NCBI GenBank assembly: GCA_964188305.1
Contig: OZ076885.1
DNA length: 64,000 bases
Reading direction: 5' to 3' (one strand)
Origin: Podarcis bocagei
Taxonomy: Eukaryota
The notes under the pieces are model-generated. The model was not told the DNA's origin. It was given only the letters and a program-made list of their open reading frames with translations, and did no database searches. Made by a program: the position numbers and the translations under genes. Below are positions 1 to 64,000 of this stretch, one piece after another (position 1 is the stretch's first letter; the number at the start of each line of letters is the position of its first letter).

Positions 1-3000
1 GGCTATGCAAGGCTACCAGTAGTGTTGTTGAAACTTGGCATGTCTCTCACCTGCTTCCTTCCACATTTAGCCTGTTACCATGTTGTGTTCCCATAAAATG
101 TTGTAAAAATTTGTCCCCTCCTCCATCTACAAACCATGGGGGCATCTTTCTTCTCTCTGGTCTCCTACTTTTTACATTCTTTTTTTACATTCAGACCTTG
201 TAATACTTCCTCCAAAATTAATGCACAGGCTTTGTATCTTCTTCCTAATTACCTCACATGGTCATTTGTGAGTATAAAATGGGGGTATGTTCCTTTGAGC
301 CCCTTGTTGGAGGAAAGGTGGGTGATAAATGAAGTAGAAAAATCTATTTTCTTTTTTTAAAAAAGCACTGAACACTGCAGAAACCTTATATACCTTTCTC
401 CCTCAGTCCACCCAACACACAAATTGCAGTATGCCCCACAAAACTCTACCGTGGCCCTCTTAAGTTATGTTTTCCCATTGAATTGTTTTAGAGGCTTTTG
501 GAAAGAATTTCTTGCACATTAAGTTAGAGATGAAAGGGCTTCTACCAGGCACACATAATTTATTGGCTCTTTGTTTTAGGTACCCAGGTCCTACTTTTAG
601 GCGCAGAGTAAGGCAGCCACTTCAGGTAGTTGGTTTTTGGATGTATTGAAAACGCAGCGGATTGTAGGTATTTAATATATTGTTATATTTCCACTCACGC
701 GAGTCACGTTTGTGCTGCCAAAATAACTCGGCAAGCACTATGCATCTTGGGTGCTTTGTTCAGCCTTCAGGCAGCAAAATGTCTTGGGCCAGTCCTGCAG
801 ATGCCCAGTACTCCCTGTTCTTAGAGAGCAGTGTCTCTCTCACCTGCCTATGTAAACACATTTCTGAATAAGCTTGGAGTCCTCCAGGGCACGTCTTTGA
901 CTTTATGCAACCTGTCCCACTCCAGATTGTCTCCGGAGCCTCTTGATAGCAGTCTCCCCTTGTTCCAGTTCTGAGCTCTAGGTCCTGGGATGGTTGCTCC
1001 AGTTGTCCACTGCTCCCCTACCTCCTCCTACAATCTACGCAATTCCGAAGCCATATGTGAAAGCTTTCACGTTAATTTGGAAAAGTGTGGATAACTGTGT
1101 AGCTCATACTGCTCAAGGAAAATGTCTACACTTCAAATATGACATTCTTTAAACACAGCCAGTGAACGGCTGCCAAAACTTTAAAAGTTCAAAAACCAGA
1201 TGTTTCTGGGGTTTGTGATCCTTTACCAGGTGAATGACCACAGGAGGTTCTTCTTGGGGAGCCATGACAGCACTTGCTTCCATCATAATCTACAAGCCTG
1301 TACCCTTGGGCCATATTGCTATGTTTTTTATCTTCTCATCATGTTTGCCATAAAGAGAGCCAGTATCTTAAGAGATGCCGTCTGAGACAGAGCAGCTGTT
1401 TGCTTAGTAGGTGAGCCTGTCTGGACTGCATTTGTCTGTTCTTATTAAACCTCGAAGCAGCTGATGTTTTGGCAGAGCTGATATTTTCGCCTTGGATTAC
1501 TCTGTCTGATGTGGATGTTGGCTGATGTAGTTCCATCCCAAGATATTTTGGAAGCGTTAATCAGAGCAGGAAGCATTGTAATACATTATCTATTTATGGT
1601 TTAATGCAGGATGAATCTTTATCCAGAATTTAATGAATTGTCCTGAGAGAGGCAAAACCTATTTCAACGTACAAAATACACCCGCTCTTCTAGTTGCTTA
1701 AGATACCTTTATGTTGCGCCAAGGGGCTTTTATCCTATAGATTCATCCTATTATGGACTTTCTTGGTCAAATGTGTCAGCCCAATATTAGGTCTGGCTAC
1801 CTAATGAACAGAGGTCAGGAATGTGCTGAGCAAAGTTATATCCCGATCATAAAGAATGTTGTGAAAGGAAATAAGACACTCTGTTTCCAGGTAAGTATGT
1901 AGATACTGCCCTCTTGGCAATGCCTGTTGCTGCCTTTCGATCCTGCACAAAACTGACTTGAGGACAGGCTCAAGTGAGTAGCCATGAAACTTGCTGGGTG
2001 GCCTGTGTCTCAGCTTAACATCCTCTGCAGGGTGGCTGTGAGGATAAAATGGAGCAGGGAGGAGAACCATGTATGGCAACTTGAGTTCTTTGGAAGAAAG
2101 GTGGCATCTACATTGACATACTCGATAAGTATCTGAATAGAGGTGGTTAACTCATTTTACCTTTCAAATCCTGGCTGTGGCATCTTCAGCTGTGCTGGGA
2201 GTTTGTATGTTTTTTGCTACATACTGGAATGCAAGGAATGTTCTTTATAAAGAATTCAGCAATTGCATGGAACTGTGTCACTCTTATTGCTTGATTTTCA
2301 TTTGTTGTGATAAGGGTGAACTGTTGACTTTTCATAAACTGTACAATACTTTTTCCAGTGCATGGGAAGAAGTAATGGGTGTATTAATTGTTCGTCAACA
2401 GTGAATCTGAAGAACATGATAGGATTGCCACCTTGCAGGCCTGGATGCGTACCTTAAAAAAAAAATCAAAAATTCCCAGTACAATGAGAGAACGTAGCTG
2501 TGTCTTCTCTCTTCTGTTCTCTTCCCTGGTTCTGATGTCTCTGCCTGTTTTGCCCTGGTATCTCACCCACCACAGCAGCCGATGGCAGGACCAGGATAAG
2601 AATAGGTGGGATATACAGGGGTTTAAAGGCAACTGAACTAGAAAATATGTCTGTTTTACATATTTAAAAAATGTGCATTTCCTGTTTTGAAGGCAGGAAG
2701 GTAATAAGTAGCAGACAGCTCACTGAGTTTTGGATCTGATTTGTCTTTTGTGGAATTCCAGAAATATGCTGGAGTTGGATGGGTGGCAGTGGACTGACCT
2801 TACAGCTGGGATCAATTAATTCCCCTCTTAACCACCCCCTTCTCTCTCTCTCATATATGAGTGTAGAGAGGGGGAATGGGAAGATGTTTTCCCTTTTGCC
2901 ACGATTATATCCTAGGAAATTGAAGGTGTTCCAACTTAAATTTCATTTTAAAATCCTGTAAAATGTTTGTGGCTTAGACTTTGTCTGCAGTCCTAACCCC

Positions 3001-3184
3001 ATTTACCTGGGAGTAGACATGGTTAGGACTGCACTGTCAGCTGAGAAAATTGTAAGCTATGTGATACAATTGTGGCATGTTCTTATAGCTATGATGATTA
3101 GACAGTGCTTTGAAGTTCAAGGCAAGATCTAACAATACAATCACATTTCAATTACTTGTAATCTTAACCTGTTGTTCTCTTTAG

Positions 3185-3277
3185 TCCCAGGTGAATCACC
3201 ATACTTCTGCCAGTAATGAAACCTATCAAGAACGCCTGACAAGACTAGAGGGTGACAAAGAGTCTCTCATACTTCAG
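3185..3277 (+). CDS. PPFIBP2: PPFIBP2 exon, SQVNHHTSASNETYQERLTRLEGDKESLILQ (phase 0/0)
   Basis: ttag|TCC...CAG|gtatgc, 93 nt; in-frame alternative acceptor 6 nt downstream (cag|GTG at 3191). Confidence 0.93.
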
Positions 3278-4187
3278 GTATGCAATTTATAGCATCACCA
3301 TTTGCATTTGGAATTTATTGGTGTGTTTGTTGCTCATTGTGAAAAGCAGGAGAATAGAATATCATTATCTCACGTATTTTATATTCTGCTTTTCAGGGCA
3401 AGGACTATTTTTTAAAAATCCCTGTACCTACTTCAAATGAAAGAATTTTGGTCTTGGCCTGTGTGGTGTTGAATTCACTTTATTCTTTTAACAGTGTTAT
3501 TTGAAATATAATAAAAGTCTTATGCTATGTTTCTTGGGGGTTAATTGCAGCAACTGTTAGTTATTGTAGTGGTTGTTGTCAACTTTTAAATTCAATTTCC
3601 TGTCTGAAAATTCTACATATTTTAGATACACATATATATTAAAATATTTAAGTACTGAGAGAGCAGAAAACCTTAGGTCTCTATACTCTAAATTTCTGGG
3701 TCAAATAGATTGTGGATTCAACTAGATATCAGCAACAGTAACAAAAAACCCCCCAAAAATTCACATCCCTAATGGGCTATTGACTTTTAAGGGGGACCTT
3801 TTAAGTGTGACCCCATAGCCTTTAATAGTGTCTTGAAACTGCTTGACTGCTGCCTCTCTCTTTATCTCTGCCAGGAACATGTGTTCAAAGCTAGAACAAA
3901 GCTCACTTCAGCGTTTAGCAGTAGGAAAATAGTATCAGTCCATTTTGCATAGCCTAAAAAAATTGAAATTTGAGTGAGAAACTCCAGGCTGTAATGTTTG
4001 ATGGTAGCACCTCTTGTTCCCCTGCTTACTTTTGTCTGAAATGAAATGTACAATTGTTCTCAAACTTGGGAGTTCAGTTTTGGTTGGTGGTGCTCATTTT
4101 ATCCAAGAAGAAAGAGCTTCTCAGTCCAAAGTCTTAAAACAGAGAGGAGAAGGAAAGGAAAGATTTGTGTGATGGGCTTTTTGAGTA

Positions 4188-4428
4188 CAGTCGTACCTTG
4201 GCTCTCGAACGCCTTATGTCTCAAATGTTTTGGCTCCTGAACTCCCCAAACCCAGAAGTGAGTGTTCCGGTTTGCAAACGTTCTTTGGAACCTGAACATC
4301 CAACACGGCTTCCGATTGAGTGCAGGAAGCTACTGCAGCCAATCGGAAGCCGTGCCTTGGTTTTCTAATGTTTTCAGAAGTCAAACAGATTTCAGAACGG
4401 ATTCCGTTCAAGAACCAAGGTACCACTG
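4188..4428. mobile_element. Tc1/mariner-superfamily (Tigger/pogo-like) MITE
   Basis: TIRs CAGTCGTACCTTGG...CCAAGGTACCACTG with TA on both sides; inverted relative of the copy at 46878-47113. Confidence 0.85.
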
Positions 4429-7204
4429 TACTGTATTGTGTACAGGGCTTTTTCACCTGGAGCTCACCAAAGCTCAGCTCTGGCACTTCTCAGTGGGTGC
4501 CCTTGCCATTCTAAGAGAAAAAGGGAAATGTTCAGCACCTCTTTTTCTAGAAAAATAGAACAGCTTCTTATGCTGGTTACAATGTCCAGTCTACACTCTT
4601 ACCTTCCAACACGAAAATTACATTATGGGAATGTAACTCACAAGCTGTGTACACTGGTGTTCTACACGACGGACTGAAATGTGTGTTGAAATTAAGTCAG
4701 CGTGTTGGGTGTTCTTTGTATTGTTATGCAGAAATTATTTTCTCCCTCCCCAACACCCAAACATAAGCAGTGAAGGAGAGTGAAATAATTCACCAGGATA
4801 CTCTCATGCAGTCTGCACTGTGACTGAGAAGTATGGGGCAGTCCCAGAAGCATCATCACTGCTCAGAAAGCAATGGCTCATAGCTGAGTTATGAATAAAT
4901 GGGCAAGGAAAGCAGGACATGGCAAAATAATATCGCACAGATGCACATAGCTTCAGGATCAGGAAGAACCCAAAATGTATGTGTGGTGTGCAAGCTTGAA
5001 GTGTTCATCTGTTTTAATCCAAATAAAGCTAGTAAGATAAGGTATCTTATTTTCATGAATATTTTCACCTTCCTATGCACTGGCATTGCATATTCAGGGC
5101 AATTAGCTGAAGAGATGATCTGATCTGATCATAGTTGTGAGTTCCATGAGTATTATCAGTTCCTGTGCATCTGTTTACCCATTCAAAAGTACAGAAAACA
5201 ATGTGTGTGTCCTTGATGTTCATGTTACGAGCAGTTGGCTTAATTGTGCATTTTGTTCATTAATCAAACATACAGAAATCAGTGGGTAATTGATGTGCAT
5301 TGCTTGGATAATTTGCTTAATTGCTGCAAAGCAACTTTCATGGTTAAGCTGATGCATCAGGTTTTCTCAAGAATTTGATTATAATACATGCCACCAGTTA
5401 GGGCCATTGTTGAAAGCCGTGAAATGAGGAGTACGGTTTTTTACGAGAGGAATATTACAGTGCTTGCAGCATCTCTGTGTGATTCAAGTATCGCAAATGG
5501 TTCATTAAGAAACTATTGCAGTAATGTTTATAGCTTGTTTAATTGCTGTCATTCCTTTAGTATAAGATGTAATGACTACTAGGACACAGACCTTTTGACC
5601 AGCTTTTGCCTTAATAGGTGTTTATACTTACTACTCAAGAGGCATGAAGGGAATAGAAATATTTGAAGCAAGAATACATACATAATTAATATAGATTATG
5701 CCTTAATTGTAACTGTTAAGCGATATTGAGTTAAGAGATCATTTTTTTAGGGGGGAAAACAATATACCAGTAGACCCAGGGAATTCCCAATGTATTAAAA
5801 TAGTAGACGGACCATGCAAGACTGAAATTGGCCCACCAGTAAAGTAGACAGCGAACTCAAATATGATGCCCCTTTTCAGGTTGCACAAGTAGGGCTGTTC
5901 AAAATGTTAATATGTGAACATTTTTACAGTTGTTCATAGAGCTGAAATGCTACCCAAAGATTACGAGGAGGCAGATGCTAATTGTTAGTAGATTTTTTGG
6001 GGGGGGGGATTTGTAACTGGTTAATGAGGTGGTCCAGGGACTAGTGTTTTGTTTTCTGTCTCTTGTTTTAAAATGAAGGGGCAGCTTGACAACACACACT
6101 TGGGAAATGGGCCCACTAAAAAAAAAGAATAAGAGAATCAGCCCAATCTGTATCAAAGTTAGTAAAGAATACATTCACCACCACCCTCACATTTCAGAGA
6201 ACTTGGGGCCCTTCCCCTGGATACCTCAAAATGTCTCCCCTTGTTTCTATTCAAAGGTCTACTGAAGGTGGGAGAGAGGGTTTTATGCTGTCCCAAGCAC
6301 AGGATCACCCCCAAATATAGTCCTACTTACCAAGAGACAAAACTGCCCTTGGCTGCTTTTCCAGACTAAAGCTGCTTATATATAATTACTCTTAACTTTG
6401 GATAATTGGCTTCCTAAATAAGTAATGCCATTGTGATTTAGTTGGCATTGTTTCTAATGGACACAGGAGATTTGGATTTAAATCTCCGCTCAGCCCTGAA
6501 ATTCTCAAAGTCTGCCTTGGGAAGCTCACTCTAGTGCAAGAGCTTTGCCCCATGTTTGCCCCATATTTCTGGCTAGTCAGCTACATATTGCAGGTGAACA
6601 TTGTGTGCATATAGACATTTTCAAAGAATCACATCCGCCTAGACCGATTGGGTGAGACACCTTTTGAAATAGCCCCAGAAAGAAGGGCTACTCTGCAAAA
6701 TCAAGTGTCTCTCTCTTCAACATTCCTCTGTTGTAGCGGCCAACCAAAACTGTTGTGGGCATCACTTGGAATCCGAGCTCCATGAAATGATTTCTTAATG
6801 CAGCAGGCATCATTTTGGGGTTCAGAAATGGGAACTATGGCAAGAATCTAAAATTCCTAATTAAATGCAAATCCCTTCTGGATTCTATCCAGAAGAGCCA
6901 ATCCCGACATTGTCTGCTCTTCATGGACAAAGCAGATTTCAGTTCTGAGAAGTAAAAACTGTCTATGAGGTTTTGACATACAGGCTTCCATTGTTGGTTA
7001 TTTGCCTATTCCATACAACACAAAGCAGGAAAACATTCAGTTGGCAGAGATGCAGTTCATTAGATGTAATGTAGCTGGGCACAGGCATCTCTTTGCCTTA
7101 ATGTTGGCCACCCCAATTCTGCAGACCTGTGAAAGAATTAGCAGCCTGTCAAATGACAGTTGGTTTCCTATATGGTCAATGCAGCTAGAACTCTTTATGT
7201 TAAA

Positions 7205-7635
7205 TGTTGGAGATTACAAACCATACCAATAAAAAGAATGGGTTGGGGAAAACCTGGGAAGCCAGCTTAACATATTTTCTAAGAGGTTGAGAAAGAAGAG
7301 AAAAGACTGGAAAAATGGATGAAATCTATTGATTATAGTAAGGGATTTCAAACCAAACAAGCGTTATGGATTTAAAATGGAGTAGTATTTGTGAATCACT
7401 ATTTTGGAAAATAGCTATGTTTTATTTATTATGGGATAGAATAAGGAATCTATGGAAATGGTGCTTTATGTTTTAACATGGGATTATAGCAGGTAGGAGG
7501 ATTAATCTTCTGAATGAGCTTTTGGTTAGTAACATTATTGTTAAGTGATTATTAAGGGATAATGGTTTTGCTCACTTATAATTAATAATCTTACTCATTT
7601 TGTGTTATAATTATTTATGCTGTTGTGAAAACAAT
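7205..7635 (+). mobile_element. Degraded LINE (L1/Tx1-like) 3' end
   Basis: Purine-rich, Trp/Lys-codon-like segment, then an AT-rich tail ending in AATAAG and an A-run; resemblance only, boundaries approximate. Confidence 0.35.
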
Positions 7636-8857
7636 AAGATATATTTTTTAAAAAAGAACTTGTAGTCTGTCTGCCTACAAATCCTGGCTCTTGGCATGTG
7701 GATGACCTCAAAATGTGGAGGTGTTTCTATTTCAGCTTGCAAAATCTTTGTAAATCACAAGAGGTGGTTCTTCCTTTGCAAAGTAGAACTAGGTTAGCAT
7801 TTTTTTTAAAAAAAGAAGGCAGCTGGTTTTAAATATGACAGGGCTTGCTTTGCTACACAGTCAACTGCTTTCTCCCTAAATCTGGATTATTTGGAAAAAC
7901 CTACAATTATGTACTTTTACTGAAGTACAAAAGGTGTGTCTCTGACGCATACCACTGCAATATTTCTTTCCCAATTTTTATGTTAGCAAACTTCTCAAAC
8001 AAAGGAGGAGGCAGAAAAGAATATCAAGTCCTTGAAGCTCTTCAGTCCAGATTATTCCAGCGTTCAGGTTTAATTGGTTAAAAGAAATCTGGAGGTGTTA
8101 GTTCTGAGAGGTAGGAAGCCCAGGGAACCCTCTGACAATCCAGATTTGCAGAAGGCACACAAAGTCTGTTTGCTTGCTTGTTTGCTTGCTTGTTTGTTTC
8201 AGTTATATTAGCTACCATTGGGTTCCGCTGCTATTTATTTCTTGTTGTTCATGTTGTTTTCTGTAGCTGTGGGGTGACACCATTCTTGGATCTCCCTGAG
8301 AATTCTTACTAATTCATTCCCAACAATTCAGTGCCTAAACTCTGGCATTCATGTTTAAGCTTGTAATACTTTGAACCTGTGAAAAGCAGAGCACTGCCAA
8401 GGTTAAAACATGTCTTTTGCATATTACGTTTTTTAAACAGTCACAGAAAGCTTTGTTGATAGGTAAGCTGTTCCCGTGCTCTCGTAAGGAGAAAGGTAAT
8501 TGGTTGGCTTCCTACAAGACTCTTTCCCTTACGTTTCCCCCTTTCTAAGGAGAGAAGTGTTGGCAGAAGCTGAAAGGGTTGTGCGTGCTCAAAGCCCACT
8601 TAAAATATTAACAGGATTCTTCAGGGGCTTTTTCCCTTTGAAGGATTATTTACTGTAAATGCTAGTACATGATCTTCAGTGTTCTGTTTTCACATCAGCA
8701 TTTGTTTGTTTTTCTAGCCTTCCAAATGCCTCTTTATTAATTTTTTTTAAAATGTTGCTGGTATTTTTCTTCTTCTCCAAAGTGTGATGCAGTGACTTCT
8801 TAAGGTAAGTAGCAAACTGTCATTGAATGCTTTGAGGGGATTAAAAAAAAGAAAAGG

Positions 8858-9005
8858 CCTGTGTAGTGAGGTGTATGTTGGACTGAAGTCTGGGAAGGAG
8901 TGGGTTCAAATCCCTATTTGGAGATGAACTTTATCAAGATGACCTTGGTTCAGCTAGTTGCTGCCTTTAAACCAAATCTATTTTATCTGGCTGTTAGAGA
9001 ACATG
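8858..9005 (+). mobile_element. Old tRNA-headed SINE (MIR/Squam-like)
   Basis: B-box-like GGTTCAAATCC followed by a core-like gatgaccttggttcagc segment; a similar fragment lies near 6450-6540. Confidence 0.45.
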
Positions 9006-9164
9006 AAGAGATTATTCCATGCCACCACCCTATAAGGAAGAGTGGCCAACACATGTGGGTGGGTGCATATAGCTATGATTCGTTACTAACAGTAATGGCT
9101 TTTATCCCTGAAAGTATGGAATATTTCCTTTTTATGACTGTTCATTTTTTGTCCTCAATTGTAG

Positions 9165-9278
9165 GTGAGCGTCCTTACAGACCAGGTGGAGGCCCAAGGA
9201 GAAAAGATCAGAGATCTAGAAGTTTGCCTCGAAGGGCACCAGCTGAAACTTAATGCTACCGAAGAGATGCTTCAACAG
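9165..9278 (+). CDS. PPFIBP2: PPFIBP2 exon, VSVLTDQVEAQGEKIRDLEVCLEGHQLKLNATEEMLQQ (0/0)
   Basis: gtag|GTG...CAG|gtagga, 114 nt. Confidence 0.96.
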
Positions 9279-10075
9279 GTAGGAGGAGTGTGGGATTTAT
9301 AAGGAATTTTTTTGTGAATAAGCAGACTCCATGTACACATCTGGCTCTATAGTCCCTCGAGATAAATAGGCTGGAATTAGATATGTCTCTAGCCTCCTTA
9401 CAAATCAATTTTTATGAGTTGCTTTTGCTTTCTTGATTAGTTTGTGGTGTTCTATGTTTCAGGCATATAATGCTGTGACCAGTAGGCATGTAAATTGATA
9501 CCATTGTGTGTATTATTCTTCATTAGTGTGACAAAGAAAAGTCAACAAGAGGGCTGGATGTGGCTGAAAACCTGTTAAACTGGTTAGATGTTCTTTTTTT
9601 ATATAGCTGTAGAGGTTAACCTAATGAAATGGGTGGCTCAGAAGCTGTTTTCACAGAGTTTGGTTTGAGGTTTAAATAATGAGTGATTTTATCGAATTTG
9701 GGAAGTTTTAAGAGTTTTAATTGATATTCATTATTTTTAACTGAGCACCTGTGTCCGAAGGTCTCCTTATATGCAGCCATTTGCTCGCAAAAGCCCACCT
9801 TTCTACAGCAGCAGACAAAGAGGGGTCAGTCTTTGCAACTTGAAGTGACTTGCTGAGTAGAACAAAAGCAACTGTTAATACATAAAACAAATTCTGAGGG
9901 ATTTGTTCCTTGCAGTCTCCAGGCCTGCCTATAATCTTGGGATTCTAGAAGTACATCACACTCTGAGATCCTGGCACAAGGAAATCCCCGTTGCTTTTCT
10001 CCAACACTAGGAGCTGGCCCCTGTGTTGAAGCCCCCAAGCATGTGTTTCCTATATGCCTGCATATTCACATAAAT

Positions 10076-10148
10076 TAGAGGATAGCTCAGTCAGTAGAGC
10101 ATGAGACTTTTAATCTCAGGGTCATGGGTTCAAGCCCCATGTTGGGCA
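10076..10148 (+). pseudogene. tRNA-Lys pseudogene or tRNA-Lys-derived SINE head
   Basis: GGATAGCTCAGTCAGTAGAGCATGAGACTTTTAATCTCAGGGTCATGGGTTCAAGCCCCATGTTGGGC aligns to vertebrate tRNA-Lys; 5' acceptor stem broken and CpGs decayed to CpA/TpG. Confidence 0.85.
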
Positions 10149-10954
10149 AAAAATTTATGATTCAGATACTGGAGAAAATATGTGGCAAGCATGCTTCAAA
10201 AATACATTTTTCTGGAACATGTGAAGCATCCCATAAAAGCACACTAGTGAAAATGTGTTTGGTAATATCATCATTTGCAAGGGAAATTTAATTTAAATTG
10301 GTGAGTTGCATTAAAACAACAACCAGGAATAAGCCCTCCATGACCTTCTCTTATGAAGTACAGTATCTAAATTGCATGTTGCTTTCACTGCCCTGAAGTT
10401 GCTTGATAGCCCTAAGCAAGCCATGGTCTCTGCAATATGAGGATAGCAATACTGACACACTCAGCATGGTACTTGTACCATGTAAAACTTACAAGATAAG
10501 GTAGGTGGGGCGGCTTGAATATTTGTATAGCACTCTAAAGGTTAGGTGTCATTGTTCCTACACACAATTTGATACATGGTAGAATTTATCTTCTGTTTCT
10601 CTTCCGTACAGCAACGGTAGATCTTCTCAGACGTTTTAGTTGGGATATTCTTCAAGCTAGGACTGACTCACATAATCAAATACAACTGCCAGCAATATGT
10701 TTATAAATATATACTGTGTATATATATATAGTCTCCAGGCTTGGCTATATGGATTCAAAGATGCTAGTGGCAAAGTATTTCCTGGAGTGCAGTGTTGCAA
10801 GTACAAACTGTGGTTCAGCATGCCAACTCTCATTGCACATCAGGTTGGTTTTGGAGTTTAGTTTAATTGTGGCATTTGCCATGAGCGTTCTTGAATCTGG
10901 GCTGTTGTGCTCTAAACAAAAAGGCACAAACTGCACAGTCCTCACAATGTTAGT

Positions 10955-11417
10955 CTTCTTCTTCTTCTTTGGCAATCACTCATAGCCGAATAAAATTGTC
11001 TTCCATAAAGACGTTTTAACAATGAGTCCGTAAGTGACTGTGGAGACCAATTCTGGATCCACACGTCCTTTTACAGTGGGGAAATTGGTTTCTGGGCGGT
11101 AGTTGATTACGTTGTGGATTTGCCAAGCGTGCCTTCCTCTTAGCATGTTTCTCCCTTGCGGCTTGAGTTTGAGTGTCTTCAAAGCCCATTACACCTTTGG
11201 TAAAGGCTGTTCTCCAGTTGGAGCGCTCACAGGCAAGTGTTTCCCAATTGTTGGTGTTTATACTGCATTTTTTAAAATTTGCCTTGAGACAGTCTTTAAA
11301 CCTCTTTTGTTGACCACCAGCATTACGTTTTCCATTTTTAACTTCGGAATATAGTTGCTTTGGAAGACAATAATCAGGTATCCACACAACATGACCAGCC
11401 CAACAAACTGATGTCAA
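10955..11417 (-). mobile_element. 5'-truncated RTE-clade LINE (ORF C-terminus, 3' UTR, (GAA)n tail)
   Basis: ORF 11016-11432 has WAGHV...LPKQL...GKRNAGGQQKRFKDCLK...W.TLACERSNWR and a C-terminal CKRTCGSRIGLHSHLRTH zinc finger; TSD AATGTTAGT at 10946-10954 and 11418-11426. Confidence 0.92.
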
Positions 11418-14329
11418 AATGTTAGTACCCAAATGGCGACACTTTCATCACATCTATGTCACAGACAACATGCATTCATGAGCATAAAGAACTGGTTATC
11501 TGTAAAGGTTGGGGCTCTGACTTCTTTCCCAGCCATGTGGCAGGAGCAGTGGAGGAGAGTCAGAGCTTCTCAGTAGTGTGCTCTAACCGTGGTTTCAATG
11601 TGATATGTGGGCCAAGCCTTACCCTATCTTTGATCATCACAACCATTGACTAATTTACTTGGTATCCAGCTATGTTTCCATTTGGTCTCGCTCATGATCC
11701 AAAAGCACGTGAGGCAGCTGCATCAGCTGAAACTAAGCAGGTCTGGGTCAATTCAGTGTCTAGATGGAAGGCTGCCCAGGAACCCGATGTGCACTGCCTT
11801 GCATGCCTTGAGGAAAGGCAGGATACAAAGAATGTTAAATAAGCACCATCTTGGATGTTTGGTGTATTTAATTTCCAAATACTGCTTTCTGATATGAAAG
11901 TGCTGTCCCTTAGTCATTGGTGTCTTAGGCTAGTTAGGATTTCTGGGTGGTAAGAGGAAGGTGATGCTCGTTTTTCCTTTTTTGCTATGCTTGAGGTCTC
12001 ACTTTCAGCACTGAGGAAAGTTCTGGGTCTAAGCACTGGTGAGGTATGTTTGAAATCAGTCTTTGGCTCTTTTTGCAGGGACTAAGTGTTCAAACAGTCA
12101 CCCTCCTGGCAAGTTGCATGCTTCTCCTTTCTTTCTAACTTCTCTTTTTGGACTCGTGGTGTGTAAACAGAGAAGTGGAAGGCTGCAATCCTCTGCCTCT
12201 TACTGTGTCATCTTGAAATGGTGCAAGAAGCCACATTCTCAGCTGTGTTTTAACTTAAGCGAATATTCCATTTATACCACAGCTGACACACAGCTCTTGT
12301 AAAAAGTGCCGCCCTCATCCTAGCGTGATTCTTGCTGAATTTTGGGTAGGACTCTAGCCTGTTTGTTTCCATATTGCTTTAACGAAGGAATGGATTGTAC
12401 CAGCTTCAACTTTCAGCAGTGTATTTCCCACAAAGTACGTATTAAATGTCGTGGAGTTTAAATGGAATATTCTTTTGGGATGTTCTGTTATACAGCATGA
12501 GTTCCTGCTTGCTTTTGTCTTTTTATTATCTTGGAACAGGATGGTGGGGATTTGTGACGGATTGTAAATTCCACTTACCAGGTGAATACTCTCTGTGGGT
12601 GAATACCTTGGTCTTACACCAACTATGCAATTCAAGCTAGCTAATATTCCTCAACCCTGTCACCATTTCCAAGTTTCCAGTAAGCATAAATATGCCTGTG
12701 CTGCTGTTTTTTGTTACAAATTCATTTCATGCTTAGATTTCAGGAAGATTAAACAGCACTTCAGTGTGAAAACTGAACACAATGTGTTAACTTCGTGCAA
12801 TGTGGTTTTTGTGTTGCGGTTTAGACATTAATATGACTTTAAAGACAAAGCAAACTTAATATATGACATTGTTTTAACAGTTTCTGCAGGGTTTGCATTT
12901 TTGGATCCTTGAATTTGGGTCTTCCTTTTTTTTCTTAAGAAAGGAAAAGATTTGGAGGGGGTGTTTCTTGCAACTTACTTTGATCAGTAGTAAATGACAG
13001 ATTTATAGCAGTCAGAATAAAACAAAGACGTTGCATCATGTACTGCCAAATTTTGTTATGCTTATTTATAAATGTACTAAACAATATAGATTATACTCTG
13101 TCTGGCTGTCTCTGCTACTGTCTTTTTACAGATCCTCCTGAAACCCTTGTAGCCAAAATTAGCTCTGCACATGACATGTATTATCTTTTCACTTCAAAAC
13201 CAATAACGCAATCTGTACTTTTACTTCTTACAACTCTGTATTTATTCAAGTTGCCTTCCAATTGCATCATACCGCTGGAATACTCTGTAATTTCCCCAGA
13301 ACAAAGTGGGTCATATTCCACTAATGAACTGCTCAACATAAGCATCTGCTTGAAGATGGAAATAATGACTTCCACATGTTAGCAACTGCACTGTGGCATT
13401 TTATTCAAGCTGTGCTTCAGATAATTTTTAGTTCAGTAGACTTTCTGGACCACAAGTCTCATCTGGCTAAAATTAAAGCAGCACCACTGAAGTATAACAT
13501 CGGCGTTTGCTTTTCTAAAAACTAAAAATTAGGGAAGTTGCAAGGGTGCCATGCATTGTCACTTTAAGTAAAGGTTGTATGTAAGTCCTATTCACACATT
13601 TCTGTGTTATATTCCACAGATGTGTTCACCAACTATTTTGCATCTCTTACTTTTGTGCTAGTTCGACATGTCTTTCTAACGCTCTGGATGGTGATCTCTG
13701 CTTGCTTCCTTTTATAACTGCTAGCCAGATCCAAAGTTTGTCTTTACTGTTTGTGGCATAACACCGAAATCCATCTGTGTTGAATTCAAGATTAGAGCTC
13801 TTGCTTTCTAGCTGACCCTATTTGCATTTTAATGCCGGCTTCAGAAATACTTGAATTGGGACAAGACTCTCAACAGTTAGCTCCAGATCCTGTTTTCAGT
13901 GCCAAGACTTAGTCCTGGATAATGTGAAATAGCAGTTAGGGGAGAGTAGCTTTCAGCTTGTGCACTGTATCACTACACCACACAAGCAGTATTTATAAAT
14001 TGGGGATTAAGAGGGGAGGTATTTTGGCGGTGAGAGTTTAAAACAGGATTGGACAAATTCATGGACCAGATGCCTCTTTAGCCATCAGCTGCCATGGCTA
14101 TATGGAATCTTCTCCTTCACTAATATAGCACTGCTCTATACATATCCACAAGCTACTTTTCTGTGTTCAGGAACTGCGTGCTTCTGGAATACTAATGACT
14201 TGGAGAATTTTGTTCAAGAGTGCCGGGTAAATTGTTTCTCACTACAAGCCTGGAGACTTTCTGTCCAATAGAGCTGCTCCAGAAACCCAAGAACGCCAAT
14301 GTTGGAGATGGCAACAGGGGGTAGCACTT

Positions 14330-14492
14330 TTTTCCCTTGGCACATAGTTAAATTATGAAAGTCGTTCCCAGAGGAGGCAATGATGGCCACCAACTTGGAT
14401 GGCTTTAGGGGAGGATTGAATGAATTCATGAAAGATAAGGCTATCCATTACAACTTGCTGTGATGGCTATGATCTGCCTCCACAGTCAGAGG
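14330..14492 (+). mobile_element. CR1 LINE 3' fragment
   Basis: gatggccaccaacttggatggcttt...ggattg..tgaattcatg..agataaggctatc resembles the amniote CR1 ORF2 end; a second similar fragment lies near 14030-14110. Confidence 0.7.
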
Positions 14493-16075
14493 ACATCCTG
14501 CCCCACTGAAGGGGGTTTGGTATGCTAGGAACCTGAGGCACATAAAGCATTAGAGATGACAAAGTTCTGTTTCAGTTTTATAGGGAGCACTCCCAAGCTG
14601 TCGAGGGCAGCCTAACCACCACTTAAAGCAACAAGAGTTCTTATTTTGTGTGGGAGAAAACCCTCAGCCACCTCATCTTCAAAGTTGAGGCCATGCCACC
14701 CTTTGCAAGTTCTGTGATCTCCTCCTCTCCCAAGTTTAATCCAGTATTCTAGGTTGGTGGGTTTGCCCCACCCTGCTCCAAAACACAAAACAAAAAAAGA
14801 TTTTAAAAGTCTGGACCAAACACTACTCTGTATATGCCTGCAAACTACTTTCCTGTGTTTGGGAAATAAACTCTTCTGGAACACACATTTAGCACAAGCC
14901 CAATGCACATTCCAATGCAAGCCTGACTTGGTTGTGCCAGATGACTTTCTGTCCAGTAGAGCTGGCCCAGGAACGAGCAAATTTACCGAAATACATAGGA
15001 GCACAGCCGACAAATTAGTCTTAAGAGTTATATTGGGCAGCACTGAACTGGAAAACTGCATGAGCAGAACAACTTGAGCAAGGGGACTTCCTGCCTGCCT
15101 CCTTTATGCATGTCCCGCATCACTCCAAAATCTGCTCTGGAGTATTGGGGAAAACCCCAGAACAGATTTAGGGGGTGTGCTGGGGGAGAAGTAATTCTGC
15201 TTGCACAAAGCGCTACAGCCTATTATCTGTAGGAATCATGTTGTGATATGTCATTTGAATCCATCCCGCAGCATGATGTTTCAAAAACAAAATTAAAAGC
15301 AAGGTCTGATATGTAGGATTCCATACATATCCTGCCTCTGAAATATGTCTGATATGACCATATGCAGATCTGCAGGAAGGTGAGACTGCTTAACCCTTCA
15401 GCCTTATCCATTTTGCCACTTAAAAATCTTCCCTCCAAAATCTCTTTTCACAACCACAAGTAGGAAACAATATGAATACAAGTAGGTCTTCTCCTGCACG
15501 TGGAAAAGCGGGGACAGGTGGTGAGGCTTAAGCAGAGGAAAAGGGTTAAGCACCTCTCCTTCTGACGCTTTCTCCATATTTCAGCCTCCCATGACAACTT
15601 CAGGTTTTTAAAAATAAAGCAGGGAATACATATACACAATTGTGTGTAACATGTATATGAAACAATACGCTAACGTTTAAGAAGCAGAGCTGCAAAATTC
15701 ATTGCTAAGCTTTCAAAACACACTCAGTACTAACAATTGCTGTGTAATGAATTTGTTCCACTGCCTCAGCAAAAGACCCCTGTTCGGTATTCTCAAGTAA
15801 ACTTGAAAATCCCTTGCCTTGTGGTGTCTTTATTTTGTCCCAGGTCTAAAAACAATTATGAAGGGTTGCTTTCCTTAATGGTAGTGAACACTTGGGTAAA
15901 ATGTTTCCATAAACAAAAACATTTTAAAAATGCCTGTGTGGCTCTTAATGTAATATTTATATTCAGTTAAGTGTTGCCTGTAAATTGTTCGATTTGGAGA
16001 AGGAAGTACTTTTTCTGTCAGCCATGGAATTGAGTGAATAAAAAATATCACAGACACACACTCCTATTTTTGCAG

Positions 16076-16207
16076 GAGCTGCTAAGTCGAACATTGCTGG
16101 AAACTCAGAAATTGGACCTAATGGCAGAAGTTTCAGATCTGAAGATTAAGCTGGTTGGGATGGAGAAGGAACAAAGCGAATATGAAGAGAAGCAGAACAA
16201 AGCTGAG
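16076..16207 (+). CDS. PPFIBP2: PPFIBP2 exon, ELLSRTLLETQKLDLMAEVSDLKIKLVGMEKEQSEYEEKQNKAE (0/0)
   Basis: tgcag|GAG...GAG|gtgagc, 132 nt. Confidence 0.96.
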
Positions 16208-16799
16208 GTGAGCCTTGCTTGGTTGCCATTTGAATTCATGACACTGAGAACAGACCTACATGCTCCATCTCCTAAGTAGATATTTAAAATCTGGCCACGA
16301 GGGTCTAGTTTCCAGCCATGACATGGTGCATGGGAGGGTAATGCTGTGCACTTCCTGCACCCTTTGCTAGTCTCTACCAACTATTTCCAAGTTGCTTTTC
16401 ACGCAGCACAGATCCCAAGCTCGTCTCTGCAAGCTTTACTGCTCTGGTAATTTTGCTTTCTGGTCAGTCTTTGCCAAGGCTGGCGAAGTGAACTGCCATC
16501 TCTGTTGAACAATCCAGTTATTCCTGATGCAGAAAATTACCCATCCTCCATGGAGGCTGGTGTCTCTGATGAGTCACTGCTCTGGGTAACCTTGTTCCAG
16601 TGAGGCGACATGCACATAATAGCACCTTACAGATAAACACGAAGTGGTCTCCAGTGAGAAAGTTCATTCCACTCTAGACATCTTTGGATGCAAGAGTGGA
16701 CTCCCTAATTTTACCTCTGAAAAAAAGTGTGCCACAGGTGCTAGAAGTCTGGTGAATACTCTGGTTAAGCAGTTTTTCCAAATATGACTGGGAGCAAAC

Positions 16800-16802
16800 A
16801 AA

Positions 16803-16833
<31 letters not shown>

Positions 16834-16839
16834 CACGCG

Positions 16840-16871
<32 letters not shown>

Positions 16872-16873
16872 TT
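16800..16873. repeat. Palindromic compound microsatellite (GT)n(GC)n(AC)n
   Basis: aaag(tg)n-cgcgcgcacgcgcgcgcgc-(ac)n-ttt, a near-perfect inverted repeat of alternating purine/pyrimidine. Confidence 0.95.
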
Positions 16874-17016
16874 ACCATGTACCTCATTTACCATATTGTT
16901 GTGACCACTCAAACTCACTCTTCTTATCACATAGGTGCTGTCATTTGTTTGTTTGTTTGTTTCGACTTCATTCCATGTTTCCTTCGGTCTTAATTTTCTC
17001 TCTTCCTCTTGTGTAG

Positions 17017-17199
17017 TCAGTAGTGAACCTGATCAGTGAACTACAAGAGCAAATGTGTAGACTGCAGCTGGACATTAATAGTAAAATCCAGGAAAGAAAA
17101 TCCCACAGTAGGAAGCCAAATATGGCAGCAGTCGGTCCTCAAGATAGCATTGACTCGGTGACAGAGGTCCCTGTTTGGAAGAATTGCACTCAGTGTGAT
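17017..17199 (+). CDS. PPFIBP2: PPFIBP2 candidate cassette exon, SVVNLISELQEQMCRLQLDINSKIQERKSH...WKNCTQCD (0/0)
   Basis: Strong pyrimidine tract, gtgtag|TCA...GAT|gtatga, 183 nt, open in the correct frame, heptad-like N-terminal half; absent from the recalled human canonical protein. Confidence 0.75.
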
Positions 17200-19840
17200 G
17201 TATGAGAAGTAAATTTTGGCCTGAATTTGTGCATTGCCCCCTTTCAGAGACCAAACTAAACTACTAACTGGAGCTTGCTGTGACCAATTGGCATTAGTTT
17301 GCGTAGCTTTCACTAGACAGAGTGCTGTGTTTAAGAAACCAACAGGAAATTTTTGTTTGTCTTGGCCCAGCATGCTTTAATCCAGACCAAGTAAACATGT
17401 GCTTTATCTCCCAGTTGTAAATCAGTTTTGTCTCCTGTTTGGAATGATTTTCTCAGGAGTTGCTCCATGTGAAATTGGGAGGGCTGCTTAAATTGTGCTG
17501 CAGCTAAGTTGGCCTAACTTACAAGATACTTATCATGGTGTTCAACAGTCTTTTGTATCTATTATGGGATGCTTTGGTAATGGTCTGGTTGAATAAATGC
17601 AGGTAGGCATCTTGATTGTGGGTTACATGGTTATTCTTTGTTGTTCTTTGTCTCTCACATATGACATACATGGAAGGTTTGCTAATGCCCAGAAAAAAGG
17701 ATACACTTTCAGTATAGGAGGGGGGGGGGAGAGTCAAATTGAGTATGTACTGATTTACATGTGATTATTGCTAAACTGAGGATCATGAAAAGACATGTAA
17801 GGATAGACCCAGGGACCTCTCAGGGAGAGAGGGGTAGTCTAGGTCTCTTCATTTCAAGAAGTTAGCACTGTTGCCTCATGAAATCATCATCATCATAAAT
17901 TTATATGCAGCCATTTTGGGTGGCTATAAGGGGAAAGAATTCAGAAAGTGTTCCACATAACTGCTCAGTATAGTAAACCTGATTTTCTACAGCACCCAAG
18001 GGCAATAAAGGATTCTTATGTTTAGCAATTAGTGGTGTTTTTTTAATTGGAATAAGTTATTTAATATATTTAATAGACAACTTGCATTTAGAACTTCCCT
18101 GTTTTATATTAACACCCTATTAAAAACAAACAAACCACCCCCTTCCCTCAAGGCCATGTATATTTTTGGCTGCAGGCTTTCATTTAGGAAAATGAGCTTT
18201 GGAGTGTCTTAAAATCATAGGCATATGATTTTTGCTTATTGTGTGCATTCTAAGAGGATCAAATGAAGGGGGAGAGGCATGGTGAATGCTCTGTCGTGTG
18301 TTTCTTTGTTTAAACCCCATAAATTTTGATTGCTTATCCTGCATAACAAGCACTTCAGTGAAGGCTTTCTGGAATTTATAGAACAAACCTTTGCTGTGTT
18401 TGATCAGAAACCACTTCACATGTCAGGCTGAAAGCTACTTTGGTTAAGCTGATGAAGTTGAACAGAAGAGGAATGACAGTGGTATGCCTAACATAAGCTC
18501 GTTTAAAGACTTACTAGCAGCTTGGTTTGTTCATGTTGCCGTGTTGTCTTCTGAATTTTGTAGAATCACATTTTGGAGATACAGTAATACGTTTTTAATC
18601 AGTTCATGTTTGATTTTTTTAAAAAAAGAAGATTGTGGTGGCTTTCTCTACTGTGCCATTACCTTCCTTTAAGTGTGTTCCAGATATTGGTTGCCCAACA
18701 ATGACAGCAGAACACATCCTATGTTGTGAACCACCATGTAATCTTTGAATGAAGGGTGGTATACAGATTTAATAAATAATAATAGCCAGTCTGGAAGAGA
18801 GAGACCCAAATTATTTCATCTGCAAGCACATATAAACACAAAAGAACATGGTGTGATTGTGGTTCCTGAGAAAAGTGCTGTTAAGAAAATAGTTCTGAAC
18901 AGTTCGAGCAGTCGGAAATCTAGTTTCTGAACTGCATTGAACTCCTATTCAGAAAGGGAAGGATATAAAAATCACTTGTGTGGTTCATCCATTAACTAGC
19001 AGAGTCAGCTGCTCTGGAGAATTTTTTGTGTGTACCACTCACTGATTCGAACTTGTATGCCAGATTTAAAGCAGTTCCTCAGATGACATAAAAATTGTCA
19101 GTGGTGTCTCAGAGACAGAGCATTGAAATGAGACAGTTAAAAAAAGAGAGTTAAAAAAAAGCAGCAGCAAAGCATGAAGCTTTTGATTTTATTCAAAGGC
19201 ACCAACTTGCACCAAAGATGAAGGGGGCCTGGCGTTGCATGCATGTAACATCATGTTCATGACGTCACATTGTCGGGAGGAGGCTGAGTGTGCAGCACAG
19301 CTTCAATGGCTGGCGGCGCCTCCTCTCTCGTGCTCAGCCTCCTTCCATGGCAGGAGAAGATGCTGGCCAATGAAGCTTAGCTTCCTCCATCCCCTCAGCA
19401 TTGGGGAGGAGACTCCCAAAGGATATAGGGGGCCCAAAACAGCTCAACCCCCATAAGCTAGTGTCCCTGACTCTCTTTATCACATAGGCAAATCTGATTG
19501 GCTATGTGGTTCTTTGGCATCATGCTGGCTACATGTTCTGCAGTTGATGCTGATGAAACAAGCCTTCAAAACATTGGTTTGCAAAGCCAGTTAAAACCAT
19601 GGCTTCAAATCACTGTGATTAGTTAGACTCTTCAAGATTGTTCTTTCCTTGACAGCTGTCTGGGGTTATTAGTAAAAGAGAGTTCATTTTAACAGACTAC
19701 CAATTCAAGACTACTCTCTATCAGCAGTCAGGCCTGGGGTAATTTTATTTTATTGAGATGGGTGCAGTCACTTGACAATTTCACCCACGAGTCCGGTCTC
19801 ACGAGGAAATGTGTTTTCTCTCTCCCCTCCCCCTCTGCAG

Positions 19841-19933
19841 AACTTATTACAGGAACTAAAACACCTAAAAATTAAGGTTGAAGAGCTGGAAAATGAAAGA
19901 ACGCAGTATGAATGGAAACTAAAAGCAACCAAA
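19841..19933 (+). CDS. PPFIBP2: PPFIBP2 exon, NLLQELKHLKIKVEELENERTQYEWKLKATK (0/0)
   Basis: tgcag|AAC...AAA|gtaagc, 93 nt. Confidence 0.96.
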
Positions 19934-20321
19934 GTAAGCCACACAACCATTTCACGTGTTATGCAGAAACAACCCAAGTTTGTAATGCAGTGTAAACTCA
20001 AAAGAGGCCTGTAATTCCTTTAAAATGTCATGTGGTCCTAGACAAGTTTTCTCACCTCCCCAAAGGGAATATACTTACATCCATCCTTTTGCTATGTTTC
20101 TGCGTTGGCTGGCAATAAAAGTTGTGAGTGTCAAGGAGCAAAGGGCAAGAGAAGATTTGGGTGCAGTGTGCAAAAAATAATAACAGCATAAAAATGCTTT
20201 GTCTGAAGTTTTTGTGTTTCTAACATGCATTAGAGAAAATAATCTATAGTGGTTCTTTGTAATTTAATTTTTTGGATGAGATAGAGATGAAAAGAAAGCT
20301 AATGTTAATCTGTTCTTTCAG

Positions 20322-20430
20322 GCTGAAATTGCACAGCTTCAGGAACAGTTAGCTCTAAAAGACTCGGAGATTGAACGATTACAGAGTCAAATCTCGAGGA
20401 CATCGGGAAATAATGAAATTGCAGAAAGAG
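20322..20430 (+). CDS. PPFIBP2: PPFIBP2 exon, AEIAQLQEQLALKDSEIERLQSQISRTSGNNEIAER (0/1)
   Basis: ttcag|GCT...AGAG|gtaatg, 109 nt. Confidence 0.95.
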
Positions 20431-21764
20431 GTAATGATGGGGGAATAGCAAAGTTGCTATCAAAATGTTTTGTCTTCAGTTCTGCTACTGTTATCCATTC
20501 TCAAATGGAGAATGGGGTATAGCTTATTACATTTAGGGGAAATATTTTCCAGGAAGTGTAGGTGCCAAAGAGATTGTTTTGTAATCCTCTGTTTGTGGCC
20601 TATTTTTTTCTCACTTATCCAAAATGTGATTGCTCTTTTTATTAAAGTTTCTTTTAAAGCATTCCTAAATTGACACAGCAGTTTTATCCCTGTATCCTAA
20701 TCTTACTATTATCTGTTATATAGTACATTTAAGCATACAGCGCTGTATACTATAAGTACTTTAATCCACATAACCCATTTTACTGGAGGAGTGACAAGCT
20801 TTTTAGCCTAGGTCACCCAGGTAGAAGTCCAAGAGTGGCTCTAATGTCAAACATATGGAGTCTGTTTTCTTTTTTTAATAATAAAAAACAGAGAATAAAT
20901 CTTACCTTTCTCTTTTTACTGTTCCCCTTCCCCTTGCTATTCTATCGATGTCAGGACTTCATAGGGAAATTCTATGCAGTGCTATGAATTTCAGCTCTGA
21001 AGGGATTGCTTTCAATAAATGGTTAATATGTAGCAGGGTATACTGGTCAAATATGAACAGCTATTTGCAATGTGCAGCATTTATTAAGGCTATCTCTTAC
21101 CAAAGTGATGACTGAGCTTTGACAATCCAGTATGATAATCCTTCAGCCTACCATTTCATGTATGAATGGCTGGCTCTCTCTAGTCGAAATCAATCCATTT
21201 GTTACTTTGAGAAAGGTAAATAACTCTTTTTAGGTGAGATCCGTTCCATGATGTATTGACACACATTAGATATTATGTTGTTTGTTTATATAGCCTTGAG
21301 CTTTGGTATTGGTTTCCATTGTTTGTAGTGTCTATGCATGTTTGGTATAATAGGGTTTGCATGTGTTACTATTTCTCTAACAGTAACTGGGGAATGTTAG
21401 CAAGCTTGTTTCCTGCTGAAGTCCATTGATTCCAAAAGGAGGAAGGTTCAAATATTTGAGATGCCTTGGGTTGCCATTCTAAATCCTCAGTAGTATTTAT
21501 AAGCCCCATTAAACCTGATAGTGTTGAGTGATCATACATTCGAAGATGCTTACTCTTAATGAGCCAAAAATGGAGTTTGTTGCATTTCTTAACAACAAAG
21601 CTTTGTCACCCTCCTTGTCAGCGTTTGAACACTGATAGAGATCAGCGGTCATCTCAAATTGTATCTTTTATTTCTGAATGCCTTACTCTGATGAAATTGC
21701 ATACAGTCTCTAATCTGTGTTCTTTCTGCATACCTTATTTGACTCTCTTCATTTCCCACCGTAG

Positions 21765-21797
21765 AGGAAGTGTATAGGCGAAGGCTAAAAGAAAAAC
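21765..21797 (+). CDS. PPFIBP2: PPFIBP2 33-nt microexon, (E)EVYRRRLKEK(H) (1/1)
   Basis: ccgtag|AG...AAAC|gtaagc, frame-preserving; same position as the recalled PPFIBP1 segment DENFKKKLKEK. Confidence 0.8.
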
Positions 21798-24629
21798 GTA
21801 AGCCCTAAGATTTCGCTTTATTACTTTTCACACACAAATTATACCTAAAGTGCACTTCTGCAGCAATAATCATTCAATGTTGGCTCTGTAGTTGACTGCT
21901 GAATCGTAACATGCGGGGTGAATATCTCATTGCTTACAGCAGACAGAATGGCTTTAATATAGTCAGATTTGTTATCTCACACAAAATCTCCAATGTTGCG
22001 TAAGTGAACAGAAAATGGGCATTAAAGAGGCTCTGTCAAAGTTGGTGGACTCCAGAATAGACATTTGTATATTTAAACCACAAAAGATGCATTGCTCATG
22101 CACAGCTTTTACCCCCCACCCTTTTTGGAAAGGGGGGTTTTCTTCCAAACCTTCAAGACCTAGCATTTTAAATATTTCCATCTTAATTGTAAATAATACC
22201 TTCTTTTTGAAGAAGTCTTCATAAAAGTGAGAAAACCTTGACATAGCTCTTTTAAAAGTCTTTTTTCCTCCTTTAAATCTGACTGGGTGCTTGTGCCTTG
22301 CTTGTCGTTAAGTGTGGCTTTAAGAAAAGCAAAAACTGTGTCTGTCCATGCCACATCTATGTGGAAATGCCACTGCCTGCTAAAATATGATTAAAACACA
22401 TAACCCACTAATTGGATCACTCCCATCACTAGATTTGCAGTACAGCTGTGATAATTTAAACTTTATTTTTTTTAAAAAAGAACTACTGAATACTAATTCT
22501 CCCCCTCCCTGTACTAATATTTTTGCAACACTATTCTTCTTTTCCTTGTGTGTCACATTGCCATCTTTGCAAATTATTGTTTTGAAATGTCACTATTTTA
22601 AAAATGCCTAAGATTTGGGATAGTTTTGTTTAGAACACCTAGGAATGTGTGTTGCTAGGACAACTGCTGTAGTCAAATCAGTCCCTGCATTCTCAGTCAG
22701 CTGTATCTTCATCCCAAGCCAAAGACTGTTAGCTCTAAAGTTACTTCCATGTCTGCAGTGAACAAAAAACGATCTAATGAACACGTACAAAACTTCAACT
22801 TCTTCCCAGAAGTTTTTCTCTTTGGAAGGTACAACCTATTCACAAGGTATATATTCTTATTGGAGAAAGAAAGACAGTGACTCCCATACGAAGGCTTGAA
22901 AGCTGATAACCAAAACTTAAATTTTGCCTGTTGATGATAGCAGGGTATAAGGCAGTTAGAAAGTGAGCCCCTAATTAAAAAGCATCTGCTGCTGTTTGGT
23001 AAATGGCTTTAGCACGGACTAGGATTTCTTTTGCACTACTTGGTACAGGGGTGTGGAACATGAGGCCTAGAGGCCAGATGTGGTCTTCCAGGTTCCTGTA
23101 ACTGGCCCTGGAGACTCTCACTAATCCTGCCCTCCAGTGCTTTTGTGTGGCTGGAATGTATGCTTGAACTGTGATGATGCCTCCCGCTTGCCTAATTGGA
23201 GAAGTGTGTGAATGAGAGTGTGTGTGTGTGTGTGTGTAAGCCCCTGGCTTTTGAGTGACTGGAACGCATCCTGTTGTACAAAGGTGAGAGTCTCTTGCTG
23301 CCTTTTGCCCACCCTTTGCACATCTTTGGTCCAAAAAGTTCCCCTACCGCTGGTTTCCTTCGCTATACAATGAAGATAGATGAATGCAAGTAGCAACAAA
23401 ATCTGTATTCTACCAATCAATAGTTTTCAAGCCTCTGCATCCAATACCTTATGCAATTTACTATTTTTGAAAGGTCCACGGTTTTATTTTAAATAATGAG
23501 ATATGTGCAGAACACTTTGTTTTCTGTCAGAGGGTAATTACTTTGGCTTTGAAACCAGCCATCTAGCTAGTTGTAGTGCTTCTTATTTTGCTAGAAGTGT
23601 TTATAAAACAACAGTTTTTGCACTCCATAGTTTTTTTGTGTGCCTGAATATCAGCAAGTGCTTGAAGATGCTGGGCATTAAAGCATTGAATGTTTCAATC
23701 ACAAAAAATTTAAAAATGGCAATTCCGTTTAGTGGCTGTATTCGGATAGCACATTAAGCCATAACCCGTTGCGTGCCTCAACGAACAGTGAGTCATTTCC
23801 ACTGTGCCGCTTCCCTAGCACTTAAAATCATGGTTTGTTGGAAGAGAAACAAATTATGAGCACAGGTTGGAACACGACAGTAACCAAATGTTTGTTGCTC
23901 CTGCTCATGATATGGAAGGAGTGTGTCAGGAGCGATTTCAGCAGCATTCACTCGAGCACTCCTTGTTCATGATAAGCCATGGTTTAGTTGGAGGCCAAGA
24001 AGAATCCATATTTTTAGCCGTCAGGAAATTAAAACATTATGTAGTGTGTCATGTCTGTTTCCCTTGAACATGCCATACCTGAGCATCAAGTAGGGGACCT
24101 CAGGAAAGACCTAGTTTGTGATGCAGTGGGAGGGTGGAACTGGCAAAAGAAACTGGCAGCTTGCACAAATTTCAGCTCTCGCATCTCTCCATCCAGCCCA
24201 TTGTCGATCTGTGAATGTTACTGGTTTTTGTTTGTTTGTTTTGTAGGCACCCTGGAAGTGAGTGGAACTGAAGGGTGGCACATAACATTCTAAATGCATT
24301 TATTCAGGGAGGTTGTTTTTATCTCATTCCAAGAGACTTCTGCAGTGATGTAGAAAGATCTCACCTGATAAAAACGTGTCACGTAGAACCAGCAGAAAGT
24401 GCTTGTGCTTGCCCTGTGGTGACAAGAGCTACCACATCGCATAATTTAAACAGAGGCACAGAGATGTAAGGCACTGGCACAGTTTTTTGTTTTGCTTTGA
24501 GAAGATTGCCGAAAGTATTGTTACGATTGCACATCTGATATAGCATTACCATTTTGTATACTATAATGGCAGGTACCAATGTATGTGTATTTTCACCTCC
24601 TTTATTTCCTTCTGAAACATTTCTTTTAG

Positions 24630-24691
24630 ATCAAGAGGTCCAATGTTTGAAAGTAGGAATGGAATCATTATTGGCTGCAAATCAAGAAAAG
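24630..24691 (+). CDS. PPFIBP2: PPFIBP2 exon, (D/H)QEVQCLKVGMESLLAANQEK (1/0)
   Basis: tttag|AT...AAG|gtaaga, 62 nt. Confidence 0.95.
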
Positions 24692-24849
24692 GTAAGAAAA
24701 GTGCAACCGTTAAGTGTTGTTGTTGTTTGTTGTTTGTTGTATATGCCTCCTTTTCCCAGGCTAGGGCTCAAAGCAGCTTACAGATAAAAATGGGGAGGGG
24801 CAGAAAAAAAACTAAAAACTGAGAAGATCATCGTTTATAAATACATATA

Positions 24850-25254
24850 TATGGGCAACTCCCCATTTACATGAGAGTTATGTTCCAAGGCACCGTGAAT
24901 TAAGTGAAATTGCACACATTTGAAACACCATTGGAAATGCCTGCAAACACCCTCTAAACCCTTGGAAACCCCTTTAAAAAACCAACAGCACTTACCAAAC
25001 TCCACCACAATTGCTCCCTCCAAATCTCCTTGATCAAACTCTCCACAGGCCTCAACGATTGGCGCAGGGTCTCCTGGGATTGCACTTGCAAATGCTTGTG
25101 GGATTGCTAGGCACTGTTTGTGTGCCTTTTTGCCTTTTCTGGGCTCTTTTAGGGACGCTTTTACCATTTTTAAAATCCCTTTCAGGTTCGGCTCCATGTG
25201 CATGTACGCAGTCACGTGTCAATTTGATGCGCATAAATTGTTGGTTGTTCCCTG
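24850..25254. mobile_element. Degraded Tigger-like MITE
   Basis: Imperfect TIRs (tatgggcaac...attta / taaattgttggttgttccctg) with a TA flank. Confidence 0.45.
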
Positions 25255-26813
25255 TACATAAAATAATCTATTTCAAATACAGATAATAATAACAACATCA
25301 CAGCACGAACCCTTTGATTGATGGTCATGAGAACAGATCATACACCAGGGGCCAGAACTGCAAATAGGGATGCCTCACTCAACCAGCAGCACCAGAGCTC
25401 CCCATTGTTGCTTGCATGCCATTCCTTTTCCCCAAAGATGATAGTAGTTTTGATTTTAAAATCTAAAATTATATTGATACATTAAAAAATAAACAATGGA
25501 AATAGCAATGTTACAAGTATTCTTTTTGTCCCCTTCCATGGAATATATCTGATTATTCCTGGCGCTTTTACTGGGGAAGGCACTGGATTGTAAGAGGTGT
25601 TTTATTCAATACCCAGCAGTAGGTAAATTGCCCTTCATATCGTGTCTGACCATTTCAGAAAGCTGTAACTAGTTTAAACTGTAGGCCTTGGTGCCCTGAA
25701 CTTTCCTATGACTCACACTTTCTTGTCACACCTATTTTCATGAAGGAAGTGCCATGGGGAGAATTTAATCATAAGATAGCCTTGACCCCTCTCAACTTTC
25801 CATCACTGGAAACTACCTCAAGCAGGTGGTGTCTCATGACTGGGGAGAAAAATGATTGCTGGACTCCATTAACAGGGTGCCAATATACAGGCAGGCTGTC
25901 TCTGCTGATAATATTTCCTAAAGCGCAGAGTGGAGGTGTGTGGGTCCATGTGCCCCCACCCCCAATATGACTGACATCAGCATGATTTCGACAAAATGAG
26001 GCAAGGGTATGCCTGCAACATGCAACAAGCTAAATATGATAAAAGCATTTATTTATTTGCACTATTTATAGCCCACTGTGCATTGAAATTTTCATTCCAA
26101 GAACAGGCACAAAGAAATAAAAGGAAACGGAGAAAAACCGCAATATATAAACAATCACAAAATCATATAAAGGCGTCCAATAAACAACAAATTAACTGCT
26201 TCGTCATAATGTGAAAGCAAGACTACAATAACAACAAATAATATTTCCCCCCAAAGAAACCCATAAGAGAAACAGATTAAGCAACCAGTGAATGGTCTTT
26301 GCAACAGTTCCCACCCCATTTTTCACTCATAGCATTCCACTCATTCCCGCTCTGTCTCACACTAGCCCCTGTGTGCGTCAATAGACTCTCACTCTGTGAC
26401 AACAGTCCTGAGGATTGTTCCCAATCCTGAGGAAACCCACTGGCTTCAAGGTCTGTAAGGCTGCCAGGTACAGACATGGAGGAGGATTTGATGACCTCCT
26501 TCACCTCTTTTCTTCTTACCTGCCAGCACAAAGAGCATTCGGGGACCTCAAGGTCCACACTTCTGTGTAACTACAGTAGAAGTATGTGATAAGAGGGACA
26601 GGTAACAGGTGCCCCATGGACAGATTCCAGGTTCAGCTTTCTTTCTCTTTTCTTGTGAGCGAATAATCATACAGCAACAAGTCTCAGGGCTGCAGAGACT
26701 AGGAAAGGTCTCATGGGCCTCACCTTATTCCCAATAGATGTAGATTCCTGTATATTGGAAATCCTCACACCATTCAAATCTGTCTGTTTTCCTTCTCTTC
26801 GCTTCCTTTTCAG

Positions 26814-26889
26814 GACCGCCGAATAGAAGAGTTAACTGTATTGCTAAGTCAGTACCGAAGAGTGAAAGAGATCATGATAGCAGTACAAG
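26814..26889 (+). CDS. PPFIBP2: PPFIBP2 exon, DRRIEELTVLLSQYRRVKEIMIAVQ (0/1)
   Basis: ttcag|GAC...CAAG|gtatga, 76 nt. Confidence 0.95.
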
Positions 26890-29800
26890 GTATGATTGGT
26901 GGATATACATCACGTGGAAGAGCTTCCAAAACTTTGAGGCAATTCTAACAAAGAGTTTTAATTTTTATATTCAGAAAAGGGTTGTGAGGGGAAACTGAGA
27001 TAGCAGCCCTTGAAAGGCAGAGGGCTGGTTTGCGTGACACAGTAATCCAAACTATGCCTTAGTGAAACTCTGAATACGTGGGCTCCAGTAGAAGAATTTC
27101 CAGCTGCTTTGCTCCTTTCTGGTCCTTTTTGCTGACATGCCGTTAAGTCAAGGTTTGACTTAGCATGTTGTCCAAACTGGGACTCACGATTAAGCTCACT
27201 AACCAGTAGCTGCAAGTGTCCAAGATACATTCCTGTGGTGGAGAACCATAATATACACAGTTTCTTCGTCGCCATTCTTATGTTCCCCAACAAGCTTCTT
27301 TCCTCTCTCCATTTCTCTTCCAAGGTGCTAAGCCAGTCAGTTAATGGTGATGCTTTGCTTGATTTACTGTAGCTTTTAATATGTGGCAATTCTTAAGCAT
27401 AGAATAACTTTATAATTAGGCCTTTTGGAGTAGTTACTTCATGGAAAGATTCCACATTAAGTATTTGTTAGCATACGGAGCAAATAGATCTTGGGTATTT
27501 AACCACCAATGTTCGACTTCATTCCAGTCACTTCTTTAGTATAAGCAAATATCCCAGTGTTTCATTCCATAGAATCTTGAATGGGATTGACCTGCCACAA
27601 CAGCACACGTAAACTTGAGAAGTGGGGCTGCATGGAATGTTTTATCCAAGGGATGATGAACTTGTGTGGGGCTATGTCCCTCCCCTTTGTCCGTGACTAA
27701 TACTGCTTGGCTCTGCCTTTTGATACATACAATTAGGGCTATCGGCATGTGTTTGTGGAAGCCCTCTGCCTTTGGGGGGGGTCAAAGAATGGTATTCCTT
27801 ATTGCTTTTATAACACAAAGTTCATTGACATTAAGAACAGAGTTCTTGGACTAGTCAGTGTTCAGAGACACTCTGCACTGTCAAAATCAGTTCCAATACA
27901 TGCAGCTGAACAGTGAAGCTTCTGTTTTAGTTACATATAGGACCAATGCATTGCTGTCATCACCTGGGAGAGCTTACCTGTTTGTAAATGTGGCAGACAC
28001 ATTTGCCTGCTTGTAAATGTGGCAAACAGCAGGCTACTGGTAACGGATCTGTATTTTTCGGAAGTCAGTTTGAGTAGCTTCCATGTATGGTCCTGAATGC
28101 ATTGTGTTTCTTTCTGGGAAACACATAGCAACAGCCTGTCCATCTTGACGACAGTCAGCAATACTGAGCAAGATGGAGGGGGTGGTCAGACTTGTTACAG
28201 TGCAGCTGCCTGTCTTCCTAGGCTAGTGGTGTCACACGCGTTCTCAGATCTTCATATTATTTGGCAAAGCAGATAGTGAAAGTTAATTTATTGTCTGCAT
28301 TGTGAGCTGTTTATCCTTAATAAGTCATGCAAGTATTTTTTCATGTCTAAGAAGGAATAATTCATTTTTCTTGTTAAGAGACTTATTTCGAAAAGTTGCC
28401 TATGAAAGCATCTCCCCTTGCCTGACTAGACAGCCACATGAAATGTTATACTTCCTGTCTGCATTTAGAATAACCCAGCCAAGAAGATAAGTGAATAATA
28501 TATATATAAAGCACAATGGGGCCCAGCATCCACTGAACATGCTTTTACATCCCCTACCCTACAAGGTTCCTTTAAACTCAGAGGGACTGCGTCTTTGCAG
28601 TTTAAAGGAAATGTGTGGGAATGGAAATGGAGAGAGGAATGGCTTTCTGAGACCAATCTTCACTCTTTCATCTATGATTATTTCTCATCCATCCTCAGTT
28701 GTTATGACTGAATAAGTTTCAGTGTTATCATTACAGATTTTACTAAACATGTGGTGGTTGTTGAGATGATAAGCCTGAGATGCTATTTTTAAATCATTGA
28801 CTTTAAAAGGTTATTGGGGCGGGGGGCAGTGCTTGGCCTAAACCTTATTTTGCTTTTCTTAAACATGAGGTCTAGCAAGAAGCCCATCTGAAATTGCTGG
28901 TCTTTTTCTATACAAAAGACATATGAGAAGCTGGAAGTAATTTTCCTGTTTTGTAACCTATCTTGCATTCTCTAATATGTGAAATAGATGGGATTAGGCA
29001 ACATTTTATTCCACACAGTTATATTTTCCAGTGACATAATGTAACTTTAAAGAGCATGCTTGCCACAGCGACCCAGTTTGCTTTAATTAACTACAGAACA
29101 TTTGGCTAATGTATGCATAACTGTTTTAGATTGTGAAAAATAAGTTGATCGTATCCCTTTCCTTCCACATCAGCTAGAATTGGAAAGCTGACCTGAGCCC
29201 TTAACTAAAAAACAAAATTAAAAAAAAACTTTAATTAAATGGTGTAGGAATTAAAAGCTAAGAATTATAAACTAAACCTAACATTGAAATAAATAACATG
29301 TACCAGAATGCTGAATACAAATAAAGTCAATAGGAGCTAGACACCTGCTTGATTTTATTACACTTCCTGCTCATTTTAACTAATTAAGTAGTACTAAATA
29401 TAAATACCCTTTTCTTTTGAGCATTGGTAATGAGAGATTTTTAAGTGTTGCCTGAATCAATTTAATCAGTTTGTTATTCAACTAAAGTTTTAATTGCAGT
29501 TAAAATTATCCCCCCCCCTTTTTATATACTGTTTATACAGTCTATTCCAAATATTATCTCTTAATTGGTGGGTCTGAAATGAAGCAACACAGTGCTGTGC
29601 AGACACAGACATTCCAGTCCCTTCTTCCTTGCCAATGTTATATATATAAACTTAATAGCTTTTCTTTCTAGTTGTATAAAGCTAGCATTTTGGAGTGAAA
29701 CAGTTGAGATGCTCCTTCTAGAGATAAAGGAACACAGGTAAGTATCCTCCCTTAGATGTGTATCTTCCACAGAGGGATCTGAATCTCTTTTGGTTTGCTC

Positions 29801-29989
29801 TCCTTCCTTACTGTACTAATTTAAAGCAACATTGAACTAGTTACTAAGTTTAAACAACATTTTTAGCTGCCGCAGCAAAACAGCAGTACAGGCATTTTTC
29901 TGGCCACCTCAGTCAGAATACCTTATCCTTAGAAAGGGCCTGCCTTGGCCCTTCCTCTGAGATGAGGACGGGGCAGCAGAGAGCCTTGC

Positions 29990-30034
29990 TGAGTGAGTGA
30001 GTGAGTGAGTGAGTGAGTGAGTGAGTGAGTGAGT
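29990..30034. repeat. (GAGT)n microsatellite
   Basis: About 11 perfect GAGT units. Confidence 0.95.
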
Positions 30035-30962
30035 GGATGGGTCCTGGCAGCAGCTGGGGTGACTTGAGGACAGTATGGCGAGTGAACAGGGGCTTGTAGG
30101 ACCAGTTCACTGCTCTCTGCAAGCACCACCTGAAGCAATTCTCTTGCTTATTATCATTGTATGACCCACCTTGTAAATTCTAAAAGCCATGTTTTGAAGT
30201 GACACCATTTCTAAAGCAGCTGAAAGCTACAATTTTGTATCTGAAATGACATTTGGGGATTCTGTGAGATTTGCAAAATTATACTTAGTTGGATATATGT
30301 GTCTGCTTCGTGTTGTGGGCTGTGAATTACCAGCTTGGTTTGCACATCATGGTAAGATTATGATCCTATGTTTGGACAACATGCTAAGCCGCACAGAGCT
30401 AGGAAGACCAGGAGCAAATCAGCTGTGGTCTCCTCCCCGGGAGTCAGTATGTTCATATGAAGCTGTGGCTGAATTACATGCAAATATGACCATTGTTTCA
30501 CTGACTGGAATATCTCAAAACCTGAAAAGATTGAACTTTCACTGTGCTTGACACATAGTTCCATACCACCACCTGTTACAAGGGGCTGTGAATGAGGATG
30601 TATGAATTAGACCTAAATATGTTAAGAGTCATTATGAATTTTTGTTTTTGTTTTCTAAAAACATCCTTTAACCATGCTCTGCTCTAAATTTCAAAATTTT
30701 ATCATGTTTAGAGACACACATCTAAAAGAAAATATTCTATGCATCTAAATATTGAACTGATTAATTAGCAAGACGTGTTGGAAATTTACTTGCTAAATAA
30801 TAACTGTACTTTATTGGTTCTGTCTGTTGGAATCCTTCTGTTGTAATACTATGGCTGCTCGATTGAATAATTGATAATTTTTGGCTCTCAGTGATTTTTG
30901 GTCTGTGTACGTATATATGGAATCCTCTAACCATGCACAATTTTAAATTCCAATCCTTTTAG

Positions 30963-31069
30963 GAACTTCAGAAAGAGTTTTGTGTGGAAGCAGTGAAGAT
31001 GATATTGAAGTAACTTTAAGAAAATGGAATCCCATGAATAAGCCCCAAATAGAACTATATAAGCCAGAG
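30963..31069 (+). CDS. PPFIBP2: PPFIBP2 exon, (G)TSERVLCGSSEDDIEVTLRKWNPMNKPQIELYKPE (1/0)
   Basis: tttag|GA...GAG|gttggt, 107 nt; similar to human GPSERTLS...KWN...ELFKQE. Confidence 0.9.
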
Positions 31070-31154
31070 GTTGGTTGGTTATTTTTTCCATTCTATTTTT
31101 TTTCTTCCCATACCCATACTAAAAAGTACTCAAAATAAAATTCTTTTTACACAG

Positions 31155-31222
31155 GTACCTCCAGGGGAATTGACCCTACCTATGTTGCCTCCTCCTCCAC
31201 AAAAAAAAATGCTGGAAATGAG
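31155..31222 (+). CDS. PPFIBP2: PPFIBP2 exon, VPPGELTLPMLPPPPQKKMLEM(R) (0/2), GC donor
   Basis: acag|GTA...ATGAG|gcaaga, 68 nt; this phase-2 GC donor chains correctly to the next exon. Confidence 0.85.
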
Positions 31223-32201
31223 GCAAGAACAATTTTTCTTTGTTAAATCTGTGTTTCTCAGAACACTCTTTTTTCATATTGTAAAACATTCTTTGAAATA
31301 CTTGCTTTTGTGTCAAGAACATGTGGTCAATTGGGGCAAAACAGTTAAATTTAGAATGCATCAAAAAACCCTGCTCTTTAAAATGTGTGCTTCTGTTTAC
31401 CATTACGATTAACAGTGGAAGCTCCCCAGTTCCTTCAAATAACCTGTTTTCTGCAAATGGACAAAGCCTGGAAGTCCAACATAGGTAAGAAGAATAACGC
31501 TGTCAACATTTACCAATCAAGTTATCCTAGACATTTTGAATGGGGATCCTTTTCCCCAAATGAGCAACCACAGCTCCAGTTCAAAGGGCCCTGAGAAATC
31601 CAGTGCGATCGGAGATTCCCTACATTCAGGCCTGGCCATTTTAACTGAATGAGACTTTCCCTCCAGGGATACAAAATATAAAGCCAAATCCCATATTGAA
31701 TAGTTGACCTGACACACAGTTGTTACTGGTTTGACATTTCTGTTTTATTTCTGAATGATAAACAAGAGCTGCGTGTTCTGGGCATTTGGGTGACAAGAAG
31801 ATCCACTCATGCCTATGGAAGTAGCCAGATGTCAAAAAGCATCATACATCTGGTCCTCAGGCCCAATTTAGATGTGATGCAGGCCGCAGGTAGCAGCTTA
31901 ATGCGTAGATGGGGAGCATTCCACATGCATCCCATCACATTTAAAAGCCCTTAATTACATCTGCTGGCCCATTAGCATGTAGCAGTAGCTCCACTTTGCT
32001 GATCTCACCCTGGCTGCTGACTACCTTGATGTATAACAAACTGAGTTAGCAAATCACACATGCACATTATGTTTTAAAACTTAATGGGGAGAGTGTGGAA
32101 TGCTTGCACAAGTAAGAACTTACCTGTGACCCTCATGTATAAACTAGACCTTAAGCTTGCAGGTTATTTGATAGTGAAATCAGATTGCCCAGTTACTCCT
32201 G

Positions 32202-32203
<2 letters not shown>

Positions 32204-32242
<39 letters not shown>
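32204..32242. repeat. (GT)n microsatellite about 30 nt upstream of an acceptor
   Basis: About 19 GT units. Confidence 0.95.
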
Positions 32243-32243
<1 letters not shown>

Positions 32244-32270
32244 ATTAATTGTTGCCTTTCTCACTTTAAG

Positions 32271-32331
32271 GGCACCTCAGAAAAAAATATCAAGTAGTCT
32301 TGAAGACTTGCAAAGTGAATCCTTGGAAAAG
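32271..32331 (+). CDS. PPFIBP2: PPFIBP2 exon, APQKKISSSLEDLQSESLEK (2/0)
   Basis: ttaag|G...AAG|gttggc, 61 nt; human AQKKLSCSLEDLRSESVDK. Confidence 0.93.
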
Positions 32332-33453
32332 GTTGGCTCAGAAATCTTCGCTTTGCCTAATTGTGGATTGCATGTAGAAAATGCTTAACAGCTGAGTCAT
32401 TCCACTCTGTTCTTTTCTGAATTTTGAGATCAAAGGAACGTGGTTGGTCTGTTCAGCACCAAACCCAATCAGTATTCTACCACAGCAATTACTGCTGGTG
32501 TATTCTGACCAATATATCTGTGCAATACAAGTCAGAGTCTGCCCAAATTGAATTCTGCATAACACTCAAATTGCACTCAGTTTGAAGGTGGCCTTTACTT
32601 GTTGTTGTTAAAAACTGTCACCTTCAAATTGATGCATCAATCTAATAGTATTCAGAAGGAATGTGGCTAACCCAGAACTACTTCTGGTGTTTCTTCAGCA
32701 TGTTTAATGTGAGTTTTTCATTTTATGTTTGTAGTCTGTTTTGTAATGTTGTATATGGCAAATGAATGAAGGTCTAGCTTTTCTAGTTATTCCAGAATTC
32801 AGAGGTCTATTTTCTCCTTCTTCATCATATTCTGGGTATTTATTGGGTATATAATTTGGATGTGCGAACACTAGAATTTACGGAGATACATCACAAATTT
32901 CTATCTAAGAGTGCCAAGTCTACCACTTGGCTCAAGAATACAAACCATTATGCACTTGAGCAAAGAATTTCAGCTTCTGCCTAGAAACCGCACATCCTTC
33001 GAACCTGTAAACAACTCACTTCTGTGCACTTCGTGTTAATTATTGCAAGTATTTAAACAGTTTTTGTATATAAAACAAACAAGTGTTTTATATGCCGAAA
33101 TTTGAAAGCACTTCCTTAGACACAGTGGGACATATCCTTCTGAGTCCTACATGAGGTTTACTCTGAAGAGGGCTAACGTTGGAGGCAACCCTGTACACAC
33201 TGCCTGTAGAAAACAATGAAACAAATTCTATTAGCCTCTGTAGAAGCTGTATTTGAGATGTATTTATAAATTTAGAAGGCATGAGACACGCAGTAATGTC
33301 AGGTCAACATGGCGCTCTATACTGAGGAGAAAATAAATCTGCTATTGTCCTCGCTGAGGTTCACTAGAAATTAGACTAAAAATGGCACGCTCCATTTGAC
33401 ACTAACATTTTGTTTGTTACTTTCTCTCCCTCACATTTCCTGCAACTTCATAG

Positions 33454-33495
33454 CATGTAGATGCGAAACCAGTAGAACGTGATGTAGCACAAGAG
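33454..33495 (+). CDS. PPFIBP2: PPFIBP2 42-nt exon, HVDAKPVERDVAQE (0/0)
   Basis: catag|CAT...GAG|gtatat; same 14-aa length as the recalled human segment CMDGNQPFPVLEPK. Confidence 0.8.
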
Positions 33496-34380
33496 GTATA
33501 TTAACTCCATTTTAACATTTACTTAACATAATCATCATTTTATGTTGTTGTTCTTCTCTTCTTTGTTTTCCCCTTGAATGCCTCTCTGTGAGAGTTTATA
33601 TGCTGCTAAGTTTGAGCAAACTAGTTAAGCTTCAACTTTTTGATCTTCAGTTATAAGCAAGTTTTCCTTGGGGGCAGCTGGATGAAGACGCATGCCAGTG
33701 CGATTGAGCTAAATATGATGATGCCATTCCTTGCTTTCCCACAAAGGCAGAGCCATGAATTCCCCATGGCTTCAAAGAAAACAAGTGCTCTTCATGTGCT
33801 GCAAAGAGTATGAGGGAGAAAGTTCTGTGTGCTGGAGATGATGGAGGCAATTGTGAGCTTAGGGATGTGCTTAGCTCCAGGACCAATAAGTGGCGGTATT
33901 TATTTCATGCAAGAATATCAAAAGTGATTCAGAAAATAGCAGCACACAAAAATAAAACAGTATAGAAAGGAGAGCATGCATTCTGTTGGTGACCCACAAA
34001 ACAGTTAAACAAATTGATGTACTTGCTAATGTCTTCATCTTTCTGGATTTTGCAATTGTCAGATGTTTCCTACTCAATAGCATCATTCAGAACAGGGCCA
34101 CACCTTGCCTCCTTTCCTACTTCTGATGTCCCCAATTGTTATCTCAAATGACCACAACAAGAGCGATCTGATGTGAAAAGCTCCTCATTTCCCTGGGAAT
34201 CTGTGTGCATAAACTGGGGAACATTCCACCGAAACCTGGTGCCACCATGGAAAACTATGTCTTGTCCCAGCACTGATTCTTCTGAAAAGCTAAAAAGTTC
34301 ATCTGCTTCTGATTGAAATGAATATTGTGCACCTTATTGTTGTTGTTTTTTTTAAAAAAAATCTTTTTACAAAAACACAG

Positions 34381-34531
34381 AATAAGCCATTCGTGAAAAG
34401 CAGCAAATACCAAACCTTGCCAGGGAAGCTTCCTCGACCTGCACACAACGGCGATAGTGGGGCGTACAGTACTCCTTCTCCAAGTACGTGCCGTGTGAAT
34501 GGCAACGGAGACAACAGCATACAGAGCCTGA
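34381..34531 (+). CDS. PPFIBP2: PPFIBP2 exon, NKPFVKSSKYQTLPGKLPRPAHNG...NSIQSL (0/1)
   Basis: acag|AAT...CTGA|gtacgt, 151 nt; conserved KYxTLPGKL. Confidence 0.9.
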
Positions 34532-34607
34532 GTACGTACTTCAGGGAGGAGAACAATAAAAGCATGCCTCCGTGTGATATGCAGCTTGGGTTTTAGCTAC
34601 TTAATAG

Positions 34608-35842
34608 CAGTCAGTCAGTCAATTTTATTGTATATCGCAAAAGGCCTTTACAATGGAGGACAGAGAATTTAAGGAAAACTTTCATCTAAAATCATACAAC
34701 ATAACCTGAAGCAGTTTACAACATAAAAAGAAATTCACAACATTAAAATTTAAGATTCACATAGCTGGAATGGAGCTTCTTGGCTGCCAGCGCAAATTTG
34801 GCTTCCTGGTGTGTAATATATAGGTGTTTATCTGCTAGGAATTCAACTGTCACTTCCTGTGCAGATTGACCTGGAAGCCAATTAAGAATTGGCGATATAA
34901 ATTTCCTCTGGGCGTTGTATACAGGGGGCAAATCAGCAGGGAGTGTGTAATGTCTTCTGCCTGAATGCATCCGTATATACATTTGCAATCCTTATAGGGA
35001 ATTCCCCAATCAATCCCCTCTAAATATGCTGAGGGCATCTGTTGGAATTTTATTTCTACAAAGGCCCTCCATAGTTGTGGGTAGGTCAGTGTCTCAAGGT
35101 GATTGGTCTTAAATTTGGGGGTACCAAGTAGAGTAATAGGTAGCAATGATGGATATTCTGTCTTGGTTGGCATCCTGATCAAAAATCCAATTTCTAAGGT
35201 CACGTGGGCCAAAGGCTAAGTAGTTCTCCATTTGAAGACTATAAGCCCTAAGCTTATCTTGGCACTTCTGTGCCCAGTCCCCAGTCCTTAGTTGCTCTGA
35301 CCAGCAGAGCTTAGTGAGAGTGTGTTCCTCGAAGGCATTTAGCCTGCTCCACTATCTCAGATAGGCTAGATCAATTCTGGCTGCTAGCGAGGGGATGCCC
35401 AACTCAGCTCTGACGTGGGCTGCCGATGTCCCGCAGGAAAGCTCCAAATCTGCCTGTAGGACCTCTATTTCAGATTTAATACCAATTCCCCATATTTCAG
35501 CTCCACAGAGCAGTTGGACGATGATTTTAGAGACAAGGATCTTAAAAGCTGGCTTGATTAACTGCCCACCCTTTGAATGAAAGAACCCGTATAGCTGCCC
35601 AGTAGAATGGCCAGATATTAGCTTAATGGCTTCCAGATGGGGTTTCCATGATGACTTGCCATCGATAAGTAACCCTAGATATTTAAATCTGGGTACTTGC
35701 TTTAGGGTGTTACCGTCTAGAGTCCACCTGGACTTGGTAGTCCTCTTGCCAAATAAAGTGACCTTGGTTTTATAGTAGTTAATGTTTAGATGCTCTTTTT
35801 TACACAGCTGTCCAAATTTAACCAGCATCCTTCTAAGCACAT
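34608..35842 (-). mobile_element. 5'-truncated non-LTR retrotransposon (RT thumb, CCHC finger, 3' UTR, (TGAC)n tail; clade uncertain, RTE-X-like)
   Basis: ORF 35352-35840 has LNINYYKTKV...QVPRFKYLG...W.PHL...VRAELG; downstream frames give CKCIYGC...EDITHSLLICPLYTTPR; minus-strand end AATAAAattgactgactgac; frameshifted. Confidence 0.85.
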
Positions 35843-36821
35843 AGTATGATGCTTTGCTAAATTAAAGGAGGAAACCTGTTTCCACCTACTAGAAGGTGGA
35901 AAGTTGGATTTCCAAGTAGCTTAGACCCCAGGACTCTGCTTGGTCATGTTTAATGTGAGCCATTACAACAACTGGGATGTACAGAATATGGAATTTTGTT
36001 TACCCCTGCAAAGACTACTGTTAGACAATTTGCAGGGGAGGCTGAAATTCCACATGCCGAATGCTCTGTGGGCATGGCTTCATCTAGGCTAGCAGCTACC
36101 ATGCTTGGCAAGGCTGTGTAAAGGGAAAACCTGTCCCTAAGCATGTCTGCTTGGGACTAAGCTCCATTAAATACAGTGGAACATCAGATAATGGACCTTG
36201 CACATCTGTCTGCAACCATTACCTTTTGATATTGGAGCCCCGGAAAGAAGTAGACTACATGCATATGTCTACTGCTTTAATTACAGTGTGTTAAGATGCT
36301 CCTTTTAAATATCCTAGACAATTTAAAATATTAAGTAATAGTTTCAAACCCTAGACTTCCCTGGGGAAAGCAAAGTTCTCTGGTAGCTCTCTATAAATCA
36401 AGCTGGTAATTGAGTCTAAAGCGGAGTTTTGATTTGTTTTTTGTAAAAAGAAACATCAAACATCAACTACATATTACTGGGATTTATTTTGTGTTTAAGT
36501 GGGAACAGCCTGCATTTTATTCCTATTTTCTTTTTCACTTAGGAGTGTTCCATATGGAAAGCAATTTTTTTTAACTGCATAATACATTGTGGATCCTTTT
36601 TTTAAAAAAAATTACAGGTCTCACTTTAGAATATTTTGAACTATAGACAGCAGGCCCCAAATGTTCAACTTCATCTGCTTTGTTACTTTTGCTTCTTGTC
36701 AATTTTTTATTTCCTGCTTTTGGCTTTTGGCTTTCTTTGCTTTTCTGTAACTTTCCTTTGCTTGAATTTCCCATCGTCTTTGCTTCTTCATGTGGCTTTC
36801 TGGTTCTTGGAATGATTGAAG

Positions 36822-36854
36822 ATCGCATCAGGAGTGTCAGTGCACCAATCTTAG
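36822..36854 (+). CDS. PPFIBP2: PPFIBP2 33-nt microexon, (N)RIRSVSAPIL(G) (1/1)
   Basis: gaag|AT...TTAG|gtatcg; first AG after a ~165-nt AG-free pyrimidine tract; resembles recalled PPFIBP1 KRTASAPNL. Confidence 0.8.
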   Translation: MASGVSVHQS

Positions 36855-37622
36855 GTATCGTACACCTAGTCCATGCACAGCTTTTAAGCTAGGAATGAAT
36901 TGCGGGGGGAGTCCCCCGTTACTTCTTGAATTGTACATAGTGGACTGTCTGAAATCTTGATTTTTTTACACTGAAAGGGAAGAGCCCAATTTAGCTCCTA
37001 GTAAATGAAATGTAGACAGACAGTGCTAGACTTCAATCTCTGAACTAGAACAGAGATTCAATATAGTGGTTGATTCTAATTGGAGCTAGACATCTATTAC
37101 TTTGGAAGCAAAATTCATATATTGGAAAGGGGGGGTTAATGTGGCTCCTTATTTAACCATTTTTTAAAATACAAAAACCTTCCTAAATTTATTTTGGCAA
37201 TAATGTTTTAACATAGGCACCCACAATAATCTTAGAAATTCAACTGCCATACTTTTTTCAGAAGGATGTAATTTTCAATCCTATATTCATATTACAAATA
37301 AGATGAATGTTATTAATCGGTAGTTTTCTGGTAAACCTGACAATTTTATAATGTGATTGCAGAAATCTTTAGCTAGATCTTCCAGTCTTTATATGTTTTG
37401 ATACATTCCGGGGGGAAGTCCTCTAACTAGTAATAAAAAATGCAATTTCTAAGTCTGAGAAAAATCACGGACCATTATTTCAGGAATGTTGCCGAGTAAA
37501 ATCGGAAGTACTTAGCACTATATGATTTAAGATGTTTTGGGGATTATGAATTTTTGTGAAGTTTTTCCTTTTGCATTTTATACCATGGCTTCATAAATCT
37601 CAATGGCATTTATCAATCACAG

Positions 37623-37761
37623 GGGACTCTGACAATATGGATGGTACAATGAATTCAGATGACCTTTCACCTTTGTCATCGGGAACAGAATCTGGTGCAC
37701 AGTCTCCATTATCTCCGGAAAATAAAAGAAGTCCAAGAGGAATAAAGAAAATATGGGGAAA
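37623..37761 (+). CDS. PPFIBP2: PPFIBP2 exon, DSDNMDGTMNSDDLSPLSSGTESGAQSPLSPENKRSPRGIKKIWG(K) (1/2)
   Basis: cacag|GG...GGAAA|gtgagt, 139 nt. Confidence 0.94.
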
Positions 37762-37922
37762 GTGAGTTTTTTCAATCTTCTGTATCTTTTTTTTTTTAAT
37801 GCCACTACAGAGAACTAACTAGAAGCATTCCTGCTATCTTGAAAGTTCTTGTGTTTTTATGTTAAAGCTGCACCTTGCATTTTGATGTCTAGCAACTTCC
37901 TATTTTGAATCTTTCCAAAAAG

Positions 37923-38051
37923 AATACGCAGGACCCAGTCTGGAAATTTCCCTGGAGATGATCTGGGCTTGGTTGAATTTCGAAGAGGTGGCCTCCGTGC
38001 AACAGCTGGACCTAGATTGTCTCGGTCAAAGGACACCAAGGGACAGAAGAG
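37923..38051 (+). CDS. PPFIBP2: PPFIBP2 exon, IRRTQSGNFPGDDLGLVEFRRGGLRATAGPRLSRSKDTKGQK(S) (2/2)
   Basis: aaag|A...AAGAG|gtaacg, 129 nt; liprin motif FRRGGLRATAGPRL. Confidence 0.96.
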
Positions 38052-38869
38052 GTAACGGCTGAGTTCATGCTTTCTGTTTTGCCCTTGTGGATTATTGCAT
38101 AATGAAACTCTCTTTGTAAACTGTTTTGAGGTTTTATTAAAATCAAGTAGTGTATAAGTTCTGTGAAGTCCGACAAAGAATTTTATAAATTTTGTAGAGT
38201 TCTGTTGACTGTTTTCAGCAAAACTGCACCATCGAGCAAATACCCCCCCCCCCCCCATTCATAGAGCAGTGGGAAAAGTGTACCTCCAATTCCAGGAGAA
38301 AGTCTGAGCTATTTGCTTCGAAACCTTTGACTTCTTACTAGTAAATGGTCCATTGTCGGACAAATCCCATCTATTGCAGGAGTGCTTGATAGCAGTGTCT
38401 GGGGCGGGGCCAGGTTTTTCTGCTTTTCTGTTCCACACTGTATCTTATTACCTTGTCCCTGTGGCATTCAGTGGGAATCGCTGCGAATGGAGCTTTTGTT
38501 TATTTGCTTTTGTTGCTTCCAAGTCACTGATGAATGCTTTCTTCAGCATTTGCAAAAAGACTACATTGTGTGGCACAATGTTGCCTAACTGCTGTTGTGC
38601 CTTAAGTATCAATACACTTGCCAACTTTCATGTCAACCATATTTCCTCATTTAGCTTTGACACAGTGACAAGAAAAGAGGGGGATTTTCTAATCAGAATG
38701 GAGCCAAGTGCACCATCTATTAAGTGATTTATATTCCAGTGTTATTACTGATCAAAGGCAAATGATACCTAGTGACATTTAATGATTCAGCATAACAGTA
38801 AACAAAGGTCTGCTTCAAGAGGGTGTGAGCCTCTCTCTCAATCTCCCTCCTCCATCAGTAACCGTGGAT

Positions 38870-39017
38870 GATTATTAATTTGTAGCCTGCCCATCTGACT
38901 GGGTTGCCACAGCCACTCTGGGAGGCTTCCAACATATATAAAAACATAATAAAGCATCAACGTTAAAAGCTTCCCTATAAAGGGCTGCCTTCAGAAGTCT
39001 TCTAAAGGTTGTATGGT
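38870..39017 (-). mobile_element. L2-like LINE 3' end fragment
   Basis: gcctgcccatctgactgggttgccacagccactctggg...ggctgccttcag; same family at 43985-44200 and about 57150-57195. Confidence 0.6.
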
Positions 39018-39138
39018 CACTTAATTATTGTGAAAGTGAGCCTGACAATTTGAGTGCAAAGTGGTTTGCCAAGTGTTGCAAGAAGCAGTCATACTGTTAC
39101 ACTAACATGAACCTCCATTCTTTATCTGTGCTTCCTAG

Positions 39139-39289
39139 TGATCATAACGCCCCATTTGCCCAATGGGGCACTGAACGAGTCTGTAACTGGCTTGAAGACT
39201 TTGGTCTTGGGCAGTATGTCATTTTTGCACGACAATGGGTGACATCTGGCCACACCCTCTTAACAGCAACACCGCAGGATATGGAAAAG
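39139..39289 (+). CDS. PPFIBP2: PPFIBP2 exon, SAM1 N-terminal part (DHNAPFAQWGTERVCNWLEDFGLGQY...TATPQDMEK) (2/0)
   Basis: cctag|T...AAG|gtaaga, 151 nt. Confidence 0.97.
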
Positions 39290-39622
39290 GTAAGAAATCT
39301 AGAATGACAATGGTACCATTCTGAGGGAAGTCAGAGCAGCCAAGTTTTTTCCCTTCAAAAATCCACCACTGATCCATCCTCATTCACATACAGAGTATGG
39401 AAGATGGGGGGTTTGGATCCCACCCTTAAGTGTCAGAGAATTTAAGCTGACATCCTCACATTGAAACCAGTGGTTGTGATCCAGAGGTGCACATACTGCA
39501 GATTCTAATATCTATCATGTTTCATTGAATAATTGCTCTTTCAATATGTCCCCTTTGGTGAACCATCAATCAACAATTTTGACTCCCTTGGGGTATAATT
39601 TTTCACAAAATAACCTCTAGAA

Positions 39623-39758
39623 CAGTCTTTCTCAACCTGTGGGTCCCCAGATGTTGTTGAACTACAACTCCCATCACTGCTAGCTAGCAGCCAGAGCTCA
39701 TGGATGATGGGAATTGTAGTCCAACAACATCTGGGGACCCACATGTTGAGAACCACTG
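39623..39758. mobile_element. hAT-superfamily MITE, 136 bp
   Basis: ~54-bp TIRs CAGT..TTCTCAAC.TGTGGGTCCCCAGATGTTGTTG.ACTACAA.TCCCATCA; perfect 8-bp TSD CTCTAGAA (39615-39622, 39759-39766). Confidence 0.92.
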
Positions 39759-39893
39759 CTCTAGAAAGTCTCAGAAATACAGCAGGTAGTTACAGGAGCA
39801 CATTCTCTCTTTGGGGACAAAATGTGTGTTCCATCCGTCCAAGTGCCAAGTTGGCAGACCTGTTTTAATTTTCATTATTACTATACTTTGCAG

Positions 39894-40005
39894 GAACTAG
39901 GAATAAAGCAACCTCTGCACAGGAAGAAATTGGTTTTGGCTGTTAAAGCTATCAATACAAAACAAGATGATAAGTCCGCTCAGCTAGATCATATCTGGGT
40001 GACTC
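39894..40005 (+). CDS. PPFIBP2: PPFIBP2 exon, ELGIKQPLHRKKLVLAVKAINTKQDDKSAQLDHIWVT(R) (0/1)
   Basis: tgcag|GAA...ACTC|gtaagt, 112 nt. Confidence 0.97.
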
Positions 40006-40449
40006 GTAAGTATTTTAAGTGGTAAAAATGAAATGAAAGAGCTGCTGGTGAGCTTTTTCACCCACTTTGCAAAATCTGTTTTGGTTTAGTTTCAGGGTGA
40101 AGGGAGGCAGGGATGAAAAACTCATATTTCATCTTCAAAAACTTTCAGTATACTATTATTAGGGTACAGGGACTCAGAATTGGAGTTTTGTTTTTCATTT
40201 TATCAGTAAACTCCAGGAATAGTCACATTAGGGTTATATGGCTTTGTAACACCTGTTAACAGTATTAATGTCAGTCTTCATATTTAAGTAGCTGTTGTAA
40301 TTGCAAAACTCAAAAAGATGAGCATATATGGTGAGAAATAGAACTCAGAGGTTATAGAAGTGGCAGGAAAGGTACCATTTATTCTCTAAATAAAAAAGAC
40401 CTTGAGAAAAGATTTTTATATTGTATCGTGGACTCTGTGTGTTCTGTAG

Positions 40450-40538
40450 GATGGCTTGATGATATTGGCTTACCTCAATATAAAGATCAGTTTCACGAAT
40501 CGAGAGTTGATGGCAGGATGCTACAATATTTAACTGTG
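40450..40538 (+). CDS. PPFIBP2: PPFIBP2 exon, SAM2 WLDDIGLPQYKDQFHESRVDGRMLQYLTV (1/0)
   Basis: tgtag|GA...GTG|gtaaga, 89 nt. Confidence 0.97.
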
Positions 40539-41575
40539 GTAAGAAGCCTTGACCTTTCATAATTTGTGCATAGAAAGAGCCTTTTCTTCTGCTCAAATAA
40601 AAGTTGGGGAGGGGGAGATTCCTCACACTGGAATTACAGTTTTACATTTGGATTTTGAGAAATTGTGTTCCTAATTTGTTTTTAAATGTATAAAGTTTAA
40701 TTTCAAAATCATAAAACATAACACTTCTGTTTCTGGACCAGTAAGAATTTGTAGGCCATGATTTGCCCTCAAGGAACTTTGTGAAGAAGTTGTCTTTTCA
40801 GACCATTTCCAGACAAATAGTGTCTGGAATACAGGAGACTGAAAAGGTTGGGAAATGGGCAAATTTCTTCCAACCTGGCTAGGACTGAGATGCAACAAGT
40901 CCAGGCCCTCAACATCATAAAATGGGGCTGTGTCCTACTGGTCACTTGCATACTGAGGCACTGTACCAAATCAAAAAGAGCCCCCCTAGATAATCTTAGA
41001 GGGAAACAGTCTGTGGGCAAAATCAGGGAACCTCTAAGTGAGTGGTGTGCCCCTTTCCCTGAGTTACTGGAAGGGGCTCTCTAGGTTTTGGCAACCATAA
41101 AAGTCAAGGCAGCGATCTGGTTCATATCGTGCACCCCAAGCAAAAGACAGGTTTCAGTTGAGCCATATTCAGGATCTTCGAAGGAGGTGGTGAAGGGTGA
41201 GCATGCTTGTTCCACACCCATTCCTACTCATGAGTTGGAGGGTGACTGTTTGAAGCATGGAAGCCTCTTGTACTTGTGGAAGCTTCTGTGTGATGGATAA
41301 CGAAGAAAAATCTGAGTCACATGGAGAATCTGCACAAGCAGAAGTGGGCTCCTTGCTTCAGATGGTTGCCCAACTTGAAGAAAGTATGAGATGGAGGAAG
41401 ACTATTCAATCCCCACAGCTCGACCCTTGTGTGTTGCTTTTCCCAGTTCCTGAATGCCTTAAGAAGACAACTAGAACAGACCACATGGGTTGGTTCTCAA
41501 GTTCTGATCTGCTCAGCTCATTGCAGAATAAACTGTTGTTTGTTGACACGGCTTGCCGCTTGTGTTCTCTTGCAG

Positions 41576-41698
41576 AATGACCTCCTTTTCCTCAAAGTCA
41601 CAAGCCAGTTGCATCATCTCAGCATTAAGTGTGCCATTCATGTGCTCCATGTGAACGGTTTCAACCCTCACTGCCTACGGAGGAGGCCGGCAGACGAG
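41576..41698 (+). CDS. PPFIBP2: PPFIBP2 exon, NDLLFLKVTSQLHHLSIKCAIHVLHVNGFNPHCLRRRPADE (0/0)
   Basis: tgcag|AAT...GAG|gtgaga, 123 nt. Confidence 0.97.
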
Positions 41699-42972
41699 GT
41701 GAGAAAGATATCGTCCCTGTTACCATGGATTTCCTTCCTAGAATAAACCTTGTTTATCCACCCTCTCTCTGCTCCCACCTCCTAAAAAAAGAAGAAGAGC
41801 AGGTTCTCTTCTGGGGTGAAATACATGTCAAACTTTGCAGATCCGTATCAAGCCAGAAATAATTTAGTGAGAGTGTTGTATGGGAGGAAAGACAAAAGTG
41901 CTGCATTTATTGAATGCACTTCGGAAGACGTTTAGTGCATGTTCACATGCAAACACGCCTTGGCAGACTTGTACATTAACACATACTCTGCAGAGGGACA
42001 GTTGTCTGACTGCTAGATGGCCAGTCTAGGAGTTCAACATGAGAAGGAAGGAGTGTCATGCTACCCAGATAGATGCAGAGCTCTTGCCCCAACAGATGCT
42101 GCCTCCTGCCCCAGATTTTGCACTCTTTCCCCCAACTATCAGGAGATAAATTTATCTTCACACTTTTTGTTATCTGGACCACAGGCTATTAATTACATTC
42201 ACCTTCTAACACCAGTGTCTGGGCATGTGTGCTGATTCTGAGGGACAGAGGATAAAGGGCCTGAGGGCTAGTTCTTGATAGTTCTCAGGAGATTAGGGAT
42301 CTCAGGCTTGGTTGTGTGTGTTCAGCCACTTTTGTTTTGCAGCGTTGGCATGCTGAGATTGTGACTAAGCTGGCAGTGCCTGTTCCTGGCAGCACAGAGT
42401 CCTCTTCTAAGCTAAGCATTCATTACTCACTCCCATTATTTGCAATTCATTCCTATGACATAGTGGGCTCAGTGGCTTTTGTTTGACGATTGTAGAAACG
42501 TAAGGGCAGTTTGTAAAGAAATGCATCTAATGGGATGCGCTCGCCCCCTTCTATCCTTGGGTGCCCCTGCCCACCCACATTAGCTTGGGGGTGTCAGGAG
42601 AACTCCCAAAAACAGCATGCAGGGGGAGAAGAGTGAAGAATGTTGCCCTGATGGAATGATCACCTTATTGCAGTGTTGAATTCCTCCTGTATAGTTTGTA
42701 CTTAGAAGCTTGGCTGGAGGCATTGAAGGCCCTTTTAAAGAAAGGCTATAATGAGTACACACCTCATTTAACTTACTGAAATGCATTACTTTCTGAGCAA
42801 AACTCAGCAACACTGCAGGTCGGGGGGGGGGGAATTATTGGCTGCAAAGGAGGAATTGTTTTAACAGCTGTTTTCAAACAAACTGATAGAAATAGTAAAT
42901 GGACTTGTCGTTTCTGTATCTTAACTATGTGCATGTATGTGTCTTAACTATGTGCATCTTTTCTCAACACAG

Positions 42973-43098
42973 AATAACATTTCGCCTTCCGAAGTAGTTC
43001 AGTGGTCCAATCACAGAGTAATGGAATGGCTCAGATCAGTAGATCTGGCAGAATATGCACCGAACCTTCGAGGAAGTGGAGTTCATGGTGGCCTTATT
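42973..43098 (+). CDS. PPFIBP2: PPFIBP2 exon, SAM3 NNISPSEVVQWSNHRVMEWLRSVDLAEYAPNLRGSGVHGGLI (0/0)
   Basis: cacag|AAT...ATT|gtaaga, 126 nt. Confidence 0.97.
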
Positions 43099-43984
43099 GT
43101 AAGAAACCAGATCTTGCCTTTTACTTCCTATATATGTTTAAAAATCGGTTTTCCTAACCATTTTTTGTACTATATGCTGTGAGCTGAACAAAATGAGAGT
43201 GTTGTTTGTTGTGGCAGGAAATGTATTCATTGATTACTTTTAAGCCATTTGACAACATATAAATTACATTTTATAAACTTGTGGTAGCTAAGAAGCTAGT
43301 CCCTCACTCTGTTGTCATTTAAGATGTGGATCTGTGAAGTTGAAATTAGAGAGCGGAAATTACTTTCAAATCAGCAATTGATAAAGTGTCAGCTGAACCT
43401 CTCAATGGATGGGTGCTGTAACAGGTGCATGCTGGGCAGGACAAATTGTTTTTCAATACAGAACATCCTTCACAACATTGCAAGAGTCAGATGGCTTAGA
43501 TTGAAGATCAGCAATTGGTGGGGATTAAAAGTAATGATGCTCTTGACAGCAGGTCATATGGGGAATATTTTTGGATTCTTAGCTGTCTAAGGCAAAATAA
43601 GCACTATTATATTCTTTGCTAGTGCACTGATTTCTCAAAGACAGCTCATGAAGCCATCACAGTAATCAAGGTATACTCAACTATATTGAATTTATTTGCT
43701 ATGGCTGATGAGAAAAACAGCCCATTGGGTATGTTTGCCTTGACCTGGAGATGCATATATGTTCAAATGCGTGCTCTGGCTTGCACAATTATTTCATCAT
43801 TTCAATGAGGTGGTAAATCTCCGTGTGAAATTGGAAGAGCACAACATTCTCCCGCCTCTGTTGGAATAAATTAGAAGGGATAATTACAGACAACAAGCTC
43901 TGTAATTTCCCAGAATGCACTGCTCTTTCCTCATCATGCAGATCCCTTTCTAAACTCCGCCTTGTCATCATTATCATAATCATG

Positions 43985-44200
43985 TTATTATTTGTAGCCT
44001 GCCCATCTGATTGGGTTTCCTCAGCCACTCTGGGCGGCTTCCAACAAAAATAAAATGTCAAACATTAAAAGCTCCCCTATATAGACTGCCTTAGGATGTC
44101 TTCTAAAAGTTGTGTCGTTCTTTATCTCCTTGACATCTGGTGGGAGGGTGTTTCACAGGGAGGGCACCACTACCAAGAAGGCCCTCTGCCTGGTTCCTGT
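43985..44200 (-). mobile_element. L2-like LINE 3' end fragment
   Basis: Homologous to 38870-39017, extending to gggagggtgtttcacagggagggcaccactaccaagaaggccct. Confidence 0.65.
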
Positions 44201-45140
44201 AGAGCAGAGCTAGCTTCTTGCCTTGATGCCTGTAGAGCAGACCTAGCCAACACGATGCTCTCCCGATGTTGCATTGGGCATGCTGACTGGGGCTGATCAG
44301 AGTTGGAGTCTAGCAACATCAGGAGGCCACAGGTTGCCCACTCCTGATCCAGAGCGTTGCTGTCCAACAACATATGGAGAGATTAGAATGGAGGAGCTAA
44401 GTCATTCTTACTTAAGTGTGTGTGTACACGTATTCATCTCTTCTTCCTCTGCCTTTCCCTTCCTTTTCTTCCGCATTGTTTTGCTACATTATAAGATCCA
44501 TGAGGTCCAATGCCCTTGCCTTTTCTTTGATTTTCCCCAAAGAATATCTTTATCTGGATGGTATGAGCAGAATTCTACTTATGAGATGCTCTTTCTGGTG
44601 GACGTGGAGAATATGATTTCCAATGTCCAATGCAGCCCCCTCTGTGCACCCTCCATCCCCAAAGTGCTCTGGAGGTTTGGGGGCCTTCCAGAACTGTGTG
44701 GGAATGGGACAAAGAACTGCAAACTTCATCTCCCCCCACCTCCTTCCATGATTATGATCAGGTTCCCTTCCATTCACAGAAAGGCAACTCAGGATCCAGG
44801 CAAATATCATGAACATACCGTGGTCACGTGGAAATGTATTGTGCATACTAACCTGTAGATCAGGAACTGCAGGCTCTGTGCATGGTTGTGCCTTTAATCA
44901 CCCTATACAGAGTCTTAAACTGGTGCTACTGAAAATCGCAAATGAATGTTCTGTTAATTTTATACAGCTGATGGTTGCAAACAAATGAAGAGCTGCTGCT
45001 TTCTCTCTGCAATGCCAGGAAGCATTCTAAATGCTGCAGAGAAGGGTTGAAGCGCTCAGATAATTCAAAGCAGCCTTCTGAGTGCTCAGTTGCTTAGGGG
45101 GCATGTATAAATGCAGCATGTGTGTTATTTTTCCTGACAG

Positions 45141-45329
45141 ATCCTTGAACCTCGTTTTAATGGTGATGCTCTGGCAATGCTTCTCAACATTCCACCTCAA
45201 AAAACGCTGCTAAGGCGCCACTTAACCACTAATTTCAACGTGCTAATTGGACCAGAGGCACAGCAAGAAAAAAGAGAAATATTGGAATCTACAGCTTATG
45301 CGCCTCTGACTACCACTGCGAAAGTCCGG
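45141..45329 (+). CDS. PPFIBP2: PPFIBP2 exon, ILEPRFNGDALAMLLNIPPQKTLLRRHLTTNF...PLTTTAKVR (0/0)
   Basis: gacag|ATC...CGG|gtaggc, 189 nt. Confidence 0.97.
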
Positions 45330-46024
45330 GTAGGCCACATAGGAAAACAATAGCAACCACAACCACAGGGTTGTATTAAACGGAGTGTTAAACAGAATAC
45401 TTTGTATCAATGCAAGGATATTTCTTTGTGCAACAAAATATTCTCTGCCCCCTAAATCTGTCCTGGGTAAAGTTTTAGCCCAAGACACAGTCAGTTGCTT
45501 TCATTTTATTAGGTTGTTCATGGTTTGTTTGTTGCAGTGTATACATCTTTTTAATCATTATAACATAAAAATGATGAATAAATATATATATATTTTAAAA
45601 AATCTGTTCTGGGTTTCCCCCTAACCTTCCAGAGCAGATTTGGTGATGGCACAGACTGTGTATGGAAGTGGGGAAGAATCCCCGTGTGCTGGCACTAATC
45701 CTTGGTGGGCAGCACAAAAACTTGCCCACAATTTCCTACTTTGCAAATTTGCAAGCCAGTCTTTGGAAGAGTTGAGTTGTTGTGAGTGTTCTTAATTTCT
45801 CAGCAGCAGATTATATATCTGTACACCACAGCCTATTTTAGCAACTGTTATGGCTTACCCCAAAGAATCCTGTTAAGTCTGACTTGGTGAGGAAGCTGGC
45901 AATTCTTTTAAGTCTGTAGTACGTATACAACCATGAGACTGAAGCGCATAGCTCATGGCTTTCACACATTGATGCATGTGTTAATACCTGCCAGTTGTTG
46001 GATACAATATCAGTACCTGTTGTG

Positions 46025-46026
<2 letters not shown>

Positions 46027-46063
<37 letters not shown>
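46027..46063. repeat. (AAT)n microsatellite
   Basis: About 12 AAT units. Confidence 0.95.
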
Positions 46064-46064
<1 letters not shown>

Positions 46065-46118
46065 GTTTATCTGCTGAGTCTTTTAATTAAGATTGCAAAC
46101 CTATAGTAATAATACATA

Positions 46119-46287
46119 CCGTATTTTTCGCTCTATAACACGCACCCGACCATAACACGCACGTAGTTTTTAGAGGAGGAAAATCCGTAGGCATGCCACC
46201 CGTAGGCATTCCCTCCATAACACGCACAGACATTTCCCCCTACTTTTTAGGAGGAAAAAAGTGAGTGTTATGGTGCAAAAAATACGG
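46119..46287. mobile_element. Tc1/mariner (Tc2/pogo-type TIR) MITE
   Basis: TA|CCGTATTTTTCGC...GCAAAAAATACGG|TA; same family as 57299-58463 and 63593-63897. Confidence 0.88.
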
Positions 46288-46635
46288 TATTTAGTGGGAT
46301 CTGTTCTTACAAACATTTTGCAGAAAGCAGCACACTCCCTTATTATGCTGAAGTTTGCTTGCTCTTTTAGAAGTCATGGGGAAGCAGTTGTTCAGGGAAG
46401 TAGCCCTTAGCATGCATTGATCCAAGACCAGCCCACCTATGAGGCAAAGTGAGTTGACTGCCTCAGGCAGCAGGATTCACTGGGCCAGCAGATCCCAATG
46501 TCAATCTTTCTCTCCCCTCCTTTTCCCAGGCTTCCCTGGTGTGGAGGGTGGCATCACTTTGGGGTCTGCCTCAGGTGACAAAATGCCTTGGACTGGGCCC
46601 TGCATTCTATGTTTCTCTGAAATGAGGAGTGTATG

Positions 46636-46759
46636 CAGGGATGGGGAATCTTTGGCCCTCCAGATGGTGATGGACTCCCAGTTCTTATCAGCCCAGCAGT
46701 CAGGGTGTTGGGAGCTGGAGCTCAAAGAGTTCTGGAGGTCTACAGGTTCCCCATCCCTA
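46636..46759. mobile_element. hAT-like MITE, diverged relative of the 39623 element
   Basis: CAGGGATGGGGAA...TTCCCCATCCCT TIRs, internal ccagatg...ggactccca. Confidence 0.7.
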
Positions 46760-46877
46760 GTTTAATGGCACAAATCTGGGCCAGCAAACACACAGACGGA
46801 GCATCCTTCACAGCTCTGTATTAAGTATTGCCTTGACCTGAAACAGCTTCAATTAATTGAAGCAGCAGTTCCTAATA

Positions 46878-47113
46878 CAGTCGTACCTCAGAAGTCGAAT
46901 GGAATCCGTTCCGGAAGTCTGTTCGACTTCCAAAACGTTTGGAAACCAAGGCACAGCTTCCAGTTGGCTGAAGGAAGCTCTTGCAGCCAATCAGAACCCG
47001 CATCGGACATTCGGGTTCCAAAGAACATTTGCAAACTGGAACACTCACTGTTCACGGCGTTCGGGAGCCAAAACGTTCAAGTCACAAGGCGTTCGACTTC
47101 CGAGGTATGACTG
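46878..47113. mobile_element. Tigger/pogo-like MITE, same family as 4188-4428, inverted
   Basis: TA|CAGTCGTACCTCAGAAGTCGAA...TTCGACTTCCGAGGTATGACTG|TA. Confidence 0.88.
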
Positions 47114-47232
47114 TACTATACTGTCCCGTGGTCTTTGGATGAAGGATGATGATGATGATTACTAGTACTACGTTTCTCTGATGTTGTACTCTTCCTCCCC
47201 CTTCACCCCACCCTGCTTCTCATTCTCATTAG

Positions 47233-47430
47233 CCAAAGAAACTTGGATTTTCACATTTTGGAAACTTGCGAAAAAAGAAATTTGATGAATCTACGGATTA
47301 CATTTGCCCTATGGATACCAGCCCAAGTACCACCAACGGTACTCAGAGAAGCTACGGCGCCTACAAAGTGCATAATGCCCTCCCTGACAAAGAATTAGAC
47401 AAACTGGATCAGGTGGGCCAGGCGGACTGA
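47233..47430 (+). CDS. PPFIBP2: PPFIBP2 composite exon PKKLGFSHFGNLRKKKFDESTDYICPMD...ELDKLDQ|VGQAD*; terminal in the short isoform, internal (47233-47412) in the long isoform
   Basis: attag|CCA; stop TGA 47428-47430; internal donor CAG|gtgggc at 47412/47413; recalled human canonical end LDQVGQIS. Confidence 0.95.
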   Translation, partial: PKKLGFSHFGNLRKKKFDESTDYICPMDTSPSTTNGTQRSYGAYKVHNALPDKELDKLDQVGQAD

Positions 47431-48006
47431 TGTCACTCACCCTCCATCCTCTTCATGCATTCCAAAGCTTACAAATAACCTTTTGTTTCGATTTAACCTA
47501 AAATGCATAATGCATCTGCATGGATTTTATGAATGTATTGGGATGAGGCTTGAAGAATCTGATACTTAAAATGCCATCTGAATTATTTTCCATTTGCAAC
47601 CACTGCGTCATCCTACTCACCTTCTCGAGCCCTTTTTCAGGAATGCAAAAAGCTTTACACAACAGTCGTAGTTGAAGTCCAGGCAGCCCAAAGCCCCAAT
47701 CCAGCAAGGGTGCTGTGCATGCACTGCTGCTGCAAGGCCATATGTTTATACATATATATATATATTCCATAAGCGCTACCCAGAGATATTTTTAACTTTT
47801 TATATTAGCTTTATATTGTAAGCAGTTGTAAAGATGTGTCTATTTTATTCCGAATAGTACAACTGGATTGTATATTTTTAATAAGACATGCTTATTTCAT
47901 CTGTGCAGTGTCTGCACCACACTGAATGTACATGATATGTTATTAAAGGAGCTAACGATATATCTATAAAAAAAGAAGAATGATAAACAACTTTATCGAA
48001 CAAAAC

Positions 48007-48012
48007 AATAAA
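48007..48012 (+). terminator. Candidate poly(A) signal of the short PPFIBP2 isoform
   Basis: First AATAAA after the 47430 stop (ATTAAA also at 47942); AU-rich UTR upstream. Confidence 0.55.
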
Positions 48013-48475
48013 AGTAATGCATTCAGGGGGAAATGTCCCAGCTTCTCACGTTGTGATTATTGTGACGGAATCATGCTTAAAACCTAAGAGAGTTTTTGAA
48101 GAGGTTATCCAAATTGCCGCCCTATTGGTAATACTGAGAAGTGTGTGTAAAGTAATTTTTTAAAACCTGAAAAAAGGAGCAGCTGGAGCTTGAGCTTTCT
48201 GCAAGGTACAACAGTCTGATGCAACTTCCGTGGATTCTGGTTTCCAAGTCAGAAACAGAATCAAAAAAATGGCAGTAGATCGAAAATACTAATTGTCGAA
48301 AGTTGATTTTTTAATTTTTATTTTTTATATGCACGATTCATTACATCTAACACATTTCATTATTCCATAATTTAAAATGTAATTTATTATTTTGTTTTAT
48401 CTAATGCAAGCAATTTTATCATTATCCATTTGTCCTACAATCTTAGGCAGCCTTAGAACAGGTAGGAAGGAAATG

Positions 48476-48615
48476 TGCATGTAATCAGAACTGTTTTGTG
48501 TGCTTTCATCTGTCGTCCCCCCCCCCCAATTTTGCTTCCCAGCCAAGCTCCTTAAAAAGCTCACAATTAAAATAACACACCCAGCAAACAATACCTCCCA
48601 CTTCTCCTTAGCTTC
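48476..48615 (+). repeat. 140-bp dispersed direct repeat, copy 1 (copy 2 at 63029-63168)
   Basis: tgcatgtaatcagaactgttttgtgtgctttcatct...ttgcttcccagccaagctccttaaaaagct...gcaaacaatacct.ccacttc.ccttagcttc present in both copies. Confidence 0.92.
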
Positions 48616-49081
48616 AGGCTAAGGATAGGAGCTTGAAACACAGCATTGGAATACTGTACTTATTTCGGACTGGGTTATTTATACATGATCATCTTTGCAT
48701 CTCCTAAGCAGGAGCCAATCAACTAACGTTATTGTCATTTTTGTGTTCAGCACCTTGAAACTGGGTATTTCCCTTTGAGAGGTATTTTGTGCATTGTACA
48801 GTGTTGTTGGTGGGCATTTGCTCTGCAGATGTGTTGCTGAGTAACATACGTGTGCTGTACCTTAATATTTTCTTTCTTTTTTAAAAAATTATTGGTTTTC
48901 AAAGTATCAGTGGTTCCTCGCATGCACAAGAGATCTGTTGCGCAAATGAAGGCTCCCCTGCATTTGGGTGGAAGCACTGCATATGCAAAGGCAGGTGTGA
49001 AGAGAGTGGCATCAAACACATGGAATTGTTGATTAAAGAAACAAATTTGGTTGGATTCTACCAGTCGTCATCCCCCCCCAT

Positions 49082-49124
<43 letters not shown>

Positions 49125-49353
49125 TACAACATACATACATATACACAGTATGCAGGTTTTGCAAATCACATTTTTAAGGTTTGGGCTCTTTGTTATAATA
49201 ATCAGGCAAGCTTGAATTTGCAGGTGAAGAGGCTGTCTGCTGTAAACTGAGAGCAACTGTGAATTAGAGGGCTGTACGTGTGTAAGGCAAGGAAAAGTTG
49301 CAAAGCCTAATACAGACTTGCTGGTAATTTGAGTTTCTAATAGCTTAAATTTA

Positions 49354-50050
49354 CAGTTACAGATAGGTAGCCGTGTTGGTCTGCCATAGTCAAAATAAAA
49401 AAATTCCTTCCAGTAGCACCTTAAAGACCAACTAAGTTAGTTCTTGGTATGAGCTTTCGTGTGCATGCACACTTCTTCAGATACACTGAAACAGAAGTTG
49501 CCAGATCCTTCTATATAGTGAGAAGGTGGGGAGGGGTATTACTCAGAAGGGTGGTGGGAATGGGAGATTGGCAGATAAGCTGAGATGAGCCTGTTGACGA
49601 CTCTTAATGACTGCAATAGGTCTTACAGGAAAAGGCAAGGGGTGAGAAGGTGAAAAATGGCTTAGTCATGTATAATGAGATAAGAATCCAATGTCTTTGT
49701 TCAGACCAGGTCTCTCCATGGTTTTGAGTTTGGTAATGAGTTGCAATTCAGCAGCTTCTCTTTCCAGTCTATTTCTGAAATTCCTTTGTAGTAAAACAGC
49801 TACTTTGAGATCTTCTATAGAATGTCCTGGGAGATTGAAGTGTTCTCCTACTGGTTTCTCTGTTTTGTGATTCTTGATGTCAGCTTTATGTCCGTTTATT
49901 CTTTGGCGTAAGGTTTGGCCTGTTTGTCCAATATAGAGAGCTGAAGGACACTGTTGGCATTTGATGGCATACACAATGTTAGACGATGAGCAATTAAATA
50001 GTCCCGAGATGGTATGTGTGATGTTGTTGGGGCCAGTAATGGTGTCAATA
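49354..50050 (-). mobile_element. Penelope-like retroelement, 5'-truncated: GIY-YIG endonuclease domain plus 3' region
   Basis: Open frame FNCSSSNIVYAIKCQQCPSALYIGQTGQTLRQRINGH...VGEHFNLPGHS...EREAAELQLI...GLN, stop at 49666; followed by a PLE-type terminal region with a hammerhead motif; 5' boundary approximate. Confidence 0.95.
49447..49484 (-). ncRNA. Minimal type I hammerhead ribozyme of the Penelope element
   Basis: Minus strand GUAU-CUGAAGA-A-GUGUG-CAUG-CACAC-GAAA-GC-UC-AUAC: intact CUGANGA and GAAA core, stem I GUAU/AUAC, stem II, palindromic AGCU stem III, NUH site CUC. Confidence 0.85.
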
Positions 50051-50607
50051 TTAAGTATATAGATAGGTTTGTGAAATGAACGAATGACATCACTGAATAT
50101 GTTCAAAGCACGAGCAACCTTTTTTCCAGTTATGATGGCAGCATGCTGAATAGTTGAACCTGCATGTATGCATCTTGAAATGTTCTTGACTGCTGGAAAA
50201 CAGCTTTTTTTCTGAAAATGTAGAATAGCACCCAAATTATGAATAAGGCAAACCCCTTGGATTTATTTATTTTTTTACTTAAGTTACTGCAAAATGAATT
50301 GCCTCAAAATTAATATTTTTGGCCCTGCTATCCTATTAACAGACTATATTCAATGGAAAGGTGTCAGTTACTCTGAGTATGGCTAATGTGCAAATACTCA
50401 AATTCTAATGTTGCTTTTTATAAAATGAAATTTAAAGTTGGAGAAGAATGACATTCAGAAAAATGACTCTGAAGATAGTAATATAATTAAACCTATTTTT
50501 TCTGAAGATAAAAGTACCTCTTGTATATGCACAATGGTTCAGAAAATATAAAGCATGTGGTGTTTGAATTAGCTGTTTTAATTTCATCAAGCTGAATGGT
50601 TTTACAG

Positions 50608-50673
50608 ATGGAACATTCAGAAGGAACAGTAATGCAAATAGGGGAACTTTCTCAAGGAATAAACAACCTCACA
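50608..50673 (+). CDS. PPFIBP2: PPFIBP2 long-isoform exon, MEHSEGTVMQIGELSQGINNLT (0/0)
   Basis: tacag|ATG...ACA|gtaagt, 66 nt; similar to recalled PPFIBP1 MEDSEGTVRQIGAFSEGINNLT. Confidence 0.92.
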
Positions 50674-51491
50674 GTAAGTACTAATTTATCATTCATAACC
50701 TCATCGTATGTGCTAATTCAAAACTGAGATGAGGTGTATTGATATGTTAATTACTCATGTTCATTTATATTCATTTATAGTTAAAACTCCTATAAGTAAG
50801 ACTATATTATGGAGTTCAATTAAAAGCACAAATTTGACCTAAGTAAATTTACATTTTAAGGACTGGAATGGAAATATTTATAGCTTTGTAGATTGCACGT
50901 GAAATGAGTTTATCTTTCCTAATGACTTAAGCAAATTTTCAGTCGTATGAGAAGAGAACTTTAGGTTATTACATGCATTTTGCAAAACAAGTCAAATGCA
51001 GAAAGGGATTATCTGCATAGGAAAACGTGTTTAATGCATGCCACAATTGCCTTTTGATCCCAGTCTGCATTGCGACATTTGCTGAACTAGCTTTCCAAGG
51101 CTATTAGTTATGTACAAATGCCAGTAAAGGACATGAGCCACTGCTTTATTTGTTGAACAGTTACATCTATTTCTCCATACACCTGACATTCTCAAAAGTC
51201 AAAGTCTTGTTGCTTATACTATGCATGACCTTCATTCCACACACTATAAACACTATAAATTTCAGGGATTAAATTTGCCTGAAAGCAAATGAAATAGCTA
51301 AGCAAATTACTTGTGTGCAACTAGCTTCTACTGTTTCCAATTAGGTTAGTAAACTGGATGTTATATATAATAATTATCTTGAATAAGCTGTTCATAATTT
51401 ATGCCTATGTAAATCTCCGCTAAATCTGTAGAGGATCTAATCACTTACATCTGTGATTTATGAAGTCTACTATGGTTTGTTTTTTTTCCAG

Positions 51492-51560
51492 ACTATGTTA
51501 AGCCAAGATCAGTTGCTGAATGATGATAGATTTTTAACAACAACGTTTGAGGACTGGTGA
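51492..51560 (+). CDS. PPFIBP2: PPFIBP2 long-isoform terminal exon, TMLSQDQLLNDDRFLTTTFEDW*
   Basis: ttccag|ACT...TGG TGA, 69 nt; similar to recalled mammalian TMLSQDQLLND...DW. Confidence 0.9.
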   Translation, partial: TMLSQDQLLNDDRFLTTTFEDW

Positions 51561-54500
51561 TGAAGATTCCATGTGACCAACACCGCTCTTAATACCTCAG
51601 TTGTATTAGGGGATATGACTGGTCCAGGCTGGGTGCTCTGTTTAAAAATATGCCACTGAAATGTGTGAAACCTTTTTAAGTGCTGTTTTTCACATCTCCC
51701 ACCCCAACAGCAATGAAACCCCTAAGGTCTAGGTACTTAATACATGCAGTCAAAGAACCTATGCAACATTTTTAGAAGTAGTAAAATTAAGAGTATGTAA
51801 ATATATTTTAAAGCACAGTGAGCAATTTACTAGTCAGTGATCCATTTTCTATATTTTGTACTTGCTCATGGTGCATATTATTGGAATCACGTTAGTTTTC
51901 TAAGGTATCACCCCTTATGAATGGTTAGTACAACCAACACCATGTTTTTCTTCCAGTCTGGTATAACGATCCCCTGGTATGATAAATATGCTAATTATTT
52001 ACTTGACCACTTACACTAAAGCTGTATCTAATGTGTCTCCTGTTGGACACTAACACTCCCACCCTTTAAAGACTATTCCAGTCCAGTATTCAGTTTTCCT
52101 CTCTCCCTCCCAACTTGTGTTCTGCATTGTACATGAGGTCTGCAATAAGAAAATGCATTGTCCTTTACTTCATAAGGCCAAGTAGTGAAGTGGTACCCCA
52201 CTGGCATGATTATTTCTTTCTGTGACATTCTCCCTTACCAGCATCTCTCATATTGGACGAGCTAAAAAAAATCTCCACTCAAGATGCAATGAAAATATTC
52301 ATTTACCTTAATACTGCATTTCTTAAATGCTGCAGTTTCACTCTTGCAGTATGCTTACAGTGGATTAATTTCTAAGGATTTGTGCTCAATGAGCTTTTTA
52401 CCATAATAGCTAAAAACAAAACACTTCTCAAAAAATGATGTTTAGAGAGCATGAACGGACCAAATGGACTACCAGAAAGCAGTAAAACCACCAGCTACTT
52501 GAAACGTAGATAATATTGTGAGGACTGCCTTCCTTAATAATGCCTGCTATAAATTTAAGGAATTAATTGGAAGAAGGGGGTTACTTTAACTTTTCAACCT
52601 AAATTGTGAAGCAAGCAGTGGCCCTTTCATACACCCAGGCTTTTTTCTGTCAAAGTCTCAGTAGTTCTGCAGATAGAATGTTGTAAGCCTGCCACAAATC
52701 AGGAGATTAAGATAAGTTTTCCCATTTCATAAATATTCTGGAGGCAGAAGTTTCCACACTAGGGGAAAAAGTTGTCCTTAATTTAAAGCATTTGTATTAC
52801 CTACTTTCTTCATTGAAGCATTCATGTGATTGTTATTAGGACTGTTGTACTGCACACAGCTGCTTCTTGTTTCCTTTATGAAAATCAGAACACTGTTCAA
52901 AAACTGGCTTTATAGCAAATAGCAGTTCCATGAGCATTTTGTATCTGCTTGTTTTGTTCCTAAATCTTTGCTCATGCAGATCTGCTCTAAAGACCTTCAA
53001 GCCTGCTCTAGTGTAGTACTGTGGACATCTACACATCATTAGGCAAGGGTACCACCTGCTGGTGACAAAGTTTTGGTCGCAAAAAACACACATTCCAAAT
53101 GTAACTTATGTTGCCATCCTAATAATAATAGCACAACTCTGAATGTTTTTATTTTGCAAGAGAGAGATCAACATGCAGCCAGCAGACATCCATTGAATCA
53201 AACTGTGAAAGCTGGGGTGGGTGGCCGTTTGGACTTTACTATTAAGTAACAGGTCCTTGAATGCTTGTACAAGATGAATACTTGAAGCATAAGCTACTTA
53301 ATGGCTTTTCAGCCCTGGAGAGCTTTTGAACGTATTTATATCTGTCATTTCTTACAGTTCTTGAGCTAGTGCACGCTCTTAACGTCAAAAGCATGAAAAA
53401 GTATGTTGTATGTCATTTTTACAAAGGTGACTGTTGAAGCATATGCATGCATACAGCCTGTACTAGGGTTTGTGGTCTGGATGATGCCACCTCTCTGAAG
53501 CAAAGCAGGGCTGAGTCTGGTCAGTGCTTTGGGTGGGTGACTCTCAACGACATGTATGTCACCTTGAATTCCGTAAAGGAAAAAAGGTTGGCACTAAGTG
53601 TAAGAAAATAAAATTGGTTAAAAAATGTTCCCAGAAAGGTTTTCCTATTTGACACACAGGTATGAATGTTTGGCTCAGAGAGCTCCAATGTTGCAGAAAG
53701 AGTTTCATGAGCAACAGTCAATGAATATACTTCAAGGCTATTAAGAATTGGTGGTGTAATGTTTTGAATATGAATAAGCTACGTCAAGACTTGCATGAGC
53801 AATATGGCTCAAATGTATATGTATATATTTCCTAGCTTGTCATCAGTATTATCTAGAATAGCTTATTGTGGCAATGTTTAGATTATTGTTACAGTATGAT
53901 TAGACAATGTCATAGCAGCTGGGTGGTTAAGACACTGGAAGACACTCCCTGCAGTGTCTTCCAGTGCAGTTTATGCAGGAAACAGACCATATTTGTGTCT
54001 TAGTCCAAGTACTAGGCATGGTATTTTGGCTATATGGCTTAAGGGAAGCTGTAAGAGGAGGTTTACTGCCCAAATGCTGCATACATGGTTCTGAAATTAA
54101 AGACTGAATCCTGCTGAGACTGATTGCCTGCCCCCACCCCCCACTTTTACATCCACCACCCTCCTTCCTTTGGAAGAGCACCTGTCCAACAGTGAAGCTC
54201 TTCATGCTGTCCAACCTATAAAATGGGCTTTGACTTTCATGCTCCATTGGCAGCATGGCCCCAACAGATAGGATGGTCTCAACAGTAGATTTCACTTTCT
54301 GCCTACTCGTGCATGGTTCTTACAGGAGGCACTGGTGTTCCCCCTGGTTTTCTGAGATGGGGTTCACTAAAGCTGATGGCATGTGAAAAATCCGGGCGGG
54401 GGGAGAGAGACAGTGACAGAATAATGAACATACTTGAATGGTCATTGTGAAGTAAATTATATTACTGCATCACAAACAAATTTTACAAAACAATTTGAGG

Positions 54501-54506
54501 TTTATT
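54501..54506 (-). terminator. Candidate CYB5R2 poly(A) signal (AATAAA on - strand)
   Basis: Plus-strand TTTATT about 700 nt past the CYB5R2 stop, followed on the - strand by a U/GU-rich tract. Confidence 0.6.
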
Positions 54507-54668
54507 AAATGGAAAACTGTTAGCTTCCCCGATAGCCTTTTTAAATGCAGCATTATTCTACTGGTTATAGAACTACTTTTGGACAAAAGAAGCTGCTGTA
54601 ATTACATAGTTGCAACAGTTTAAGCAGCATCTCAATGCAGAGGAAGGCATAACCTAGCACCGTTAGTA

Positions 54669-55001
54669 CAGTGGTGCCTCGCAAGACGAAAAGAATCCGT
54701 TCTGTGATTCTCTTCGTCTAGCGGTTTTTTCGTCTTGCGAAGCAAGCCCATTGAAGGATTAGCGGATTAGCGCTATTAGCGGCTTTTATCGGCTTATCTG
54801 CTGATCGGATCAGCTGATAAGCGGCTTAGTGGCTTAGAAAAGGGGGGGAGGGGGGGAAACCAGCAGGAACTCGCAATACATTGTCGTCTTGCGAAGCAAG
54901 CCCATAGGAAATTCGTTTTGCGAAGCACCTCCAAAACGGAAAACTCTTTCGTCTAGCGAGTTTTCCGTCTTGCGAGGCATTCGTCTTGCGGGGCACCACT
55001 G
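54669..55001. mobile_element. Tigger/pogo-like MITE in the putative CYB5R2 3' UTR
   Basis: TA|CAGTGGTGCCTCGCAAGACGAA...TTCGTCTTGCGGGGCACCACTG|TA; internal repeats of TCGTCTTGCGAAGCAAGCCCA; CpG-rich. Confidence 0.9.
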
Positions 55002-55199
55002 TATGAGAAGCAGTGTTGATATAAACACCGGTTGCCATACATCCAGATTATCCCAGACATTTTGGGGATTTCCAATGGCCACATCCCAGCTATGTCCTGG
55101 AAATACCACTCCCATCAGTCATCAATTTTACTACTTGCTTTAACACAAAATTTATATGTACCAACAACGTACTATAAAAGGGATGGTACAACTTCCGGT

Positions 55200-55372
55200 T
55201 TAATAAGCAAAAGTGTTTTCTTTGGCATACCCTAGCTTTTCAAGATTAGGCAGACAAGCAAACTGAATCATAGGTGGGGGTCCACACATCAGAATCAGAG
55301 TCTCACTGGCAGGGGGAGGCATATGTTCTTTTATCATGCTATCCGTAATAAAACCAGCACTATACTTCCAGT
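55200..55372 (-). CDS. CYB5R2: CYB5R2 last exon, (D)[56 protein letters not shown]
   Basis: ttcag|AC...TAT TAA, 173 nt. Confidence 0.96.
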
Positions 55373-56208
55373 CTGAAATGAAAAAATGGTGGACATAGTT
55401 AGAAAGCTTCAGGGCTAGTCTTCCATATTAATTACTTGTCTATTATATCACCTTAAGAATGCATCAGATATGTCTACTATGTGATATCCAGAGAGGGTTT
55501 GATCATGATCCAAACACATTTAGCTCTCTTATCTAGAAGAGCTTCCCGATTCAGTTCCATAAAGCCCCTGAATTGAATGAGTGAGACCATCCTGCATGGC
55601 AGGAAACCAGTGGTCCACCAGATAGTTCTGGACTTCCCCACCATGCTGGGTGGAGGCTGATGGGAAACTGGAGCTCAGCAACACAACTCCTGACAGGTGG
55701 CCATCAGGTCTCCAGCTGACAGTTTGATGCACATTCCAAAGACGTAACTAGAACCTAGTAAAGCTCTTACTGAATCTTACAAACAGCATGTATAAAATGC
55801 AACAATCTATATGGGGCAGGCTCCTGGTCTTAATCCAAGAGGGGAAAAAGTTGCTGGTTGTTCCTTAGAGCTGCTGTTCCTTCTTCTCCTCTCACCTCCC
55901 TCAAAAGTAAATCCTAACCATCATGATTCCTGTGGTTACCCCCCAAAGAAAAGTCTTAACACCTGATTTTTTGTCTTACTAGTGAAATAGCATTTTGCTT
56001 TGCAAGGGTTCCTGGGGTGCATCATCAACGACAACCAGGAAAAATGACCGAAGACAGAAAAATCCTGGTTCACAAACTTTAAAAGCTCACTAGAATTTAT
56101 CTAACATCATAGCAAGGCAAACTTATCCCTTCACTAGAAGTGTGCCATACTCAAATTATTTGCATACAAGTAGAAGCTTCATTAGTCTGTAAAGCCAGAG
56201 TCACTTAC

Positions 56209-56308
56209 CCTGAGGTGGTCTGTCCAAAGTGTACCACAGTTTAAACTGATCCGAGTTATTTGCTGCTACATCTTCAAGCTCTGGTCTCAATAATATATCT
56301 TCTTCTGT
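56209..56308 (-). CDS. CYB5R2: CYB5R2 exon, [33 protein letters not shown] (0/1)
   Basis: gatag|ACA...CAGG|gtaagt, 100 nt. Confidence 0.96.
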
Positions 56309-56727
56309 CTATCGGTAGAAGGTCAGTGAAACATCCACGAAGTACAATAATTGGGAGATTCATGCATACACACACCTCTCTCAATCACCTTTATGCACCA
56401 TTGTTTCTAACTTCACTGCCCCCTCTTATTTTTACCTTATTAGGTAAAATCAATCAGCTCCTCAAAAGTTTAGCATTGAGGCCTTTGCTTAGAACAGAAT
56501 TCCAGTGAAGCAGAGCAAACTGACCTTACTTCTGAGTAAGTGTTATTAACATTAACTTTCTGGCCAAACTTTCTGGTTTATCCTGGATGGGAAAATGCAT
56601 ACAAGCTGCCTTCTCTGGCTGCCTCCTAACACTCAAACTGTTGTCAAATCCCTGTTTCAGTTCCACTGCTCAAAATCCTTTGTGAGAACCACAGAGAAAA
56701 ATGAATAAACTAGAGAAGTCTACTCAC

Positions 56728-56813
56728 CTGGTTAGCAAAAAGAAGGTAACACTTGGTGTTATCTTTGGGGTCCTTTGTAATGTGACGAATTAGTTGAAGC
56801 ATTGGAGTAATTC
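56728..56813 (-). CDS. CYB5R2: CYB5R2 exon, (G)[28 protein letters not shown] (1/0)
   Basis: tatag|GA...CAG|gtgagt, 86 nt. Confidence 0.96.
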
Positions 56814-57083
56814 CTATAAAAATCAAAGCCAAAAGCAACTAGATGTTTATTTTGCATTCCCACAATCAGAGACCCAGTGCTGCCTTATCCTAATTGGATT
56901 TTTGTAAGATTTTAGATTACTCCGTCCCAGATTTTGTTTGACTAGCTGTAAAGTAGGACAAGGGGAAATGGACTGCTTAGCAGTAGTGCTTGATGATTAG
57001 CCTGCATTTACTGTATTGAGTGTAGCTGAATTCACACTCCAGACTAAATCTCTTAGATTGGTAAGTACATTCCTAAGGATGAC

Positions 57084-57140
57084 AACATCATCATCATTAT
57101 TATTATTATTACTACTACTACTACTACTACTACTATTAAT
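57084..57140. repeat. Compound (CAT)n(TAT)n(TAC)n microsatellite, probably the tail of an adjacent L2-like fragment
   Basis: Trinucleotide runs directly followed by gcccatctggctgggtttccacagccac. Confidence 0.85.
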
Positions 57141-57298
57141 TATTTATTTAGTTATTTCTACCATGCCCATCTGGCTGGGTTTCCACAGCCACCCGGTGGG
57201 ATCAATACTACCTGCTCCAAGATGGTAACTATTCCAGAATTATTGCATGACCCTAAGGTCTTGTGCTCAGGATGTTTTCACTGAACCAGACAGTTATA

Positions 57299-58463
57299 CC
57301 GTATTTTTCTCTCTATAACCCGCAGATTTTTTCTCCTAAAAAGGAAGGGGAAATGTCTGTGCGTGTTATGGAGCGAATGTGTGGTCCCTGGAGCCGAAAA
57401 ATCAGGCAAAAATCAAATCGCGCTTCACGGAGAAGGGAAACCTGAAAAGAGGAAGTGGCTGCTTTCCTGCATTCTGCCTCAGGGTCTTACTGCCCACCCT
57501 CTCTGTTTCATTGCTGTGTTTGCTCAAACGGAACAAAGAGCAGGGAAAGCCCCTCCCCTCCAGGCAAGCAGAGGGGAAAGCAGAGCGTCCTTCCTTCTAT
57601 CCTCTCCCTGCTCCGGAGGGAACAATGTGAAGGGAAGAGAGATTACAGGTTCAGCTTAAAATTCTGATTTGACTTCCTGCTTTTTGTTTTTGAAGACACA
57701 CAGCATTCAAATATGCTTTCTTCCATTTAAAAGGATGAAATCCTTAAACAGTGTTTTGCCTGTAAATTCATGCGATCTGGAAGATTACAGTGTCTGTACC
57801 TCTTAAGGGATGGCAAAGCTTAGGTTTCACTGCTAAATAGTTCTTAATGCAGTTAAAATGCTTTCTTCTGTCAAGGCAATTAAAAAAAAATATATACCAG
57901 GCAGCCGGAAAACATGCAGGTGGGAGGGAGAGAGAGAGAGAGCGAGCACGCTGGCTGGCTTGTGTGGGTGGGTGGGGGAAAACTTTTGCCTTCCTTTCCT
58001 CACGTTATAGCCCTCTCCTGCATTCTTAGCCAGCTGCTTCTCTGCACACCCCTCTAGTGCTCCTTGTCCTGTGTTTTTCCTTCCCTCCCCACTTAAAATG
58101 TGGTTACAAAGCATGGATCCACATGGATCCTCAGGATCTTTGCATTGGGTCAGCCAAAATTCACCATCAGAGCACATAGCATGTCCATGGCTACAGCCTG
58201 CCCCCCAAAAATCACGCACCCACTGTTGCCTGGGGCTGCAGTGGTGCAAAAACGTGGTTACAAAGCATGGATCCACAGGGATTCTCAGGATTTTTGCATT
58301 AGGTCACCCCAAATTCACCATCAGGTCACATGTCTGTGGCCACAGCATGAAGCACAAAAATGATACGTCCACTGTTTCATTCAGAATGTTTTTTCCCTTG
58401 TTTTCCTCCTCTAAAAACGATGTGCGTGTTATGGTCAGGTGCGTTATAGAGCGAAAAATACGG
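57299..58463. mobile_element. 1.17-kb non-autonomous Tc1/mariner (Tc2/pogo-type) element
   Basis: TA|CCGTATTTTTCTCTCTATAAC...GTTATAGAGCGAAAAATACGG|TA; no transposase ORF recognised. Confidence 0.88.
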
Positions 58464-58857
58464 TAGATCACTCAGTTCTCAAACTGATGTTGGCCAGAGC
58501 GTTACTAGGGTGCAACACAGAAAGCACTCCTGCCTCTTAGCGGCCCCACAATTGCCCCACAAGAATGCACCCACAGCTTCTCCCACCCAGCTCTTCCTGC
58601 AATGCTACCTTCCACCCTTCTGCCATGGGGCAAAAGGAGACTTCTCCAGCAGGTGAAAGGAAACAGTGGCTGATGCAACTGAATATTGAGCTGAGTCCTC
58701 TGACATGAAGGACTTCAGAAGTGCCCACAATGAATAAGGGAAAGCCTCAAGCTAGCCCCACCCAAAGTTTAATGATCACATAAAATATATGCAGTAACCT
58801 TAGTTCTTGCCATGTGCTCAGCCCTATCTGTCCCCTCACCAAGGCATAATATCATAC

Positions 58858-58941
58858 CTGTTCCTCCAGCTATCATTCCAACATGTTTTGCAAACTTTAT
58901 CCTTGCTTCAGACTTCTTATCTGGCTTGATAGAAAATTTAC
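58858..58941 (-). CDS. CYB5R2: CYB5R2 exon, (G)KFSIKPDKKSEARIKFAKHVGMIAGGT (1/1)
   Basis: cacag|GT...ACAG|gtatga, 84 nt. Confidence 0.96.
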
Positions 58942-59554
58942 CTGTGTGAAAATGAGATTACAGCTGTCAAAGCAAACCAAAGAGTGAACCTATGACCATT
59001 TCAGCAGCATTTAATCACTGTGCCATGCAATACTGCTCTTTAAATCTGCAATCCTATGTAAACCTACTGAAACAGTAGGCTTTACCTCCAAGAAAACACA
59101 GGATTGAGCTACAGAGCCAGTCACTCATCATATTAACAGTGAGGCAATATAGTTTAGCCAGTAGAAGCCAGTATTTATAGGTTGGAGTACATTGCTTCAT
59201 TTACAGCAGCTAACATGGAATAGAAAACTATGTAATTAAGGCTGTAATTCTGTGCATAGTTACATGAGAGTACATCCCACTGCACACAGTGGGACTTACT
59301 TTCAAGTAAACATGCATAGGATTGCACTGTAAGAGAAGGTATTGATGCACATGTATTTTAAAAAGGACTGGAGTTAGCAATTATCTCAGCAAAAAAAAAT
59401 AAAATGCATTATTATTTAAAGCATTATTATTTTAAAAAAGAAAAAGAGGTGCCCAGAGCAGCTTACAAATATAAGTGATATGTTTAGAAGTTGCTCTGGA
59501 CAGTGTGATCCTTTTTAAATTTTGAGTTTGCCTCTTTCTTTCTCCCTACCAATA

Positions 59555-59556
<2 letters not shown>

Positions 59557-59593
<37 letters not shown>
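59557..59593. repeat. (GT)n microsatellite
   Basis: About 18 GT units. Confidence 0.95.
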
Positions 59594-59595
<2 letters not shown>

Positions 59596-60124
59596 CATGT
59601 CTTTTAGTTTATAAGCCTGAGGTGAGTGACACAAGAGAGAGAGAGAAATATTGGTAGGAAGAAAGAAAAAGGCAAACTCGGGGCACTGTTTTTCAATTGT
59701 AGAGTTCTTGTAATGACAGCCTGGAATTGAAAGATTTCCATAAGTCCAAATATTTGTGATATCTCAGCAGAACTGATGGAGAGGCCCTGCAGTCCACTCT
59801 GTCTCCCTTCCACAGAGTCTGATGAAATGACTGCTCCAATTCTACTGCAGCACATGATAGCTTAAATGATTTAGATACACATCATCTTGAAGCCCCCCTG
59901 CTTCAGCTGAGATGCTGTAACTCTTATCTCTCAGTGACCTCTGCCCATCTGTCTCTCAAGAGCACCATCACTGTTCAGTTGTCACAAATTCCTGTTGATT
60001 ACCCTCTTCGGCATACTAATGTTACAGTGTTCGGACAACAGGTGAAGTACTGCCCCAAATATCTTCTTCATCACATAATCTAGCAGCTATTTTAAAGCAT
60101 GTGGAGTCTGTGACCTTATTGTAC

Positions 60125-60254
60125 CTGACCCCTTGTATACCAGAAGTCCATTAGGTCCTCTGAAGTCAATGGTATCACCAATCTTCATGCTGTCTAAATG
60201 CTGGGACATCTTCCCACCTTCTGGAAACTTGGGGTGAATGTTTTTGTAGTAAAC
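60125..60254 (-). CDS. CYB5R2: CYB5R2 exon, [43 protein letters not shown] (0/1)
   Basis: aacag|GTT...TCAG|gtacaa, 130 nt. Confidence 0.97.
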
Positions 60255-60585
60255 CTGTTTGAAGAGGAAGTGGGGAAACACACAACAGTGGTAGAAAGAA
60301 TTTAGCCATTTTACTTTAAGGCAACAGTGAGGTGCAATGGAAAGGAGTAAATAACAACATTTTTCACTCTGCCCTTTGAGCTAAAACCAAGTGTCACAAT
60401 TGTCTGTTATCACACAAAACATGAAATAGGACCCAGAAAATCCCAGGTTTCCCAGAGTTTGTAACAAAAAAACCACTGCACTTCTATTTACCCTACCAGA
60501 TAAACTTTAAGAACTCAAGTCTAAAGTACTAAGTCTTATTTGGTCTCTGGATAAGCTTTTGGTAAGAAGTCATCCTAGAAGTAGG

Positions 60586-60820
60586 CAAGAGGGGGGACCT
60601 GTAGTTGTTCAGATGTTGCTGGACTCCAACTCCCATCATGGCCAATGGTCAGGAATGATGAGAGTTATGAAATCAATGAACTGCTTTTAGAATGCTGTGT
60701 CACTTTTATTGTTGTTAGCTGCTCTGAGCCCAGCTTTGGCTGGGGAGGACAGGATATAAATAAAATATTATTGTTATTATTATTATCCAGCATCTGGACA
60801 ACCACAGGTTCCCCACCCTT
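60586..60820. mobile_element. hAT-like MITE interrupted by a retroposon 3' tail
   Basis: MITE arms cagatgttgctggactccaactcccatca and catctggacaaccacaggttcccc flank a ~115-nt insert ending ggatataaataaaa(tat)n. Confidence 0.65.
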
Positions 60821-62080
60821 TCTATGACATCCTTCCCCCAGAACAGCAAAAGGTTCACCTTTTTCATTACAAAGTGTTACAGAGCATCACACAATATGCT
60901 CACAAGTCACTAATCTTTGTATCAAAGCAGAAACATCCTATCTTTAGTATGGCTGGCATAACACTGGCCCTGCCCTGTTTTATACAAAAGCCTGAAATGT
61001 ACATATTTATCAGATTTAAGGTTTTTCAACCTCTTTATTCCATGCTTGGATAACTTTCACGTGCCACATTTGTGTGCATCAGGCAGAGGAGCAAGTGGAT
61101 AAATGATGGAAGTGCCTGTATTAATACTTCCCTGTATTAATTCCCTGTATGCGCAATGATTCTTTTCAAGCCTTGCCAGAATCCTGGGTTAGATTAAATG
61201 TTGCTACTATACACAAGAGAAGACAAAACCCCACAACAGAGTGACAAACAAGGATGGCTTGAAAAGAAGTCATTAATTTAGCCAACTCAAGTTTTTCCAT
61301 CCTACTGCAGTTACTGAAGCAGTGAATGATCCAGCCACAGGGGGGGGGGGGAGTCACTTGCACACACACTGGTCCTTTAATACTTCCAATACTCAAGACA
61401 AAATGATAACAAAGTTGCTTAAGTTACATTTATTCCAATGTATCACTGAAGAAAGAACCAGCTGTTTCTGTACTTCATCTTCCTACTGTCAAGATGCAAC
61501 CAGGATTTTGAAAGCTTTTTCCTTCCCCAAGTAAAAACATTAAGCTTATTTCCTGCATAAAGCAGCACATTTAACATGCAACTATACATTTGATCGGGGG
61601 GGGGGGGGGAAATAGATCAGTACAAAGTTCAGTGGCTGGCATTCAAGATATACGTCATTACATCCCCCCACCCCTATAACCCACTAAATCCAGCAGAACC
61701 TGTAGACATATTCAGTACCCACAGTAGAACCAATCTTCAAAACACCATGAGAGCACTTTAAGGTCATTGTACACACACACACACAAATGTGAGTTGTGTT
61801 TTATTTTCAGTGCCCAAACAGACAAGCCTCTGTTAACTTGTATAATAAAGGAAGCTGAGGCAAAGTGTAATTCCCATCATTTCCACACCATTCTCTGATT
61901 CCAGAATGAGCCTATACACTTTTAAAATATGTTAATAATAACCTAGCATGCTTCTTCAGACATAAATTTTAAAATGATCCAATTTCTGATTGCAAATTGT
62001 AATTTAGACCCATGTTTATGAGAAATAGAACCAAAATCCGAGCGGGTCAAGCTACCAGCATTAAATAAATTTAAATATAC

Positions 62081-62187
62081 CTTTGTGATTAAATCAACAT
62101 AGCCTCTCACTTCATCACTAGAAACTGGAGTGTAGGCCCGGATCACAAGGTTACCGTCCACTTTGGCAGAGAGATACACATGTTGGC
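62081..62187 (-). CDS. CYB5R2: CYB5R2 exon, (G)[35 protein letters not shown] (1/0)
   Basis: cctag|GC...AAG|gtatat, 107 nt. Confidence 0.97.
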
Positions 62188-62263
62188 CTAGGTGGGAGAA
62201 ACTGTTAACTTTTCATTCCAAAGTTCATAATAGCATTAACAAACTAGCTAAACTGTTGGGCTG

Positions 62264-62423
62264 NNNNNNNNNNNNNNNNNNNNNNNNNNNNNNNNNNNNN
62301 NNNNNNNNNNNNNNNNNNNNNNNNNNNNNNNNNNNNNNNNNNNNNNNNNNNNNNNNNNNNNNNNNNNNNNNNNNNNNNNNNNNNNNNNNNNNNNNNNNNN
62401 NNNNNNNNNNNNNNNNNNNNNNN
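62264..62423. other. Assembly gap (160 N) inside a CYB5R2 intron
   Basis: Run of N; flanking exons are consecutive in the protein, so no constitutive coding exon is missing. Confidence 0.99.
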
Positions 62424-62676
62424 ATAAGCTTGAAAACACGTGGAAATCAATTTCAGGAAGATGAGGAATTGGAAACCAACACAATCTCACATTATGCTTG
62501 CAAACATCATTATTTTTAAGCTGTTACGCCAAGAAAAGTCTGTACAATCTTAATTTGCCTCCACTGACATTGGAGTTGAATCAGTTCTGAAGAGTTTCCA
62601 GAGTGATTTTCCAGAGATGGGGTGCTGTCACCCAAAAGGCTCTGTGTTAGAAATCATAATATGCAGCCATGCTTAC

Positions 62677-62749
62677 CTACAGGCAAGCCCAATATATGTT
62701 TTGATGACGGAAGTTCAAACCGAAATCTCCTGGTATCATGACTGATCTC
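62677..62749 (-). CDS. CYB5R2: CYB5R2 exon, [24 protein letters not shown] (0/1)
   Basis: tacag|GAG...GTAG|gtaagc, 73 nt. Confidence 0.96.
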
Positions 62750-62924
62750 CTGTAAAAACACAAAAAGGTGGGTACTGTAGGATTATGCTATGTAACAAAA
62801 CATTCCAAAACTTCAAATTTTTAAAGTCACATAATACTCTTCATGGATTTGCTTTGATTAGCAGAATAGGCACTACTACAGGTGCCACATAATGCCCATT
62901 CCACATCTGTAAGAACTTGATTCT

Positions 62925-63000
62925 TTATTCCTGAATTGCAGGGGGTTGGACTAGATGACCCTTGGTGTACCTTCCAATTCTACAATTCTATCATTCTATG
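62925..63000 (+). mobile_element. CR1-type 3' terminus (CR1 LINE or CR1-tailed SINE)
   Basis: gggggttggactagatgacc...ccttccaattctacaattctatcattctatg, the typical CR1 hairpin plus ATTCTRTG tail. Confidence 0.8.
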
Positions 63001-63028
63001 GTCATCTAGTGTGGAAGCACCTACATTT

Positions 63029-63168
63029 TGCATGTAATCAGAACTGTTTTGTGTGCTTTCATCTCTTCACTTGTTTTTTCAATCTTGCTTCCCAGCCAAG
63101 CTCCTTAAAAAGCTTACAAGTAAAATTATACCCTTGGCAAACAATACCTTCCACTTCGCCTTAGCTTC
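63029..63168 (+). repeat. 140-bp dispersed direct repeat, copy 2
   Basis: Same length and orientation as 48476-48615, with long identical blocks. Confidence 0.92.
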
Positions 63169-63592
63169 TCCCCTGTTTTACTTCAGCCGATCATCTGGCA
63201 CCGACTTAAGATTGGCTTAAGAACAAAAGAGGGGCCAGGCTAGATCAATCTGGTGTGTTTTGCTTCCTACAGAGCTCAATCACATATTTCTGGGACACTT
63301 ATGTGCAGGACATAAAAGCATTTAGGCAAATCCATCTGACCCTGTTGGTCCAGCCACAGTAATTGCTTCCCCACTCTGTCCATGCTATGGCTGTTTAGGG
63401 ATGTGGCATTCTTCTTTCACTTGAAGAAAGTTACTTGGTTCATTACATTGCACAACAAATTCTGACGTAAGTCATGTCTCTGAAATAAAAGGAGCCATTT
63501 CTTATAGATCTTGAGGTGCTGAACACAAATGCAACAATGAAAACACAAAAATGACTACTGTGTAATAGAGATGTGCAAAGGTTTACTATACA

Positions 63593-63897
63593 CCGTATTT
63601 TTCGCTCTATAAGACACACTTTTCCCCTCCTAAAAAGTAAGGGGAAATGTGTGTGCGTCTTATGGAACAAATGCAGGCTGTGCAGCTATCGCTGAAGCCA
63701 GGAGAGCAAGAGGGATTGGTGCGCACCGATCCCTCTTGCTCTCCAGGGATAGCCACGCAAAGCCTCTTGAGCGCTGCGGGAGCGCTCCTCCCTCTTCGCT
63801 CAGGAGGCTTTGCGTTGCTTTCTTGTTTCTTGTTTTCCTCCTCTAAAAACTAGGTGTGTCTTATGGTCGGGTGTGTCTTATAGAGTGAAAAACACGG
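63593..63897. mobile_element. Tc1/mariner (Tc2/pogo-type) MITE
   Basis: CCGTATTTTTCGCTCTATAAGAC...GTCTTATAGAGTGAAAAACACGG; flanked by CA on both sides. Confidence 0.85.
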
Positions 63898-64000
63898 CAA
63901 TTGAAGAATGTGCACGTGACAACATGCATCGGTTAAGCCGGCTTCTACATCCAATGCCGCTTAGCCTGTCACTTGCATAGCTGTTCAGTAGCATCTCTGG

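What the first reader, a model, noticed from the sequence alone, without database searches (positions are those of the whole stretch)
36822..36854. Microexon that inserts a complete Akt/14-3-3-type phospho-motif (RIRSVSAP)
Seen: a 33-nt symmetric exon encoding N-R-I-R-S-V-S-A-P-I-L. Established: RxRxxS is the Akt/RSK/SGK consensus and RSxpSxP is the mode-1 14-3-3 motif; both converge on the same serine. The recalled human canonical liprin-beta-2 lacks this segment, while PPFIBP1 has KRTASAPNL in its linker. Inference: splicing switches kinase-dependent 14-3-3 binding of liprin-beta-2 on or off.
Basis: partly seen in the sequence, partly recalled or inferred. Interest (0 to 1): 0.75.

Follow-up and report, generated by a model that had tools for sequence, protein, structure and literature searches.

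The report
Liprin-beta-2 phospho-motif microexon, real and conserved
A 33-base alternatively spliced exon of the lizard liprin-beta-2 gene is real and is conserved from fish to mammals; it inserts a short peptide that looks like a kinase-controlled docking site for 14-3-3 proteins, but that binding has not been tested.

Summary
The segment 36822-36854 is a 33-nt cassette exon flanked by AG and GT. It lies in frame between PPFIBP2 (liprin-beta-2) exons 34381-34531 and 37623-37764 and encodes N-RIRSVSAPIL.

Public RNA data show both forms with exactly the predicted joints:
- One lizard run has contigs for 34531>36822 and 36854>37623 (depth about 76-79).
- Two raw-read RNA runs (25 and 11 junction reads) and a fourth run carry only the skip joint 34531>37623.

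The exon is not new to databases. Gene models include it in birds (NRIRSVSAPVL), platypus, echidna, bats, sea lions and stickleback. A bat genome carries it intact.

The paralog PPFIBP1 has a homologous 33-nt exon (DRSRSASAPTL). By size and position this is most likely the published mammalian "exon 19", which TDP-43 represses; a PPFIBP1 exon activated by RBPMS plus RBFOX2 may be the same one.

Across all copies seen, R(-5), R(-3), S(-2), S(0), A(+1), P(+2) and L(+4) never change, and lizard-bat differences inside these codons are synonymous. That pattern argues for selection on the peptide.

PPFIBP2 lacks the constitutive KRTASAPNL-type copy that other liprin-betas have. Splicing therefore decides whether the protein carries this motif at all.

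Phosphorylation and 14-3-3 binding remain inference. No paper in the searchable library addresses them.

The parts
34381..34531 (+). Constitutive PPFIBP2 linker exon (151 nt, ends in phase 1). It is homologous to the PPFIBP1 exon that ends in KRTASAPNL, but here it has no such motif.
   Evidence: depth, joints; tblastn with bird liprin-beta-2; the paralog exon, 157 nt
36780..36821 (+). Conserved upstream intronic flank. The pyrimidine/UG-rich stretch TTGCTTCTTCATGTGGCTTTCTGGTTCTTGG is followed by a purine-rich, weak 3' splice site region ending in AG.
   Evidence: Alignments A1 and A2. Conserved in bird and bat PPFIBP2 and partly in lizard PPFIBP1.
36822..36854 (+). 33-nt alternative cassette exon encoding (N)RIRSVSAPIL. 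The complete R-x-R-S-x-S-A-P-x-L motif lies inside it.
   Evidence: inclusion and skip joints; orthologous isoforms; codon comparison
36855..36880 (+). Weak donor GTATCG and conserved downstream flank (GTAT.GTA..CC). Unlike the PPFIBP1 copy, it has no GCATG.
37623..37764 (+). Constitutive downstream exon (142 nt) encoding GDSDNMDG...GIKKIWGK.

Best explanation
The segment is a real 33-nt cassette exon of liprin-beta-2 (PPFIBP2), found across vertebrates and included in some samples but not others. It sits in the linker between the coiled coil and the SAM domains, a low-complexity stretch that I take to be disordered. It inserts a self-contained short linear motif, R-x-R-S-x-S-A-P-x-L.

Most likely mechanism (inferred). 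The second serine is phosphorylated by a basophilic AGC-type kinase (Akt, RSK, SGK or S6K class, which require R at -5 and -3). The phosphoserine, with R at -3, S at -2 and P at +2, then docks a 14-3-3 protein, as at the nearly identical BAD Ser136 site.

Why splicing matters here. PPFIBP2 has lost the constitutive KRTASAPNL-type copy that PPFIBP1 and invertebrate liprin-betas carry at the end of the preceding exon. Splicing of this exon therefore decides whether liprin-beta-2 has any such site. In PPFIBP1 the homologous exon adds a second copy 11 residues after the first.

Shown: the exon, its alternative use, its deep conservation and peptide-level selection. Inferred: phosphorylation, the kinase class and 14-3-3 binding.
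For: Exon and alternative use: one search shows both joints, each with GT..AG.

Gene identity: one search gives an exon-by-exon match to bird liprin-beta-2, and a CYB5R-like reading frame lies downstream on the minus strand.

Ortholog conservation:
- Birds: 58 of 119 listed isoforms carry NRIRSVSAP[VA]L and 61 skip it.
- Stickleback isoform X13 has IRCRSASAPAL.
- Platypus and echidna have NRDRSASAPIL, bats NRGRSVSAPVL, and sea lions NRCRSVSAPVL.
- An intact AG/GT-flanked copy lies in a bat genomic intron. The local alignment scores 97 against 25.7 +/- 3.1 for shuffles.

Paralog: lizard PPFIBP1 has a homologous 33-nt exon encoding DRSRSASAPTL, with conserved intron flanks. The form DR[SNG]RSASAP[TI]L is present in all 119 best sauropsid PPFIBP1 hits.

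Selection on the peptide: lizard versus bat shows 5 synonymous changes in codons of fixed residues (4 within the motif plus the junction Asn). The only amino-acid changes are at the two x positions.

Constitutive copy: [KR][ST]xS[AT]PNL ends the preceding exon in PPFIBP1 and in invertebrate liprin-betas, but is absent from PPFIBP2.

Motif precedent: BAD S136, PFRGRSRSAPPNLWA, is tabulated beside known Akt substrates such as FOXO3A, PRAS40, GSK3B and TSC2. 14-3-3 proteins and liprin-beta-1 are both listed among known KANK1 binding partners.
Against: No phosphoproteomic, kinase or 14-3-3 binding data for this serine were found; literature searches returned nothing specific.

A at +1 and L at +4 are invariant, and neither the Akt nor the 14-3-3 consensus explains that. 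This hints at another or an additional reader or kinase.

The tissue of the including sample (X1) is unknown, so no link to any signalling context can be drawn.
Confidence: 0.5

Rival explanations
1. The exon inserts a conserved phospho-regulated or plain linear motif that is read by something other than 14-3-3. It might tune binding to liprin-alpha, KANK or ELKS, change self-association of the linker, or be a site for another basophilic kinase family with a +4 hydrophobic preference. In this reading 14-3-3 is irrelevant.
For: A(+1) and L(+4) are invariant in every copy. The Akt and 14-3-3 mode-1 consensus do not require either residue. The older constitutive copy, KRTASAPNL, has no R at -5, so it is not an RxRxxS site yet keeps SAP.L.
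Against: R(-3), S(-2) and P(+2) around a serine are exactly the 14-3-3 mode-1 positions. The BAD S136 peptide, a classical Akt/14-3-3 site by established knowledge, is almost identical.
Confidence: 0.3
2. The exon is kept for length, spacing or RNA-level reasons such as splicing-regulatory sequence. The peptide motif has no specific function.
For: Intron flanks are also conserved, so some of the constraint acts on RNA.
Against: Changes within the exon are synonymous at the motif residues and non-synonymous only at the x positions. This holds over roughly 300 million years, and also between paralogs whose nucleotides differ at 8 of 33 positions yet keep R.RS.SAP.L.
Confidence: 0.05
3. It is not a functional exon: splicing noise or an assembly artefact in one run.
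For: Only one of the four runs laid shows inclusion, and that run is kept as contigs.
Against: Both inclusion joints carry depth 76-79, comparable with the flanking exon (88). The exon is independently annotated in dozens of species.
Confidence: 0.02

Closest known systems
PPFIBP1 (liprin-beta-1) 33-nt alternative exon ('exon 19' in human; mouse chr6:147016860-147016893)
   Same: It is the paralogous exon. It has the same length (33 nt), the same phase, and the same position between a 157-172-nt exon and a 142-148-nt exon. It carries the same motif, R.RS.SAP.L, and its flanking intron sequence is partly conserved with the PPFIBP2 copy.
   Different: In PPFIBP1 it follows a constitutive KRTASAPNL, so inclusion gives two tandem copies rather than one versus none. 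The lizard PPFIBP1 copy has two overlapping GCATG (RBFOX-type) words just downstream, which the PPFIBP2 copy lacks. Published regulation, namely TDP-43 repression and RBPMS plus RBFOX2 synergy, concerns PPFIBP1 only; for the RBPMS paper the exon's identity was not verified here. The match of the mammalian exon to the lizard one rests on size, phase and position, not on its sequence.
BAD Ser136 (mouse numbering) Akt / 14-3-3 site, RGRSRSAPPNL
   Same: The core is almost the same, R-G-R-S-x-S-A-P. The bat PPFIBP2 exon reads RGRSVSAPVL and the lizard one RIRSVSAPIL.
   Different: It lies in an unrelated protein, is not produced by alternative splicing, and has P-N between P(+2) and L. That BAD pS136 binds 14-3-3 is established knowledge recalled here, not tested.
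Tissue-regulated microexons that insert or remove short linear motifs in scaffold proteins
   Same: It is short, symmetric and conserved. It lies in a linker that I take to be disordered, has a weak donor and a distal pyrimidine tract, and shows switch-like inclusion between samples.
   Different: At 33 nt it is above the strict 3-27-nt definition. The tissue in which it is included and the regulator for the PPFIBP2 copy are both unknown.

Membership tests
Alternative cassette microexon | Short length (up to 51 nt; 27 nt or less in the strict definition) that is a multiple of three | tested here: met
   33 nt, phase 1 to 1. It meets the 51-nt definition but not the 27-nt one.
Alternative cassette microexon | Both inclusion and skipping joints seen in RNA | tested here: met
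   inclusion joints in X1; the skip joint in X23 (25 reads), X24 (11 reads) and X5.
Alternative cassette microexon | Conservation of the exon and flanking intron across species | tested here: met
Alternative cassette microexon | Tissue-specific (neural or muscle) inclusion under a named regulator | not testable with these tools
Regulation is published only for the paralog.
14-3-3 mode-1 binding site (R-S-x-pS/pT-x-P) | Sequence match with R(-3), S(-2), S(0), P(+2) | tested here: met
   RSVSAP in the lizard. These four positions are invariant in all orthologs and paralogs seen.
14-3-3 mode-1 binding site (R-S-x-pS/pT-x-P) | The serine is phosphorylated in cells | not testable with these tools
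   No phosphoproteome data were reachable. Peptide-string searches of papers found nothing.
14-3-3 mode-1 binding site (R-S-x-pS/pT-x-P) | Phospho-dependent physical binding to 14-3-3 | not testable with these tools
   A docking job with the lizard 14-3-3 sigma-like protein gave no verdict. This counts neither for nor against binding.
Akt/AGC kinase consensus R-x-R-x-x-S/T | Arg at -5 and at -3 of the target serine | tested here: met
   RIRSVS in the lizard. Both Arg residues are invariant across PPFIBP2 and PPFIBP1 copies.
Akt/AGC kinase consensus R-x-R-x-x-S/T | Phosphorylation by the kinase | not testable with these tools
   Needs an in vitro kinase assay or inhibitor phosphoproteomics.
Liprin-beta-2 (PPFIBP2) ortholog | Coiled coil plus three SAM domains, colinear with known liprin-beta-2, with CYB5R2 as neighbour | tested here: met
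   colinear exon matches to bird liprin-beta-2 residues 95-999; the best relatives are named liprin-beta-2 or PPFIA binding protein 2 and carry SAM_1, SAM_2 and CC_Liprin_beta domains. The CYB5R-like frame on the minus strand was read by eye only.

The most novel reading that the evidence does not exclude
The two liprin-beta 33-nt exons are an ohnolog-conserved, splicing-gated Akt-type/14-3-3 switch on the cortical liprin/KANK/ELKS scaffold. In liprin-beta-2 the exon supplies the only site. In liprin-beta-1 it turns a single site into a tandem pair. If so, the known mis-splicing of PPFIBP1 exon 19 on TDP-43 loss, and its RBPMS/RBFOX2 control in smooth muscle, would act by changing 14-3-3 engagement.
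Probability: 0.2. Interest if true: 0.7.

Novelty: new member of a known kind. Interest (0 to 1): 0.42.

Why it matters
Liprin-betas are scaffolds of cortical and synaptic adhesion complexes, and how they are regulated is poorly understood.

Splicing papers use the paralogous PPFIBP1 exon as a read-out: TDP-43 loss in ALS/FTLD and inclusion body myositis tissue, and smooth-muscle identity. None of the papers found says what the 11 residues do.

This analysis adds three things:
- The exon exists in both ohnologs, which implies it predates their split.
- Its seven fixed residues form a kinase/14-3-3-type motif that is under peptide-level selection.
- Liprin-beta-2 has no other copy of the motif.

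Together these give a concrete, cheap hypothesis to test with a peptide binding assay, a Ser-to-Ala mutant and plus/minus-exon pull-downs.

The exon itself is already present in automated gene models of many vertebrates. Only the functional reading is new.

Tried and rejected
1. "Mammals lack the exon" (rejected). The first protein search used the platypus skip isoform as query, and none of the 119 mammalian isoforms listed had the motif. This was an artefact: only the top 120 hits are listed, the query was a skip form, and inclusion forms were hidden behind 90%-cluster representatives. Cluster members show inclusion isoforms in platypus, echidna, bats and sea lions, and a bat genome holds the exon intact.

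2. Docking. Complex prediction with the lizard intronless 14-3-3 sigma-like protein (L009:1450-2187:-) and bird liprin-beta-2 residues 520-565 scored 0.04. The tool gave no verdict, so this is not evidence either way.

3. Literature.
- PPFIBP2 plus microexon: 0 papers.
- Peptide strings of the exon: nothing relevant.
- Liprin or PPFIBP1 plus 14-3-3: only interactome lists in the one paper opened.
- PPFIBP2 plus alternative splicing: by their titles and abstracts, nothing about this exon.

4. More mammalian loci. Elephant shrew and golden mole genes are too long to fetch, and several isoforms are not on record.

5. Sequence alone as evidence. The intron holds 75 other open AG..GT candidates, so the call rests on RNA and conservation.

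6. Human sequence.

Full report
**What is in the sequence**

The stretch 36822-36854 is preceded by AG (36820-36821) and followed by GTATCG. The exon upstream ends at 34531 with one base of a split codon (…CTG A, then GTACGT). The exon downstream begins at 37623 (…CAG, then GG GAC TCT).

On sequence alone this would not be convincing. The same intron contains 75 open, symmetric AG..GT candidates of 9-51 nt, three of them 33 nt long.

**Gene identity**

A tblastn of a bird liprin-beta-2 (P0285, Cariama cristata) against the window gives colinear exon matches from residue 95 to the C-terminus. These cover the coiled coil, the linker and the three SAM domains.

A search with the SAM1 exon finds proteins that their sources name liprin-beta-2 or PPFIA binding protein 2. 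A cytochrome-b5-reductase-like frame lies downstream on the minus strand. I read that frame by eye only; earlier notes of the scan call it CYB5R2.

Its PPFIBP1 peptide around the motif is identical to Anolis carolinensis isoforms.

**RNA evidence (laid on window:34300-37800)**

- Runs X23 and X24 are stranded raw-read RNA runs of the same species label. They cover both flanking exons at depth about 15-33. They show only the joint 34531>37623, with 25 and 11 reads and no inclusion reads.
- Run X5 (contigs) also has only the skip joint, at depth 344, with a synonymous G>A at the first base of the downstream exon.
- Run X1 (contigs, a different study) has a contig joining 34531>36822 (GT..AG, depth 76). 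It also has a 1792-nt contig joining the exon's end to 37623 (GT..AG, depth 79, no mismatches in either piece). No skip contig was found in X1.
- The flanking exon contig in X1 has depth 88, so inclusion there is the major form.
- The X1 contig cannot come from the paralog, whose exon differs at 8 of 33 bases.

The exon is therefore real and is used in a switch-like way between samples. The tissues are coded and unknown to me.

**Conservation in orthologs**

- Birds: of 119 listed liprin-beta-2 isoforms, 58 carry NRIRSVSAPVL (or …PAL in ostrich, with H instead of N) and 61 skip it.
- Stickleback: isoform X13 has IRCRSASAPAL at the same place.
- Mammals: my first search suggested absence, but that was an artefact of querying with a skip isoform and seeing only the top 120 cluster representatives.
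- Cluster members show inclusion isoforms in platypus and echidna (NRDRSASAPIL), three bat genera (NRGRSVSAPVL), and sea lions and fur seal (NRCRSVSAPVL).
- Genomic DNA confirms this. The bird locus L007 has the exon at 78517-78549.
- The bat Molossus molossus locus L008 has an intact AG/GT-flanked copy at 87887-87919, inside the corresponding intron.
- The lizard exon plus flanks aligns to the bat intron with score 97, against 25.7 ± 3.1 (maximum 36) for dinucleotide shuffles. For the bird the score is 147 against 28.9 ± 3.7.

**Selection acts on the peptide**

Codon by codon, lizard and bat differ as follows:
- Synonymous: both Arg codons (CGC/CGT and AGG/CGG), Ala (GCA/GCC), Pro (CCA/CCC) and the split Asn codon (AAT/AAC).
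- Amino-acid changes occur only at the two x positions: Ile to Gly at -4 and Ile to Val at +3.

Position -4 takes I, G, C, D, S or N. Position -1 takes V or A. Position +3 takes I, V, A or T.

**The paralog and the origin of the motif**

The lizard's PPFIBP1 gene lies on another contig. It has a 33-nt exon, AT CGC AGT CGA AGT GCA AGT GCA CCC ACC TTA G, encoding DRSRSASAPTL. It is in the same phase, about 2.3 kb upstream of the exon homologous to 37623-37764.

Even the flanking intron is alignable between the paralogs. Upstream, the conserved stretch reads GTGTGG..T.TG.GTT.TT.GGATG..TGAAG. Downstream, it reads GTAT.GTA.ACC.

The inclusion form is present in all 119 best sauropsid PPFIBP1 hits.

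The preceding PPFIBP1 exon ends in KRTASAPNL. The same [KR][ST]xS[AT]PNL ends that exon in fish, hagfish and invertebrate liprin-betas, so it is the ancestral, constitutive copy.

The homologous PPFIBP2 exon (34381-34531) has no such motif in the lizard, bird, platypus, placental or stickleback sequences printed. In liprin-beta-2, therefore, the small exon supplies the only copy. In liprin-beta-1 it adds a second copy 11 residues after the first.

The small exon and the end of the preceding PPFIBP1 exon share GCAAGTGCACC and the final L-plus-G phase. This suggests the small exon arose as a duplicate of that exon end before the two genes separated. That is inference.

**Link to published work**

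The mouse Ppfibp1 exon whose inclusion rises on TDP-43 depletion is chr6:147016860-147016893, which is 33 nt. It lies between exons of 172 and 148 nt. Those sizes match the lizard's 157 and 142 nt in phase and position.

The same paper calls the human exon "exon 19". It reports inclusion of 0.60-0.74 in the four control skeletal muscle samples shown, and altered inclusion in ALS spinal cord.

A PPFIBP1 exon also needs RBPMS plus RBFOX2 together for inclusion in a smooth-muscle splicing study. I did not verify that it is the same exon. The lizard PPFIBP1 copy does have two overlapping GCATG words about 15-25 nt downstream of its donor, and the PPFIBP2 copy has none.

No paper in the searchable library mentions a PPFIBP2 microexon or gives a function for either peptide.

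**How it most likely works**

RIRSVS fits R-x-R-x-x-S, the requirement of Akt, SGK, RSK and S6K. RSVSAP fits the 14-3-3 mode-1 pattern R-S-x-pS-x-P on the same serine. These consensus patterns are established knowledge.

The closest precedent is BAD Ser136, PFRGRSRSAPPNLWA, tabulated beside known Akt substrates. By established knowledge, its phosphorylation creates a 14-3-3 site.

14-3-3 proteins and liprin-beta-1 both appear among known KANK1 binding partners. That is context, not evidence for direct binding.

My estimates:
- The exon is real and under peptide-level selection: about 0.97.
- The serine is a regulated phosphosite: about 0.7.
- It binds 14-3-3: about 0.45.

The invariant A(+1) and L(+4) are not explained by either consensus. 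They keep open a rival in which another reader or kinase is the real partner.

**What failed**

A docking job with the lizard's intronless 14-3-3 sigma-like protein and the bird linker segment gave no verdict. It is not used as evidence.

**Verdict**

The exon itself is already in many automated gene models. What is new is the reading: a motif exon shared by both ohnologs, and the sole copy of the family's conserved motif in liprin-beta-2. The finding is of moderate interest and directly testable.

Noticed in passing
window 33454-33495 (+): A second alternative exon of 42 nt, encoding HVDAKPVERDVAQE. It is joined to 34381 in runs X23, X24 and X5. Run X1 skips it and joins the exon ending at 32331 directly to 34381. 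The sample that includes the 33-nt exon therefore skips this one. The bird isoform P0285 has the same combination.
   Followed up: partly
L005 about 2470-2490 (minus strand), G000:C10: Two overlapping GCATG (RBFOX-type) words lie 15-25 nt downstream of the PPFIBP1 33-nt exon. The PPFIBP2 copy has no GCATG at the corresponding place, which suggests the two paralogous exons are regulated differently.
   Followed up: no
window 34457, 34464, 34514: All or nearly all RNA runs differ from the reference in the upstream exon: G>C (AGT to ACT, Ser to Thr), G>A (synonymous) and A>G (AAC to AGC, Asn to Ser; not seen in X1). These look like differences between individuals or populations. The intronic contigs of X1 and X5 differ from the window by about 1-2%.
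   Followed up: no
window 34534-37575, runs X1 and X5: Contig runs guessed to be RNA cover nearly the whole intron at depth 8-16, beside exon depths of 50-440. This could be unspliced pre-mRNA or some DNA in these libraries. It explains why they 'hold' half of a mostly intronic query.
   Followed up: no
L009 1447-2187 (minus strand), G000:C7: An intronless 246-aa 14-3-3 gene with a full-length Pfam 14-3-3 match. By recall it resembles 14-3-3 sigma (stratifin). The other 14-3-3 genes of the genome match exon by exon.
   Followed up: partly

Follow-up and report, generated by a model that had tools for sequence, protein, structure and literature searches.

Hammerhead ribozymes in the introns of amniote genes (Rfam families HH9 and HH10) are canonical, active as monomers, lie in the sense of the host gene and are conserved at orthologous sites. 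Penelope-like elements (PLEs) carry minimal hammerheads (min-HHRs), reported in reptiles (turtle, snakes) mostly as single copies from truncated elements (PMC4209133). Going by the literature, the ribozymes in the flanking repeats of full PLEs would cut the PLE precursor RNA, and would do so as a dimer, through the palindromic helix III of two copies on one RNA. Single min-HHRs of S. mansoni give no detectable cleavage, and dimers and trimers cleave weakly (PMC4209133); among Xenopus dimer constructs, 1 of 9 cleaved (2026 preprint, bioRxiv 10.64898/2026.07.22.740005). The non-LTR retrozymes of animals consist of short units in tandem, lack an ORF and give rise to circRNAs (PMC7229834; bioRxiv 10.64898/2026.07.22.740005), and the second of these sources reports PLE-related retrozymes in reptiles. 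The hammerhead motif that we describe here lies on the - strand, at 49447-49484, of a 64-kb stretch of DNA (the window). It is an ordinary, already described kind of sequence and not a host RNA-cutting device: very probably the tail ribozyme of a young lizard PLE family, sitting in a liprin-beta intron in a 5'-truncated copy and most likely inert.

Read directly from the window, the - strand from 49484 to 49447 is GUAU-CUGAAGA-A-GUGUGCAUGCACAC-GAAA-GC-U-C/AUAC. The hammerhead core is all there (C3 U4 G5 A6 A7 G8 A9, G12 A13 A14, A15.1/U16.1 and C17), with an A at the variable position 7 (N7), and the elements CUGANGA...GAAA, A15.1-U16.1 and H17 follow one another in type I order, with helix I open. 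Helix I has 4 bp (GUAU/AUAC); C17 stands directly before AUAC, and cleavage is predicted after it (49451), i.e. between 49451 and 49450. One A is unpaired between A9 and G10.1, which pairs with C11.1. Helix II (49459-49472) is a perfect 14-nt palindrome, GUGUGCAUGCACAC, that folds in silico, in the monomer, into 5 bp and a CAUG loop. Helix III is cut down to the palindrome AGCU, in which 15.2-16.2 is palindromic and no real helix III is left. The letters given in the initial annotation (complete core, AGCU stem III, palindromic 14-nt stem II) all match the window sequence, and 49447-49484 is confirmed as a genuine, complete minimal type I hammerhead motif.

We searched the window at several levels of stringency. 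The loose core (CTGANGA...GAAA) occurs 5 times against 4.9 expected, that is, at chance frequency, and Rfam 15 gives no hammerhead family at gathering level in the whole window or at E<=10 in the 551-nt stretch around the site, the motif falling short of the gathering thresholds of Hammerhead_1, Hammerhead_3, Hammerhead_II, HH9 and HH10. Both results would suit a chance resemblance to a hammerhead, yet a full descriptor, which demands a 4-bp helix I, the core, 5 bp or more in helix II, GAAA, a palindrome as helix III and H17 and tolerates a bulge, has exactly one match in the 64-kb window and none in 300 dinucleotide-preserving shuffles, and covarying homologous motifs stand at the same element position in five reptile species. 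The shuffles and the family covariation refute a chance resemblance, which keeps practically no probability. We do not count the missing Rfam match against the motif because these models are limited for helix-III-less variants (2-bp helix III), and the variant in the window is recognised by no curated model. A covariance model trained on seven related copies, the window hammerhead among them, finds a single site in the window (58.3 bits, E 3.8e-13; next best E 0.4), and in gecko and turtle loci it finds additional hammerheads beyond the training set, often as inverted pairs. Neither pattern searches nor a repeat search nor this covariance model found a second, tandem or inverted hammerhead copy in the window, and the claim that a single ribozyme is present therefore holds for the whole 64 kb.

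The seven copies come from the window, Podarcis, Phrynocephalus, Eublepharis (three copies) and Caretta. Five of the six hammerheads from other species were located via tail homology and only one, Eublepharis L004c, via the core pattern alone; three short contigs (L006-L008) stop before the tail and contributed no ribozymes. In the alignment, 92% of cells are paired (standard pairs) and 10 of 13 pairs show compensatory changes, values that none of 500 shuffles reach; slid partners are 15-44% paired. Helices I and II are backed by both pairing and covariation. The 10.1/11.1 pair is G-C in six copies and G-U in one, and helix III is a palindrome in all seven, five times AGCU and twice ACGU. The core is mutated in some copies, with G8A in one of those from Eublepharis and both U4C and C3G in Caretta, which is what the decay of genomic copies would lead one to expect.

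For PLE min-HHRs, four traits are on record that do not depend on the descriptor with which that study had searched for them: an unpaired nucleotide at 9/10.1, G10.1-C11.1, palindromic 15.2-16.2 and covariation within the family (PMC4209133). The window motif shows all four. The likeness further covers the core, the 4-bp helix I, the long helix II, the 2-bp palindromic AGCU, the position in a repeat after an RT/GIY-YIG ORF and the mostly solo occurrence in truncated elements; there is no substantial difference, the window copy being one from a lacertid-like lizard with a palindromic 14-nt helix II. Judged by its letters, the motif agrees with the PLE min-HHR class on every sequence-level point. 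Its assignment to the minimal type I hammerheads of PLEs, with their link to dimers, had been proposed from the start, and the proposal stands: AGCU as helix III is the palindrome that the literature ties to dimeric action.

The motif is not free-standing but part of a ~690-bp 5'-truncated PLE insertion on the - strand (49357-50045). Its 3' part is the untranslated tail of the element (a pseudo-LTR part of ~310 nt, 49357-49665), which carries the hammerhead, matches the tails of L001, L003, L004 and L002 in blastn and holds the conserved blocks GGTCTTTAAGGTGCTACTGGA ... GACCAACACGGCTACC, also on the - strand by tail homology; a metagenome scan with the conserved tail blocks gave 0 matches. Upstream lies the C-terminal remnant of the PLE ORF (49666-50045, - strand; stop codon at 49666-49668), identified by Pfam and homology: its last ~126 codons encode a GIY-YIG endonuclease domain (PF01541, E 2e-6 for the last 126 codons, 28.5 bits against a cut-off of 22.6), and the frame ends ~180 nt upstream of the hammerhead on the same strand. 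The open frame as a whole runs from 49666 to 50235 (189 aa; Pfam GIY-YIG, E 4.8e-6), but we rejected it as a product derived from a PLE in its entirety, as homology to PLE copies is confined to the last ~126 codons. The best database relatives of the remnant protein are from lacertids (86% identity in Zootoca vivipara, 79% in Podarcis muralis), with matches from turtle, agamid and gecko next in line.

At the DNA level, the - strand of the window from 50044 to 49653 is 85% identical to Podarcis locus L001, and the tail after the stop codon aligns too. More generally, PLE 3' ends from Podarcis, Phrynocephalus, Eublepharis and Caretta (L001-L005) share homology with both the ORF end and the ~310-nt tail; in each compared species the hammerhead stands at the homologous tail position, followed by the blocks GTCTTTAAGGTGCYAC and AGACTAACACGGCTAC. 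Homology ends at ~50044/50045, the 5' truncation point, beyond which the ORF continues in the Podarcis copy but not in the window; RNA contigs of other copies likewise diverge from the window beyond 50045. Between this end and the flank common to the contig of a close relative lies a junction segment (50046-50119), for which no similarity was found in the window or in the fetched loci. Set against an EN+ PLE, the locus has the C-terminal GIY-YIG domain and, by tail homology across five reptile species, the hammerhead-bearing terminal repeat after the ORF. The telomerase-like reverse transcriptase domain is missing, and no reverse-transcriptase-like frame was found upstream of 50045, because the copy is 5'-truncated: it is derived from a PLE and is not a complete one. 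In the scenario we favour, a PLE copy would have inserted on the - strand of a liprin-beta intron and lost its 5' part at insertion, so that ~126 GIY-YIG codons at the end of the ORF and a tail of ~310 nt with a single ribozyme would be all that is left (49357-50045). Some ~230 nt past the 3' end of the fragment there is a (CA)n microsatellite (49079-49128).

PLE 3' ends with hammerheads also occur as closely spaced inverted pairs, in L002 (Caretta caretta; 1153-1938 and 3088-3624) and likewise in L004 (Eublepharis; 2073-2217 and 14060-14391), one of the L002 pairs having its junction within the hammerhead itself. Head-to-head arrangement is known for PLE insertions. PLE GIY-YIG segments also turn up in several NCBI gene models, e.g. 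those of a CD94-like lectin, a trypsin-domain protein and a CARD-domain isoform (P0001, P0003 and P0006, from loci L001, L002 and L004, and P0002 from Zootoca); these segments look like retroelement fragments taken as exons by automatic annotation.

The age of the insertion was judged from RNA of a close relative, aligned as reads and as contigs to 49000-54999; in unique flanks this relative differs from the window by ~1.6%. The PLE tail (49357-49546) is covered ~75-155x per strand. Most of these reads depart from the window at 49354-49356, with many different, loose ends, and hence come from other copies; their point of departure marks the 3' end of the element (~49355-49357). Over 49357-50045, reads from other copies are 95-99% alike to the window. 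The ORF part (49600-50045) is covered ~10-35x, mostly in element sense, with four uniform differences (49608, 49726, 49815 and 49884), the pattern expected if the reads reflected a family consensus ~1% away from the window copy. At the locus itself, one contig of the relative (X1, depth 10.7) joins 49134-49356 to 50120-50249 with 134 other letters in between. The relative apparently lacks the PLE here, by the evidence of this one contig with 134 unmatched letters at its joint; these letters, and the 74 nt at 50046-50119 in the window, may stem from deletion at the target site, from filler DNA at the 5' junction or from divergence of the flank. Since reads from paralogous copies are ~99% identical and the relative's contig is without the element, the insertion looks young, i.e. 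recent, lineage-specific or polymorphic. The undamaged core is accordingly explained by the recency of the copy and not by host selection. A young copy together with sense-biased RNA from its sisters fits a PLE family that is, or recently was, active in lacertid-like lizards.

The same reads bear on whether the locus could be a unit of a non-LTR retrozyme or circRNA element instead of a PLE fragment. It shares with retrozymes the type I hammerhead, the relation to PLEs and the occurrence in reptile genomes, where PLE-related retrozymes are on record; in addition, what many RNA reads share with the window is limited to 49397-49546, beyond which they continue in consistent flanks of other sequence, and a 64-nt 'goes back' joint (49484 to 49422) is present in 4 reads. 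Yet these reads come from other loci, and the window shows neither a tandem partner nor the two or more tandem hammerhead units without ORF that make a retrozyme: the 64 kb hold one copy, joined to what remains of an endonuclease ORF. The GIY-YIG ORF end, the motif and the full PLE tail form one unbroken stretch, and this contiguous homology refutes a retrozyme unit at the window locus, leaving it almost no likelihood and the PLE fragment in place. As for the 150-nt stretch at 49397-49546, hammerhead included, both alien flanks of the relative's RNA reads contain ATCCATTCCACT in element sense. This suggests an abundant short non-autonomous family, possibly tandem or retrozyme-like, sharing the PLE ribozyme module.

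From its C-terminal exons and its CYB5R-type neighbour, the gene on the + strand appears to be of liprin-beta type. Its last coding exon (51492-51560, +) ends in FEDW and a stop, according to spliced RNA contigs and translation, and two spliced contigs (X1 and X2) skip 50674-51491 (GT..AG), joining 50673 to 51492 on the + strand. Going by this RNA-supported splice, two coding exons still follow the motif, which thus does not lie in the terminal intron of PPFIBP2, to which the initial annotation had assigned it. On the + strand, the PLE and its hammerhead are intronic, and the host pre-mRNA has only the inactive complement of the motif. Both splice contigs run unspliced upstream to ~50416, past a likely acceptor at 50607/50608; the penultimate exon of the liprin-beta-type gene may be longer than it seems, or the intron may be partly retained (50416-50673). 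On the - strand, the CYB5R-type gene is recognised by FAD_binding_6 ORFs (60090-60281 and 61946-62179; Pfam), a last coding exon region at 55203-55337 (Pfam NAD_binding_1, E 2e-4) and an AATAAA poly(A) signal at 54501-54506, just downstream of which minus-strand RNA depth drops. An N run stands near 62250-62440. The hammerhead is in the sense of this gene, and the distance of ~5 kb past the poly(A) signal given earlier was right: AATAAA (54506-54501) lies 5.0 kb upstream of the ribozyme.

This orientation, together with the intact core, invites the idea of a host-adopted solo hammerhead that would keep transcriptional interference in check by cutting CYB5R2 read-through RNA, which runs antisense to the 3' region of liprin-beta. 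We followed minus-strand RNA towards the element in two stranded runs (X23 and X24) from the close relative apparently without the insertion, of each of which ~12% was read. The libraries act as first-mate-antisense stranded: the 3' end of the CYB5R-type gene (54400-54599) has only first-mate-on-plus reads, and the liprin-beta 3' UTR mostly first-mate-on-minus reads. Minus-strand depth is 16.5x (X23) and 5.8x (X24) at 54400-54599, and becomes sporadic reads within 1-4 kb. In the unique segment upstream of the element (50200-50799) it is 0 in X23 and a trace in X24 (0.89x at 50600-50799), and beyond the element (49000-49199, where the read mapping left out 49000-49133 as repeat) it is 0 in both. 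In the relative's RNA reads, ends do not accumulate where cleavage is predicted (49450/49451), standard RNA-seq being a weak test of this.

Cutting of CYB5R2 read-through, as the initial annotation had imagined it, is thus at odds with a minus-strand signal that fades to ~0 before the element, with the lack of piled ends and with a relative without the insertion. The check that it had named itself, minus-strand transcription across the site, came out negative in the relative's runs, the relative seeming to lack the insertion. Because the insertion is absent from the relative's contig, no conservation points to host use; besides, there is no second copy within the window, and single min-HHRs did not cleave when tested in vitro (PMC4209133). 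We hold a host-adopted ribozyme to be very improbable. With HH9 and HH10 the likeness is that of a hammerhead in the intron of a vertebrate gene, whereas the window motif is minimal, antisense to its host gene, without Rfam match and apparently absent from a close relative.

The reading that we prefer is that of an inert passenger, as the copy has a single ribozyme without a cis partner, and transcription of the sense strand across the locus was not detectable. A partner could also come in trans. RNA of the window copy would then pair via AGCU, and perhaps helix II, with transcripts of sister PLEs or retrozyme-like elements and be cleaved in trans. Partner RNAs do exist (tail reads at least 95% alike, ~75-155x per strand in the relative), a dimer model is published, and cofolding predicts a homodimer far more stable than two monomers. 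The fold predicted for the 38-nt monomer is a weak one (-6.8 kcal/mol), and two copies form in silico an intermolecular 14-bp helix II duplex of -30.6 kcal/mol, compared to -13.6 kcal/mol for two monomers. The dimer favoured is, however, this helix II duplex and not the double hammerhead, for which the pairing reaches only -13.0 kcal/mol. In longer context, the CUGAA of the core is predicted to pair with an upstream UUCAG. Cleavage in trans would also require minus-strand RNA from the locus, of which the relative's runs show none, and cleavage in vitro is poor even for dimers in cis (in the 2026 preprint, 1 of 9 constructs). We consider trans-cleavage very unlikely, if slightly less so than host adoption.

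These folds also speak to the suggestion, made along with the motif, that its two palindromes could promote dimerisation. In silico the helix II duplex is indeed favoured, but it sets the AGCU segments at opposite ends and is thus of no obvious help to a catalytic dimer. The Phrynocephalus copy has another perfect palindrome as helix II (GUGCACAUGUGCAC), and one could imagine that palindromic helices II, differing in sequence between this and the window copy, are an evolved second self-complementary interface through which solo copies become cleavable in trans. We give this very little credit; were it true, scattered solo ribozymes would be conditionally active on host antisense transcripts.

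A solo min-HHR from a truncated PLE, the class described in 2014, matters little alone. The lesson is rather one of procedure: when a seemingly intact ribozyme is found near the 3' end of a gene, one should look first for an adjoining GIY-YIG or RT remnant and a repeat tail, and only then for a host function.

Two further repeats were seen in the window. In the 3' UTR of the CYB5R-type gene, 54667-55000 is a repeat rich in CGCAAGACGAA-like motifs, with many internal joints; RNA covers it on both strands (~20-275x in the raw-read runs, with word depth up to ~19,700 in the contig runs), and it is another very abundant transcribed repeat family. The sole Rfam match in the window is a partial tRNA match at 10083-10140 (+; 47.7 bits, model positions 8-63 of 71), in which the ends of the acceptor stem are missing; it probably represents the head of an intronic tRNA-derived SINE.
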